From Pristiophorus japonicus (taxonomy: Eukaryota), in assembly GCF_044704955.1 (NCBI RefSeq), contig NC_091992.1:94550001-94614000 (forward strand): 64,000 nt of DNA. The letters are read 5' to 3'. How positions within the stretch are numbered: position 1 is the stretch's first letter; each line of letters begins with the position of its first letter. Positions 1 to 64,000 of this stretch are shown here, one piece after another. Under the pieces are notes generated by a model. That model was not told the origin of the DNA, made no database searches, and worked only from the letters and a program-made list of their open reading frames with translations. The position numbers and the translations under genes are program-made.

Positions 1-7
1 ATATAAA

Positions 8-990
8 GGGGGCAATTTTGCTGAATACGTTAGGCACTAAAGAGGTGGCCAAGATGGGGTCTTAAGCTGAAACGCCGGGTTTAGTCTGTGTTTAGCGCAA
101 GATGCCATCTTGGTAAAGGAGTTGAAGCCTGCACTAGGAACAGCTGCCAGAATGCTAGTTATACAGCTGATTGCCACTTAAAATGTCAGCTTGCATGCAT
201 TAAAGAGACTGCACAGCATTTTGGTGGCTAACGCTTCAACTAACACCCTCTCCTAACAGTGACCAGCTGTTTAGGAGTAAACACGGCATGGTCAATTTCA
301 AGCGCAACTTACCACTTCGTTGTCATTACTGCTGGAACTGTGTCGATGACCTCTTAAACACATCAGAAGGCTTTCTTTGACACTTTGCCAAGTCTTCATC
401 AACACATGAGCAAATTCTCTGAGGACTTCACCCAAAAAGAGTAAGTGCTGTGCTACTCTACTTTATAGGAGTCACAAGAGAAGGGGAGTGCTTGGTCATG
501 GGTATCTTGCTCAGAGTCCCATTGGTGTGTACAAGGAATGGATCGAGGATGAGGCCAGGCAGAGCAACATGAGAGAGGGACAGGTGTGCAAGGTGGCGTC
601 TTTCCCCCCTGAGGGTACAGGACATCCCTCCACCTCTGGACTTCCTCCAGCAGGACCTCCAGTGCAGCGCCCGAGAACCTGTGCCCCTCTCCCTCGGTTC
701 CTGAGCCATCCTGCAATGTGCCACTGTGTGCAGCCAGAGCACTCTACACCTTCAGGGGAAGTGGGTGCGAGGAGCCCACATATACTATTCCACGAAAATT
801 GCATCTAATCAGCGGTTGGGTGCTAAACCTGCAAGTGTCTGTTTAGCACCTCCAGGCACGTTCAAATTATGGTGATCAGCAATTAGGACCAAAATTGTGT
901 GTTAAATCCAGATTTCCAAACAGGCGTATCTTATTAGCACTGCACCCACTTTTAGTGCCTGTTTTCACGTGTTGGCCAAAATAAACCCCA
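8..990 (-). mobile_element. Decayed PIF/Harbinger-like DNA transposon with Myb/SANT-like ORF remnant
   Basis: Imperfect inverted ends (GGGGGCAATTTTG..ACGT..AGGCACTAAA at 8-41; the reverse complement of ~950-990 reads GGGGTTTATTTTG..ACGT..AGGCACTAAA). The minus-strand peptide RFSGAALEVLLEEVQRWRDVLYP (ORF 453-716) resembles the N-terminus of the Harbinger Myb/SANT DNA-binding protein. Confidence 0.55.
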
Positions 991-1658
991 ATTTGCTTTG
1001 AATTAAGCTTTCCTTGTATTTACATTCCTTTGGTCCAGCACCCGAGTTACCATTCTTCACACATGGGCCTAGAGAGCTACTGTTGACAGGCCAGTCCATT
1101 GTGATCTTGTCTTCACCCAATGTCCACATGCATATTTTCCAGCTAACTTCACTGAATAGCAATTGGAGCAGGAACTGGAAATCTAGCCGGTTTCCCTTTT
1201 TACGATTCCAGGGACACTGTGGTGACCCGACTGCTGCCTGCCCCTCCCTGTTGAGATGCATTAACTCAGCACAGACCAGGATCAAACCTCGAAGGGCCCG
1301 TGGGTCTGCCCAAGTGCCACACAATCGAGTGCGCTCGCCAACTAAAGCATGCGGGAAGCACAAAAACAATTTACAAACTCAAATGAAAGATAAGGGCGAT
1401 GTAATGTAAACAATAGCCATTGATCGGTTGTGAGTTTAAAGTGGGCGTGTCAGCATCAGATGCCCTTTTTTTTTATTTCTGTGATTAGATTATTCAAAGG
1501 AGTGAGTGGTGATGACAGAGTTGCGATCCCAAATGAGAGCAGAATCAACATCACTAGAGACGGTCATTAACCCACATTGTTTTAATGATCGCACACTGTT
1601 GAGCTTCAATGGTTTCACGAACAATGACTAGCATTTCTGTATTGACTTTCACTTAATA

Positions 1659-2066
1659 GACAAGACTCCCAAGGCAAGCGCTCTACTCGGAACTCCTACA
1701 CGGCAAGCAAACTCCAGGTGGGCAGAGGAAGCATTTCAAGGACACCCTCAAAGCCTCTGGATAATGTGCAACATCCCCACTGACACCTGGGAATCCCTGG
1801 CCGAAGACCGCCCTAAGTGGAGGAAGAGCATCCGGGAGGGTGCTGAGCACCTCGAGTCTCGACGCCGAGAGCATACAGAAAACAAGCGCAGGCAGCGGAA
1901 GGAGCATGCGACAAACCAGGCTCCCCACCCACCCTTTCCTTCAACCACTGTCTGCCCCACCTGTGACAGAGACTGTAATTCCCGTATTGGACTGTACAGT
2001 CACCTGAGAACTCACTTTTAGAGTGGAAGCGTCTTCCTCGATTTCGAGGGACTGCCGATGATGATG
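1659..2066 (+). mobile_element. RTE-clade LINE, 3' fragment
   Basis: RLPRQALYSEL..RKHFKDTLKA..WESLAEDRPKWR..CPTCDRDCNSRIGLYSHLRTH C2H2 end, followed by a (TGA)n tail. Confidence 0.9.
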
Positions 2067-2069
2067 TCA

Positions 2070-2620
2070 TAGGCAAGACTGAAGCCACCCTCTTCAGTCC
2101 CCACCACAAACTCCAGACCCTTGTCCCCGATTTCATCCTCCTCAGCCAGTCACTGTCTCAGTTTGAACCACGCTGTTCACAACTCTACTCTGCTCGCAAG
2201 TGTTCTATTCCACCCGGAGCTGAGCTTCCGATCCTATATCCTCCCCCTCACAAAGTCTGCCTACTTCCACCAGCCTCTCCTGCCTCGGCCTATCTGCTAC
2301 GGATACCCTCATCCATGTCTTTCTCACTTCCAGCCTCCACTATTCTAATGCTCTCCCGGCCAGCTTCCCATCCTCTACCTTCCATACACTTCACTTCAAA
2401 ATTCTGTCCATATCCTATCCTGCACTAAGCCCCGCTCACCAACCACCCTATCCTTGCTGACCTACATTCGTTCCCAGTTCTCCCTCCACCCACTCCCCAG
2501 CACCTCGAATCTCTGAACAAATTGTTAGTACCACTCCTCATATCTCTTCCTTTGGTGCAGCACCTCGGGATGTTTTTCAACATTAAGGGCGCTATATAAA
2601 TGTAATTTTTTTGTTGTAAT
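2070..2620 (+). mobile_element. L2-clade LINE, degraded 3' fragment
   Basis: KTEA..F, AYFH and HAFVTSRLDYSN-like remnants; tail GCTATATAAATG..TTGTTG shared with the other L2 copies. Confidence 0.6.
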
Positions 2621-4416
2621 AAAATGTCCCAAGCAGCTTAGCATGGGCTGAGGAGTGGAAGAATTAGGAGAGCTGACCAAAAGCACAGCTCCAAGGAGGC
2701 TTTCAAAGGGTGGGAAGAAACGAGGTGAAGAGGAGAAAGAGTTCCAAAGGATAGGATCTAGTTGAGAAAGACTGAGATGTACAAATAAGGTTAAATGATC
2801 ACTCATTCTTCGCAACTGTTTGAAGTTGTTTTTAAGTTGTATTGTCACACTTACAATTTCAGAAACATAACGTGAAGGCCCATTACCTAATCAAGCTTTG
2901 CTTGTGTAACCTGCAATATTGCCTGAAATGTTCCATCGAACTGCAGCCTTCTAGTTAGTTCGCTGCCACCTGTCCACAGTTTATTATCTTAGATTTATTC
3001 TGCAGTCAATGTTGTTCTTATTGTGGGAAATTATTTTAATCTTGCTGCAGTGAAAAAGAAAATGTTGACTCACTGCATGGAGGTAACACTTGGCCCTCGA
3101 TAACAACGTGCCATAGAAACTACAGAGCAGGAAGCCAAGTTCACAATACTCATTAAACAGAGACAAGAGCCTGACTTCTGCACTTTCTCAGTGCACTGAT
3201 AAGGACCACAGATAGAGAAATTTACAAGAAACTTGGATACGCTTCACCTATTCGAAAGACCAAGCGTTCATAATTTACTTGCAGCTTCAGTGATTGCAAG
3301 TTATGATTCACGCACACTTTTAAAATGTAGTAGATAAACTGTTGTGAATAAAGCAGCAAGGGGGATTTCAGTATGCTGAAGGCACTATACAAATGCAAGT
3401 TATTCCTCTGTAAAATATATCTGTGTGTATTGGAAACGTGTTAATGCAAATCTATCTCCTATACTTAAACATGGTGTAAATAATTCTAGTGCAAATGAGT
3501 CACCTTTACAAGGCCCTTTACGGGTCAAATTCTAAAGCTAAATTTTGGATTGTGATCCTGTGAGAGTTAGTTCCTGAGCAGCTCATTCCCATTTCTTCTT
3601 TTCAAGTGAAGTTTGCCACAGAGCTCAATATCTGTTAGGAGCATCGTGTTTATAATCCTTTACTATGGGCTTATCACATACTCAGTATAACTGAACCTCC
3701 TGGTACAATGATTTCCTAAACTCTAGTTCACACTTGAAGTGAATAATTTTCCTTTTTGTTTTCCATTTGTAAACCCAAAGGAACAATTTTGTGAAGCAGC
3801 TCCAATTCTACCAGTATCTCTCATAGTTCCCTTTTATACTTTGGAAGAGTCATTTTGAAGGTGGGGAGCTGATCAGGAAAATTGATGTGTACAAAAACAT
3901 AGCCCTCACACCAAGAAAGCTGGGGCATTAAATAGCTTCGACCTGAGAAGTGTTTGAATGGCTCGGAGCTCTGCTTTCAGACAACTAATGCTCAATTGGC
4001 AAAAGTATGCATTTCCACCATTTTACTTGTTTACTGGAAAATAATAAAAGGAACAAGGAAGGAATATTTGTTGCCTCAGGCTCGGGGAGAGAGATCAGCT
4101 ATGGTGTTTATATGCTCTCTATTCAGAGATTCAGCAACCTTTCCATGAGGAGGAAATCTTTTGCACTGTTGAGAGATTACCCCACAGATCCCTCAGCTCT
4201 TAAGCAATTGTTTGACTGTTAAGTAGGACACATTAAAAATCAAAGGCACAAAGAAACGCTAATCAGTGTGATGAATTTAAGAAAAATTTCATCACTATTT
4301 GTTTAGAATAGCAAGGTCTGATCTTTGGCACCAAGATAATGACATTCTTTTATGCTTACTAGCTGATCTGTCGTTGTGTTGTTCACAGGTATTCTGATGT
4401 CTGAAGTACATTGTAA

Positions 4417-5440
4417 TGGGGCCAGAAGAGCTGAGGGTCCAGGAGCCAGCCCACACTGCGATTGTGTGCGCAATCCTGAACTCCAGGAGATAGTCAATGT
4501 ATTCACTGAGGCATATGAAAGCACGGGCCTTATGCTTAACATCCGTAAGACAAAGGTCCTCCACCGGCCTGTCCTCGTTGCACAGCACTGCCCTCCAATC
4601 ATCAAGATTCATGGCGCGGCTCTCGACAACATGGACCACTTCCCATGTCTCGGGAGCCTCTTATCAGCAAAGGCAGACATTGATGCGGAGATTCAACATC
4701 GCCTCCAGTGCGTCAGTGCAGCCTTCAGCCGTCTGAGGAAAAGAGTGTTTGAAGGCCTGGCCCTCAAATCTACCACCAAGCTCATGGTCTACAGGGCTGT
4801 TGTAATACCCGCCCTCCTGTATGGATCTGAGGCATGGACGATGTACAGAAGGCACCTCAAGTCGCTGGAGATATATCACCAACGATGTCTCCGCAAGATC
4901 CTGCGGATCCCCTGGGAGGACAGGTGCACCAACATCAGTGTCCTCATCCAGGCTAACATCCCCAGTATTGAAGCACTAACCACACTCGATCAGCTTCGCT
5001 GGGCAGGCCACATAGTTCGAACGCCAGATACGAGACTCCCAAAGCAAGTGCTCTATGCAGAGCTCCTTCATGGCAAATGAGCCAAAGGTGGGCAGCGGAA
5101 GTGTTACAAGGACACCCTCAAAGCCTCCCTGGTAAAGTGCGACATCACCACTGACACCTGGGAGACACTGGCCGAAGACCGCACGAGGTGGAGAAAGTGC
5201 ATCCGGGAGGGCATTGAGTTCTTCGAGTCTCAGCGCAAAGAGCGTGAAGAGGTCAAGCGCAGACAGCGGAAGGAGCACGCGGCAAATCAGCCCCACCGAC
5301 CCCTTCCCTCGACGAATGTCTGTCCCACCTGTGACAGGGTTTGTGGTTCTCGTATTGGACTGTTCAGCCACCAGAGAATTCACTTTGAGAGTGGAAGCAA
5401 GTCTTCCTCGATTCCGAGGGACTGCCTGTGATGATGATGT
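4417..5440 (+). mobile_element. RTE LINE with a 5'UTR piece joined directly to the RT C-terminal part
   Basis: ORF 4376-5080 contains GLMLNIRKTKVL, FPCLGS, LLYGSEAW, QLRWAGH. 4417-4471 matches the RTE 5' region at 61791-61858. TGATGA tail. Confidence 0.85.
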
Positions 5441-5698
5441 GCGCACTAGGTCCGTGCAGCAGAGCTGGTCTCCAGTCGTCCTGGTTAATCTTTGCCACTG
5501 GACCAAGACCTAGCTCTGGTGGCTGGTGTGCAACGGCCACTACACGTTAAAAAAATCCACACACAGGCATCTTCCACCCTTCAGGATTTAGTTCAGGACC
5601 TGGAATATTAAGTACTTCTTTGAAACACCTATGAACTCATCCCTTTTTGGCGTGGAAGCAAGTCATCCTCGATATGAGGGACCGCCTATGATGATGAA
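5438..5698 (+). mobile_element. Bipartite non-autonomous RTE derivative (5'UTR/EN start fused to 3' tail)
   Basis: Same sequence as 61850-62120 and as 14395-14645 (reverse strand); ends GTGGAAGCAAGTCATCCTCG..TATGATGATG. Confidence 0.75.
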
Positions 5699-6144
5699 TG
5701 AATATTTGTGGATTCAGGGTAAGTTGGAACATACAGTGATACATACATATCTGAGCCTACTGTGCTCCGACAAAAAAAAGCCATGTTCCCATTCCCAGTG
5801 GAGGCAAAATAGGTTTCTGTCCCTCTCGGAAGGCTTGGCAGGGTCGGTTGCACTGGTTGTGAATGGCGGGGTGGGAGAGGGTGGGGACGGAAGAAGCACC
5901 ACAGGAAGGTTTATGCCCTTTATGATGGCCTATATTTAGGGGTTTTATTGTGGCATGGGTGGGCAATGGTCATGTTGACACTATCGCACAGGACTTTTTT
6001 TGCTGCAATGTTATCGGGCAGAACATTAAAACTGAACAGAAAGATTTTGCGTAATATGATTGGCGAGCAAGAAAAGCCAATAAGAAAGAATTGGAAAGGA
6101 GGGGGGAAAAAGAGACTTAAACGCTTATCCAATGAGGAAGAAAT

Positions 6145-6243
6145 AGAAACAGAAAATGCTGGAAATACTCAGCAGGTCAGGCAACATCTGTGGGGAGAGA
6201 GAAACAGAGTTCACGTTTCAGGTCGATGACCTTGCGTCAGAAT
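6145..6243 (-). mobile_element. Penelope-like terminal repeat fragment
   Basis: AAACAGAAAATGCTGGAAATACTCAGCAGGTCAGGC..GTTTCAGGTCGATGACC, also present at 25222 and 53262. Confidence 0.55.
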
Positions 6244-6379
6244 TTTTGTTTTTGAAGAAGAAAACTGACACTCAGTTGGCACGGCAAAGGCTATAGCCAC
6301 ATTTATCAGAACACAAAAGAATCAAGCAGCACTCAGAAGATATCGCTATTACACAAACTTTGACCGATTATATTTTATG

Positions 6380-6992
6380 CCAAGAAATAGGAGCAGGAGT
6401 AGGCTATTCTCCCCCTTGAGCCTGCTCCGCCATTCAATAAGATCACGGCTGATCTTCTACCTCAACTCCACTTTCCCGTCCTATTCCCATATCCCTTGAT
6501 TCCCTTAGTGTCCAAAAATCTATCGATCTCAGTCTTGAATATATTCATCGACTGAGCATTCACAGCCCTCTGGGGTAGAGAACTCCAAAGATTCACCAGC
6601 CTCTGAGTGAAGAAATTGCTCCTCAGCTCAGTCCTAAATGGCTGACCCCTTATCCTGAGACTGTGCCCCCTAGTTCTAGACTCTCCAGCCAGGGGAAACA
6701 TCCTCTCAGCATCTACCCTGTCAAACTCTCTAAGAATTGTATATGTTTCAATGAGATCACCTCTCATTGTTCTAAACTCCAGAGAATATAGGCCTAGTCT
6801 ACTCAATCTCTCCTCCTACGTCAGCCTTTTCATCCCAGGAATCAATCTTGTGAACCTTCATTACACCCACTATAAGGCAAGTATATCCTTTCTTAGTTAT
6901 GGAGATCAAAACTGTGCACAGTGCTCCAGGTGTGGTCTCACTGATGCCATATATAACTGCAGCAAGACTTCCTTACTCTTATACTGCAACCC
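6380..6992 (-). mobile_element. CR1-clade LINE 3' fragment
   Basis: RPHLEHCAQFWSP and LSRLGLYSLEFRTMRGDLIETY..RTRGHSLRI..FFTQRLVNLW; CR1-type 3'UTR. Confidence 0.9.
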
Positions 6993-7332
6993 CCCAGGAC
7001 TACTGATAACATTGGAAAAACTAAAACTGGCAAAGAAATCTCAAATAAACATGCAGGCTAGCACAGAAAGTGAAACTTCAAATTTTCCAGTTTCCACGAT
7101 CTTTGGAACAATAGCACGATTCATGTGAGAATATGATTGGGTAAATTCACCGACCCTGTGCTCCCACTGCGAAGCATGGATCTGAGAGAGGCCAGCAGCA
7201 CTGTCACACCGATTGTGCTCCTTTCAAACGCAGGAGTTGTGAATTTGCCCTTGCGTTTATTAAATGAGTTATCAAGATGGTAGAAAAATGTCTACTTGAC
7301 TGTCTAAAGACCTGACCAGTTTCAGTACTTAC

Positions 7333-7398
7333 ACAATTGGTGTGTTTCAGGGCAGCTTCATACTGCAGCCTCACTCTTTGTGGCATCATGGCATCATC
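7333..7398 (-). CDS. B3GNTL1: B3GNTL1 (QTGAL, queuosine-tRNA galactosyltransferase) coding exon 5
   Basis: 66 nt, tag|GAT..TGT|gtaagt; encodes [22 protein letters not shown] versus human [22 protein letters not shown]; phases fit exon 4. Confidence 0.95.
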
Positions 7399-7407
7399 CT
7401 ATGACAA

Positions 7408-7545
7408 AGGGAGAAGGGAATAGAGGGTTATGCTGATAAGAGTTAGATGAGGAAAGATGGGAGGAGGCTCGAGTGGAGCATAAAGGCCGGCTTGCAATGG
7501 TTGAGATAAATGGCCTGTTGATGTGCTTTATATCCTATGTAATAA
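7408..7545 (+). mobile_element. CR1-type 3'UTR fragment abutting the exon 5 acceptor
   Basis: AGGGAGAAGGGAATAGAGGGTTATGCTGAT..GATGAGGAAAGATGGGAGGAGGC matches 55861-55920. Confidence 0.75.
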
Positions 7546-9314
7546 CACATGTGTGCTCTTCCCACTGCAAATATACACACCAGAACACATTGATGAGCTT
7601 GCTTCCCTACATTATAACAGTGGCTACACTTCAAATGTACCCATTGGCTGTGACGTGCTTTCATGTGTCCTAAGGCCGTGAAAGGTGCTATATAAATGTA
7701 AGTAACTTTCTTCCTTCTTTTTATAGACAAGTAACCATTACTATGGCAGGAGGGAAGGAGGCCCAAGTTCAGATTTGCCCAAGCTGACATGCACAGTCAC
7801 AATGATATCCTCCAATGCCGAATTCACATCAGACCCAAAATGGCAACGTAATCGGGAATTAAAAAATATCATTAATAAATTATTTTCTGTAAGTTTGGCT
7901 GAGTCCTGACATCCAAAATTGGCTGACCTTTATCAGTGATTGAGGGGGTCATGACCTCCCCTGATCCACACTCTCCCCCACAGGCCATTACTACCAAATG
8001 GGGATGGAATGTTTAACCATCTTAAACTCGTCTCCCTTTCTCTATCTATAGATAGATATATATCTATCATATAACAAATATTCAGCAATACCTGAGTTAA
8101 TAGCTAAAAACTGCTGACACGCTCAAAGATAAAAAGAAATGGTCCTTAAATGTTAAAATTTTCAATGGAACCGAATCAGTGTGCCAGGAATTTCTCATTC
8201 AGTCCCTGGATCAACCAAGAACAGCCTTCACCTGTAAACGCTGCTGCAATATCCCTATGGCCGGGTGCTTCAGTAATTTTGAGCTATGGCACACTGTAAA
8301 TTTCTATAAAAATAGGCTTCCCATTTTTAGCTTGGGTTTCATTTTCAGCAACAAAAGCTGTGATCTGCAACATGGCCCACACCCTAAATCGTCCTCTTCC
8401 TCCTTTTCCCTCCTCCCCCTCTCCAATAAAAAGTGCCCAACTCATGCCAAGTTATGGTTCCACAGGTGTGGTCATTCTTGGCTGAGGTACGAAGGACCAA
8501 CCATGTTGATAGGATTGCACTTTACCAAGAGGGTGGGAGTGAATTCAATGTACCTGGACACAGGACGTTCAGAACAGGGAATACTGGAGGAGAGGCGGTA
8601 ACTTACGGGCTCGTACGCACCTTGTACGCGCCAGTAGGGGCCGCAAATTATGAGCCAATATTACAATTGGCAGAAAAGCAGACACAGAAAATGAAGGAAA
8701 AGATTATGTCAGGCTTTAGATTGGTTGTGGAATCGAACAGGCAAATGGCAAATGAAACTGCTGAAAAATATAGAAGGAAAGAAAGATTTGCATTTATATA
8801 GCGCCTTTCACGACCATTGGACATCTCAAATTGCTTTACAGGCAACAAGTACTTTTGGCGTGGAGTCACTGTTGTGATATGGGAAATACGGCTGCCAATT
8901 TGCGCACAGTATTGCAAACAGGTTGAAAGGTGTAACATAAAAGTATACAACGAACAGAACTGAGCTGGTATAAAGAAGATGAAGTGATAGTAGACTGTTA
9001 CATCCAACATTTAGACACTATAATGAAATAATTAAAAAATGCAAACAGAATGCTGGAATATATAGGCACACAGTGGAGTACAATTTTTTTTAAAACAGAG
9101 ATTCCATGTTATAATGTTACAGTCCAGTACACTTAATTAAAAATTGCTCAATTCAAATGATTTAATAACTAGATTTTTAACATAAACTCTCACTTTGCTG
9201 TGATCAATCCAAAATATTATTCTAAATTAAGTCAGAGAGATGAATCCAGAGAACATAAGTTTAAATGAATGAAAAGTAAATTAAAAACAGAACGGAAAAT
9301 AAGATTTTTTTTTA

Positions 9315-9742
9315 AACACTTGCATTTATAAAGCACCTTTCACAACCTCGGGATATGCCAAAACATTTTACAGCTCTTTGAAGTTTAGTCACTGTTGGAA
9401 ATTCGACTATTTGCACACAGAACGTCCCACAAGCAGCAATGTGATAATGACCAGATAATCTGTTTTAGTGACGTTGGTTGAGGGATAAATATTGGCCAAT
9501 ATTGGAAGAATTTTGCTGCTCTTTTCCGAATAGTGCTATGGGAATTTATCGACCCGAGAGGGCAGGAAGGGTCTCGGTTTAACGTCTCATCCAACAGATG
9601 GCACCTCTGACAGTGCAGCACTCCCTCAGTATTGCACTGGCGTGCCAGCCTGGATTTTGTGCTCAGGTCTCTGGAATGGGACTTGAACCCACAACCTTCC
9701 TTAACAGAGGCGAGAGTGCTACCCACTGGGCTATAGCTGACA
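9315..9742 (-). mobile_element. tRNA-head Deu-domain SINE with L2-like tail (SacSINE1-like)
   Basis: On the minus strand: A/B box-like head (AGCCCAGTGGGTAGCAC..GGTTCAAGTCCC), central CCCATAGCACTATTCG..GGCCAATATTTATCCCTC, tail GCTTTATAAATGCAAG. Many copies in the window. Confidence 0.8.
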
Positions 9743-10451
9743 CCATGGAAAATCTCTTCACTCAAAGAGTGACAAATGTTTGAAATAATCTTCCAAGAGG
9801 AGGGCAGTTATCGGGACAAAAACATTAAGGCCATTCAGACTCCAGCTGGATGCTATAATTAGAGATTCTTTCCTCCAGATTTTGGGTCACATTTCATGGC
9901 TGCAGCATGATCAGAAAGGCAAGTTGTACAGCTATGTACAGACTCAATAAAAAATTAATAAGTTATAGCTAAGCACGGGATAGTGTTTAAATACTTTGAT
10001 TTCTCTGGAGGGGCTTTCATCAGAACAAGCACACAACTATGTAACCAGGTAACAAATAAAAACCATCATCTGGAAATTACTCCTGCCAGTGTTAGCAGAC
10101 AAATGCTTAACACATTATACAACATTCTTTAGCCAATTGTTTCGACAGGGCTTTAAACCATTAGAAGGAAGCAGGTTAATAACTACATTAAACTGCCAGA
10201 CAAAGGAATGGCATACGATGCATTTATGTGCTAATATCACCACTGCAATTTCTCAGCTTCTACATGAATTATATAACCGTAAACAAACTTCACGCACTAT
10301 TTCATGAAACGTAACTGCATCAAACATGCAACAATGCCACTCAACACTTTTTCGGGTATTAGGATTTCTGCGATCTGAAGCGAAACCACTCTACCGGCTC
10401 ACAGATCAACGTTCTCCAGCTACTTGCAGATTACAACTCATGTGTTATTCG

Positions 10452-12199
10452 TAAGAATAACAAGACAACAGGAGCAGATGGAATTCCCGCCGAGGCACTA
10501 AAGCATGGCGGAGAAGCACTATTGGCACGAATACATGACCTCATCTCTTTTATCTGGAAGGAGGAGAGCAAGCCAAGAGACTTCAGGGACGCCGTAATCG
10601 TGACCATCTTCAAAAAAGGGGACAATTCCGACTGCGGCAACTACAGAGGAATCTCCCTGCTGTTGGCCACAGGGAAAGCCATCGCTAGAATCTTCCTCAA
10701 TCATCTTCTCCTGGTGGCTGAAGAGCTTCTCTCAGAGTCACAATGTGGATTCCATCCACTAAGGGGTACAATGGGCATGATCTTCATCGCGCAACAACAA
10801 GAGAAATGCAGGGAACAGCACCAACCCTTGTACATGGCCTTCTTTGACCTCACAAAGGCCTTTGACACTGTCAACCGTGAGGAATTATGGAGCATCCTCC
10901 TCAGTTTCAGCTGCCCTCAAAGGTTTGTCACCATTCTCCATCTGCTCCATGATGACATGCAAGCTGTGATCCTGACCAATGGATCCACCACAGACCCAAT
11001 CCTCGTCCGGACCGGGGTCAAGCAAGGCTGCGTCATCACACCAACGCTCTTTTCGATCTTCCTTGCTGCAATGCTCCACCTCACCCGTAGCAAGCTCCCT
11101 GCTGGAGTGGAGCTAATCTACAGAACAAACAGGAATCTGTTCAACCTCCGCCGACTCCAGGCCAGATACAAGGTCGTCCCATCCTCTGCCATTGAATTAC
11201 AGTATAGAGATGAGACTTGCGTTTGTGCGCACTCAGAGGCCGAACTCCAAGCCATCGTCAACACCTTCACCAAGGTGTACAAGAACATGGGCCTTCCATT
11301 AAACATCCGTAAGACAAAGGTCCTCTACCAACCTGACCCCGCCACACAACATTGACCCCGATTATCAAAATCCACGACAAGGCCTTGGACAACGTGGACC
11401 ATTTTCCATACCTCGGGAGCCTACTGTCAGCAAGAGCAAACATTGACGACGAGGTCCAATAGCATCTTCAGTGCGCCAGCGCAGCCTTCGATCACCTGAG
11501 GAAGAGAGTGTTTGAAGACCAGGACCTCAAATCGGCACCAAGCTTATGGTCTACCGAGCAGTAATGATACCCGCCTCCTATATGGCTCAGAGACATGGAC
11601 TATATACAACAGACACCTCAAAACACTGGAGAAGTATCACCAGCGCTGCCTCCGCAAGATCCTGCAAATCCATTGGGAGGACAGATGCACCAATGTCAGT
11701 GTTCTCGCTCAGATCAACATCCCCAGCATTGACCACACTCGCTCAGCTCCGTTGGGCGGGCCACATCGTCCGCATGTCCGACACGAGACTCCCAAAGCAA
11801 GCGCTCTGCGCGGAGCTTCGACACGGCAAGCGAGCCCCAGGTGGGCAGAGGAAATGCTTCAAGGACATTCTCAAAGTATCCTTGATAAAGTGCAACATCC
11901 CCATCGGCTCCTGGGAATCCCTGGCCCATGATCGCCCAAAATGGAGGAAGAGCATCTGGGAGGGTGCTGAGCACCTCGAGTCTCGTCGCCGAGAACAAGC
12001 AGAAACCACATGTAGACAGCGGAAGGAGCGTGTGTCAACCCAGGCTCCCCGACCACCCTTTCCTTCAACCACTGTCTGCCCACCTGTGACGAGAGACTGT
12101 AGGTCCCGCAGTGGACTCCATAGTCACCTGAGAACTCACTTTTAGAGTGGAGGCAAGTCATCCTCGACTCCGAGGGACTGCCTATGATGATGATGATGA
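10452..12199 (+). mobile_element. RTE LINE, 5'-truncated (RT to 3' end), frameshifted
   Basis: CGNYRGISLL, FFDLTKAFDTV, GVKQGCV, degenerate YADD (YRDE), C-terminal zinc finger, (TGA)n tail. Possible TSD ACAACTC(A/G)TG at about 10433 and 12199. Confidence 0.93.
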
Positions 12200-12798
12200 C
12201 AACTCGTGTTTTGGGGAACAATTTCAATAGTGCTGCCAACTGTAAGTGCAATACTAAATTTGGCTCTTAAAAGGGGCAAGTCAGGTGAGTCCACAGGGGC
12301 AGCATTCCGCCCAAACAGGTCTATATTCCCACTGTTTCAGTGCGCTCATTGTTGCAATGGACTTTCGTTTGAAGTGCTGTTAATTTTTTATTGTTTAAAA
12401 ATATCCACATTTTTCAGAGTCTGCCTAATCTCACGGAAGCCATGCAATCCATGAAGCAAAATAAATCCCTAGCCAGGATGGGAGAATGATGGTCCTCGAG
12501 GGATAAGCTTTGATGGGCGACGTGGCCTTTTCTCATCCTGGACATTTCTGATGTCCTTAATTTCTTAGGTTTTTTTCATGTACAAGACTATCTTTTCATG
12601 TCAAATATTAATTTTGAGACGTTAACTATCTTCCTTAGGATGTCCTTTAATGAATCAACCATTTCAGATCATGACTTTGCCTACTTCCTCAGTTGGCAAA
12701 CTTTCTTAGTTTTAGCACAAAGCTAGGAGAGAGTGCCTGATGCAATTAAAATGTTAATGACTTCTCTCCAGAAGATTGGCTCAGTTAGAAAGCTGGTA

Positions 12799-13112
12799 CA
12801 GATTGAACCTCTCTTATCCGGGACTTCCTTATCCGTCACCACCCCTCGTCCGGCACCATTCCCGGCCGCTCCGACATGAACAAATTGATGACCTTCCTCG
12901 CTGCCGACTCCCGCAATCGATGGCCTGACCCCGCAATCCACCGCACCCCCCGCACCACGATCTCTCTGCCACACTCCAAGCCAGCCAGCCCCGATATTGC
13001 CTTGCTTAGTACCTGTACCATCCAATTTAACGTAACCTCCCCTCGTCCGGCAAAATCCCTTATCCAGAACAGGCCAGGTACCGAGGGTGCTGGATAAAAG
13101 AGGGTCAACCTG
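12799..13112. mobile_element. Tigger/pogo-like (Tc1-mariner) MITE
   Basis: TA|CAGATTGAACCTCTCTTATCCGG ... CTGGATAAAAGAGGGTCAACCTG|TA: about 23-bp TIRs with a TA duplication. Confidence 0.8.
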
Positions 13113-13451
13113 TATAGAAGTGTGTACATCCCTCGACTGTATTTGTGTATTTTGTTTTGGTTCAGCCCACAAGGCAAAGATGAAAGAAATCCTTTGCAGA
13201 AGCACTTAATGGAGCTTCATTTTAAATGTAGTACTTGTCTAGTTAAGAAATTCAAATGAGAAGACAGGCGATGTTATGGAGGTGGAAGTAGGCGGCCTTG
13301 GTGATGGAGTGGATATGTGGTTGGAAACTCATCTCAGGGTCAAATAGGACGCCAAGGTTGCAAACAGTCTAGTTCAGCATCAGACAGTGAACAGGGTGGG
13401 GGATGGAGTCGGTGGCTAGGGAACGGAGTTTGTGGCAAGAATCAAAGACAA

Positions 13452-14080
13452 TGGCCCAGAAATTCCTCTCAAGGACTTCCCACGGGCAAAGCACTGTAGA
13501 ATAGAAATAAAATGCGCACTTACCTTAAGCTGCAAGGCCCGCTGGAGATCCCAGTCTGGAGGCCTCTCGTGACTGCGCGTCGCAGCGCGTTCACGTCGGG
13601 ACGTTCGTGGGAGTCACGTGGGCATGGACACTCGATCATAGGTAAGTATTTTCTCATTCATAGTGATAGGAGATTAGTAAGTTATGAATCTCCTATACTA
13701 TGAATGAGAAAAACCCCAAAACGCACAATCACTACATAAAACGTTTAAAAAACACCTTACACAATACATTAATAGAAATTAAAGTTGTTATACATGTTTT
13801 TTAAAGAAAAAAAATTGCCGATTTTTTTTTAAAGTTAGGGTTATGGTTTAAAATAGCATTACCTGAGTGGGCAAGGTTTTAACATAAATATGTTTTTTAA
13901 AATTTTATTTTAATCATGTTTTTGATAGGTTTTTAAGCTCCTACACCAATAAAAGTAGGCTATGCGCCTGCTTCTATCAAGCGCAAGAGTTTCAAGGATG
14001 TTTGCCGGGCAAGATATGGGTAAATACCACAATCTTGCCCGTGCAAATGTCCTCGTTCCCAATCTGCGGATCATCTGTCA
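13452..14080. mobile_element. Non-autonomous DNA transposon fragment (Harbinger-like end GGCCCAGAAATT)
   Basis: GC-rich end plus AT-rich core; related in reverse orientation to 31850-32542. Confidence 0.5.
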
Positions 14081-14392
14081 AGGGGTGGTGGTGAGGTCAG
14101 CGTACAATTGGAACCTAATGTGTTTTCTGTTGATATCACATGGGAATGATGTGCTAAGATGGGCCGAATGAGATTCTCCACCTACATCTTTCTTGTCGTA
14201 AGGCACTTCACCGTGGCAACGAGGCCCTATTGGATGCAGCTCATAAAAAATGTGAACAAGTCGGTGATATAGTTTAGAAAAATGCGATTGGTTGAAGACT
14301 GATGGACGTTATCTTCAATCACCTCCTTTAATTGTTGAGCTTGTTCTCAATTTGGCCAGGCAGCAGGTGGATCTGTTTAGCATTGTTTAAAG

Positions 14393-14890
14393 TCATCATC
14401 ATCATCATGGAAACGAGGATGACTTGCTTCCACGCCAAAAAAAGGATGAGTTCACAGGTGTTTCAATGAAGGACCCGAACTATATCCTGAAGGGTGGAAG
14501 ATGCCCATGCGTGGCTTTGTTAACATGTGGTGGCCATTGCACACCAGCTACCACACGGGCTTGACAGAGCTAGGTCTTGGTCCAGTGGCAAGGATTGCCC
14601 AAGGTAACTGGAGACCTGTTCTGCTGCGCGGACCTAGTGCGCATTTGTATCACAGTGTGGGCCCCTAACCCCGAACTCGCGCCTCCCCTGGGCCCCGATC
14701 ATGTCCCTCTACAGTCTCTCGCTGCTCCTGCTGTATCTGTCCACGCTCCAATCATCGACCTGGACCTTGACGACATCCCTCTACGCTGCTGTCGCCCTCC
14801 TGCATCAGCTCGCGCTGTACCTTGAAGTGGTACGCCGCCACACTGCTCCTGGGCCGCCGCACGCCGTTTCTTTTATGGCCTCAACCTGCC
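14393..14890 (-). mobile_element. Bipartite non-autonomous RTE derivative (longest 5' part)
   Basis: Reverse complement of the 5438-5698 / 61765-62120 family, with a (CAT)n tail at 14394-14408. Confidence 0.75.
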
Positions 14891-15511
14891 GCTGTAAAGT
14901 AGACTGTAACTGTTGGTGCCAATGGTTTCAAAGGAAAGTGCTCGTCTCTTTCTGTGTTCTCTGTCCTTAACTTGTAACAACATCCTTCCTGAGCAAAGTC
15001 ATCTTTAGCTGAAGCTCCTCGATAAGGCCCAGAAAGCTGGAGATTCGCGTAGCTAGTGATTCTCCTGGAATGTCTAACCGAGTTGAGTTCCACGTGCTGG
15101 ATCTTTTCACACAACGCTGAGGAGTTGGGTACTGCCACAAAAATGATAAACCCTCCAATGGAAGGTTGTACTCCTTGGGTAAAAGCAGTCCAGTGTGTAA
15201 AGGTATGAGCTTCATGTAAGAATTCTCCTCACCCCAGCTTTCTGTTTCTGTCATTTTGAGCACAACCACGATCAGAGAAAGATTTTTAAACTGATTGTCT
15301 ATCATCTCTCAATTTCTCCTCCACCCACCCTTTTCTTTTCTAGTCATTTGTAGCTAAGATTAAAACACGACACTAATTGATTCAACTTCCAGCTAGAAGG
15401 GATGGGATTATGTGTAGCCGCTGTATTATTCATGAGTTGCAATGATGGTGGGGGGCGGGGGAGAGAATATAGGTGATAGTTGACCAATTAAGAATCCTGT
15501 CATGACATAGC

Positions 15512-16201
15512 GGGGCTGAAATTTAGCCTCCCGAAAATAGCTCTCGGAAAGCAGCGGCCATGCGGCGGAGTCGAATGGCCGCCAATTTGGGGTTGAATGG
15601 CCGCCGCTGGCGATTTTTCGTTGGGGCCCCACTTCTGTCCCGCTGCTGCCGACCCCTCCTAAGTGCGTCATCAAAGTGTGATCTCCCGCAGCTCCATCGA
15701 AATTCAGGGCAAGAAGTCTTCGGGGGTGGCCGAGCGGTGCCCCGACAGCTTTTTCTGTCGGTGCACTGTGTTCGTCGTGCGCGCGACACGGCTGGGTGCC
15801 GGTTATTCACTGCCACGGCCACCATTTCATTTTTTTTGTCAGACGACTGCTAGGTCGGCCCGACAATTATGCCCCCCTGGTCCGGCCAAAACCCTCCCTG
15901 GTGGACCGAACTTAAATAATCACAGCGGCTCTCCCCTTTAAGTGAAGGGGAGAGACTTGGTGGCACACACGCGTCATGACATCATCAGCGGCAGGCTGAT
16001 GACTGACAGCGACAGAGACTCCGCCCCTCTAGAGTGCTGACCACTGCACTTCCACCCCCCATTATGATCAACTTCCGGTCCGGTCCAAAAACAATGACAA
16101 GAGCTGAATTCCGCGCAAGAGGCCACCTCATCCACAGCGGCGGTGAAAACATCAACAGCAGTCGGTGCGGCCCGTTTTGGTCAACGCTGAATTTCTACCC
16201 C
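15512..16201. mobile_element. GC/CpG-rich Harbinger-like MITE
   Basis: Ends GGGGCTGAAATTTAGC and GCTGAATTTCTACCCC form imperfect TIRs; no credible ORF. Confidence 0.6.
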
Positions 16202-17137
16202 AGTGTATTTTAGAATCATAGAATCATACAGCACAGAAGGAGGAAGCCATTTGGCCCATCATGGCTGTGCTGTCTCTTTGAAAGAGTCCCACTTCCTGCT
16301 CTTTCCCCATAGCCCTGCAAAGGTTTCCTCTTCAAATATTAATCCAAATCCCTAGTTCTAGAGTGGATCTGAATTCCAATGACTCAGTGGCTTCACCACA
16401 CAACGGCAACCAAGTTTAAGGCAGAGATTAAACGTAAAACATTTCTGGTTGGAAAAACATCACATTTCCCTGCAGAACCTACTGGCCTTTTGACGAATGT
16501 TTGCGTTTGGGTCCTCCTTGTCAATTCAGCCAACCACAAAAAATAGCATGTTACCACTGATTAGAAACAGATCCGACCAACTCAGAAGCAATTTCCATAT
16601 CAATAAAAGGGAGGGGTGGAATAACTAAACTGATTATAGCATCCACTTGAAGTATTTACTTTTTTCCGACGGACTCAAAATTCAACATCGTTGCAACAAA
16701 AGAGCCCCTAAAAACCTGTGTGGTTTTAAAATTAGATTTCACATTGGTGAGATCCAAAGATGCAAGCCAGAACAAAAAATAAGAAAAATGCTTCCCCTGT
16801 AAACTTTGATGTGACAGTGTACTGAGAGATGCTAAATGGAGAGAAAAAAAATCCTTTATGCAGGATTAAACATCAGCAGGGTTCTTTAAACACATCCAGA
16901 TGACTGTCCCAGCAGGAATTCTATGCTCATTATCACCTTCCAGATGAGACCCTGACCTGCTCGTGTTGCTAGAAAGCAGTTCCAGTGGTCACCCCATGCA
17001 AGCTCTAAGGCTACTTCACTTGAAACTGGGTTACTCTCATATTGCAGAAGCGTTTCCACAACATTATCTGTATCTCGAGCTCCGAATCTGCATCAGTTAT
17101 GCTGCACAACAACTGGGAGATTGCTGGCAAACATTGA

Positions 17138-17578
17138 AAGAAAGACTTGGATTTATATAGCGCCTTTCATATCCACCGATGTCTCAAAGCGCTTTACAGC
17201 CAATGAAGTACTTTTGGAGTGTAGTCACTGTTATAATGTGGGAAACATGGCAGTCAATTTGCGCACAGCAAGTTCCCACAAACAGCAATGTGATAACGAC
17301 CAGATAATCTGTTTTTGTTATGTTGATTGAGGGAAAAATATATGCCAGGATATCGGGGATAACTCCCCTGCTCTTCTTTGAAATAGTGCAATGGGATCTT
17401 TTACGTCCACCTGAGAGAGCAGGCGGGGCCTCGGTTTAATGTCTCATCTGAAAGACGGCACCTCTGACAGTGCAGCACTCCCTCAGCAGTGCACTGGAGT
17501 ATCAGCCTAGGTTTTTGTGCTCAAGTCCCTGGAGTGGGACTTGAACCCACAACCTTCTGACTCAGCCAGAGCCGACAC
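17138..17578 (-). mobile_element. Deu-domain SINE, near full length
   Basis: Same family as 9315-9742; AAAGAAAGACTTG..TTTATATAGCGCC tail. Confidence 0.85.
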
Positions 17579-17904
17579 TACTGGAACAATGCAGTTTGCT
17601 ATAAAGTCATGTTTGTGGATCTCCGCCAATGTTACGGGAAGGCCCCTACAGGACAGCTGTATAAAAACCGTGTGGCTGCATAGTACACCCGATACAAGAA
17701 CCAAACCTGCCAGTGGCCAGAAGAAAAGGACGAACTCAAATGCCCAGCAGCACTGTGCCAACAGTTCACTTTTGTCTTTCCCTTCCCAAGGAAGGGGACA
17801 AAGCTACTTTGCTGGGTGACATTCCCTGGTTCTGGATACACCTGCATTGCCTGCGCATTGATGTCGTTGCCTCAAAAGAAAGAGCGATCCTGCATTAACA
17901 GATT

Positions 17905-18200
17905 GCGTTTCATGTCTTCAGGATGTTACATCTGAGATTCTGAGCCATCGAATTACTTTTGAAGTGTAACCACTGTTGCAATGTAAACAAACGCAGCAGC
18001 CAATCTGTATCCAGCAAAGTCCCGCAAAAAGCAAGTGAGATAAATGACCAGATAAACAGTTTTGTTTGGTAATCGTGTTTGGGAACACGGTTGTTGGCCA
18101 GGACAGTGGGAAACTCTCCTGCTTTACTTCGAATGGTGCCATGGGATCTTTTATGCCCACCTCAGAGGGTATCAGTTTAACACCTCATCTGAAAGATGGA
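17905..18200 (-). mobile_element. Older Deu-domain SINE copy
   Basis: Diverged match to 17170-17460. Confidence 0.65.
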
Positions 18201-18463
18201 GACACACAGAGCTTCAATTTTTGTCATGACCTTTCAATCTGATTGCTGGTTCGTATTGCACAACTATTTCCAGTAGGCAACTTTAGTGGTCAATCACATT
18301 ACCAAATAAAAGTCAGTTGGCTCAGTTTATCCATTTTGTCATGCAGGAGACTGGGCATTAAACATCCAATGCAGCAGAACAGCTAATAATAAAATATAAG
18401 TGCCCATGTTTTCTGGAACAGTGCAAAGTTTTATATGAAATTGATTGTAGCTTGTATACTCAC

Positions 18464-18528
18464 TGCATCCAAGAAGCAAAGGAACCTCCCAAAACTCTGT
18501 GTAACGGCCTGATTCTTGGCAAAACCCA
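18464..18528 (-). CDS. B3GNTL1: B3GNTL1 coding exon 4
   Basis: 65 nt, ttcttcag|TG..GCA|gtgagt; encodes (V)GFAKNQAVTQSFGRFLCFLDA versus human [22 protein letters not shown]. The GT2 DxD motif (DADD) is completed by exon 5. Confidence 0.95.
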
Positions 18529-19795
18529 CTGAAGAAATACAAGAAACATCTTTCAATACCTAATGTGTACAGGGCATGTGATTCTCATGAAGCATGTAGT
18601 GAAATAAAATCCAGCATTATGGCAGTTTACATCTGATACAATCGCAGTAGTTTAATATTATCTCAGGCCGTCAATGCATTACCGCCTTGTAACACGTCCT
18701 AGTTTGTGAGTTATCCTCTATGTATTATATGACAGACACTGATGTCGATGTGCATTATGCAACTGATAATTGCATCATTGTAGCAATATATCAAAGAGTA
18801 ATTAACAAGGAGCATCCTTGATCCTGTACCAATGCCAACTATCGCAAGTATTCATGCAGCTCCCCAGCCTTTCATAACATAACGACCAGAGATACTTTAC
18901 ACTACCTCGGGCGATTTGTGACAAAGGAGCATGCGGTTCTGCAATAATTTGGAATGAGTTGAACAGAAACAGATCTGAGGACCAATAATGCTCCCTTCAT
19001 TTGCAATTTCTTTCTCCCCTGAAGCCAGTTTATATCGTTCAAAGGGCACTTGGTACACTCGGGTAGCTCAACCAAATGGGCAGTGTGAACCCAGACAGTG
19101 CATATCAGCAGGCTATTTGACTCTGGGGGCATCACCAAATATCCTGATGCTGCCCACATTTTTCAACAAGGATCACTTGAAGGGGATTCATAAGCAGCAA
19201 CCCCGGTAGAATATTTTTTTCTTTTCCTATCAGAGCATGATGTCAACTTTGCCACCCATACAACCCCCTCAGCTCAAGTCAGCTAACTGAGCACAGACTG
19301 ATGACTGAACCAGAGATGTTCCTGGTCTGAATGGCAGGCTGAGTAGTCACTTGTACCCCAGTAATGTGTGTATATAGCAACAGCCACTGTGGGAGCCAGA
19401 GAACAGTGAGAGAGTCGGTGGTCTGAAATAGGAGCAGACTTCTCGCAGATTGAAAGATACAGAGAGGTGAAGATTCATTTGAAAGAAGTAGTAGATACTG
19501 GCACTCTTCCAGTATGTGGAGAGATTTTGAACACTCATTGACAGAGCTCAGGGGAAACAGTTGCCGGTGACCCTCTCAAAGTAGGGTCAGCCAGGCAACA
19601 GTGGACATCCTTAGGAGGAGGATTCACTGAGGATGAGAATAGAAGAAGCATTTAAAGGGGCAGGGGGTGACTCCTGCGATGGCTCGCTGGGCGAAAGAAG
19701 AAAGACTTGCATTTATATAGCACCTTTCATGACCACCAGATATTTCACTGCTTGGTGCGGTACTGAGCCTCACAGACCAGGAGAGTAACAACTTT

Positions 19796-20100
19796 AAACA
19801 TAGAAACATAAAAATTAGGTGCAGGAGTTGGCCATTTGGCCCTTCGAGCCTACACCACCATTCAATAAAATCATGGCTGATCATGCAACTTCGGTACCCC
19901 ATTCCTGCTTTCTCTCCATACCCCTTGATCCCTTTAGCCGTAAGGGCCACATCTAACTCTCTTTTGAATATATCTAACGAACTGGCCTCAACAACTTTCT
20001 GTGGTAGAGAATTCCACAGGTTCACAATTCTCTGAGTGAAGAAGTTTCTCTTCATCTCGGTCCTAAATGGCTTACCCCTTATCCTTAGACTGTGACCCCC
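19796..20100 (-). mobile_element. CR1 3' fragment inserted into a tRNA-derived SINE (head ~19750-19785, body ~20100-20400)
   Basis: RNFFTQRIVNLWNSLPQ..KGIKGYG; (TTTCTATG)n tail; the flanks resemble the SINE-like sequence at 36770-37250. Confidence 0.75.
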
Positions 20101-20504
20101 GGTCTGTAATGGGTTCGCTGATCTCGGCTTGGGCAGTGGTGCGGTGCAGGGAGTGTGATCATTAACCTCAGTGTCCCTGGGCTAATGTGGGGAGAGAACT
20201 CAGCCAAGGTTCCCGCTCCCAACAGCTGCCCAGTGACTTCCGTCAGACAGTGCATGTGTTCAGACAGGATCAGGTGTGGCCATAGTTGCCCTTGGACAGA
20301 TTGTCCTGGCACTCAGTCCTGCCTCACCCATGCAGCACGTGCATGTGGGCGATGCAACAGAGAGTGGCCCGTACCCATGGGGCCCGCCTGCCAGGGGTAT
20401 CCGCACCTTTAGGAGAGAAGGGGAGCAGGTTAGGAACTTGGGAACAGGAGCAGGCCATTCTGCCCCTCCAGCATGTTCTGCCATTTAATTACATCATGGT
20501 TGGT

Positions 20505-20800
20505 AACCAGAAGTCGCATATTTAAGGTAATTGGCAAATAACTAGAGGGGCGTTGAGAATTTTTTTAATGCACGTGTTGTTGTGATCGGGAATGCACTGC
20601 CTGAAAGGGCGGTGGAAACAGAGTCAATAGTAACTTTCAAAAGGCAATTGGATAAATACCTGAAGGGAAAACATTTGCAGGGCGATGGGGAAAGGGCCGG
20701 GGAGTGGGACTGATTGGATCGCTCTTTCATAGAGCCGGCACCGGTACAATGGGCCGAATGGCCTCCTTCTGTGCTGTACGATTTTATGATCTATGATCCA
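20505..20800 (+). mobile_element. CR1 3' fragment (second subfamily)
   Basis: Matches 36240-36525. Confidence 0.7.
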
Positions 20801-22555
20801 TGACTAACCCGGCAGTGCATATATAAATGGAACCATTAGCATTTGATAAAGGAATCAGAGTTAGGCCTTTACCAGCACGCTGAATGCATGAAAAGGGAGC
20901 CTGATTAATCACTAAAAACAGATCCACTGCCTCGGACACATATCCAGCAAACTCTATTGAATGAGAAGTACTTTACACTATTAAAAAAATTAAGCCAAAT
21001 GTTGCCTCAAACCTATTTCAAATTCACCCCCTCCCCCCATTAAATGACACAAGGCTATTGCACATAAGGTTCCATAAAGTCTTGTGATTTCAATACTTGA
21101 GCTTGAGACCAAACAGTGTTGGGTTCCCATGGAAACTGTGTTAATAAGTGAAGAGGTTCCCACAATGCAGCGTGTGTTGGTGTAACCAGAGAATTTGGTC
21201 CAACTATGCTGGACAGACAATCAATGTTTGTGCCAGCAGACCCATTTCCCCTCAGTCTTTTCAAGAAGTCCATTTCCCCATGGCTACCAGTCCAAATGTT
21301 CTACAGTGATGCCAGTATTAATCATTGTTTTTGCTGCCCAATTGAAACAGGAAGGTGTCAAGTTAAATAAACACCATCATGGTTCCCACATTACCCTTTC
21401 AGCACCAAATCAAAGACAAAATCCAGACAAAACGGATTTACTTCAGAACTATATTAATAGCATTTTTTAGGGTTGAGTTTGTCTCTTTTATTCTGTTTTT
21501 TAGTGCTTAATGTTAAAAACATAGCAGTTCCTACATAGGAAAGAAAATGTGAGAATATTTTGAAAGCCAAAACTGTTCTGGTCCAAAGCTCGGGTACTGC
21601 CCTTTAACCTGCAAAGAAGCAAATCCTGGTATCACATGGTACACAACCACTTCTGCTCAAGACACGTGATTCCATTGCAGGAGCCAACTATATGTTAGTG
21701 TCACCATGACACCTGAGCTCTCTAGTCATCCTGTGATATTTTCCCCAATGCCTCTTGTCTTTTTCAAGGTATGTTGGTGACGGAGTAGATTTGCTTCTCT
21801 GTGCTTTATAGAGACAGTTTTCAGAAAAATAGTTTTTCTTTATTACACATGGAGGCAATTATACACACAGTATTGGATAGAATACTCCAACAACATTTGT
21901 TTTTAATAAAAGGAATCAGCATTGCTTCTTTCAGTTTACATTCTACACATCCAGCTATACACCCTAATGTGCCTTGTCAATCACTGCCTTACGTTGCAAA
22001 GACATTTCCAATGATTGGCCAATGACTACGCCTATGCCTTTCACCTACATAGTTACATCTCTGACCAAGTAACTCATAGTTACTTATTAATAACTGGATG
22101 GAAATGTACCTTTAATGCAACTATTAGTAGTGAATTCTACATCTCACTCAACTTCCCAGGTGCTTGGTCTGTTAATCCCATTGTCTGCTGCCTCAATTCT
22201 TGGGATACTTTCCTATCCCCCTCATAATTTTGTATCATCAGCAAACACTGACATTCTGTTGTCAAGATAATTTACAAGCATACATAAAGAGTGGTGAACC
22301 CATATGGGATTCCTCTCACATAGGTGCCCAGCTTGAAGCAATGTCATCCAGGATTACTCACGTTCTTCTGTTGCCAAAACTATTTTCTATCAAATTTGCC
22401 CCTTTACTCTGGATTTGGTGAACTTTCATATTTACTGGAGAATCTACCCCCTCCCATCTCTACCTGGAGAGGATCCTATCAAATGCTTTCTGAGAGTTTG
22501 GATTTACAATCCCAAACATATTTCTGTCATCCACTAACATAGCTATACACTAAAC

Positions 22556-23187
22556 AATACCAACAACAACACCAACTTGTATTTATATAGCACCTTTAAT
22601 GTAGTGAAACATCCCAAGGTGCTTCACAGGAGTATTATGAGACAAAAAATTTGACATCGAGCCACACAAGGAAAAATTAGGCAGGTGACCAAAAGCTTGG
22701 TTAAAGAGGTAGGTTTTAAGGAGCGTCTTGAAGGAGGAAAGAGAACTAGAGAGGTGGAGAGGTTTAGGCAGGGAATTCCAGAGCTTAGGGCCGAGGCAAC
22801 AGACGGCACGGCCACCAATGGTTGTGTGATTATAATCAGGGATGCTCAAGAGGGCAGAATTAGAGGAGCGCAGGCATCTTGGGGCGTTGTGGGGCTGGAG
22901 GAGATTACAGAGATAGTGAGGGGCGAGGCCATGGGGGGATTTGAAAACAAGATGAGAATTTTGAAATCAAGGCATTGCTTTACTGGGAGCCAATGGTTAG
23001 CAAGCACAGGGGAGATGGGTGAACGGGACTTGGTGCGAATTCGGACACGGGCAGCCGGGTTTTAGATCACCTTTAGTTTATGTAGGGTAGAATGTGGGAG
23101 GCCAGCCACGAGTGCATTGGAATAGTCAAGTCCAAAGGTAACAAAGGCATGGATGAGGTCTTCAGCAGCAATGAGCTGAGGCAAGGG
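22556..23187 (-). mobile_element. L2 LINE 3' fragment
   Basis: HAFVTFGLDYSN, GGRAVCCLGPKLWNSLP..FKTLLKTYLF; tail GCTATATAAATACAAGTTG(TTG)n. Confidence 0.85.
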
Positions 23188-24111
23188 CATTCTCCTAAAC
23201 AGGTAACATATTTTAATTGACTATCCTGAAGATTGGCCAGCTTATACAGCTGCAGTTTATTGCACATTCCTAATTTGAATATGGTTTTTTCAAGATTTGC
23301 TTCAGGCCTGTGCTGTCGTGGTAGGCAGCACTGGGAATATATCCTGAGATAAGGATTTATTGATGCATTGGCAGTGCCTTTCCATGTGCCTCTTGTTCCC
23401 ATTGAGCTTTGGGTGGGAGGACTGATTTATAATTTTATGATGCGCAATTCATTGGGCCACGTTGAAAAAAAGAATAAATAACATTTTTATTCTGACATTT
23501 CAGCAGATCATGACATAATATCCATGACATGCACCATTATAAAGGGCTATGTTTATCGCTTGAGGGAGCATGTTTGCAAAGCATTTGAAAAAGTTCCAAA
23601 GGCCTACCTGTATTCAAATTAAAAATAAAATGAAAAGTGCAGAATATCATTCATCATAAAAGCCGAGAAATAGTTTAATTATTGCTTTATGACTGTTATG
23701 GTATAAAGTGTGACATTTTTGTGCCCAACAGTTTCTGAGGAGACTTTGCTTAGGTCCCACCATAGACAGAACAGGGACCTGAAACCAGCCATACAACGAC
23801 TATCAGATAAAAATTGCCAGAGATATGTCATCTTAACTACGGAAAGGCTTTTTCCAATGACACAGAAACCATTTCGAATGTGCAAGAAATATTTCCTGGA
23901 AAATCTTAGAATGTAGAAAACTAGTATATTGGAACTGCACACACTGTGAAACATTCCTATTGCAGAGAACAGTACAGTGCACCAACTTAACTTAAAACTA
24001 GTGAATTGCAGAAGTCTTCCATTATTTCTGCTGTATGTTTATCTTGCTAATTTGAATCGAATTGTACGTCTATGTGAATGCATTTTTTCTTCTTCTTCAG
24101 ATTGATCCCTA

Positions 24112-24580
24112 CATTACATAGAAGTACAGCCCAGAAACAGGCCATTCATCCAATGTTTATGATACACATGAGCCTGCTCCACCCCTTTTCATCTATTCTA
24201 TCGGTATAACCTTCTATTACTTTCTCTCTCAGGTGCTTATCTAGCTTTCCCTTAAATGCATCTATGCTAGTCGCCTCAACTACTGGTTGTGGTAACGAAT
24301 TCCACATTCTAACCACTCTCTGGGTAACGAAGTTCCCCCTGAATTCCCTATTGGATTTATTAGTGACTATCATATATTTATGGCCCCTAGTTTTGGTCCA
24401 CCTCAACAAGTGGAAACAGCTTCTCTACATCAAACCCCTTCATAGAGTCATAGTCATTATGGCACAGGAGGCCATTTGGCCCATCGAGCCCATGCCAGCT
24501 CTCTATAGAGCAATCTAGTCAGTCCCATTTCATAATCTTAAAGACCTCCATCAGGGCACCCCTCAGTCTTCTCTTCTACA
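24112..24580 (-). mobile_element. CR1 3' fragment with a nested short CR1 tail
   Basis: KTRGHKY..NFVTQRVVRMWNSLP; a second tail piece at ~24442-24530 interrupts it. Confidence 0.7.
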
Positions 24581-24869
24581 TATCTATTTGTATGATGTGT
24601 TGCCGTTGGGAACAGAAATATCTGGATTTCTGTGCTGCAATCCATACTGTAACAACATGAGCTATAGCCGTTCAGAATCAGGGCACTGCACCAAGGACTT
24701 CTGAATCACCTGAACACAGTGGATACAGGAATGATCGAGCAGGAAGGAGCGTGCACTCATAAGGCAGCCAGCCAGATTTTCCAACCCTTTTTCCACCACT
24801 GATCCCATCTTCCTTCCCGGCACTCCCTCAGGCTGAACTAGAATGCAGAGCAGAGCTGCAAACCCCACA

Positions 24870-25655
24870 TCCTATCCACGTTCACCTCTGGCTCAACTTT
24901 AACCCCTCCACTGTTGATACACTTATCCACGTTTTCGTCACCTCTTGACTTAATTACTCGAATGACTTCCTTGCTCATCTCCCATCCTTCCACAAACTCC
25001 AGCTTATCCAAAATGCAGTCACTCGTATCCTGTCTGCACTAAGTCCTGATCATCCAGCACCCACGTCCTCATTGCCCTACATTGGCTCCCTAAATTTCTT
25101 TAAACCCGTCATGGCCTTGACTCATGCTATCACTGAAACCTTCTCCAGCCTTATATGCCCTTCCACAACCCTCGGTCCTTTTGTGCATGCCTCCCTTTGA
25201 TAGCAGAACCTTCAGACTGTTATAAAAACAGAAAATGCTGGAAATCTCAGCAGGTCAGGCAGCATCTGTGGAGAGAAACAGAGTTAATGTTTCAGGTCAA
25301 TGACCCTTTGTCAGAACTGGCGAAGGGTCATCTACCTGAACGGTTAACTCTGTTTCTCTCCACAGATGCTGCCTGACCCACTGAGATTTCCAGCATTTTC
25401 TGTTTTTATTTCAGATTCCAGCATCCACAGTATTTTGCTTTTGTTTCAGATGGTTATACCTTTTTTAAAAAATCTATGCTAAACTGGTTTATCTCTCCAC
25501 TTTTCTCTCCTCTTAAAACCCGTATGTTCAATCAAGTTTTCGATCAGCCTCCTAATCTTTCCCTCCTTGATGCAGCATCCATTTTCCCTCTCTAACTCCA
25601 GATGTGGTTACATCAAAGGCACTATAGAAATACATGTGTTATGTAAATGCAAGTA
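24870..25655 (+). mobile_element. Degraded L2 fragment interrupted by a Penelope-like inverted repeat
   Basis: HVFVTS.LNYSN and KLQLIQN remnants; L2 tail near 25615-25650. Confidence 0.55.
25222..25445. repeat. Penelope-like terminal repeat in inverted (hairpin) arrangement
   Basis: 25222-25310 is approximately the reverse complement of 25321-25409; flanked by TTCAGACTGTTATA / TTCAGATGGTTATA (possible TSD). Confidence 0.7.
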
Positions 25656-25714
25656 CTTATTTTCTGCTCTACCATTGTACAATGAAACTATCGACTTGAC
25701 GAACTATAACATAC

Positions 25715-25814
25715 CTCCTTTTGGGTGTGAAGACTCATGTCCACCAATCACAACAAATACACCTCTATCTTCAAGCTTAGTTCTCCATTTTCCAATAATA
25801 TTCAATGAGTCATC
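25715..25814 (-). CDS. B3GNTL1: B3GNTL1 coding exon 3
   Basis: 100 nt, ttgtag|GAT..GGAG|gtatgt; encodes [33 protein letters not shown] versus human [33 protein letters not shown]. Confidence 0.95.
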
Positions 25815-26224
25815 CTACAACAAATAAATAAAGCAGCTCGGTAAAAGCACCACTAAAGAAAACCTTTTGCAAGGCACAAGTACGATATGCCTTCTCGCCT
25901 GACCATTCTATAAATTTTATGCGAGAATATTTGTTCTACAAACATTTGTATCCAAACCCATTTAAGTTAGTCATTGAATAAAAGCAAAGCAGAGAGGGAT
26001 GTGCTAAATGTTAGGTTTGGATCAGGAATTCAGCTTAATGGGCAACACTACATTGGAAGCTTTTCACTGGATCAGAATCATGTTGGAATTTAGAATTGTT
26101 ATCTGGAGTAAACGGTTGAAACGTATATTCTTACACCACCATGCAGTTAGTGACAAGCTGTTTGGAAACACTGCCTAGAAATGACCTGCCCTCTGAAGGT
26201 GACCTGCCATTGCCTGGCGCTCTA

Positions 26225-26505
26225 TATGGACATTTCCTGGCCCAAGACCGCTCAAAGTGGAGGAGAAGCATCCGAGAAGGCGCCAAAGTCTTTGAGTCTT
26301 TTCACCGGGAGCAGACGGAAGCCAAACACAAACAACGGAAGTAGCATGCGACATACCAAACACCCCACCCACCCGTCCCTCCAACCACCATCTGCCCCAC
26401 CTGTGACAGGGACTGTAGATCCCGCATCGGTCTCATTAGTTAACTTAGAACTCATTTTAGTGTGGAAGCAAGTCATCCTTGACTCCGGGGCACTGCCTAA
26501 GAGAG
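26225..26505 (+). mobile_element. RTE LINE 3' end fragment
   Basis: LAQDRSKWRRSIREG..CPTCDRDC; GTGGAAGCAAGTCATCC tail. Confidence 0.8.
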
Positions 26506-26599
26506 GAGAAGATATGGACATCAAGTTCTGATGGGCAAGTGTGGAGCTCAACACCATGACTATCTACGAGAAGCAAGCAGCCAGTAATCACAGGAACAC

Positions 26600-27160
26600 T
26601 TGTTGTTGTTTCATGTGACGGGAGAAGCTTATTATGGGATGTCTAGTTTGGTTATCCATTCGATGGCCTCCTGAGATGCCGAGTGGAGGAATGAGTTGAA
26701 GTGGGCAGGTTGAAGTGATGTGTTCCATGGTCTGGGACTCGTGGCCACAGTCACACTTTGGCTCATCCCTCATCGTCCGTGCCCGGTGCGGATTGGGTTG
26801 GGCGCTGTCTACTGTCTTCGCGGGAGGTCGAAGCCAGAGACCTCTGCTGTTGGGTCACTGATGAGGTGTTGGTTCTTTATGTTGCATGTGACCCACGGTT
26901 CCCTCCATCTGTATAGTGTGTCGACACCAGCTGCGTGGATATTGGCTACTGTTTCCCAGATTTTAAGTGCTTTCATGGTGGGTTTTTCAAGTCATTGTGA
27001 ATGGAAAGGTCGATGGTGCTCATGATTTTTTCCAACTCATGGAGCACGGTGGAGTCGCAACGAGTGGCTGGTGGGACGATGTGGGACAGCACCGGGAGTC
27101 ACTCAGTTGAAATGGACTTAAGTGTCCCTGACATCGTCCTCATGGTGGAGTTTAGCTGCA
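26600..27160 (-). mobile_element. Non-LTR element 3' fragment (Ingi/Vingi- or RTEX-like)
   Basis: Minus-strand LNSTMRTMSGTLKS..LPVLSHIVPP and C-terminal CDCGHESQTMEHITSTCP knuckle; clade uncertain. Confidence 0.6.
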
Positions 27161-28076
27161 AATTGAAATAGTGACATCTGCAGCTTTTAATTGACACAAA
27201 CACTACAGATACAATCTCAGAGTCCTAACTCAAATGTGAATTGATGAAAATAATTGGAAACTTATTGGTTCAAATTGTTTCGTATCCACAAATCCCCTCT
27301 CCATTTTGTTCCTGCTTCTTCCTCCAACTCCCCCAGTTAACTATGCTGCATTACTCGGCTCAGACAGTGCTGCTGTCAGACACCTCTCGACAGCCAATGC
27401 TAATCCTTGGTTCATCGCGTGGAAAGAAAGCCTAGTTGAAGCTGAAAGGCGATCCCTGCTTCAGACATTTTCATGTGCGCTCCCAGATGACTGGGCCAAC
27501 TCTGGCAATCTCAGCCAGGGAAAGCCAGAGTGCAAAGATCACCGACAACTAGGATTTGATCATAACATTTCTAGTTGAAATGTTAACACTCTGGCATTGT
27601 AGCCCCAGCCCACCTGACCCCAGTCCAATTTATTTTTCGATCATGAGTATTTCCATTTTATCCTTTTCATCTCCTTCAGCCTTCCCATTTTCAAGCAAGG
27701 ATAAATGATCTGAGCAGCAGACTTCTCCAGGGAAGCCATCAGCTAGAAAGGGCGAGAAGGATTGGTTTTCTCTCTAAGAGGAACCATCCAGTTGCTGAAT
27801 ACACTTATCTAGCAGGCTGGAAGATAACTGGAGAAAACTGTCCATGAAGGTAGATGAGCACAAATGGTTTTCGGTTGCATGGTTAGGGTTATCGAGCATC
27901 AAACAAAGAGCATTATAGACTTTGGTACATCTGCATTTCAAAGTAAGTGCTCATAGTGAAAGCTGTAGAGGCTCTAGAGTAGGTCCAGGGGAGGATTAAC
28001 AAAAGGATACCAAGCCTTAGAGCTCTCAGTTATGAGAACAGGAGCCAAGAGTTAGGACAATTTACTTTGGAGAAAT

Positions 28077-28866
28077 ATCATAGGCAGTCCGTCGGAATCG
28101 AGGAAGACTTGCTTCGACTCTTAAAAATGAGTCCTTAGGTGGCTGAACAGTCTAATACGAAAACCACAGTCCCTGTCACAGGTGGGATAATCGTTGAGGG
28201 AAAGGGTGGGTGGAAGTGGTTTGCCGCACACTCGTTCCGCTGCCTGCGCTTGGTTTCTGCATGCTTTCGGCGATGAGACGCGATGTGCTCGCCGCCTTCC
28301 CGGATGCACTTCCTCCACTTAGGGCGGTCTTTGGCTAGGACTCCCAGGTGTCAGTGGGGATGTTGCACTTTTTCAGGGAGGCTTTGAGGGTGTCCCTGTA
28401 ACGTTTCCTCTGTCCACCTTTGGCTCGTTTGTCGTGAAGGAGTTCCGAGTAGAGCGCTTGCTTTGGGAGTCTCATGTCTGGCATGTGAACTATATGGCCT
28501 GCCCAGCGGAGCTGATCAAGTGTGATCAGTGCTTCAATGCTGGGGATGTTGGCCTGGTCGAGGATGCTAATGTTGGTGCGTCTGTCCTCCCAGGGGATTT
28601 GTAGGATCGTGCGGAGGCATCGTTGGTGATATTTCTCCAGTGACTTGAGGTGTCTACTGTACATGGTCCATGTCTCTGAGCCATACAGGAGGGCGGGTAT
28701 TATTACAGCCCTGTAGACCAAGAGCTTGGTGGCAGTTTTGAGGGCCTGGTCTTCAAACACTCTTTTCTTCAGGTGGCTGAAGGCTGCACTGGCGCACTGA
28801 AGGCGGTGTTGAATCTCGTCATCAATGTCTGATCTTGTTGATAAGAGGCTCCCGAGGTATGGGAAA
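28077..28866 (-). mobile_element. RTE LINE 3' fragment
   Basis: ORF 28335-28955: FPYLGS..LLYGSETW..QLRWAGH; RTE tail. Confidence 0.92.
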
Positions 28867-29645
28867 CAAAGGTGTAGAGCAAATAGGATTGAGGGATTGG
28901 ACAGATTATTTGAAGTGGATAAGAATGGTTGGACTGAGGGGCATGGATATAACATATGCAGGTAAAAAAGTTAGGTTCAATACCAGGAAGTATTTCTTGT
29001 CATAGAAAGTTATCAGTCTCTGGAACAGAGTACCCAAGTGGGTATAGATTCACAACTGTCCTTTAAAAGAGAACTTTACATGTTCCTGAGAGAAATGGGG
29101 ATTTCCAGTTAAAAAGGTCAATTTGGAAGTTAGTTTGCAACTGTGAGATGTTACAGGAAACCACAGCCTGCTGGAGCTTTACTTGATTTCCTTAGACAGT
29201 CTCAGAAGCATTCCCCGGAGTTTTCCCTGAATTGCCTGCAGGTTTTTTTCTTTTTCCGCTCCCAGGGGACTATGTGGTTGGGGTGGGTTAATGAGGCAGG
29301 TGGTATTATGCCCAAATAAACATTCAAATTGGTGGGGAAATAACTAACTGCTTTTATTTTCAGATCCTCTGGAATATTTCCCGTCAAAGAATAACAAAAG
29401 CGATCCAAGAGAGACCTTGGAGTGTAATTGCTACAATGTGCTACTCCCATCAGGGTGTCATCTAGTGTTCAGTTAACAATATGCAAGTACCATACATATC
29501 ACATGGCTGCACCATGTCTGGATGGGATGGGATAGGCTTGATGGGCCTGAAAGTTTGTTTATTAACCCTACTTTTCATCTGGGTTAACTGTAATTCAAAC
29601 TACAATGTTCTGACCGGGAATATTGTGGTAGAATACAAATCTACA

Positions 29646-30558
29646 TCTAAACATCCGTAAGACAAAGATCCTCCACCAGCCTGTCCTCACCGCACAGCAC
29701 TGCCCCCCCAGTCACCAAGATCCACGGTGCAGCCCTGGACAACGTGGACCACTTCCCATATCTCAGGAGCCTCCTATCAACAAGAGCAGGCATTGACGAC
29801 AAGATCCAACACTGTTTCCAGTGCGCCAGTGCAGCCTTCGGTCGCCTGAGGAAAAGAGTGTTTGAAGACCAGGCCCTCAAAACTGCCACCAAGCTCATGG
29901 TCTACAGGGCTGTAGTAATACCCGCCCTCCTGTCTGGCTCAGAGACATGGACCATGTACAGTAGACACCTCAAGTCGCTGGAGAAATACCACCAACGATA
30001 CGATGTCTCCGCAAGATCCTACAAATCCCCTGGGAGGACAGACGCACCAGCGTTAGCGTCCTCGACCAGGCCAATATCCCCAGCATTGAAGCACTGATCA
30101 CACTTGATCAGCTTCACTTGGCAGACCACATAGTTCGCATGCCAGACACGAGACTCCCAAAGCAAGCGCTCTACTCGGAACTCCTTCACGGCAAACGAGC
30201 CAAAGGTGGGCAGCGGAAACATTACAAGGACACCCTCAAAGCCTCCCTGATAAAGTGCAACATCCCCGCTGACACCTGGGAGTCCCTGGCCAAAGACCGC
30301 CCTAAGTGGAGGAAGTGCATCCGGGAGGGCCCTGAGCACCTCGAGTCTTGTCGCCGAGAGCATGCAGAAATCAAGTGCAGGCAGCGGAATGAGCGTACGG
30401 CAAACCTGTCCCACCCACCCCTTCCCTCAACGAATAACTGTCCCACTTGTGACAGGGACTGTGGTTCTCATATTGGTCTGTACAGCCGCCTAAGAACTCA
30501 TGTTAAGAGTGGAAGCAAGTCTTCCTTGATTCCGAGGGACTGTCTATGATGATGATGA
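29646..30558 (+). mobile_element. RTE LINE 3' fragment
   Basis: LNIRKTK..FPYL..GSETW..zinc finger; (TGA)n tail. Confidence 0.92.
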
Positions 30559-30677
30559 CATGTAATAGACGTTTAATTATATTTTGTATACCACAGGTGT
30601 TGGGATGAAAACCAGTGGCTACATGTTCATCAATAAACAGTTTTTTACTTGGGTAATTTATTTGTGGGATTACTTAC

Positions 30678-31280
30678 TACAACAACTTTTATTTATATAG
30701 CACCTTTAACATAATAAAATGTCACAAAGTGCTTTGCAGGAGCAGTTTTAAACAACATTTGACACCAAGCCACATAAGGAGAAATTAGGGCAGGGTCAAA
30801 GAGGTAGGTTTTAATGAGCATCTTAAAAGGAGGAAAGAGAGGTAGAGAGGCAGAGAGGTTTACGGAGGAAATTCCAGAGCTTAATGCCTTAGCAGCTGAA
30901 GGCACGGCCATCAATGGTTGAGCAATTCTAATCAGGGTTGCTCAAGAGGCCAGAATTAGAGGAGCGCAGATATCTCGAGGGGCGGGGGGCAGGGGGGGGG
31001 GGCAGGTGGCAGTTGTGGGGTTGGAGGAGATGAGAGAGTTAGGGAGGGGAGGCCATGGAGGGATTTGAAAACAAGATGAGAATTTTAAAATCGAGACATT
31101 GCTTAACCTGGAGCCAATATAGGTCAGCAAGCGCAGGGGTGATGGATGAACAGGACTTGGTGCGAGTTTGGACACGGGCAGCCGAGTTTTGGATGACCTC
31201 AAGTTTACATAGGGTAGAATGTCAAGGCTAGAGGTAACAAAGGCATGGGTGAAGGTTTCAGCAGTAGATGAGCTGAGGCC
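30678..31280 (-). mobile_element. L2 LINE 3' fragment
   Basis: Matches 22556-23187; AETFTHAFVTSSLD. Confidence 0.8.
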
Positions 31281-31849
31281 CCCTATCTCTCCCCCACCAC
31301 CCCCATCCTGCTCTCCCCCCCACCCCACCAATCTTCCCACCTTGTGTCCCTATAACTACCTCCTTCAAACTCTAAAAGCAGAGTTTAAACTTTTATGACT
31401 TATTGCCATTGTAGATATTACCATAAATATATTGTTTCAAATCACCAGGCTAAAAGAAAGGAACTGAAAGCAGGAACGTGTCCCTCAGGCTAGTATTTTG
31501 CATAAAGCCATGTACTGCTCACGTTGATTTGTGGTCTAATATTTAGTTACAGTAATGGAAATTTAAACTAGCTATGTGATAACTTATTGAAAAAAATGAT
31601 CTATTTGAACTCGAATCTCATCGACATGAGTTTCAATATGGAAAAGAAAATTGCCAATAGACAGATCAAAGTTACTTCCCATAAAAACACAGGACTTATT
31701 AAAATGCCTTCCATAATTATAACCCAAGTAATGAAATGTAAAATGATGCTTTCAAGCTAATTTTTAGCTCATGTTGTAACATTTTAATTATTTAGATCCT
31801 TTCACAATTTTTTTAATAGTCTGTATTTTTTGGGGCCCATGGGTGCATA

Positions 31850-32542
31850 CTCACCTGTAAGGGCCACGCAAGGTCTGCGCTTTCGAGCACAAAAACCCGG
31901 AAGTTATGATCTGTCAAGAATCTTCTTAACAGATTGTAGGCATTCTGGGGAAAAGGGCATTTGCGGGCGGAGAGTTGGGCTAGTTGCCCAACTACTACCC
32001 AGCGAATGCCCCGTGACATTCTTACGCCTGGTAAAGTGTAAGATATAAGGTGTGCTTTTACTCATGTAAGAGTTTAAATTAATATAGAAATATAGTTTTT
32101 AAAATATTTAAACATTTATATACCTATAAAATAAGTCACGGTCATTTTTGGCCCCTTTAAAACATTTGAATTTATTTTTCAAAAAATGTAATTTGTTTTA
32201 AATATTTAATTATATGCTATTTTAATTAATTTAAATATGTAATTAAAAAAAAATGTATTTGGTATGTAAATGTCTTTTTTATCTGATCCTCATTCATGCT
32301 TATCACGTACGTACAGAATCCCCGTAAGCATGAATGGGGATTGCTCTTCTTTCATTGGTTGGGCCGACCCATGTGATCCCGAGGCGCTTGTGAACCGCCT
32401 GCACCCCTGGGATACGTGGACCTTTACGCTGTCTACACGCCGAGGCTTCATGGATCCCGAGGCACCAGGTAGGCGCGGATTTTATTTGTGGATCGGAGGC
32501 ATTTCCCCGCGGGAAGTCTCCGACCGCAAATTCAGGCCCAAT
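31850..32542. mobile_element. Non-autonomous DNA transposon (Harbinger-like end AAATTCAGGCCC)
   Basis: Reverse-orientation relative of 13452-14080. Confidence 0.5.
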
Positions 32543-32673
32543 TTGTAATTCCACCATCACCCCGCCCCAATTTCAGTCCTCCTTATTTGAGTCTTGCTGA
32601 GGTTCAGATTCACAGGCATTGACCATCCTCCAGCACCTGGCCCAAGTAGCTAATCCTTGTATGGGAATCAACA

Positions 32674-33045
32674 CCCTGTGCGGAGGAGAGCGGGCAGGTT
32701 GGAAGGCCTCCTCGTAGGACTGCTCCTGGGCATGGCCAAGGTGGCCATCAACTGGTCCAGGCACGGATGGTCGAGGGGGTAGTTCAGTCCGACTGCCTGC
32801 CTCTCTTCCACGGTTACATCCGAGCCAAGGTGTCCCTGGAGATGGAGCACGCGGTGTCCACCGGTACTCTCGCGGCCTTCCGTAAGAGGTGGGCGCCGGG
32901 GGAACTGGAGTGCATCATCACCCCCGGCAACCAAATTTTAATTTGAATTAGTTTACTGTCAAAAGTTTAATTTGTTTATTGTGTCGGCTTTAGTGCCCCC
33001 ATTTAATAAGGGGGCACTTGTATTAATGTTTCAACTTTAAAATAG
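32674..33045 (+). mobile_element. Tx1/L1-clade non-LTR 3' fragment with a 17-bp TSD
   Basis: LLVGLLLGMAKVAIN..YIRAKVSLEMEHAVSTGTLAAFRKRW..QILI*; TTGTATGGGAATCAACA at 32657-32673 and 33046-33062. Confidence 0.8.
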
Positions 33046-33431
33046 TTGTATGGGAATCAACATGCGAAATGTTGATAAGCTCTTTGACCTTGGAAAGCAT
33101 TGCAGCCGAGCCTCATCTCCTCCTTATGTTCAGGACAAGGGACACTGGCTGATTTTTTCTCTCCCTAGCCAGTGACACTAAGGCTAATTGTAGCAACCCT
33201 ACTACCTGAGCCCAGCCAACTGAGTGGAGACCAACGATTGAGCCTGGAACCTTCTGGTCTGTATAACTCAGTTCCACACTGGCCAATACATTTACTAACA
33301 GCCACAGAGCAAAGGGTTTAGTTTGTTCATGTGTTTAATATATCCTGTACTCAAAAGGCAAACGTTCCTGCTACATAAGGGACTCAGTCAATGTTTTAGT
33401 GAGAAAGCTTAAAGTAAATAAGTCGTACAAC

Positions 33432-33548
33432 CTTGCTGGCGTCATTGAAAATGGATAACTGCATGGATCCCTCGAAATCCTGCTCCGAAACGGACTGCAG
33501 GCATTCATCCAACCACTTCGCTGCATTGTGAACTGGCAGAATAATAGA
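33432..33548 (-). CDS. B3GNTL1: B3GNTL1 coding exon 2
   Basis: 117 nt, ttgcag|TCT..AAG|gttgta; encodes [39 protein letters not shown] versus human [39 protein letters not shown]. Confidence 0.96.
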
Positions 33549-34671
33549 CTGCAAGTCAAAGGAAAGAAAGAAAGGAATAAATACATGGCATCACATTGAT
33601 GAAGCAGTGCACATTTTAGTGACTAGACAGGCCTTAATAACTGTCCAAAATAACCTTACATAAGACCGAAAACAGGAAAAATGCCATTTAGTCCAACAAA
33701 TCTGCCCTCTTTTTTTGATTGATCTCAACTCCATCGTCTTATAATATCCTTGCATATCTCTTGTCCCAGAATTAAATGCAATTGTTTCTTACTCAACATC
33801 TTGGCCCTCTCGTTAGAACAATTTCGGAACGTTCCGGTTGTGGTAAAATCCTCTTTCACAGACCCTCTACAATGACTGTTACAAGCAATTTAGATTGACT
33901 GTAGCCTTTTCACGTTACAAAGGCCTTCTCAGAAATTCTATAGCCCATAACTCTATACTTTGGCAGATAGGTGTCTATATTAAACTGAAGTACAGGTATC
34001 TCCTGGTTTGTAGCCTGGATTACAACAGAAACTACACTCCAAAAGTACTTAATTGGCTGTAAATTGCTTTGAGACATCCGCTAGTCGTGAAAGGCGCTAT
34101 ATAACTGTAATCTTTCTTTTTGGATACGCAAGTATTTTAGTTAAATATCCAGCTATCTATAAAGCTGCATAGAATATGAGCACTAAGAAGTTCCAACAAT
34201 ATTACAACTGGAAACTGTAGGATGGATTTGCTACAACTAAAACATAGTCACGTTAGCAATGCTGAATTTTCTTTAAAATAATCTTTGCAGATTTTATAAC
34301 AAATAAAAAATGAGGTGATTATTAAATCTGTAAAAGAAATATATACCTCCAGTTTACTATGTGATTCAACGATCTTTTGATACGGAGATCATGTCACCCA
34401 AAGTGGACGCAACACCCTTCTTAAGCTGTCAGACCACAACATTCAGTTAGTGTTGAATGCATTAAGGCTAAGCAACGACTCATGTAGCAATCTACATTAG
34501 TATAGGTAGCACCTACTTTGAACTACTGGGAAATTCACTTGGCTGTCATTTTGTTCCTATTAACAAAATCTAGCTGATGATATCCTGCTTGTATGCACAG
34601 TCAGTAAGCACAGAGTTACTGGTTGGTTTAGTGATGACATTGAACTACGATAAATCAATAGAAATTACTGC

Positions 34672-35580
34672 TTAAGAACATAAGAAATAGGAACAGGGGC
34701 AGGCCATTTGATCCCTCGGGCCTGCTCCGCCATTCAATACGATCATGGCTGATCTTCCACCTGAACTCCACTTTCCTGCACTATCCCCATATCCCTTGAT
34801 TCCCTTAATATCCAAAAATCTATCTTGAATATACTCAATAACTGAGCCTCCACAGCCCACTGGGGTAGAAAATTCCAAAGATTCACCACCCTCTGAGTGA
34901 AGAAATTTCTCCTCATCTCAGTTCTAAATGGCCGACCCCTTATTCTGAGGCTGTGACCCCTGTTTCTAGACCCCCCAGCCAGGGGAAACATCCTCCCTGC
35001 ATCTACTGTGTCAAACCCGGTAAGAATTTTATGTGTTTCAATGCGATCATCTCTCATTCTTGTAAACTCTAGGGCATATAGGCCTAGTCTACTCAATCGC
35101 TCATCATAAGACAATCCCCCCCCCCATCCCAGGAATCAGTCTGGTGAACCTTTGTTGTGCTCCCTCTATGGTAAGTATATCCTTCCTTAGGTAAAGTGAT
35201 CAAAACTGTACACAATACTCCAGGTGTGGTTTCACCAGGGCCCTATATAATTGCAGTAAGACGTCTTTACTTCTATATTCAAATCCTCTTGTAATAAAGG
35301 CCAACATATCATTTGCTTTCTTAATTGCTTGTTGTACCTGCATGTTAACTTTCAGTGATTCATGTACAAAGACACCCAGGTCCCTCTGAACACCAACATT
35401 TCCAATCTTTCACCATTTAAAAAAATACTCTGCTTTTCTATTTTTCCTACCAAAGTGGATAACTTCACATTTCTCCACAGTATATTCCATTTGCCATGTT
35501 CTTGCCCACTCACTTAGCCTGTCTATATCCCCTTGATGCTTCTTTGCATCCTCCTCACAACTTACATTCCCATCTAGTTG
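34672..35580 (-). mobile_element. CR1 LINE 3' fragment
   Basis: QGDIDRLSEWARTWQMEY..KCEVIHFGRKN, SYDERLSRLGLYALEF. Confidence 0.92.
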
Positions 35581-35954
35581 TGTAGGTGGATACTTAACCG
35601 AAATACATGTATATCCAGGTTGCAAACCGAGAGATACGTGCACTTCAGTTTAATATGGACACCTGTCTGCCAAAGTATAGAGTTATGGGCGATAGAATTT
35701 CTGAGAAGTCATTTAAGAAAGAAAGCCCGAACTAAATTATTTTTCTGCCACTTTTTCTTAATTTCTTTTGTAAATAGTTTATATTAGAAACTGAATGCTT
35801 AGTTGGATGCGGATACAGGTGCAGAGTGGAGACTCGACTTTCTCTCTCTCTCTCTGGAAATAGGAACTAATTACTGAGAAGTCATTGTGGACCATTTCTA
35901 TGCATCTCCTAGTAAATGCCAGTGGCAGAAGTCTCGAATTTGGTCATTTTATAA

Positions 35955-36525
35955 TGGTGAACATTTATAAAACACTGGTTCGGCCTCAACTGGAGTACTG
36001 TGTCCAATTCTGGGCACCGCACTTTAGAAAGGATGTGAAGGGCCTTAAAGAGGGTGCAGAAAAGATTTATGAGAATGATTCCAGGGATGAGGGACTTCAG
36101 TCACATGGCTAGACTGCAGAAGCTGGGGTTGTTCTCCTTAGAGCAGAGATGGTTGAGAGGAGATTTGATAGAGGTGTTCGAAATCCTCTAGACAGAGTAA
36201 ATAAAGACAAACTGTTCCCATTGGCAGAAGGGTTGAGTACCAGAGGACACAGATTTAAGGTGGTTGGCAAAAGAACAAAAGGCGACATGAGGAAAAACTT
36301 TTAGGATCAGGAATGCACTGCCTGAAAGGGTGGTGGAGGCAGACTCAAATGTGGCTTTCAGAAGAGAATCGGATAAGTACCTGAAGGAAAAAAATTTGCA
36401 GGGCAATTTGCAGGGCTACGGGGAAAGGGCGGGGGAATGGGACTAGCTGAAGTGCTCTTGCAGAGAGCTGGCACGGGCTCAACGGGCTGAATGGCCTCAT
36501 TCTGTGCTGTAACCATTCTATAATT
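35955..36525 (+). mobile_element. CR1 LINE 3' fragment
   Basis: [19 protein letters not shown]. Confidence 0.85.
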
Positions 36526-38094
36526 TGCTATTTCCTTTTGGTGACGGAGCAGCAAAAGACCTAATTCCACACATCTGTTGATGGCAATGAATGATTGGAG
36601 CATAAAGATCGAAAGAGAAAAGAAAATAACTTGTGAGAATGAGAGTTGGAACACAGAAAAGAAAGTCCATTTGCAATAGTGTCTGGTTTAGATTAGGATT
36701 AAAACAAAAATACCTCATAGCTTTGAAAGCCAATATTCAATCAGTGCCTTAATGAAAGGGTTCATGTGCTGCTTGCTGATGTGCTCACACAAGCCAGGAA
36801 GGTCCCAGACTCAATCGCAGGTCAGTCTTGAGTTAATTATTATTGTTGGCTAAAGCGGTGGTGGGCGTGCTACAATGGAGCTCAGTGCCCTTGAGTTACA
36901 GAGGGGAAAATTGGGTAGGGTTCCTATTCTTGCTTGTTGTTAAGTAAGATCTATTCCCTGGACGAATATGTTTTATTCCCTCCATATCACCAGAGCCCAT
37001 AAAGTGGATGACAAACTTGATCGTCAACATTTAATGTTACTTTTCAAGCTGCCATATGAAATAGGATTCAGTGACCCCTGTAGAAAGTGCATGTGTGGAT
37101 GTTGAGTGAGAACAAGATTTGGCTCAGCTCTGGTACTTCTCTGCGGTCAAATAACTCACTATTCAAGGCTCACACATGAAGAATGGCCAGTTGGCAAAAT
37201 ACCAGAGAGTCGCCACTACACTAATGGAATCACATGCCTGCAAGGCTTCAATGCCCTCAAGAGACGAGTAAGGGAGAACATCAGAAACAAATGTGATACC
37301 ATCTAAACTCAATCTTTTTATGTATTCTAGGAGAAGAAGCTGCATAGTCCCCAGGCAGGGGTTCCCAAATCATGTTGAATCGCATTTGAATAGCATTAGA
37401 CCTTAGTACCCAAGGTGGGATCTTAAGTAGCCAAATTACTCATGTCCGTTTCACATTTACAACTTGCATATGATAATCACGCAACATTGTAAGGATAGAT
37501 AGATTTCAAATTAAGTGCTACACCAAGTTATTTGTTGCAAAAGTTTCATTTTTTTCAGCACAGTAATTGTTAAAATGTGTTTTGAAGTTCATGACACTGG
37601 AACTGACTCATTTCATAGCAAAGGTTATTTTTGCATTATTTCACACTTTGCCACATTCATCTCTGTAGGTTAGATATTACAGCTGTTAATCAGTCTCAGC
37701 TTTATGCACACAGAGTCACTAACACAAAGTGATGAGTCACTCAATTGCTATCTTACAGGATACAGTGGTGAGCCAGACCTCGACTACTGAAAGCAACGCA
37801 AGCATCTCTTTCCATTTGTCAACTTCTCTTCAATATTCACTGTTGAACTTATGAAGGAAACTTTGTGGGACAAAAGCATCAGTTTAACCTCTGAAGGGTG
37901 ACTAACGGAACCCAAGAACTTGAAGGATTTTCTGGACATCTAATAGACAAGCATAAACAGCCGCAGGTTTGTTCTCGACTTTTCAGTGGCATCAATTCCA
38001 AATTACCAGGAACTAACAAATCAAGGTTATAATAGGGAAAATCTAAGCCATACATAAATTTGTATCTGCAAATATAATTTGTGGTTTCCATTCA

Positions 38095-38652
38095 GTGTGT
38101 AACGGCATCGCTGCCTGTGCTCCCGGGGCGCAGCACTACACAGATGCTCCACATAGCGCTAACGTTATACAACGTCCCTCCCCTTCAATTAAAATGAAGG
38201 GCCGCTGCGCGCTCTGCAGGCCCTTTGGTGTCCACCACCAGGCTACGAGGGAGGCGATGGACTAGGCCAGCAGCCCGACACCTAGAATGGAGTGCCGGGC
38301 TGCATGATGGCGGGCCGGTCGTTGTGAGGGCCACTGTCCTCAGGCTGACACAAGAGTCGGGCGACAAATAAAAATGGTGGCCCGCGGCGCAAAAGACCTC
38401 CCCTTACCGACGGCGGATGTCCGCCAGCTTCACGTCCCGCGCAAAGGGGTCAATGTGGGCCGCTGAGGTGTCGGCGCACGCGGTGATGACGTCACCACTG
38501 GGCGTGCGCCAGCCCAGGGTAGTAATCGTGGGGAGTGGTGCTACCGGGACATCGCCTCCCCCCCAAAACCTCCGGGGCAATTTCCCGGGAGGCACAATCA
38601 CCCCCTCGCCCAAGCGCTAACGGGGCTATAAAAAGGGGCAATTTCGCCTCCA
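38095..38652. mobile_element. GC-rich MITE-like DNA element
   Basis: CpG-rich with GGGGCAATTTC-type ends; similar in style to 15512-16201. Confidence 0.45.
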
Positions 38653-39062
38653 CAGGCTTTATTTGGTTCACTACACCCTTGGACAAAAATCACTTTAAAA
38701 TTACAAAAATAAATGAAATCTGGCAACCTTTTTCACCCAACTCTCAAGCAGACTTTAAAAATAACATCTGAGGCAACAGGCACTGATCCAGGTATGTTGG
38801 GCCTGGTTTCTACCATTCCACTCTTTGTGCCACAAGGGGTAATTAACAGGGGCAGCCACACATGCCAACTGCTTTCAGCCCTCTGTCAATGTTACTCTGT
38901 AACTCTCCCAAGAATATTTTCTTATATAAAACAAAATATGTAAATCACAGAGGTGTACCAGAGTAGCCCACGGAATCCTCGACTCCTCGCCCCGCTATTC
39001 TCGATGAGGATACACTCTGCCTCCACCCAACACCAGCACTGACAGCACAGCTTTTATCAACC

Positions 39063-39456
39063 ATGGCTAATATGGGTAGCACTCTCTCCTCGGAGTCAAA
39101 AGGTTGTGGGATCAAGTTCCACTCCAGGAACCTGTGCGCAAAATCTAGGCTGACACTCCAGTGCAGAACTGAGGGGGTGCTGCATTGTCGGAGGTGCCAT
39201 CTTTCGGACCCGCAGCACTATTTTGAAGACGAGCACAAGTTCTCCCTGGTGTCCTGGCCAATATTTATCTCTCAACCATCATCAAAACAAATTATCTGGC
39301 CATTGCTGTTTGTGGGATCTTGCTGTGCCCAAATTGGCTGCCGCCTTTCCTACTTTACAATAGTGACTACACTTCAAAAATACTTCACGGTTTCTAAAGT
39401 ACTTCAGGATGTCCGGCGGTCATGAAGGGCGCTATGGAAATGCATGTCTTTCTTTT
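39063..39456 (+). mobile_element. Deu-domain SINE with internal deletion
   Basis: Same family as 17138-17578, on the plus strand. Confidence 0.8.
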
Positions 39457-39980
39457 ACAGCTGGTATTCAGAATTCAGCGGTGGGAAAGTGTAGCTGGGG
39501 CCCTTTCCCATCACTCTATGAATATTGCATTATGCTACCTCCAAGTCACTGAAGTCAATTACTGTGAAAACTACCTTACCGCTCCTTAACCAATGAAACT
39601 TAACGTTTTGGCATGTGACAAAAATCAGCAACTCCCTCCCTATTAGCACTGTAGGAGCACCTTCACCACACGGACTGCAGCGGTTCAAGGTGGCGGCTCA
39701 CCACCACCTTCTCGAGGGCAATTAGGTATGGGCAATAAATGCTGGCCTTGCCAGAGATGCCCACATCCCTGGAACGAATATATTTTTAAAAATTGGTGGC
39801 AACAATAAAGAGGGATGAGGGGAAGCGTACTGGACGAATACTCCACTGACCATCCCTGAAATGTGGACAGTGCAGTTCTGGAATCACTTGTGTTCATCAC
39901 AAGCATATGTGTTGCAATCAAACAACTTATACGCGATCTATGTATGAAAATGTGTAATTCATTGCAGCTGCTAAACATAC

Positions 39981-40139
39981 CACATCGCTTATGTAATCTT
40001 CCCTCTCACAATCTAATCTGCGCTGGTCACTGCTTTCTGATGGTGAAACGCATCTGCACTTTGTTGGATTGGAATCAGCAGAGTCTTCGTCTTCGATTTT
40101 TGTGGACTTGTTACGATCTGACACACCAATTATTGACAT
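39981..40139 (-). CDS. B3GNTL1: B3GNTL1 first coding exon (predicted)
   Basis: ATG at 40139; 53 codons MSIIGVSD..DYISDV ending at the canonical donor GTG|gtatgt in phase 0, giving ..[11 protein letters not shown] (human ..[11 protein letters not shown]); adjacent to a promoter-like region. Confidence 0.75.
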
Positions 40140-40299
40140 TAAAATAAGCTTTGTAGGATCTTCGTTTTAAAAAAAACACACGGGGCCTACCGAAACTAGA
40201 TCTGACCTAAACATGCACAGCAGGAACTGTTCCCCAGTCACAACCTGCATGCAACAATGTATATCATTGAGAGATAAATAAATAGCTGCATGCAACTTG

Positions 40300-40520
40300 C
40301 GCTGTACCCGGGCCAGGTGAAATTAACCTGCTGGAACACAAAGTATCCGGAAGTATCGCGCGTGTCGGTTGCTGCTGTAAGTCCCGCCTCCTCTCCATGG
40401 TGATTGGTGCAAACTCCAAACTTTGCAACGTTTTGGAATCGGAGACAACTGATTGGTCGATAAAGCTGCAAATCATCCCAACCAAGCGCCTGCACTGCCT
40501 CCCCGCCTCGGTTCGTGGCA
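40300..40520 (-). promoter_or_regulatory. Putative TATA-less B3GNTL1 promoter
   Basis: CpG-enriched; ETS site CCGGAAGT 40347-40354; GC boxes CCCGCCTC at 40383 and 40502; CCAAT boxes (ATTGG) at 40403 and 40452. Confidence 0.6.
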
Positions 40521-40937
40521 AGACTGGCTGGCTTTTGTTAATTGCTTCACCGACAACATGCATGTTTTTAATACAGGCAAAAAAAAATCTGGAAAATTTA
40601 AAGTTGATCAATCAGCACTGAAACAGTTCCACTGGTTATTTCATGATCATTTTACGGCTTTGCTCCAGCAAAGGGCCTCAAAACCCAATTAATTTCTGGG
40701 GATGTTACTGTGAAATCAAATAAACAATCGCTGAGTGGAGTTCTGGCTACTAACTACACAAAACCCTCCCTTTCCATAAAGGTGCAGTTAGGGGCATTTT
40801 ATATAAATATTAAAAATAGCATAAGAATTGCTTGTTTGCTTAGGCATTGCGACCAGAATAGGGTGCTTTCATTTATATATTTTTTTGTAAAGCTGCAGGG
40901 ATGTATGCAGAAGAAGCATCATATATGCTAAGGTTAT

Positions 40938-41373
40938 ACTGGGCTTGTATTCACTGGAGTTCAGAAGAATGAGAGGGGACCTCATGGAAACGTTTAAAAT
41001 TCTGATGGGTTTAGACAGGTTAGATGCAGGAAGAATGTTCCCAATGTTGGGGAAGTCCAGAACCAGGGGTCACAGTCTAAGGATAAGGGGTAAGCCATTT
41101 AGGACCAAGATGAGGAGAAACTTCTTCACCCAGAGAGTGGTGAACCTGTGGAATTCTCTACCACAGAAAGTAGTTGAGGCTAATTCACTGAATATATTCA
41201 AAAGGGAATTAGATGAAGTCATTACTACTCGGGGGATCAAGGGGTATGGCGAGAAAGCAGGAAGGGGGTACTGAAGTTGCATGTTCAGCCATGAACTCAT
41301 TGAATGGTGGTGCAGGCTAGAAGGGCTGAATGGCCTACTCCTGCACCTATTTTCTATGTTTCTATGTTTCTAT
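40938..41373 (+). mobile_element. Young CR1 3' fragment
   Basis: ORF 40945-41274; near-identical (inverted) to 51119-51545; (TTTCTATG)n tail. Confidence 0.92.
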
Positions 41374-41867
41374 GCTAAGCCAAATCTTAATTTGACTAAT
41401 TTTAGCTGTAATAAACAGCAGCACAGAACACCAGTACTTGCTGCAGATGGGGACTCTGATTCATTATTTAAATTAATGCTTGGGTTTGGGCATTGCTGGC
41501 AAGGCCAGCATTTATTGCCCATCCCTAATTATCCCTGAGAAGGTTTTGAGCCACCTTCTTGAACTTCTGCAGACCCTGTGGTGAATCCTGTGTGGATACT
41601 CCTGGATTTTGCACTTCAGTTCTGAATATCACTTCTACCGCCCCACACCACCCGCAAATTGAAGGCAAGTTGAAGATCCACATCCCATTTTATCAAAGGT
41701 TAAATATCCTGGGACTTTCCACATTCTCCACAGTTGCAAATAAAAGATTTGATTTCCTACTTAGTTGCAGAATGCTTTTTGAAGAGCTCATAAAATAAAC
41801 ATATTTAAATTACAGAACTTGAATAATTATGACAGTGCTAAGGTAAACTATCCTTTTTAGGAGTCCT

Positions 41868-42560
41868 TGGGGGGATAAATTCAGTTGTGCCTCATTTGGG
41901 GCGGTAACCCAGGTGGAGTGGTAATTTTAACGCCTTGAAAAAGTTTGCGCCCTCTGCCCAAAAATTCGTCAGAATCGGTTGAAGAGGTGACAGGGACACT
42001 AAATCAGCCATTGCACACCAGCGCTGGGGGGACAATTAACGAAAATTCCAGCGCTAAATTTAACCGAGTCATTGCGCATGCGCCAAACTCCGAATCAGAT
42101 CCCGGGAAAAGCCGAGTCTTAAAGGCACGGCATAGTAAAAGTTTTCAAAATCACTTTTTTTCAAGCTGAACTCTTACTTCTGTCTGCCGCTGCAAACTCG
42201 GAGGCTCACCACCGTGCTGTGTGTAAACGTTGCATTGGCTGTGACCTCCGAGGGAAGTGCTTCCTCATCCTTTTAAGTAGCCACCAGTTAACGACTCTGC
42301 AAGCCTGTACCGACTGTTTTTTCAGATGTTGTTCTTGGCGGCCGCAAATGAGGCGGCTGCAACTATTTTCAGACCGGGATGCAAGCGTGGATGTTGTACC
42401 AGGAATACGTTATGATTGGAGCGATCGTCAGCAGCCAGGCACAACTGGTTTGCGTCACCCGGTGAGCCTCTAATGAATTTTCAGTCGGGGCGTTAAATGC
42501 TCCCATTAACACCCCTCTGGCCACTAACTGAGGCTATAGACAACCAAAAATCCAGCCCCT
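41868..42560. mobile_element. Harbinger-like MITE
   Basis: Imperfect TIRs GGGGGATAAATTCAGTTG .. CAACCAAAAATCCAGCCCC. Confidence 0.5.
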
Positions 42561-43019
42561 TGAGTTTACTATGCAAAACAGAATATTTCATTACCTGAGC
42601 TTACTGATTCTCAAAATACCACCAAGCTAGAACCTACCTGAAAAATCACCCAACAAAGTGATGGACATTGGTCTTCAAGAGACAATCCTCTGTGACAGAA
42701 AATTGTTAACAATTCTGACCTTGATCTGATGATTTGATATGGCTAGATGCCCATTTGGGCCTTTGAAACGCAAGGTTCTTTAGCTAAGGATGGTATTTTG
42801 GTTTAGTGATTAGTCTATCCAATCACATCACAGCACACTGCACCGCACAAGCATCTCTGCAGCGGTACATTGGATTGCTCTGTAATAATGATCAAGATTG
42901 TGGTTAACCATCTTGGTAAATGTGTATTTTGTTCCCTTTGCAAAAATCCAGAAATAAAACCAAAAACTCGTATTTTTAAACACACATATGTTTGGTCCCG
43001 TTATTACAAGGCTACAACA

Positions 43020-43600
43020 TAATTATGGATGAGGTAAGCCATTTGGTCCATCTTAATTTATCTGTCAAAAAAGATCCAAAAGTCCCCTCCCCCATTCCAG
43101 TATCCAATTGATTCTTTAACAATTCCAGGACTTCTGTCTCCTGGATGTCTATTCCATGTATTGATACCTCTTTGTGTGAAGGAAAATGTCCTGATATCCG
43201 TTCTAAATTTACCTTTCACAATTTAATCTAAGGCAATATTACAGATTTATCTTATCCATTCCATTAACTACCTTATACACTTCTATAAGATCACCTCACA
43301 GATGCCTATGTTTCAGACATAAGTCTCTTTTGTCTTTCCTCATAACTTAGACCCCGAACAATAAGGATCTCTGCACTCACTTCATTGCTTGAATAGCTCC
43401 CTTGTCTCTTGGTGACCAGAACTGAACACAGTGCTCAAGGTGTGGTTTGACCAGAGGATTAACCAATTTGGTCACAACTTCCTCTGACTTGTGTTCTAGT
43501 TTCAGCAATGTAGTTCAACATTCTATTGGCTTTGTTGATTGCTGCTCTGCATTGGTTGGACATGTTGAACTTTGAGTCCACTGAGACACCTAGATCTCAA
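43020..43600 (-). mobile_element. Old CR1 fragment
   Basis: Minus-strand LVKPHLEHCVQFWSP remnant; heavily diverged. Confidence 0.6.
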
Positions 43601-43675
43601 TCATGGATTATGTGTCTCGCTTATTTTTTTTTCCTATTACTACTATATTTAGATTAGTATAACTGCCTCTGATAG

Positions 43676-43896
43676 TGTGATGTATGTAGCACTCAAATCA
43701 CTGACTCCACACAGTCTGGTGTTGTAGTAACTGGTGTGACCTTAGTCCTTTATTGTGCAACTCCAAAGTGCCTCTCAGGTGTGGTGGGCAGCCTTTTATA
43801 CTCTGTCTTGCAGGTACTTTCAGGTCTCCCACCACAGCGCCCTCTGTGGCGCACCATTGTACTTATACATTTAATGTACCTGGACAATACATAACA
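43676..43896 (-). repeat. 3' LTR
   Basis: Direct repeat of 46563-46783 with 4 mismatches by eye; preceded on the minus strand by the PPT GGAACTGGGGGGGGAGTGAGA (43897-43917). Confidence 0.95.
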
Positions 43897-44870
43897 TCTC
43901 ACTCCCCCCCCAGTTCCAAACGCCATTGCCAGTAACCTCGGCCTTGTTCGTCCTGGTTGATTTGTGAGTGTGAGTCCATGACCATCCACTCCCCTCTTCC
44001 CCCCCATGTGGATATTATACTTGCGATCCGGTGCAAGCATGTGGTGTTTGCAGTCCATGGGTGATGAAGTACATGAGCATAACCTCCAACAGAAAGCAGG
44101 TATACATAGACAGTACATTTGTATGGTACATATAATATATGGTACAGATGTTATGTCAAAAGGTTGCAGGTACACTGAACAGTTATTTAATCCCAGCTCC
44201 TCTGGATGAGGTACGGTGGCGGTATACTGTCCCTTTTTGTCCGAGGTAATGGGCTGCACTGAGACAGGGTATCGCCACTAGTGCGTTGCCTCTGTTCTCA
44301 GAAAGTAGTCGCCTTAGCAGCTCATCTGCAGCCGCTGAACCATTGCATGAATCACATAAGTCGAAAATCGCATTAGTCCATCAGTCATGTTAGTCACGGA
44401 TGCATTACCCTTTTACTTGTACCTCGTGGTATTAACTCTTTTCATAATTCATATCCATTATTTTAAACACAGTAACCATTCAGCATTAAAATATTAACTC
44501 TTATCATAAATCCGTCATCCTACAATCACATTGCTCATTTAGAGTCGCTCTTGTCTTACAAAAGTCTCTTTGTGGGGACTCCCGGGTGCATTTCCCTTTT
44601 AAGACGCCATCTTGTGTTTTCCACGAGGCTTACACTGGGCGCCGCCATTTTAGTTGCTCTGCTTGCCTTTGTTCTGCTTGCCTTTCTCTGCAGAGCTCTG
44701 CTGCCACGAGGCTCGCCACCATCTTGAGCTCGCTGGCGTGATGTTTTGCTCTCTTTGTGCAGTTGTGGATGGAGTTTAAAGAAGGAATAGAAGGAATAAA
44801 GAAAGAAGGAAGAAAAACGGCCAAGAACAATTTGATCTTGACTCTGGCAGAAGTGGTTCTTTGGATTCGA

Positions 44871-45260
44871 TCAGTCATAGTCCCTGTGAGAGTGGCCTCC
44901 GTAAATGCTGCCATATCTGCCGCTCTGGCTCTTGTACCCTCCCGAGTAATCGCGTTCTCCCGAGTCACATCGGCTGCCGCCGTAGCCTCCGCCGCCACTG
45001 TAGCCTCCGCTCCTGTCATTGTCCCCATAACTGCCACCTCTCCTGCGGCCGCCGTAGCCGCCACCACCGTAGCCGCGACCGCCGCCCGACTTTTTCTCCG
45101 CGTGGACTTGCCGGCCATCGGTGGATTTCCCATTCATCACCTGCAGCGCCCCGCCAGCTCGCACCTCAGCGATTGGCCTGTACTTACAAAACTGCTCTTC
45201 CCGAGTCTGCTCATCTGTATGGGAATTTAGACTGCCGATGAACTGCTTCTTTTTCCTCCA
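44871..45260 (-). pseudogene. Intronless CIRBP/RBM3-like segment inside the LTR element
   Basis: KQFIGSLNSHTDEQTREEQFCKYRPIAEV (cf. RBM3 KLFVGGLNFNTDEQALEDHFSSFGPISEV), MNGKSTDGRQV (cf. CIRBP MNGKSVDGRQI), Gly/Arg/Tyr tail ending HRDYD*; the RNP1 segment is deleted. Confidence 0.85.
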
Positions 45261-45289
45261 GCTTGGTTGGCGCTGCTCTTTGGGAACCC

Positions 45290-46527
45290 AGGGGACAGCG
45301 GTCTGTGGAGGAATGAAGTCTTCCCAGCTCCCACGGACCTTCCCCATCCACCTCCTGCTGAGTAGCGTCAGCCCATCGCCTGCAATGATCCACAAAATAA
45401 ACCAAGCGTTTCGCCCCCGAGAGATACCTGCACATCTGCTCTTCAAGGAACAGGTATCAGTTCCCTGGTGTAGGTGCGCAGCTTCGCTGTGACCGGGACC
45501 AGCTTGGGTCGCGCAGCTGGGTTGACCCACAGTTTATCAAAAGTTTCCTCACTCATCAACGACAGACCCGATCCAGTGTCCACTTCCATACTCACGGGGA
45601 CTCCGTTAAGCTTTACTTCCATAATCACTGGGGCCGAATCGTCGGTACACGTATACAGTCCAAACGCTTCATCTTCTACTGCCTGCTCCTCGCTGGATTC
45701 CTCTACCATCTCCTCAGCCACACGGTGAGTCAGGTTTTTTTTGCACATACGCTGAAGGTGGCCTTTCGTGTGGCAGGCATTGCACGTATACACCGCAAAC
45801 CTGCACCGGTGAGCCCCATGGCTTCCTCCACAGCGCCAGCATGGTGCACTCGACTAGCCCCCCTCGGCGGACTCTGAGTTCCTAGACCCCGAGGTCCGTG
45901 CTCTCTATCCTGGGCAGAGCCATGTTCTGCAGTTTTGTCCGTGGCGGGCGCTATCCTGTGGACAGTGCCTGCCGTGTTCGAGACTGTGTGGATCATCTGC
46001 TTGGTGCTACAAGTCGAGGTCATAAATGCCCTGCTGATGGTGATGGCTTGCATCAGGGTGACTGTAGGTTCAGTGGATAGCAGCTTGTGAAGGAGACCCT
46101 CATAGCCAATCCCCATAACAAAAACGTCTTGCAATGCCTCGTCAAGGTGTGTGCCAAAATCACACGGCGCCACGAGTCTCCTGAGGTCTGTAGCATATTT
46201 GGTGACATCCTGGCCCTCAGGTCTGCAGTGATGGTAGAATTTGTGCCTGGCCGTGAGGATGCTCTCCTTCAGTTTCAGTTGGTCACGAATGAGTTCGATC
46301 AGCTCCTCATACGACTTGTCCCTGGCGCTCGCGGGTGCCAGCAAATCCCTGACGAGACAGTAAACCTCATCGTCACAACTGGAAAGCAATATCGCCTTAC
46401 GCTTCTCTCTCAGTGCGTCCGTGCCCCCCGTCAGGTCGTTTGCTGTAAAGTAGTACTCGAGCCTTTCCGTAAAGGCCTCCCAATCACTGCCCACCGTAAA
46501 ATCCTTTAATGAGCCCAGAGTAGCCAT
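45290..46527 (-). pseudogene. gag-protease of the LTR element (disrupted)
   Basis: MATLGSL..DWEAFTERLEYYFTAND; twin knuckles CWRCGGSHGAHRC and CNACHTKGHLQRMC; protease VDTGSG and LWIIAGDGLTLLSRRW. Frameshift at ~45850, stop at 45443-45445, frameshift at ~45398. Confidence 0.9.
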
Positions 46528-46545
46528 GGTTGAGTGAAGCTTGTC

Positions 46546-46562
46546 CGTGTCCTCTTTGCCAA
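46546..46562 (-). promoter_or_regulatory. Primer-binding site, probably tRNA-Ser(GCU)
   Basis: TGGCAAAGAGGA right after the 5' LTR; 10/12 match to TGGCGACGAGGA, the recalled complement of the vertebrate tRNA-Ser(GCU) 3' end. Confidence 0.65.
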
Positions 46563-46783
46563 TGTGATGCATGTAGCACTCAAATCACTGACTCCACACA
46601 GTCTGGTGTTGTAGTAACTGCTGTGACCTTAGTCCTTTATTGTGCAACTCCAGAGTGCCTCTCAGGTGTGGTGGGCAGCCCTTTATACTCTGTCTTGCAG
46701 GTACTTTCAGGTCTCCCACCACAGCGCCCTCTGTGGCGCACCATTGTACTTATACATTTAATGTACCTGGACAATACATAACA
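46563..46783 (-). repeat. 5' LTR
   Basis: Direct repeat of 43676-43896; on the minus strand it has a TATAAA-like box and AATAAA. Confidence 0.95.
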
Positions 46784-48004
46784 GATAGCATTTATACAAT
46801 CTTCAGCAATCCTTCATAAATAACTGAAATATTTTTGGAGAAATTCTTCTGTGTTTTTTCTCATATGTAATCACACAATGGCAAGGATTGTTATGTTAAA
46901 TATGTTCTCATTTATACATTGAAAACGATCATCGCTATAATTAGATATCTCAAACTCATTATGAATTCCTGACTCACGTTCCAATTATGTTCACAGACCT
47001 GCAGATCTGGTTGATAAAAAAATCTTCAGCTTACTTTATGCCAAATCAGGAAACATTTTCCATTCCATTTGCAGATGATAAATTCCTACCAACAACATTG
47101 ATGCAATATGTTGTTTTTTACCTGGACCTAATAACAGCCTGCATTATAAGTTAAGATTCTTGTACCGTTTATTAAAACAATATTTAATTTGATCCTAAAT
47201 TATGGCCCTCTCATGGCGTAACTCACATTTAATCATTTAATCATGGTAGACATTTGTGTAAGATGCCATGAGTGATAGTGGGGGGTCAGTTAAACTTTAG
47301 GTTTAATATAGGCAACATCGGAACGGCAGCCCGTTCTACCCCATTATTGAATGTCCTTTCCAGGAAAATCGCGGGAGATGTATAAAGGGCTTCCGATCCT
47401 AAATTACTCATTTTACACCATTATCAAAAGTCCAAATTACCCCCATTGAAGAAAGTGAAAATTGGTTCTTGGGGAATTTAGCCTATCAGAACAAATGGAC
47501 AATGATCAACTATTTTTTGAGTGGACCATTCAGTGTAAGTGAAAGGAGGTGAATCGTTTTTTTATTATTTCCTGGAAAAAGTGACTTCGTCCGAAAAGCA
47601 AGACAGATGTCATGGTGCGACAATCTCAATTAAAATGTATTGTCTGCTTTCTGCATTTCCTGTCTGATAAGTCACACTTCCTTTGTTACACTTCAGGTGT
47701 CACACTTTGGGATCATTTATTTATAGGCGTAAACTTCATTTTCATAAAAGAGTAATAAATCAGAACACAGCAGCAGGGGATGCACAAGTCAAAGGCAAAC
47801 AAAGGATTAGAAATCTACCACTGAGGAAGTACAAAGCACATGTGAAAACAAATATTAAGAATGAACAGCAAGGATGGCTTCAAAACATCCTAAACTTAGT
47901 TTGGGATCCCAACTTGAATTCCCCCCCACCCCCGCCGCCCCCCACCCACCCCCCCCCCCAAGTATGAATTTATAAGTAAAAGTAACAACTATAACTCAAG
48001 AAAC

Positions 48005-48548
48005 CCATAAGAACATAAGAAATAGGAGCAGGAGTAGGTCATTTGGCCCCTCGAGCCTGTTCCGCCATTCAATAAGATCATGGCTGATTTGATCTCCGCC
48101 TCAGCTCCACTTCCCTGCCCGCTCCCCATAACCCTTTAGTCCCTTATCGTTCAAAAATCTATCTATCTCCACCTTAAATATATTCAATGACCCAGCCTCC
48201 ACAGCTCTCTGGGGCAGAGAATTCCACAGATTTACAACCCTCTGAGAGAAAAAAAATTCTCATCTCAGTCTTAAATGGGCAATCCCTTATTCTGAAACTA
48301 TGTCCCCTTGTTCAAGATTTCCCCACGAGGGCAAACATCCTCTCTGCATTTATCCTGTCAAGCCCCCTCAGAATCTTATATGTTTCAATAAGATCACCTC
48401 TCATTCTTCTAAACTCCAATGAGCATAGGCCCAACCTGCTCAAACTTTCTTCATACGATGACCCCTGCATCTCAGGAATCAATCTAGTGAACCGTCTTTG
48501 AACTGCCTCCAACGCAAGTATATCCTTCCTTAAAAATGACCAACTCTG
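48005..48548 (-). mobile_element. CR1 3' fragment
   Basis: LEAVQRRFTRLIP..SLEFRRMRGDLIETY. Confidence 0.9.
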
Positions 48549-49121
48549 TGTAACATGCTTATTTTTACTCATAGAGCAGCCTATATTGTGTTGTTAAATC
48601 CCAGGAAAATGTATTCTTGGAGAGGCCTACTCCCATCTCACAGAGTTCAATTTGGTGTACTTGGCTGGAACATCAATTATTGGGTTGAGCTTTGCTAATC
48701 ATTTGTCCTGCAAATGCCTTGGTAACTCCTGATTGGCTGCTGTACATATCAATCACAGTAAGCCCCTTCCCTTATCATTTTGGTTCCAGAAGCAGTAAGC
48801 TGTGCCAAGACTCACAGTTTGCAAGTACTGTGCTCTTGCGCATCAGTGGAAAACCCTGCATGAAACCTGTATGTAACTGTTTTCTTTTTTTGTATCAGAC
48901 CTTCTAAAAATGAGGTTTTTGGACTTTTTTTCTGAGCTAACATGTAAATAATGAGATGCAAGAGCTTGTTTATTTAGGTTTATTAAAGCAATGTTATGTT
49001 TATGTATTGTTACACCCCCAATCAATCTCTTCAGAGTAAAGCATGAGCTCCTCATCTTTTTCTGATTTTTTTTTGAAAAAACAATTATATTCAAGGATAT
49101 TTCAATTACAATTATTATAGA

Positions 49122-49482
49122 GTATTTACAGCATAGAAACAGGCGCGATAGGTCCATGCCGGTGTTTATTCTCCACACGAGACTCCTCCCACCCTTCTTC
49201 ATCTAACTCTATCGACATATCTTCCTTTCTTCCTCAGCTGCTTATCAACTTCCCCTTAAATGCATCTATGCTAGTTGCCTCAGCTACGCTGTGTGGTAGC
49301 GAGGTCCACATTCTAACCACTCTCTGGGTAAAGAAGTTTCCCCTGAATTCCCTATTGGATTTGTGAGTGACTGTCTTATATTTATGACCCATAGTTCTGG
49401 TCTCATCCGTAAGTGGAAACAACATCTCTACGTCTACCCTTTCAAACCCCTTCATAATCTTAAAGACGTCTAACAGGTCACC
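49122..49482 (-). mobile_element. CR1 3' fragment
   Basis: Matches 24112-24580. Confidence 0.8.
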
Positions 49483-51018
49483 ATTTCAGTGTGTCGTATA
49501 TCTTACAGATTGAAACAAATGGAATCTGTATATTTTGCAATGTATTCTAGATAGATACAGCACTCGAGTTTTATTTATACTGAGAACTTGAACACCATAA
49601 TTGTTCATAAGCATACTATGTAAATATGTAAATAGATCCATTTATATAACTGCAGTAGTTATTTATTTATTTATCTAGCTACTGGTAGTGGGTAAGTAAA
49701 ATACTATTTTATGTATTTTGATGAACAAATAAAACGTCTCTTGCTTCACCGTCTTTGGACAGATCTCTTACAATCTTCTTTTCAAACTCTTTCACTGAAG
49801 GTGTTTGCCCCTCCCCCATTTCCACACCCCTCCCACCTTGGAACAGCATCATTTCTGATTCGCTATGGACAATACCACAGGAAATCTGATATATGAACTT
49901 GTAACAATGACATTACAGTAGTTAATCATCGATGTCATTGCATGTCAATTGCATAAAACATCCCAGCCATTAATGTTGTCACGACACGCTGCCAAGCACA
50001 AGAAGTAAAACTCAAAATGAAATAAAACTACTTTCAGCAATTCCACAGTTTATATTATGAAAATAAGGGATACATTGGAGTGATTTGAAGATGATAAATT
50101 CCCAGGTGTCCCTAACTATATTTAGCAAGCTATTCGGAGTGCTCAAATTCTGTACCGTGTCCATCCTGTTATTGTACTGAATGTAATTGATTGTTAACTG
50201 TGAATAGTAGTTCTGAATTTCACTTCGATTTAATCTTAGAATGGGAGCCCCATCATCAGTATGTTTTTAAAAAAATAAATTAAACTGTTTAAAAGGAGTT
50301 GAGGGTTATGGGGAATGGGCAGTGAAGTGGAGTTGAGGCCAAGATCAGATCAGCCATGATCCGATTGAATGGAGGAGCAGGCTCGAGGGGCCAAATGGCC
50401 TACCCCTGCTCCTATTTCTTATGTTATGTATAAAATAACTATAATTAACTTTCTTTCCCCGCTTATTACTAATGTTTCCTTTAATGTTTTTGTCAGTGAG
50501 GTGAGTGCTGATGATCTCATTGAGATTTTTGGTTGGGAGGAGCTTATGATTCAGAGGGTGTGAAGACATTGAATGAACAGTGACAGAAAAACTGTCATTA
50601 ATTAAACGCGACAGCTTCAACACTCCTGACATTTCAACTATGCACGGATTTCCTCATACCAATGGGCCCAGCAGTGGAATCCAGAGAATGCCCCAATGAT
50701 GTCGTCAGCAGTCTTTTTAAAAACATAAATATATTTTTTTAAAGATTTATATAGAAATTACAACACAGGAACAGACCATGGAAACCCAACAGCCCATGTT
50801 GATGTTTATCTTTCACACGAGCACTAGTCCTAAGCCTATGTGCCCACTTTGTTCTCACATTTCTTTATCTCCCTTTCCTTCAGCCAGCCATCTAACCTGT
50901 TCTTAAATGTTGACATGGTTTCTGCTCCAATCAATACCTCTATGCACAGACTCACAATTGTCTGTGTAAAAAGGTTCTCTTGATCTCCATCTAAAATCTC
51001 TTACAATTAATCTTATCT

Positions 51019-52040
51019 GTGGCTCAGTGGGTAGCACACTCACCTCTTGAGTCAGAAGGTTGTAGATTCAAGTCCACATCTAGGGACTTGAGCACATAAA
51101 TCTAGGCTAACATTTCATCATAGAAAATAGGTGCAGGAGTAGGCCATTCGGCCCTTCTAGCCTGCACCGCCATTCAATGAGTTCATGGCTGAACATGCAA
51201 CTTCAGTACCCCATTCCTGCTTTCTCGCCATACCCCTTGATCCCCCTAGTAGTAAGGACTTCATCTAACTCCTTTTTGAATATATTTAGTGAATTGGCCT
51301 CAACAACTTTCTGTGGTAGAGAATTCCACCGGTTCACCACTCTCTGGGTGAAGAAGTTTCTCCTCATCTCGGTCCTAAATGGCTTACCCCTTATCCTTAG
51401 ACTGTGACCCCTGGTTCTGGACTTCCCCAACATTGCGAACATTCTTCCTGGGGCATCTAACCTGTCTAAACCCGTCAGAATTTTAAACGTTTCTATGAGG
51501 TCCCCTCTCATTCGTCTGAACTCCAGTGAATACAAGCCCAGTTGATCATCAAAGGCATTCCCTCGAAATCAAGGAAGACTTGCTTCCACTCTAAAAGTGA
51601 GTTCTCAGGTGGCTGTACAGACCAATGCGGGAATTACAGTCTCTATTACAGACAGTGGTTGAAGTGGCTAACATTCCAGTGCAGTGCCAAGGGAGTGCTG
51701 CACTGTTGGTGATGCAGTCTTTCGGATGAAACGTTAAATCGAGGCTCTGTCTGCTCTCTCAGGTGGGTGTAAAAGATCCCATGGCACTATTTTGAAGAAG
51801 AGTAGGGGAGTTATGCCTGGTGTCCTGGCCAATATTTATCCCTCAATCAACATAACAAAAACAAATTATCTGGTCATTATCACATTGCTGTTTGTGGGAA
51901 CTTGCTGTGCGTAAATTGGCTGCCGCGTTTCCCGCAGTACAACAGTGACTACACTCCAAAAGTGTTCCATTGGCTGTAAAGCGCTTTGAGACATCTGGTG
52001 GTCATGAAAGGCACTATATAAATGCAGGTCTTTCTTTCTT
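51019..52040 (+). mobile_element. Deu-domain SINE carrying nested RTE-tail and CR1 insertions
   Basis: SINE head 51019-51114 resumes at 51666; GGCTAACATT is duplicated; CR1 (-) 51119-51545; RTE tail (-) 51545-51665. Confidence 0.85.
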
Positions 52041-53224
52041 TATCTATGTACCCTTGTTCTGCACCCTTCAACCTATGGAATCAGGTTGTTTCTATCTTCC
52101 TTGTCCCATAATCTTAAACACTTAGATCAAATTTCCTCTGTTCCAATGAAAACAGACTCAATTTTTCAAGTCTTTCTTCATACAAGACTGTATCCTGATC
52201 CATGCTGTACCGTCTCTTACTGCCTCATCATTCATCTTATAGCACGGAACCCATAACTGCTCACAGCACTCCAACTGTGGTCCTGCTAAGAAATACAGAA
52301 CAAAGTCAAAAGGATGTTTAGTTAATCAGAATTAATTTTCCCTGTTGTATTAATTTGCAAAGAGTTCCCGATAGCGAGCCCTTCTCAGTAGTAACACATA
52401 CAAACAGTAGTAAAATAGTGGTTGTGCACATAATGGTACTATTGTGAATGGTATTCACCATCCACTGTTGGCAGTACTTCAGGAATTCCTGTCATGATTT
52501 ACCACAGTATCTGAGGTATTTCATTCCCATTTGGACATGGGATCAAGTTCAGTATGGATTGCATTAAACTGAACGGATTCCACTCACTAGTACTTAAACT
52601 ACACCTTTGCCCCTGCCCGGGGCATGTAGCTGACCATATCATATTGCTGTTCGGTACATGTACTCTATAGAGAGACTGAAGGAATCCTGGTATTTGAACC
52701 AGACTGGCTTGTGCTGTGACCTCTTATATTAGAATTAATTTTAAACCAACATCTAAAATATTAAGGAAACTGGAGATTATTTCCCCAACTAACATTAGAT
52801 ACAACATTTCTATTATTCAGGCCATGCATTACAGGTCAGAACAATCACAGATTGCGAATACACTTAAATGTAGTATTTTTATCTGATCAGAGCTTAATAA
52901 TGCCATTATAAGATCTAACATTTTTATTACGCAACAAGAATTTAGATTGCATTAATACTGCAGCTACAGGACTCAAACCAGAAGCTGGAGAACAGGTTCC
53001 AGACAAGCAACACTGTCGTTACACTTCCCCAGCTACTGCTGGTTGTAACTCTCACTGTCCTGCCCTGGAGAGAGAGCTGAGCATGCTTCATTACGTGCAT
53101 GCACAGAGCTCCTCCCTTCATGGTTACAATGAAATGTGCTAAGATTTAAATGTTTTTAGAGTGCAGAGGGGAGAATCCCCATTCTCCAAATATTTAAAGA
53201 AAGAAAGACTTGCAGTTATATAGC

Positions 53225-53645
53225 GAAAGCAAAATATTGAGGATGCTGGCAATCTGAAATAAAAACAGAAAATGCTGGAAATACTCAGCAGGTCAGGCAG
53301 CATCTGTGGAGAGAGAAAGAGAGTTAACGTTTCAAGTCGACGACCTTTCGTCAGAACTGGAAAAGGTTAGAGGTGTAGCAGATTTTAAGTAAGTGCAGAT
53401 GCAGGGAAAGGAGGGAGGGGAGGAAAGAGCAAAAGAGAAGGTCCGTGATAGGGTGGAAAGCAGGAGTGATTAAATGAAAAAAGGTATGATTGTACAAAGC
53501 AAAAGGAGATGGTAATGGGATAAGTAAAGAAACAAAAGATAAGTCCAGAAGAGGTGTAAATGGGTATAGATGAATGATCACCAGCTGTCATCTGAAAAAA
53601 TAGGGGCAAAGGTTATGGTCTGAAATTGTTGAACTCGATGTTAGA
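53225..53645 (-). mobile_element. Penelope-like element 3' terminal region
   Basis: Same terminal repeat as 6145 and 25222, plus a purine-rich stretch. Confidence 0.6.
53320..53360 (-). ncRNA. Candidate minimal hammerhead ribozyme motif in the Penelope-like repeat
   Basis: CUGACGA-aAGGUC-guc-GACUU-GAAA-CG-UUA: hammerhead core boxes, stem II and a palindromic stem III. Confidence 0.5.
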
Positions 53646-55776
53646 AAAAGGTATGTTCAAAAGCTTTTAAAACATGCCTTGCACCGAAGAAAGAGCCTCC
53701 TCAAAGGCTGCAAACGGGCCCATTTCGCGAAAACTTGCAATGCAGATTAACTCGATCTGGTGTCACTGCCAGTTTTGTGGCGGGCCAGCTTCTAGCATGA
53801 TGTTTTTTAAATTAACACAAAAGGTTGTGGAAATTCGATTTGCGCTGGATGCAATTTACGCTTGAAATTACGTGATCTTTTGCGCTGGTTTGGCCAATTT
53901 CAGGCAAATTGCGCTACCCAGCGAAAACTCCAGGCTATAAAATTTAAATCTATATACATTGATACAAAGCAGAAACAACTTTGCACTGTCACTAAGCTGC
54001 AGCATAAATACACCCTTTAATAGATAGATAAGATCGCTCCCCAAAAGGCTGTGGATTGACAGAAAAATGCAGATAAATGCTTACGCTTTAAATTAGCAAC
54101 AGTTTTCAACCCACATTACTATTCTTAGGATCATAGAATCGTACAGTATGGAAGGAGGCTCTTTGACCCATCATGCCCATGCCAACTCATTGAAAGAGTT
54201 AACCAATAGTCTCAGATTCCAAACTATATTTGGAGCAATTCAAATCTTCCTACCAAAATTATGGGTGAAAGAGACTTTCACAAATAAACAAACTCTCCAA
54301 AAACAATGAAAAATTCAGCTCTCACAAACCCAAATTTAAAGACTACTAAAAATACAGTGGGTCTCCTTCAAAATTTACTTCCTGTTACCCAGATTTTTCC
54401 TGAATATCATTGCCCAGTTTATAGAGATGAATTGAGTGAACAATGAAATCCCATGGAGAAAATTGTGAAAATTACATTATCATTTTCATAGAATCATAGA
54501 TTCATAGAACCATACAGTACAGAAGAGGCCATTCGGCCCATCGTGTCTGTGCTGCTCTTTCAAAGCACTATCCAAATAGTCCTACTTTCTGCTCTATCCC
54601 CGTGGTGCTGCAAATTTTTCCTTTTCAAGTATTTATCCAATTCCCTTTTGAAAGTTACTATTGTATCTGCTCCCAGATTTTAGATGATCACCAGACTTTA
54701 ATAAAGATTTGCAGCAATCCTAGTTTATTCTAATACCTCATAATTGGATTCCTTCCTGCCTTCCCTAAATGCTGGCAGGGACCTTAAACGATAAGAATCA
54801 ACATTATAAACAGAACTGGACATTGAAAAATTCATGTGGTTTTACCATTTTGAAGATTGCTGTAGCTTTTCGACTCCAGACTCAATAAGGCAACCAAGTT
54901 AGAACATTATTCCTACAAAACTATGATGACTTTGAACAACCATGTGCTGCAGGTGATTAACCTTTTTTGTTTGTCCAGTGTATTTATTTTAGGGATTGCC
55001 ATTTGAAGGGTTCATGGAAGATTCGGGTAGACATGTTTCACTGAACAATAGTGTGGGGGAGTCTGATGGAATTTGTCTTTACCCAACATTGATATGTGTG
55101 TAGTGGTTTACTTCTGCCCCGTTCAGGAGCTCTCTTGTTTTCCTTTAACATAACCTCTCCTTTTGACCTTTTCACTGGTTAGCAAAACAAAAGCTCATAA
55201 AGAGAGAGAGAGAGAGTTTAAAAACAATCTGACGAGTTTACAACTTCCATTTATTAGGCTTTCCAACAAAAACTGAGGTGAAATAGTGTCTAGCTTTAAA
55301 ATGCACAGCTCCTATTAGGCCAAGAAATGGACCTGTGTACTTCGATCACATGCTCTGAAGAACTCTTTTCATTGTATCACTAGGGTGGACGTACACAACT
55401 TTATCATGAACTAAGGTGGATGTCTTCTTGGCTGCATAGAGGCGTTTACAAAAAAGAAATAAATAATCTTAAACAAGTGGCAAAAGGTCCTTTAGTATTC
55501 AAAAAGTCACATTGCATCCTGAGCATGACTTCTCTGAGCGAGACTATTAATTAGTGCTGAATTATTGGCCATTTTGTGCTCTGGACTTGTGTCTGTGCCC
55601 ATAGTTAGTAGAAACTATTTTGAGATTATTCAAACCCATTTCACATAAGACCCTACATCAATCAGATGAAAGGGATTTTATCCATGTAATAATTTATATC
55701 CAATTCAAGCAATACAATTACATTTTCATTTAATAAATCAAATTATATCATTGTACCATATAGTTGCAACATATGA

Positions 55777-56064
55777 AAAATTGCCGTACAACTTTGGACC
55801 AATGATGTTGCTTCTTTTATAATTAGGTGTTAATTTAAGGGGAGGCTAGATAAGCATATAAGGGAGAAGGGAATAGAGGGTTATGCTGATAGAGTTAGAT
55901 GAGGAAGGATGGGAGGAGGCTTGAATGGTGCATAAATGCTGTGGCATGGACTGGTTGGGCCGAATGGCCTGTTTCTGCCTTATATGCTTATCTAGCCTCC
56001 CCTTAAATTAACACCTATTTATAAAAGAAGCAACATCATTGGTCCAAAGTTGTACGGCAATTTT
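55777..56064. repeat. 87-bp near-perfect inverted duplication with a 114-bp spacer
   Basis: 55777-55863 is the reverse complement of 55978-56064 with 1 mismatch. Confidence 0.9.
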
Positions 56065-56926
56065 ATGTATATTCTATGTAATTCTATGTCATTTGTTTCA
56101 TTGATTCTCTTAGTGCTGAACTCATTCATGAGTTTTGATACTATTCACACATGGTATCAGTAGCATCTCACCCATTGATTATGAATATTCTGCTTGAGCT
56201 TTCCGTCTTGGATGCTCAAGAAGCCAGTCTGAGTGTTAATCTTTTTACAAAGTAGGGAGATTGGTGGAATCTCACAAGTGAAAAACACCTTGGAACTCAG
56301 GAGTGACAAAATTATAGTTTCTCTCCCCTACAAGTTTTTGTCACTAAATAATTTAATTCCAACCTCTTTGAGTTTAGTTAACATCCAGTCCTAGCGCTGT
56401 GTAGCTGTACTTTCCTGGGGTGGCCATTTGGAGCATGTGAGAATACTTTTAGTTCAGAATAATTTATAGGTACATGTCACTAACCTATTAGGAGAATTTT
56501 TGGGTAGGCTTTATTAATTAACTTGCTATCCCTGGTACTCTGTTTCGTCTGCCATTTTGACTTTATGTGCTTTGCACTTCACTGGATAAATCATCTGTTG
56601 TTATGTAAACCTTTTCTGTGTGTCTTTGTGCTTTTAGATTAGTGTTTAGTACAATTTTTAATATAAAAGTTAAAAATTAACTTTTAAACAGTTAGCAAGA
56701 AGAAACATTGCTTTTCTCAGCAACATCACTATACGCTCCTCTGTTTAAACAGTTGGTGAAGTATTTTCAAGATACACAGATTTTAACTTTGGAATCTGCA
56801 TGTGCCCATACTGTGCCAAGGCGAATGCCAAGTGGCTCCACTCCCAGAATGACAGAGGAAAGTCTAGAAAGTAAATTGCCTGGGCTGCTCCATGACAGCT
56901 GGATAAACTAATAACCAAGGGGAGGG

Positions 56927-57115
56927 NNNNNNNNNNNNNNNNNNNNNNNNNNNNNNNNNNNNNNNNNNNNNNNNNNNNNNNNNNNNNNNNNNNNNNNNNN
57001 NNNNNNNNNNNNNNNNNNNNNNNNNNNNNNNNNNNNNNNNNNNNNNNNNNNNNNNNNNNNNNNNNNNNNNNNNNNNNNNNNNNNNNNNNNNNNNNNNNNN
57101 NNNNNNNNNNNNNNN
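56927..57115. other. Assembly gap (N run) flanked by purine-rich sequence
   Basis: 189 N. Confidence 1.
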
Positions 57116-57515
57116 GAAGGGGGAAACATAGAAACATAGAAACTAGGTGCAGGAGTAGGCCATTTGGCCCTTCGAGCCTGCACCACCATTCAATATGATC
57201 ATGGCTGATCATGCAACTTCAGTACCCCATTTTGTTGAAGATTGATGCCTTCCCACCCAACCACCACCCTCCGAACACACCCATTTATCTAAACTAAAAA
57301 AAAAGGCACAGGACTGTCAACCTGTGACGTGAGGGAGGGTATTCGACATGTATGAGAGAGAGAGAAAGTTTTTAAGAAGGGGAGCTCTTGTAAGATTTTT
57401 TGGAAATACGGGAGAGTTTAGTTAACGAAGGCACTTCTTGTTTCAATGAGACGGGCAAAAGTTGTCCCAAAATTTTTTACAAGCCCGTCTCTCTTCACTG
57501 TGGTTCTAATTTGGC

Positions 57516-58408
57516 TCATTTCAATTTCAGGATGTAGTGAGTGTCTGAGGACCCGCTGACATCGAGACAGTGCAGCGTCTGTTCCTTCTGCACAAAACCA
57601 AACTGCAGGTGGAACGAATCTTCCTTCGCCATCTGTCCCCCACAGAGATCTTTTTGATGGAGGGCAGGTAGTTCAGGACGGTGCTCGATAGCATCGCCAC
57701 TCCAGTCTTTTCCAGGCTCAGCTCCTGCAGGGCGCCTAGGCCATCGAACACCGCCACGTTCAAGGATTTCAGCCTCGGGTTGCGCGACAGGTCCAAGATT
57801 TGGAGGTTCTGCAGCCCCTTGAAGCTGTTGGGAGACAGCGCGCTCAGCTCGGGAAGACCGCGGAGTGACAAGCGGGTCAGCTCCTGCAGCCCGGTGAAGA
57901 CATTCTTGGGAAGGCTGGAGATGGCGTTGCGGTCCAGGTCGAGATAGCGCAGCGGGATGTCGGAAAGGTAGTGGGTCAGCACAGATCACAACCCCGACAG
58001 GTTCAGGCTGTAGATGTTGGGGACGCTTTTGTCGAGGCTTCGGATGACAGTGGCAATGAGATTGCCAGAGAGGTCCACGCTGAGCGGCTTCCTGTGCCCC
58101 TTGGACGTGAAGGCATCCAGATTGATCTCGCAGAGCTCGTTGTGGCTCAGGTCGACCTCCCCGAGAGGCAGGTTGGAAAAGATTCCCTCTTCCAGCGCCT
58201 CCAGGGAATTGTGACTCAGGTTCAGCACCTCGAAGTACCGCAGTTTGGAGTGCTGGCGGACATGCCGGTGATCTCGTTGTAGCTGAGGTCGAGACTCACC
58301 AAGGTGGTGTAGCCGGGCCCTGTGAACATCAAGGGGGAGATGGCCTTCAAACGGTTGGAAGACAAGTCCAGGTAAGAAGTATCCAATGGTATGGGCACCA
58401 CAGTGAGA
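57516..58408 (-). pseudogene. TSKU: Tsukushi (TSKU)-like small leucine-rich proteoglycan gene, disrupted
   Basis: VPIPLDTSYLDLSSNRL..GPGYTTLVSLDLSYN..LRYFEVLNLSHN..PLRYLDLDRN..LDLSRNPRL..LHCLD, colinear with human TSKU. Frameshift at ~58250, in-frame TGA at 57986-57988, deletion/frameshift at ~57635. N-terminus not visible. Confidence 0.85.
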
Positions 58409-59325
58409 AGGGAAGGGTAANNNNNNNNNNNNNNNNNNNNNNNNNNNNNNNNNNNNNNNNNNNNNNNNNNNNNNNNNNNNNNNNNNNNNNNNNNNNNNNN
58501 NNNNNNNNNNNNNNNNNNNNNNNNNNNNNNNNNNNNNNNNNNNNNNNNNNNNNNNNNNNNNNNNNNNNNNNNNNNNNNNNNNNNNNNNNNNNNNNNNNNN
58601 NNNNNNNNNNNNNNNNNNNNNNNNNNNNNNNNNNNNNNNNNNNNNNNNNNNNNNNNNNNNNNNNNNNNNNNNNNNNNNNNNNNNNNNNNNNNNNNNNNNN
58701 NNNNNNNNNNNNNNNNNNNNNNNNNNNNNNNNNNNNNNNNNNNNNNNNNNNNNNNNNNNNNNNNNNNNNNNNNNNNNNNNNNNNNNNNNNNNNNNNNNNN
58801 NNNNNNNNNNNNNNAAGGGAGGGGAAAAGGAAAGGGGAANNNNNNNNNNNNNNNNNNNNNNNNNNNNNNNNNNNNNNNNNNNNNNNNNNNNNNNNNNNNN
58901 NNNNNNNNNNNNNNNNNNNNNNNNNNNNNNNNNNNNNNNNNNNNNNNNNNNNNNNNNNNNNNNNNNNNNNNNNNNNNNNNNNNNNNNNNNNNNNGGAGGG
59001 GAAGGGGAAATGGAAGGGAAGGGGAAAGGGGAGGGAATAGGAAGGGGAAAGGGAAAGGGAAGTGAAAGGGAAGGGGGAAAGGGAAAGGGAAGGGAAGGGG
59101 AAAGGGGAAAGGGGAAAGGGGAAGGGAATGTAAGGGAAAGGGAAGGGGAAGGGGAAAGGGGAAGAGAAAGGGAAGGGGAATGGGGAATGGGGAAGGGGAA
59201 GGGGAAGGGAAAGGGAAGGGAAAGGGGAAAGGAAAGCGAATGGGAAGGGGAATGGGGAATGGGAAGGGGAAGAAGGGGGAAAGGAGAAGGGAAAGGGAAG
59301 GGAAGGGAAAGGGGGAAGAAAGGAA
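58409..59325. repeat. (GGGAA/GGGGAA)n polypurine tract with N gaps (58421-58814, 58840-58994)
   Basis: Low-complexity purine strand contiguous with the tail of the adjacent SINE. Confidence 0.9.
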
Positions 59326-59745
59326 ACTTGCATTTATATAGCACCTTTTAACGACCTCAGGACATCCCCAAGCTCTTTACAGCCAATGAAGTACTTTTGA
59401 AGTGTAATCATTGTTGTAATGTAAGAAACGCAGCAGCCAATTTGCGCACAGCAAAGCCCCACAAACAGCAATGTGATAATGACCAGATCAATCTGTTCTT
59501 TAGTGATGTTGGTTGAGGGATAAATATTGGCCCCAGGATACTAGGAGAACTTCCCTGCTCTTCTTTGAAATAGTGCCATGGGATCTTTTACGTCCACCTG
59601 AAAGCAGACAGGGCCTCGGTTTAACGTCTCATTCGAAATACGCTCCCTCAGCTCTGCACTGGAGTGTCAGCCTAGATTTTTGGGGCTCAAGTCTCTTGAA
59701 CCCACAATCTCCTGACCCAGGCCAGATAGTGCTACCCACCCAGCC
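59320..59745 (-). mobile_element. Deu-domain SINE
   Basis: Same family as 17138-17578. Confidence 0.85.
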
Positions 59746-60271
59746 GAGAACAAAAATAACGTACAAAATGAAGGAGGAGCAGGAAGAAATTCCCCAAGTT
59801 TGCCTGGAGTAACCAGAGTAAAGACTGTGCAGAGGGAGAGGCTCATCACCCGTGCTCAGTGGTTTGATTGGGGGCTGAAGACTGCTGTGGTGGGAGCCTG
59901 GAGCTAAGGTTCCAGCCGGGTTTTGTCAGCAGCTCTGCAGTGGGGAGGTTGGATGTGTTTGAAGGCGGGGCAATGTTTTGGCCGGGCTGGCTGTCAGCTG
60001 TAATGTAACCGTGTGACGTGGAGCCGAGAGGCTTACTACACAGAAAGTGCTGCACTGAAGGAAATGGGATGCTCTGTCATGCCTTGGGTCTGAGCGGAGA
60101 GCGCTTTGGAGGTACGGGACTCCCAACAACGCTTCAAGCACTCCTCCAGCCAAACAATAATGTAGAAAGAAGAGAGAGAGACAGAGAACATTCAACCGTG
60201 GAGATTTGCAGGATCTCGTTTTATGTTTTCCTCCCCCGGCGATCGGACCCGAGGAGAATTGAAGAAAGAAA

Positions 60272-60369
60272 ATGTTAAGTGCAGTGTTGGACTCGGTGAT
60301 CGCGGTGCTCCTGGTGTGTAAAGCGACGACCTCGCAGTATTCCAGCAACCAGTGTAGCTGGAAGGGAAG
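60272..60369 (+). CDS. METRNL: Meteorin-like protein, coding exon 1 (signal peptide)
   Basis: MLSAVLDSVIAVLLVCKATTS-QYSSNQCSWKG(S) versus human QYSSDRCSWKGS; donor AG|gtgagc in phase 2; not in the ORF track. Confidence 0.92.
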
Positions 60370-61764
60370 GTGAGCAGTAACCCCAGTAACATCTAACCTG
60401 GCACAGAGAGAGAGCACATATCAGATCCACAGGAGTGCACAGGTTCCCTGACCTGTATTGGAATGCTCCGACTGACTAGAGGAGGAAGCCTATCTCCCTG
60501 TGGTCCACCAGCACTCCGCAGCCAAGGGCACTGGGGTTGTCCTGGTGGGCATCAGAATGTGCAGGTTTTACCCTCAGACCATTCGCCGACGGTGGATGTG
60601 GCCGGCACATCCCGCGGTGTGGGTTCGTGGGTGCTGAATCTGAGCCACTTAAAATATATATATATATAAATATATTATATTGTGTTTACACGTTTCCTGC
60701 TCTGCTTTAAAAAAAAACGTAAATAAGAGATTTAACTGTTTATAAAGTGTTGAGCACCGAGAAATAAATAACTTTATTTTTAAACAAAGCACCTTCATTG
60801 TTTTGGAATATTTCAGTCTTTCCAGTTGCTGTTTTGTTATTGGGGAGAGAGGAGAGAGTTTGAAACCCATGAGTTTAATGAGCCGCTTCTACCCTGTAAT
60901 CCCATCCCAAAGTAACATCGCGCTGAGATTCTGGTCTCCGGAAGGAGGGCACATTGTTTTTAAACAGAGAGAACAAAAAAAAACACCTGCGAAGCATCAC
61001 ACAATGTTTACTTGAGAAAGCCTTTTAATTGAACCACTTTGATTAAAACATTTTTTTACAAGGTGATACAGTTATGATTATGCACGAGGTGTATGCTTTT
61101 ATGTTCGTTTAAAATAATAATTTTAGCGTTCAAACGTCCTTATTCTTATTTTTGTCTGACAACCTCAATGAAAACTTTAATCACCTGTTGCTGCCACCCA
61201 TCCCATTGTACTACAGTGATTCATCCACTTGATTTATTGGGCTTGTGATGTCTCATTGAGCAACTGGGATTTTCAAACAGCGCTGGCCAAAAAAGACAAG
61301 GGCAATAGATGGGGGACGGCAGCCTATATTTTTAAGTGCTCTTGCCTGGAAAACAAATTCATCGGAGATCTCTTGCATGAGAAACTGCGGCTGAGGCCCC
61401 AAGGCTCCACACTGTCAGTGGGCATTAAGGAGTGTCGAGCGTGTGTGGCGGGAAAGAGAGAGAGAGAGGTATGAGCTCAACAGGCTCAAGCATGAGGTGT
61501 GGCAATTGGGCAAGGTGTAGGGAAGCTGTCACTCCTAGGTGAAGTGGAGGTGAGTGAGGCGAGAAAATTGAAGTGGCATAAAGCACAGGTTTCATGCCCC
61601 AATCAACCAAACAACATAGCTTCTTTCACTTGTATATTTTTGCTTTGTTACTCAAAATGTGATATCTAACTAAAGTCCAACCTTGCTATTACAAACTGTT
61701 GGGTACAGAGACATTATAATTTGTGCCAGGGGTTCCTCTTTACCAGAGCCTCTACTGGAAGTGA

Positions 61765-62120
61765 CCGGGGCCCAGGAGAGGCCTGAGTCTGGGGCCCAGA
61801 AGAGGCAAGGGCTCAGGGGCAGCATGGACCAGCCCACACTGCTATATGTGTGCACGCTCGGTCCGTGCAGCAGAGCTGGTCTCCAGTCGTCTTGGTTAAT
61901 CCTTGCCACTGGACCAAGACCTAGTTCTGTCAAGTCCGTGTGGTGGCTGGTGTGCAACGGCCACCACACCTTAAAAAAATCCACGCAAAGGCATCTTCCA
62001 CCCTCCAAGATGTAGTTCGGGATCTGGAATATTAGGTCCTTCATTGAAACACCTGTAAACTCATCCTTTTTGGCGTGGAAGCAAGTCATCCTCGTTGCGA
62101 GGTTCTGCCTATGATGATGA
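61765..62120 (+). mobile_element. Bipartite non-autonomous RTE derivative in METRNL intron 1
   Basis: 5'UTR-like part, then M*FGIWNIRSFIETP (decayed EN start), then the RTE 3' tail. Confidence 0.75.
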
Positions 62121-63459
62121 CTGTGTGTTCAAATGGGACCCAGCAGATAGCTTCTTATAATAGGTATAATAGTTTGATTACCAACAGACGAGTTTGTGGA
62201 TTTTTCCTTCTCCTCCAATCATGTTAAAAAAAAAGGCTGAGCTAATTCTTACCATGTTAATTAGTCAAATGCCAAGGCTCTTTGTTTGCCCACCTTAAAA
62301 TCTTTGTGTATACTTGTAGTTATTGTTTGACATGTGGTGATTATACCCTGGGAGGTCTGAGCCATCCTCCAGACAAAGAAAGTTTACTTTACCCAGGAAA
62401 AGTTTGCCAAAGCTAATGAAAAGTGACCTGTTATCTGTCAGTGCGTTTACAAGTGTGAGATAAGTCGACTCAAAATAATGACCACTTAAATTAAATATGG
62501 CTTACTGCAATATAACTGCATCAGCCAGTAAATTTAATTGGAAAGATAAGCTGTTCATGCTTGGTGCTTTTTTCCTTTAAAGTTCACTTATTCAGATCAT
62601 GTAAACAATTTAAACTGACCTGAACATCATGAGCATACGTGCAGCGACACTTCAGAAGAGCTAAAGATCCACAGCAACAGGAGTAACATGCAAATACTGC
62701 AGATTACTTTTAGTGCATTATAGACCCACATAAATGGACTTTGCTAGCAGATACCAACTTTTAAGTGGGCAAGATTATCAAATGTGATAAACAGAAATAA
62801 AGATGTTTTTACTTGATTGTATTTAGAGTTTCCTGTCAGCAGGCTAACTATTACCTTAAACTTGAGCAACTTGTCAAATTCAAAACAAAAAGAGCATTTG
62901 AGGCAGAATTATATTGAATGAAGAACAGTGTCATTCCTGCTTGTTTACTTTCTTCACTATTATCACAAGTGTATGAAAAGGATGCTGAGGGTTAGAGGAA
63001 GTCAGAGAGTAGTACTTGCCTTGCAATTGTTCACACAGGATCCAAGGGAATAGGGATGAGAAATGGATCTCCACCCTTCTAAAATATATAAAGCCCAGTT
63101 CAGGGGTGGCAACTACCATTAAAGTGCACTATCCCTTTGTCTTTATTCAGAGATGAATATTGCAATCTACAAAATGTTACAAACTACAGTGCCTTTATCT
63201 TGCAATTCAGTTGCAGTCATTCTTCTACTGAAACAATTGACGTCTCATGTCAGTATTTTCTGATAGGCCTTGTTGAAAACTCTTCAGAATATGGCGAGAT
63301 TGCTTCTTCCATTTCAGATTTATGGAACTAATAAAGAAATGAATGTAAAAGGACTGTTGCAAGGAAAACTCCACCAGCTAACCACCCAAAGCACACTCAA
63401 TGGGATATATTTACAATTTGCAAAGATTTTAATTGTTTTTCCCTCTCTTTTTTTCCTAG

Positions 63460-63848
63460 TGGATTAACGCACAATGGTCACTCCAGAGAAGTAGAACAGG
63501 TGTACCTGCGCTGTTCCGAAGGCTCACTGGAATGGTTGTATCCTACTGGAGCCCTAAGGGTTAACTTAAGAACCAATATAGCAACATCCTCCTACAAAGA
63601 CTTGACTGTTTGCGTTAAGCCTTTCAAAGACTCCAAGGGAGCTAATATTTATTTGGAAAAAGTTGGTGATCTGAAACTTCTTGTGAGTGAAGAGAATCAC
63701 ACCCCTAACAAGGTGTATTGCTTTGGAATGGACCAGGGGGCACTCTTTATCCAGGCCACCCCTCAGATGGACATAAGCAGAAAAATCACTGGCTTCCAGT
63801 ATGAATTATTTAAAGACAGGACTGTTGCAGCTTTACACAATACACCGG
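63460..63848 (+). CDS. METRNL: Meteorin-like protein, coding exon 2
   Basis: 389 nt, ttttcctag|T..CCGG|gtaagc; GLTHNGHSREVEQVYLRCSEGSLEWLYPTGALRVNLR..LFIQATPQMDISRKITGFQYEL. Phase matches exon 1; synteny with B3GNTL1 supports orthology. Confidence 0.95.
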
Positions 63849-64000
63849 GTAAGCAATAGATATGGGTTGCTGTCACAGCTTTGGCATGATCTTACTCTCT
63901 GTTGCGAATGACATATTGGTTGTCAGAAGCCAATCAATAATCAATAGATTTTTGACTTGAAATTACAGTTTCTACTTGGGGTAAATGCCACAGTGATGGC

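Follow-up and report, generated by a model that had tools for sequence, protein, structure and literature searches.

The element at positions 43676..46783 (minus strand, 3,108 nt) of a 64,000-nt stretch of the Pristiophorus japonicus genome, hereafter the window, raised the question of how sequence resembling cold-inducible RNA-binding protein (CIRBP) came to lie in frame behind the Gag and protease of an LTR retrotransposon, and whether it serves the element. The element is a damaged member of a high-copy Gypsy family with Gag and protease but without pol, and it carries in-frame pieces of two intronless CIRBP-like genes, probably taken from mRNA through two successive template switches and probably carried as passengers.

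Structure of the element

The initial annotation had reported intact LTRs, primer-binding site, polypurine tract and target-site duplication, and all of these were confirmed. The 5' LTR (46563..46783) and 3' LTR (43676..43896) are each 221 nt long with TG...CA ends, differ by 1.8%, and are flanked by the target-site duplication CTATC (46784..46788 on the 5' side and 43671..43675 on the 3' side; all features of the element are on the minus strand). The primer-binding site lies at 46550..46561, and in the family form it complements the 3'-terminal bases of a genomic tRNA-Ser(GCT). The polypurine tract (43897..43917) is G-rich and ends at 43897.

The gag gene (45750..46527), of the K02A2.6-like Gypsy type, starts with an ATG at 46527 and has two CCHC zinc knuckles (45841 and 45784). 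The aspartic protease (45315..45640) has its DTG motif at 45580 and matched Asp_protease_2 in Pfam (E = 2.9e-5); both genes were as described. Three lesions were found where they had been placed: gag is frameshifted near 45847, and the protease has an in-frame stop at 45445-45443 followed by a second frameshift near 45397. From the protease end the frame is open, as claimed, through the insert to a stop at 44873-44871.

Behind the protease lies an element-derived linker (45249..45314) that cargo-free members have too. The host-derived part runs from 45248, at codon 6 of the host gene, to about 44832. The initial annotation was correct in calling it CIRBP-like, but the start given for it, at MNGKSTDGRQ, was too far downstream. 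The first segment (45206..45248) is a remnant of a first capture, with RRM codons 6 to about 14-19 of paralog 1 (the gene L031) and element-derived changes. The rest belongs to a second capture from a gene of the L032/L034/L035 type: an RRM part (45087..45205) with a 69-nt deletion (RNP1) at 45158/45159, a Gly/Arg/Tyr tail up to the host stop codon (44871..45086), and about 40 nt of host 3'UTR (44832..44870). Neither poly(A) nor a duplication was found at either end of the insert, in agreement with the initial annotation. The host 3'UTR is followed by a pyrimidine-rich spacer (44736..44831), gained before the second capture and without a match among the host loci compared, and by a 3' non-coding region (43918..44735) common to the whole family, in which no pol remnant was detected.

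A high-copy Gag-protease family without pol

The family gag-protease gave seven protein matches, including a full gag-pol protein (E = 1.6e-77); one relative was named K02A2.6-like. The family is a K02A2.6-like Gypsy LTR retrotransposon, a group that we take to be Mag-type. It shares with these elements a two-CCHC Gag and a protease in one frame, 30-38% identity to full gag-pol and a 5-nt target-site duplication. It differs from them in the absence of RT, RNase H and integrase and in a variable Arg/Gly-rich tail after the protease.

The reported absence of RT and RNase H holds for the family: tblastn searches for pol (RT, RNase H, integrase) returned no match inside 87 elements (91 copies minus 4 without two usable LTRs) and matches in 30 of 30 control loci. 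Pol matches at eight sample loci fell outside the LTR-bounded or aligned part. Four family members (L057, L061, L099 and L100) sit inside or beside the pol genes of other Gypsy elements. Autonomous K02A2.6-like relatives are abundant, the nearest ones seen being about 58% identical in DNA, and a genome search for a cognate autonomous partner returned distant families only (30 loci). The family would make its own particles and borrow RT and integrase from autonomous K02A2.6-like relatives.

The junction region of the window element returned 2,383 genomic candidates, and all 40 that were scored span the same junction. Among 30 family loci fetched, 28 had both LTRs, 19 of these with a perfect target-site duplication; perfect 5-nt duplications were present in 46 of the 87 elements, and 45 of the 46 differ. 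The same junction is found in multiple LTR-bounded copies, a check that the initial annotation had put forward. A 23-mer from the protease end had 1,010 exact genomic matches (control, 0) and was present in 16 of 29 independently found copies, which leads to an estimate of about 1,800 copies for the family; cargo-bearing copies are estimated at about 1,000. Exact junction patterns identified at least 26 window-type and at least 103 first-capture copies. A protein search with the junction region gave three matches, two cargo-free family members and one distant polyprotein, and says nothing on absence in other sharks.

We sorted copies by reading into cargo-free (D), first-capture (C), window-type (A) and strongly eroded (E) groups; group B is a single copy that has the second capture with a full-length RRM. 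The sample was drawn from the first 62 matches listed for contig 1; it comprised 60 of them, the remaining two being window-type, and contained 25 D, 4 C, 5 A, 14 eroded A and 10 E copies and 2 unclear ones. CIRBP-derived cargo was present in 33 of the 60 (Wilson interval 42-67%), and 9 of the 10 E copies still match the host tail. The initial annotation had the host module replacing pol. This is not supported, because the 25 cargo-free members are likewise without pol and the first capture is located in the low-complexity tail of an element of that type; the captures probably did not replace pol.

Donor genes

To judge from sequence similarity the insert is homologous to CIRBP, as had been proposed, being 86% identical in DNA to a host gene that bears the name CIRBP B-like; its best PDB matches are CIRBP, but weak (E = 0.22). 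An RRM search located a cluster of five intronless CIRBP-like genes (L031-L035) within about 350 kb on contig 7 (219.41-219.77 Mb). One of their products is identical to a sawshark protein named cold-inducible RNA-binding protein B-like, and relatives of that name occur in other sharks, rays and a chimaera. Our literature search, outside subscription journals, found no paper on these genes. Identity of the insert to the genes was 86.3% for L034, 85.2% for L032, 84.9% for L035 and 77.1% for L031. The intron-bearing CIRBP gene sits apart from the cluster, on contig 18, and was rejected as donor, the insert having no significant match to two of its exons. Since the donors are intronless, intron loss is unable to prove an RNA step.

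Two captures and a chimeric RRM

First-capture copies hold 78 nt of the L031 5'UTR together with the front half of its RRM, which breaks off within RNP1. The captured stretch starts 30 nt downstream of a TATTTA box (hand count), and the motifs upstream of this box are presumably CCAAT- and GC-box-like. This start would fit RT copying to the mRNA 5' end, the transcript start being predicted from the TATA-like box only. RT would have jumped onto the paralog-1 mRNA at a short match in RNP1, copied it to the predicted 5' end and then jumped back. Later C copies gained the spacer.

The captured host start codon was altered in 24 of the 25 first-capture copies measured (L041-L050 and L142-L160), which may reflect selection against an internal start or a single early change. 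Behind the half RRM of four copies (L041, L042, L047 and L146) stands another spacer, which may be a third piece taken up. Cargo-free copies such as L098, L064 and L096 have adjacent CT and GA repeats where the first capture took place; these fold into a hairpin (predicted energy -46.9 kcal/mol for 110 nt) at which RT may have paused. On contig 13 (111.6-112.2 Mb) four first-capture copies follow one another at intervals of about 200 kb; they and one on the small contig C4195 have equal frame lengths, and the contig 13 series is likely a segmental tandem repeat. Tandem expansions within the cargo were also seen: about ten 21-nt units of the RGG region in L052, repeats in L151 and a duplicated RRM piece in L142.

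In the single B copy, 213 nt of linker and UTR are gone, and the second donor's full-length RRM, tail and 3'UTR are present. The insert of the window element as a whole begins at codon 6, passes the stop and takes in about 40 nt of 3'UTR, minus 69 nt of the RRM including RNP1. The RRM of both A and B is chimeric: up to CDS nt 40 it shows L031 alleles along with changes derived from C, and from nt 58 the alleles of the second donor, which places the crossover between host CDS nt 40 and 58. At three diagnostic sites in codons 7-9 the L031 allele was present in 31-33 of 33 window-type copies, which also share three element-derived changes with first-capture copies; at five diagnostic sites from codon 20 onward the second-donor allele was present in 31-33 of the 33. 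The second switch thus returned inside the first cargo. In the proposed mechanism RT would have jumped onto the 3'UTR of the paralog-2 mRNA and returned within the first captured RRM, which would have supplied the homology. The initial annotation had described one CIRBP-like host module and missed that there were two captures, from two paralogs. Both captures are in sense orientation, with short matches at their ends and no poly(A).

The host CIRBP-like protein matches RRM_1 at 89.9 bits. A natural fusion protein of the family had no RRM_1 match, with 23 codons including RNP1 deleted and RNP2 altered, and the RRM is destroyed in window-type cargo. CIRBP B-like genes have an RRM and a Gly/Arg/Tyr tail, whereas the captured form is without start codon, RNP1 and RRM_1 match. 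A non-autonomous family did capture and spread a host piece, as the initial annotation had suggested; the description of that piece as an RNA-binding module did not survive.

Order of events

The copies probably form a ladder, from no cargo to the 5'UTR and half RRM of paralog 1, to the capture from paralog 2, to loss of RNP1 and finally to erosion. After the second capture the cargo would have lost RNP1 and eroded while the family kept spreading. Trees built from gag-protease only gave the series D, C, A/B, eroded A and E, with several forks well supported and many weak, and the B copy with its full RRM changed place between trees. The host sequence polarises the steps from C to E, and the D-to-C step is unrooted. 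LTR divergence overlaps in all groups, with medians of 3.2-5.3% in groups with several copies. E has the closest LTRs (median 3.2%) and has lost the RRM and the host stop while keeping the Arg/Gly-rich stretch.

The overlap in LTR divergence would also suit another order, which we regard as possible but rather unlikely: the founder would already have held a CIRBP piece, later deleted in the cargo-free members. In that case the loss of pol and the first capture may have been close in time or one event. Rooting with 12 autonomous relatives gave tied site counts and placed the root on the longest branch, which leads to the eroded end (E) and not to the cargo-free side, so that the cargo-free members could be losses. 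In addition, the capture site of cargo-free members has a short stretch like the host 5'UTR, and the cargo is bordered by a 5-nt repeat. Against this order, the least changed cargo, that of the one C copy in 25 that has kept the host ATG, sits on a D-type backbone. The long CT/GA hairpin repeats are kept in cargo-free copies and reduced in capture-bearing ones, and divergence from the host rises along the ladder. We prefer a cargo-free start of the ladder.

Reading frame of the Gag-protease-cargo fusion

None of 33 window-type copies had a complete frame from ATG to host stop; one was without the ATG and one stopped shortly before the host stop. A further copy, picked for its long frame, is unbroken over 553 aa from ATG to host stop, which bears out the single Gag-protease-cargo polyprotein that had been predicted from repair of the three lesions. 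Of 28 A copies that could be measured, 16 have protease and host stop in one frame. An out-of-frame first capture was considered and rejected, since 8 of 16 copies of the early type and 8 of 9 of the later type are in frame. Two sister copies have a common stop ahead of the cargo; a common cargo frameshift in the same pair was rejected after alignment, which showed separate private events.

Contigs were available from four sequencing runs whose kind is not on record. Three runs showed a depth peak over the CIRBP-like part with host-type loose ends, and short contigs from them cross the protease-cargo and RNP1-deletion junctions. One 201-nt contig from a run labelled as another organism crosses the 3'UTR-spacer junction. 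These observations were not counted as evidence.

Selection on gag-protease and on the cargo

We counted omega without CpG transitions and scored a change as shared when it was present in three or more copies. For gag-protease in A, omega was 0.97 for singletons versus 0.26 for shared changes (Fisher p = 1.8e-5). It was 0.36 between D and E and 0.96 between C2 and A (13 N, 5 S), and neither D nor E taken alone gave a significant result for shared gag-protease changes. Of 90 copies, 88 retain the catalytic Asp. Purifying selection acts on gag-protease, from which we infer that the family needs its own Gag and protease.

For the cargo, comparison with the host gave 15 N and 7 S (omega 0.77, p = 0.63) in a test of low power. 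Omega within the cargo was 0.41 for shared changes (12 N, 11 S) and 0.68 for singletons, which is no difference (p = 0.26). The cargo is likely a tolerated passenger in an open tail and not a working RNA-binding module. It would be tolerated in the Arg/Gly-rich open tail behind the protease; long Arg-rich tails are found in cargo-free members too.

We think it unlikely that, after the same capture history, the Arg/Gly-rich tail was selected as an RNA-binding or condensate add-on that aids RNA packaging or RT competition, the folded RRM being dispensable. A fuller version appears similarly doubtful, in which the first piece was a homology handle for the capture of the paralog, the RRM was shed, and the tail was kept in frame as a selected RNA-grabbing extension that hijacks the RT of other elements. 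Shared tail indels kept the frame in 25 of 37 cases versus 6 of 21 in non-coding DNA (p = 0.006), and 10 of 13 shared indels of at least 4 nt in window-type tails did so, which would suit a selected tail. However, cargo-free tails show the same in-frame bias (11 of 17 shared indels; p = 0.69 against window-type), and singleton tail indels were in frame in 69 of 138 (p = 0.065). The large lineage-defining deletions ahead of the RGG region (72, 213 and 69 nt) are all multiples of three, and three unbroken E tails hold 2-4 RGG and 8 RG motifs compared with 1 and 3 in the host tail; cargo-bearing members make up more than half of the 60-copy sample. Against a selected tail, 5 N and 1 S separate the RGG region from that of the host, 25 of the 60 sampled members are cargo-free, and the stop common to the two sister copies lies ahead of the cargo. 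The passenger reading is retained.

Relation to known capture systems

LTR-mediated retroposition has been described in flies and vertebrates as partial host mRNA within an LTR element, with microsimilarity at the switch points and without poly(A) or an inner target-site duplication (Tan et al., 2016; PMC5131818). That report gives cases from zebrafish, chicken, mouse and human, and describes the retrocopies as sense, often in frame, sometimes from two parental genes, and further retroposed as non-autonomous elements. The shark cargo has the same features: a partial transcript in sense orientation, microsimilarity at the junctions, and neither poly(A) nor an inner target-site duplication.

Capture was favoured over LINE-mediated insertion by the initial annotation, and the junctions and the dozens of LTR-bounded copies lead us to the same view: insertion of a processed pseudogene by a LINE into an LTR element already in place, or else a duplication at the DNA level, for which one could cite the abundant LINE fragments in the window and the intronless donors, is highly improbable given the absence of poly(A) and of a duplication around the insert, the 3' truncation at 40 nt of UTR, the paralog crossover inside the RRM, and the different target-site duplications of those copies.

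The mechanism is already known as LTR-mediated retroposition, and serial capture has a precedent in maize Bs1. The retrocopies described by Tan et al. replaced part of the element ORFs, whereas gag-protease in the shark family is still under selection (PMC5131818). Two fly retrocopies in that account have more than one insertion site, with 18 sites for nine retrocopies, and such few re-amplified copies contrast with the estimated 1,000 copies of the shark cargo. The second shark capture used long homology with the first, unlike the microsimilarity of the cases described there. Bs1 is likewise an LTR element in which several successive host-gene captures led to a chimeric ORF (PMC13317346); Bs1 took up three unrelated genes and is reported there as transcribed and translated, whereas the shark family captured two paralogs, is from a vertebrate and is known from sequence alone. 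With only Gag and protease between its LTRs and multiple copies, the family fits the TR-GAG-like type. TR-GAG elements, with only Gag or with Gag and aspartic protease, are described from plants, and host cargo is not part of the definition given in that source (PMC6022998).

We found no paper on this family in a literature search that covered sources other than subscription journals and repeat libraries. The same search returned no report of serial homology-guided paralog capture with preserved intermediates and high-copy spread in a selected vertebrate gag-protease family. Template-switch capture is usually known from single end products. Here each step persists as its own subfamily. The sequence of steps and the crossover are thereby directly readable, and one capture seems to have enabled the next. 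The family is also a vertebrate instance of selection on Gag and protease without pol.

The family shows that LTR capture can disperse pieces of an RNA-binding gene, here an estimated thousand, across a vertebrate genome. RRM and CIRBP annotation is contaminated by them: in the RRM_1 search many among the 150 matches listed cover profile positions 1-43 only, and all 10 such loci that were fetched are elements. The dispersed pieces could in principle also feed small RNAs back on the donor genes.

Elsewhere in the window, an exon-like frame at 63335-63859 (plus strand), without a Pfam match, presumably resembles a meteorin-like protein. A leucine-rich-repeat coding sequence lies at 57527-59347 (minus strand; LRR_8, E = 7e-19), where it is interrupted by a pyrimidine-rich repeat and masked stretches.
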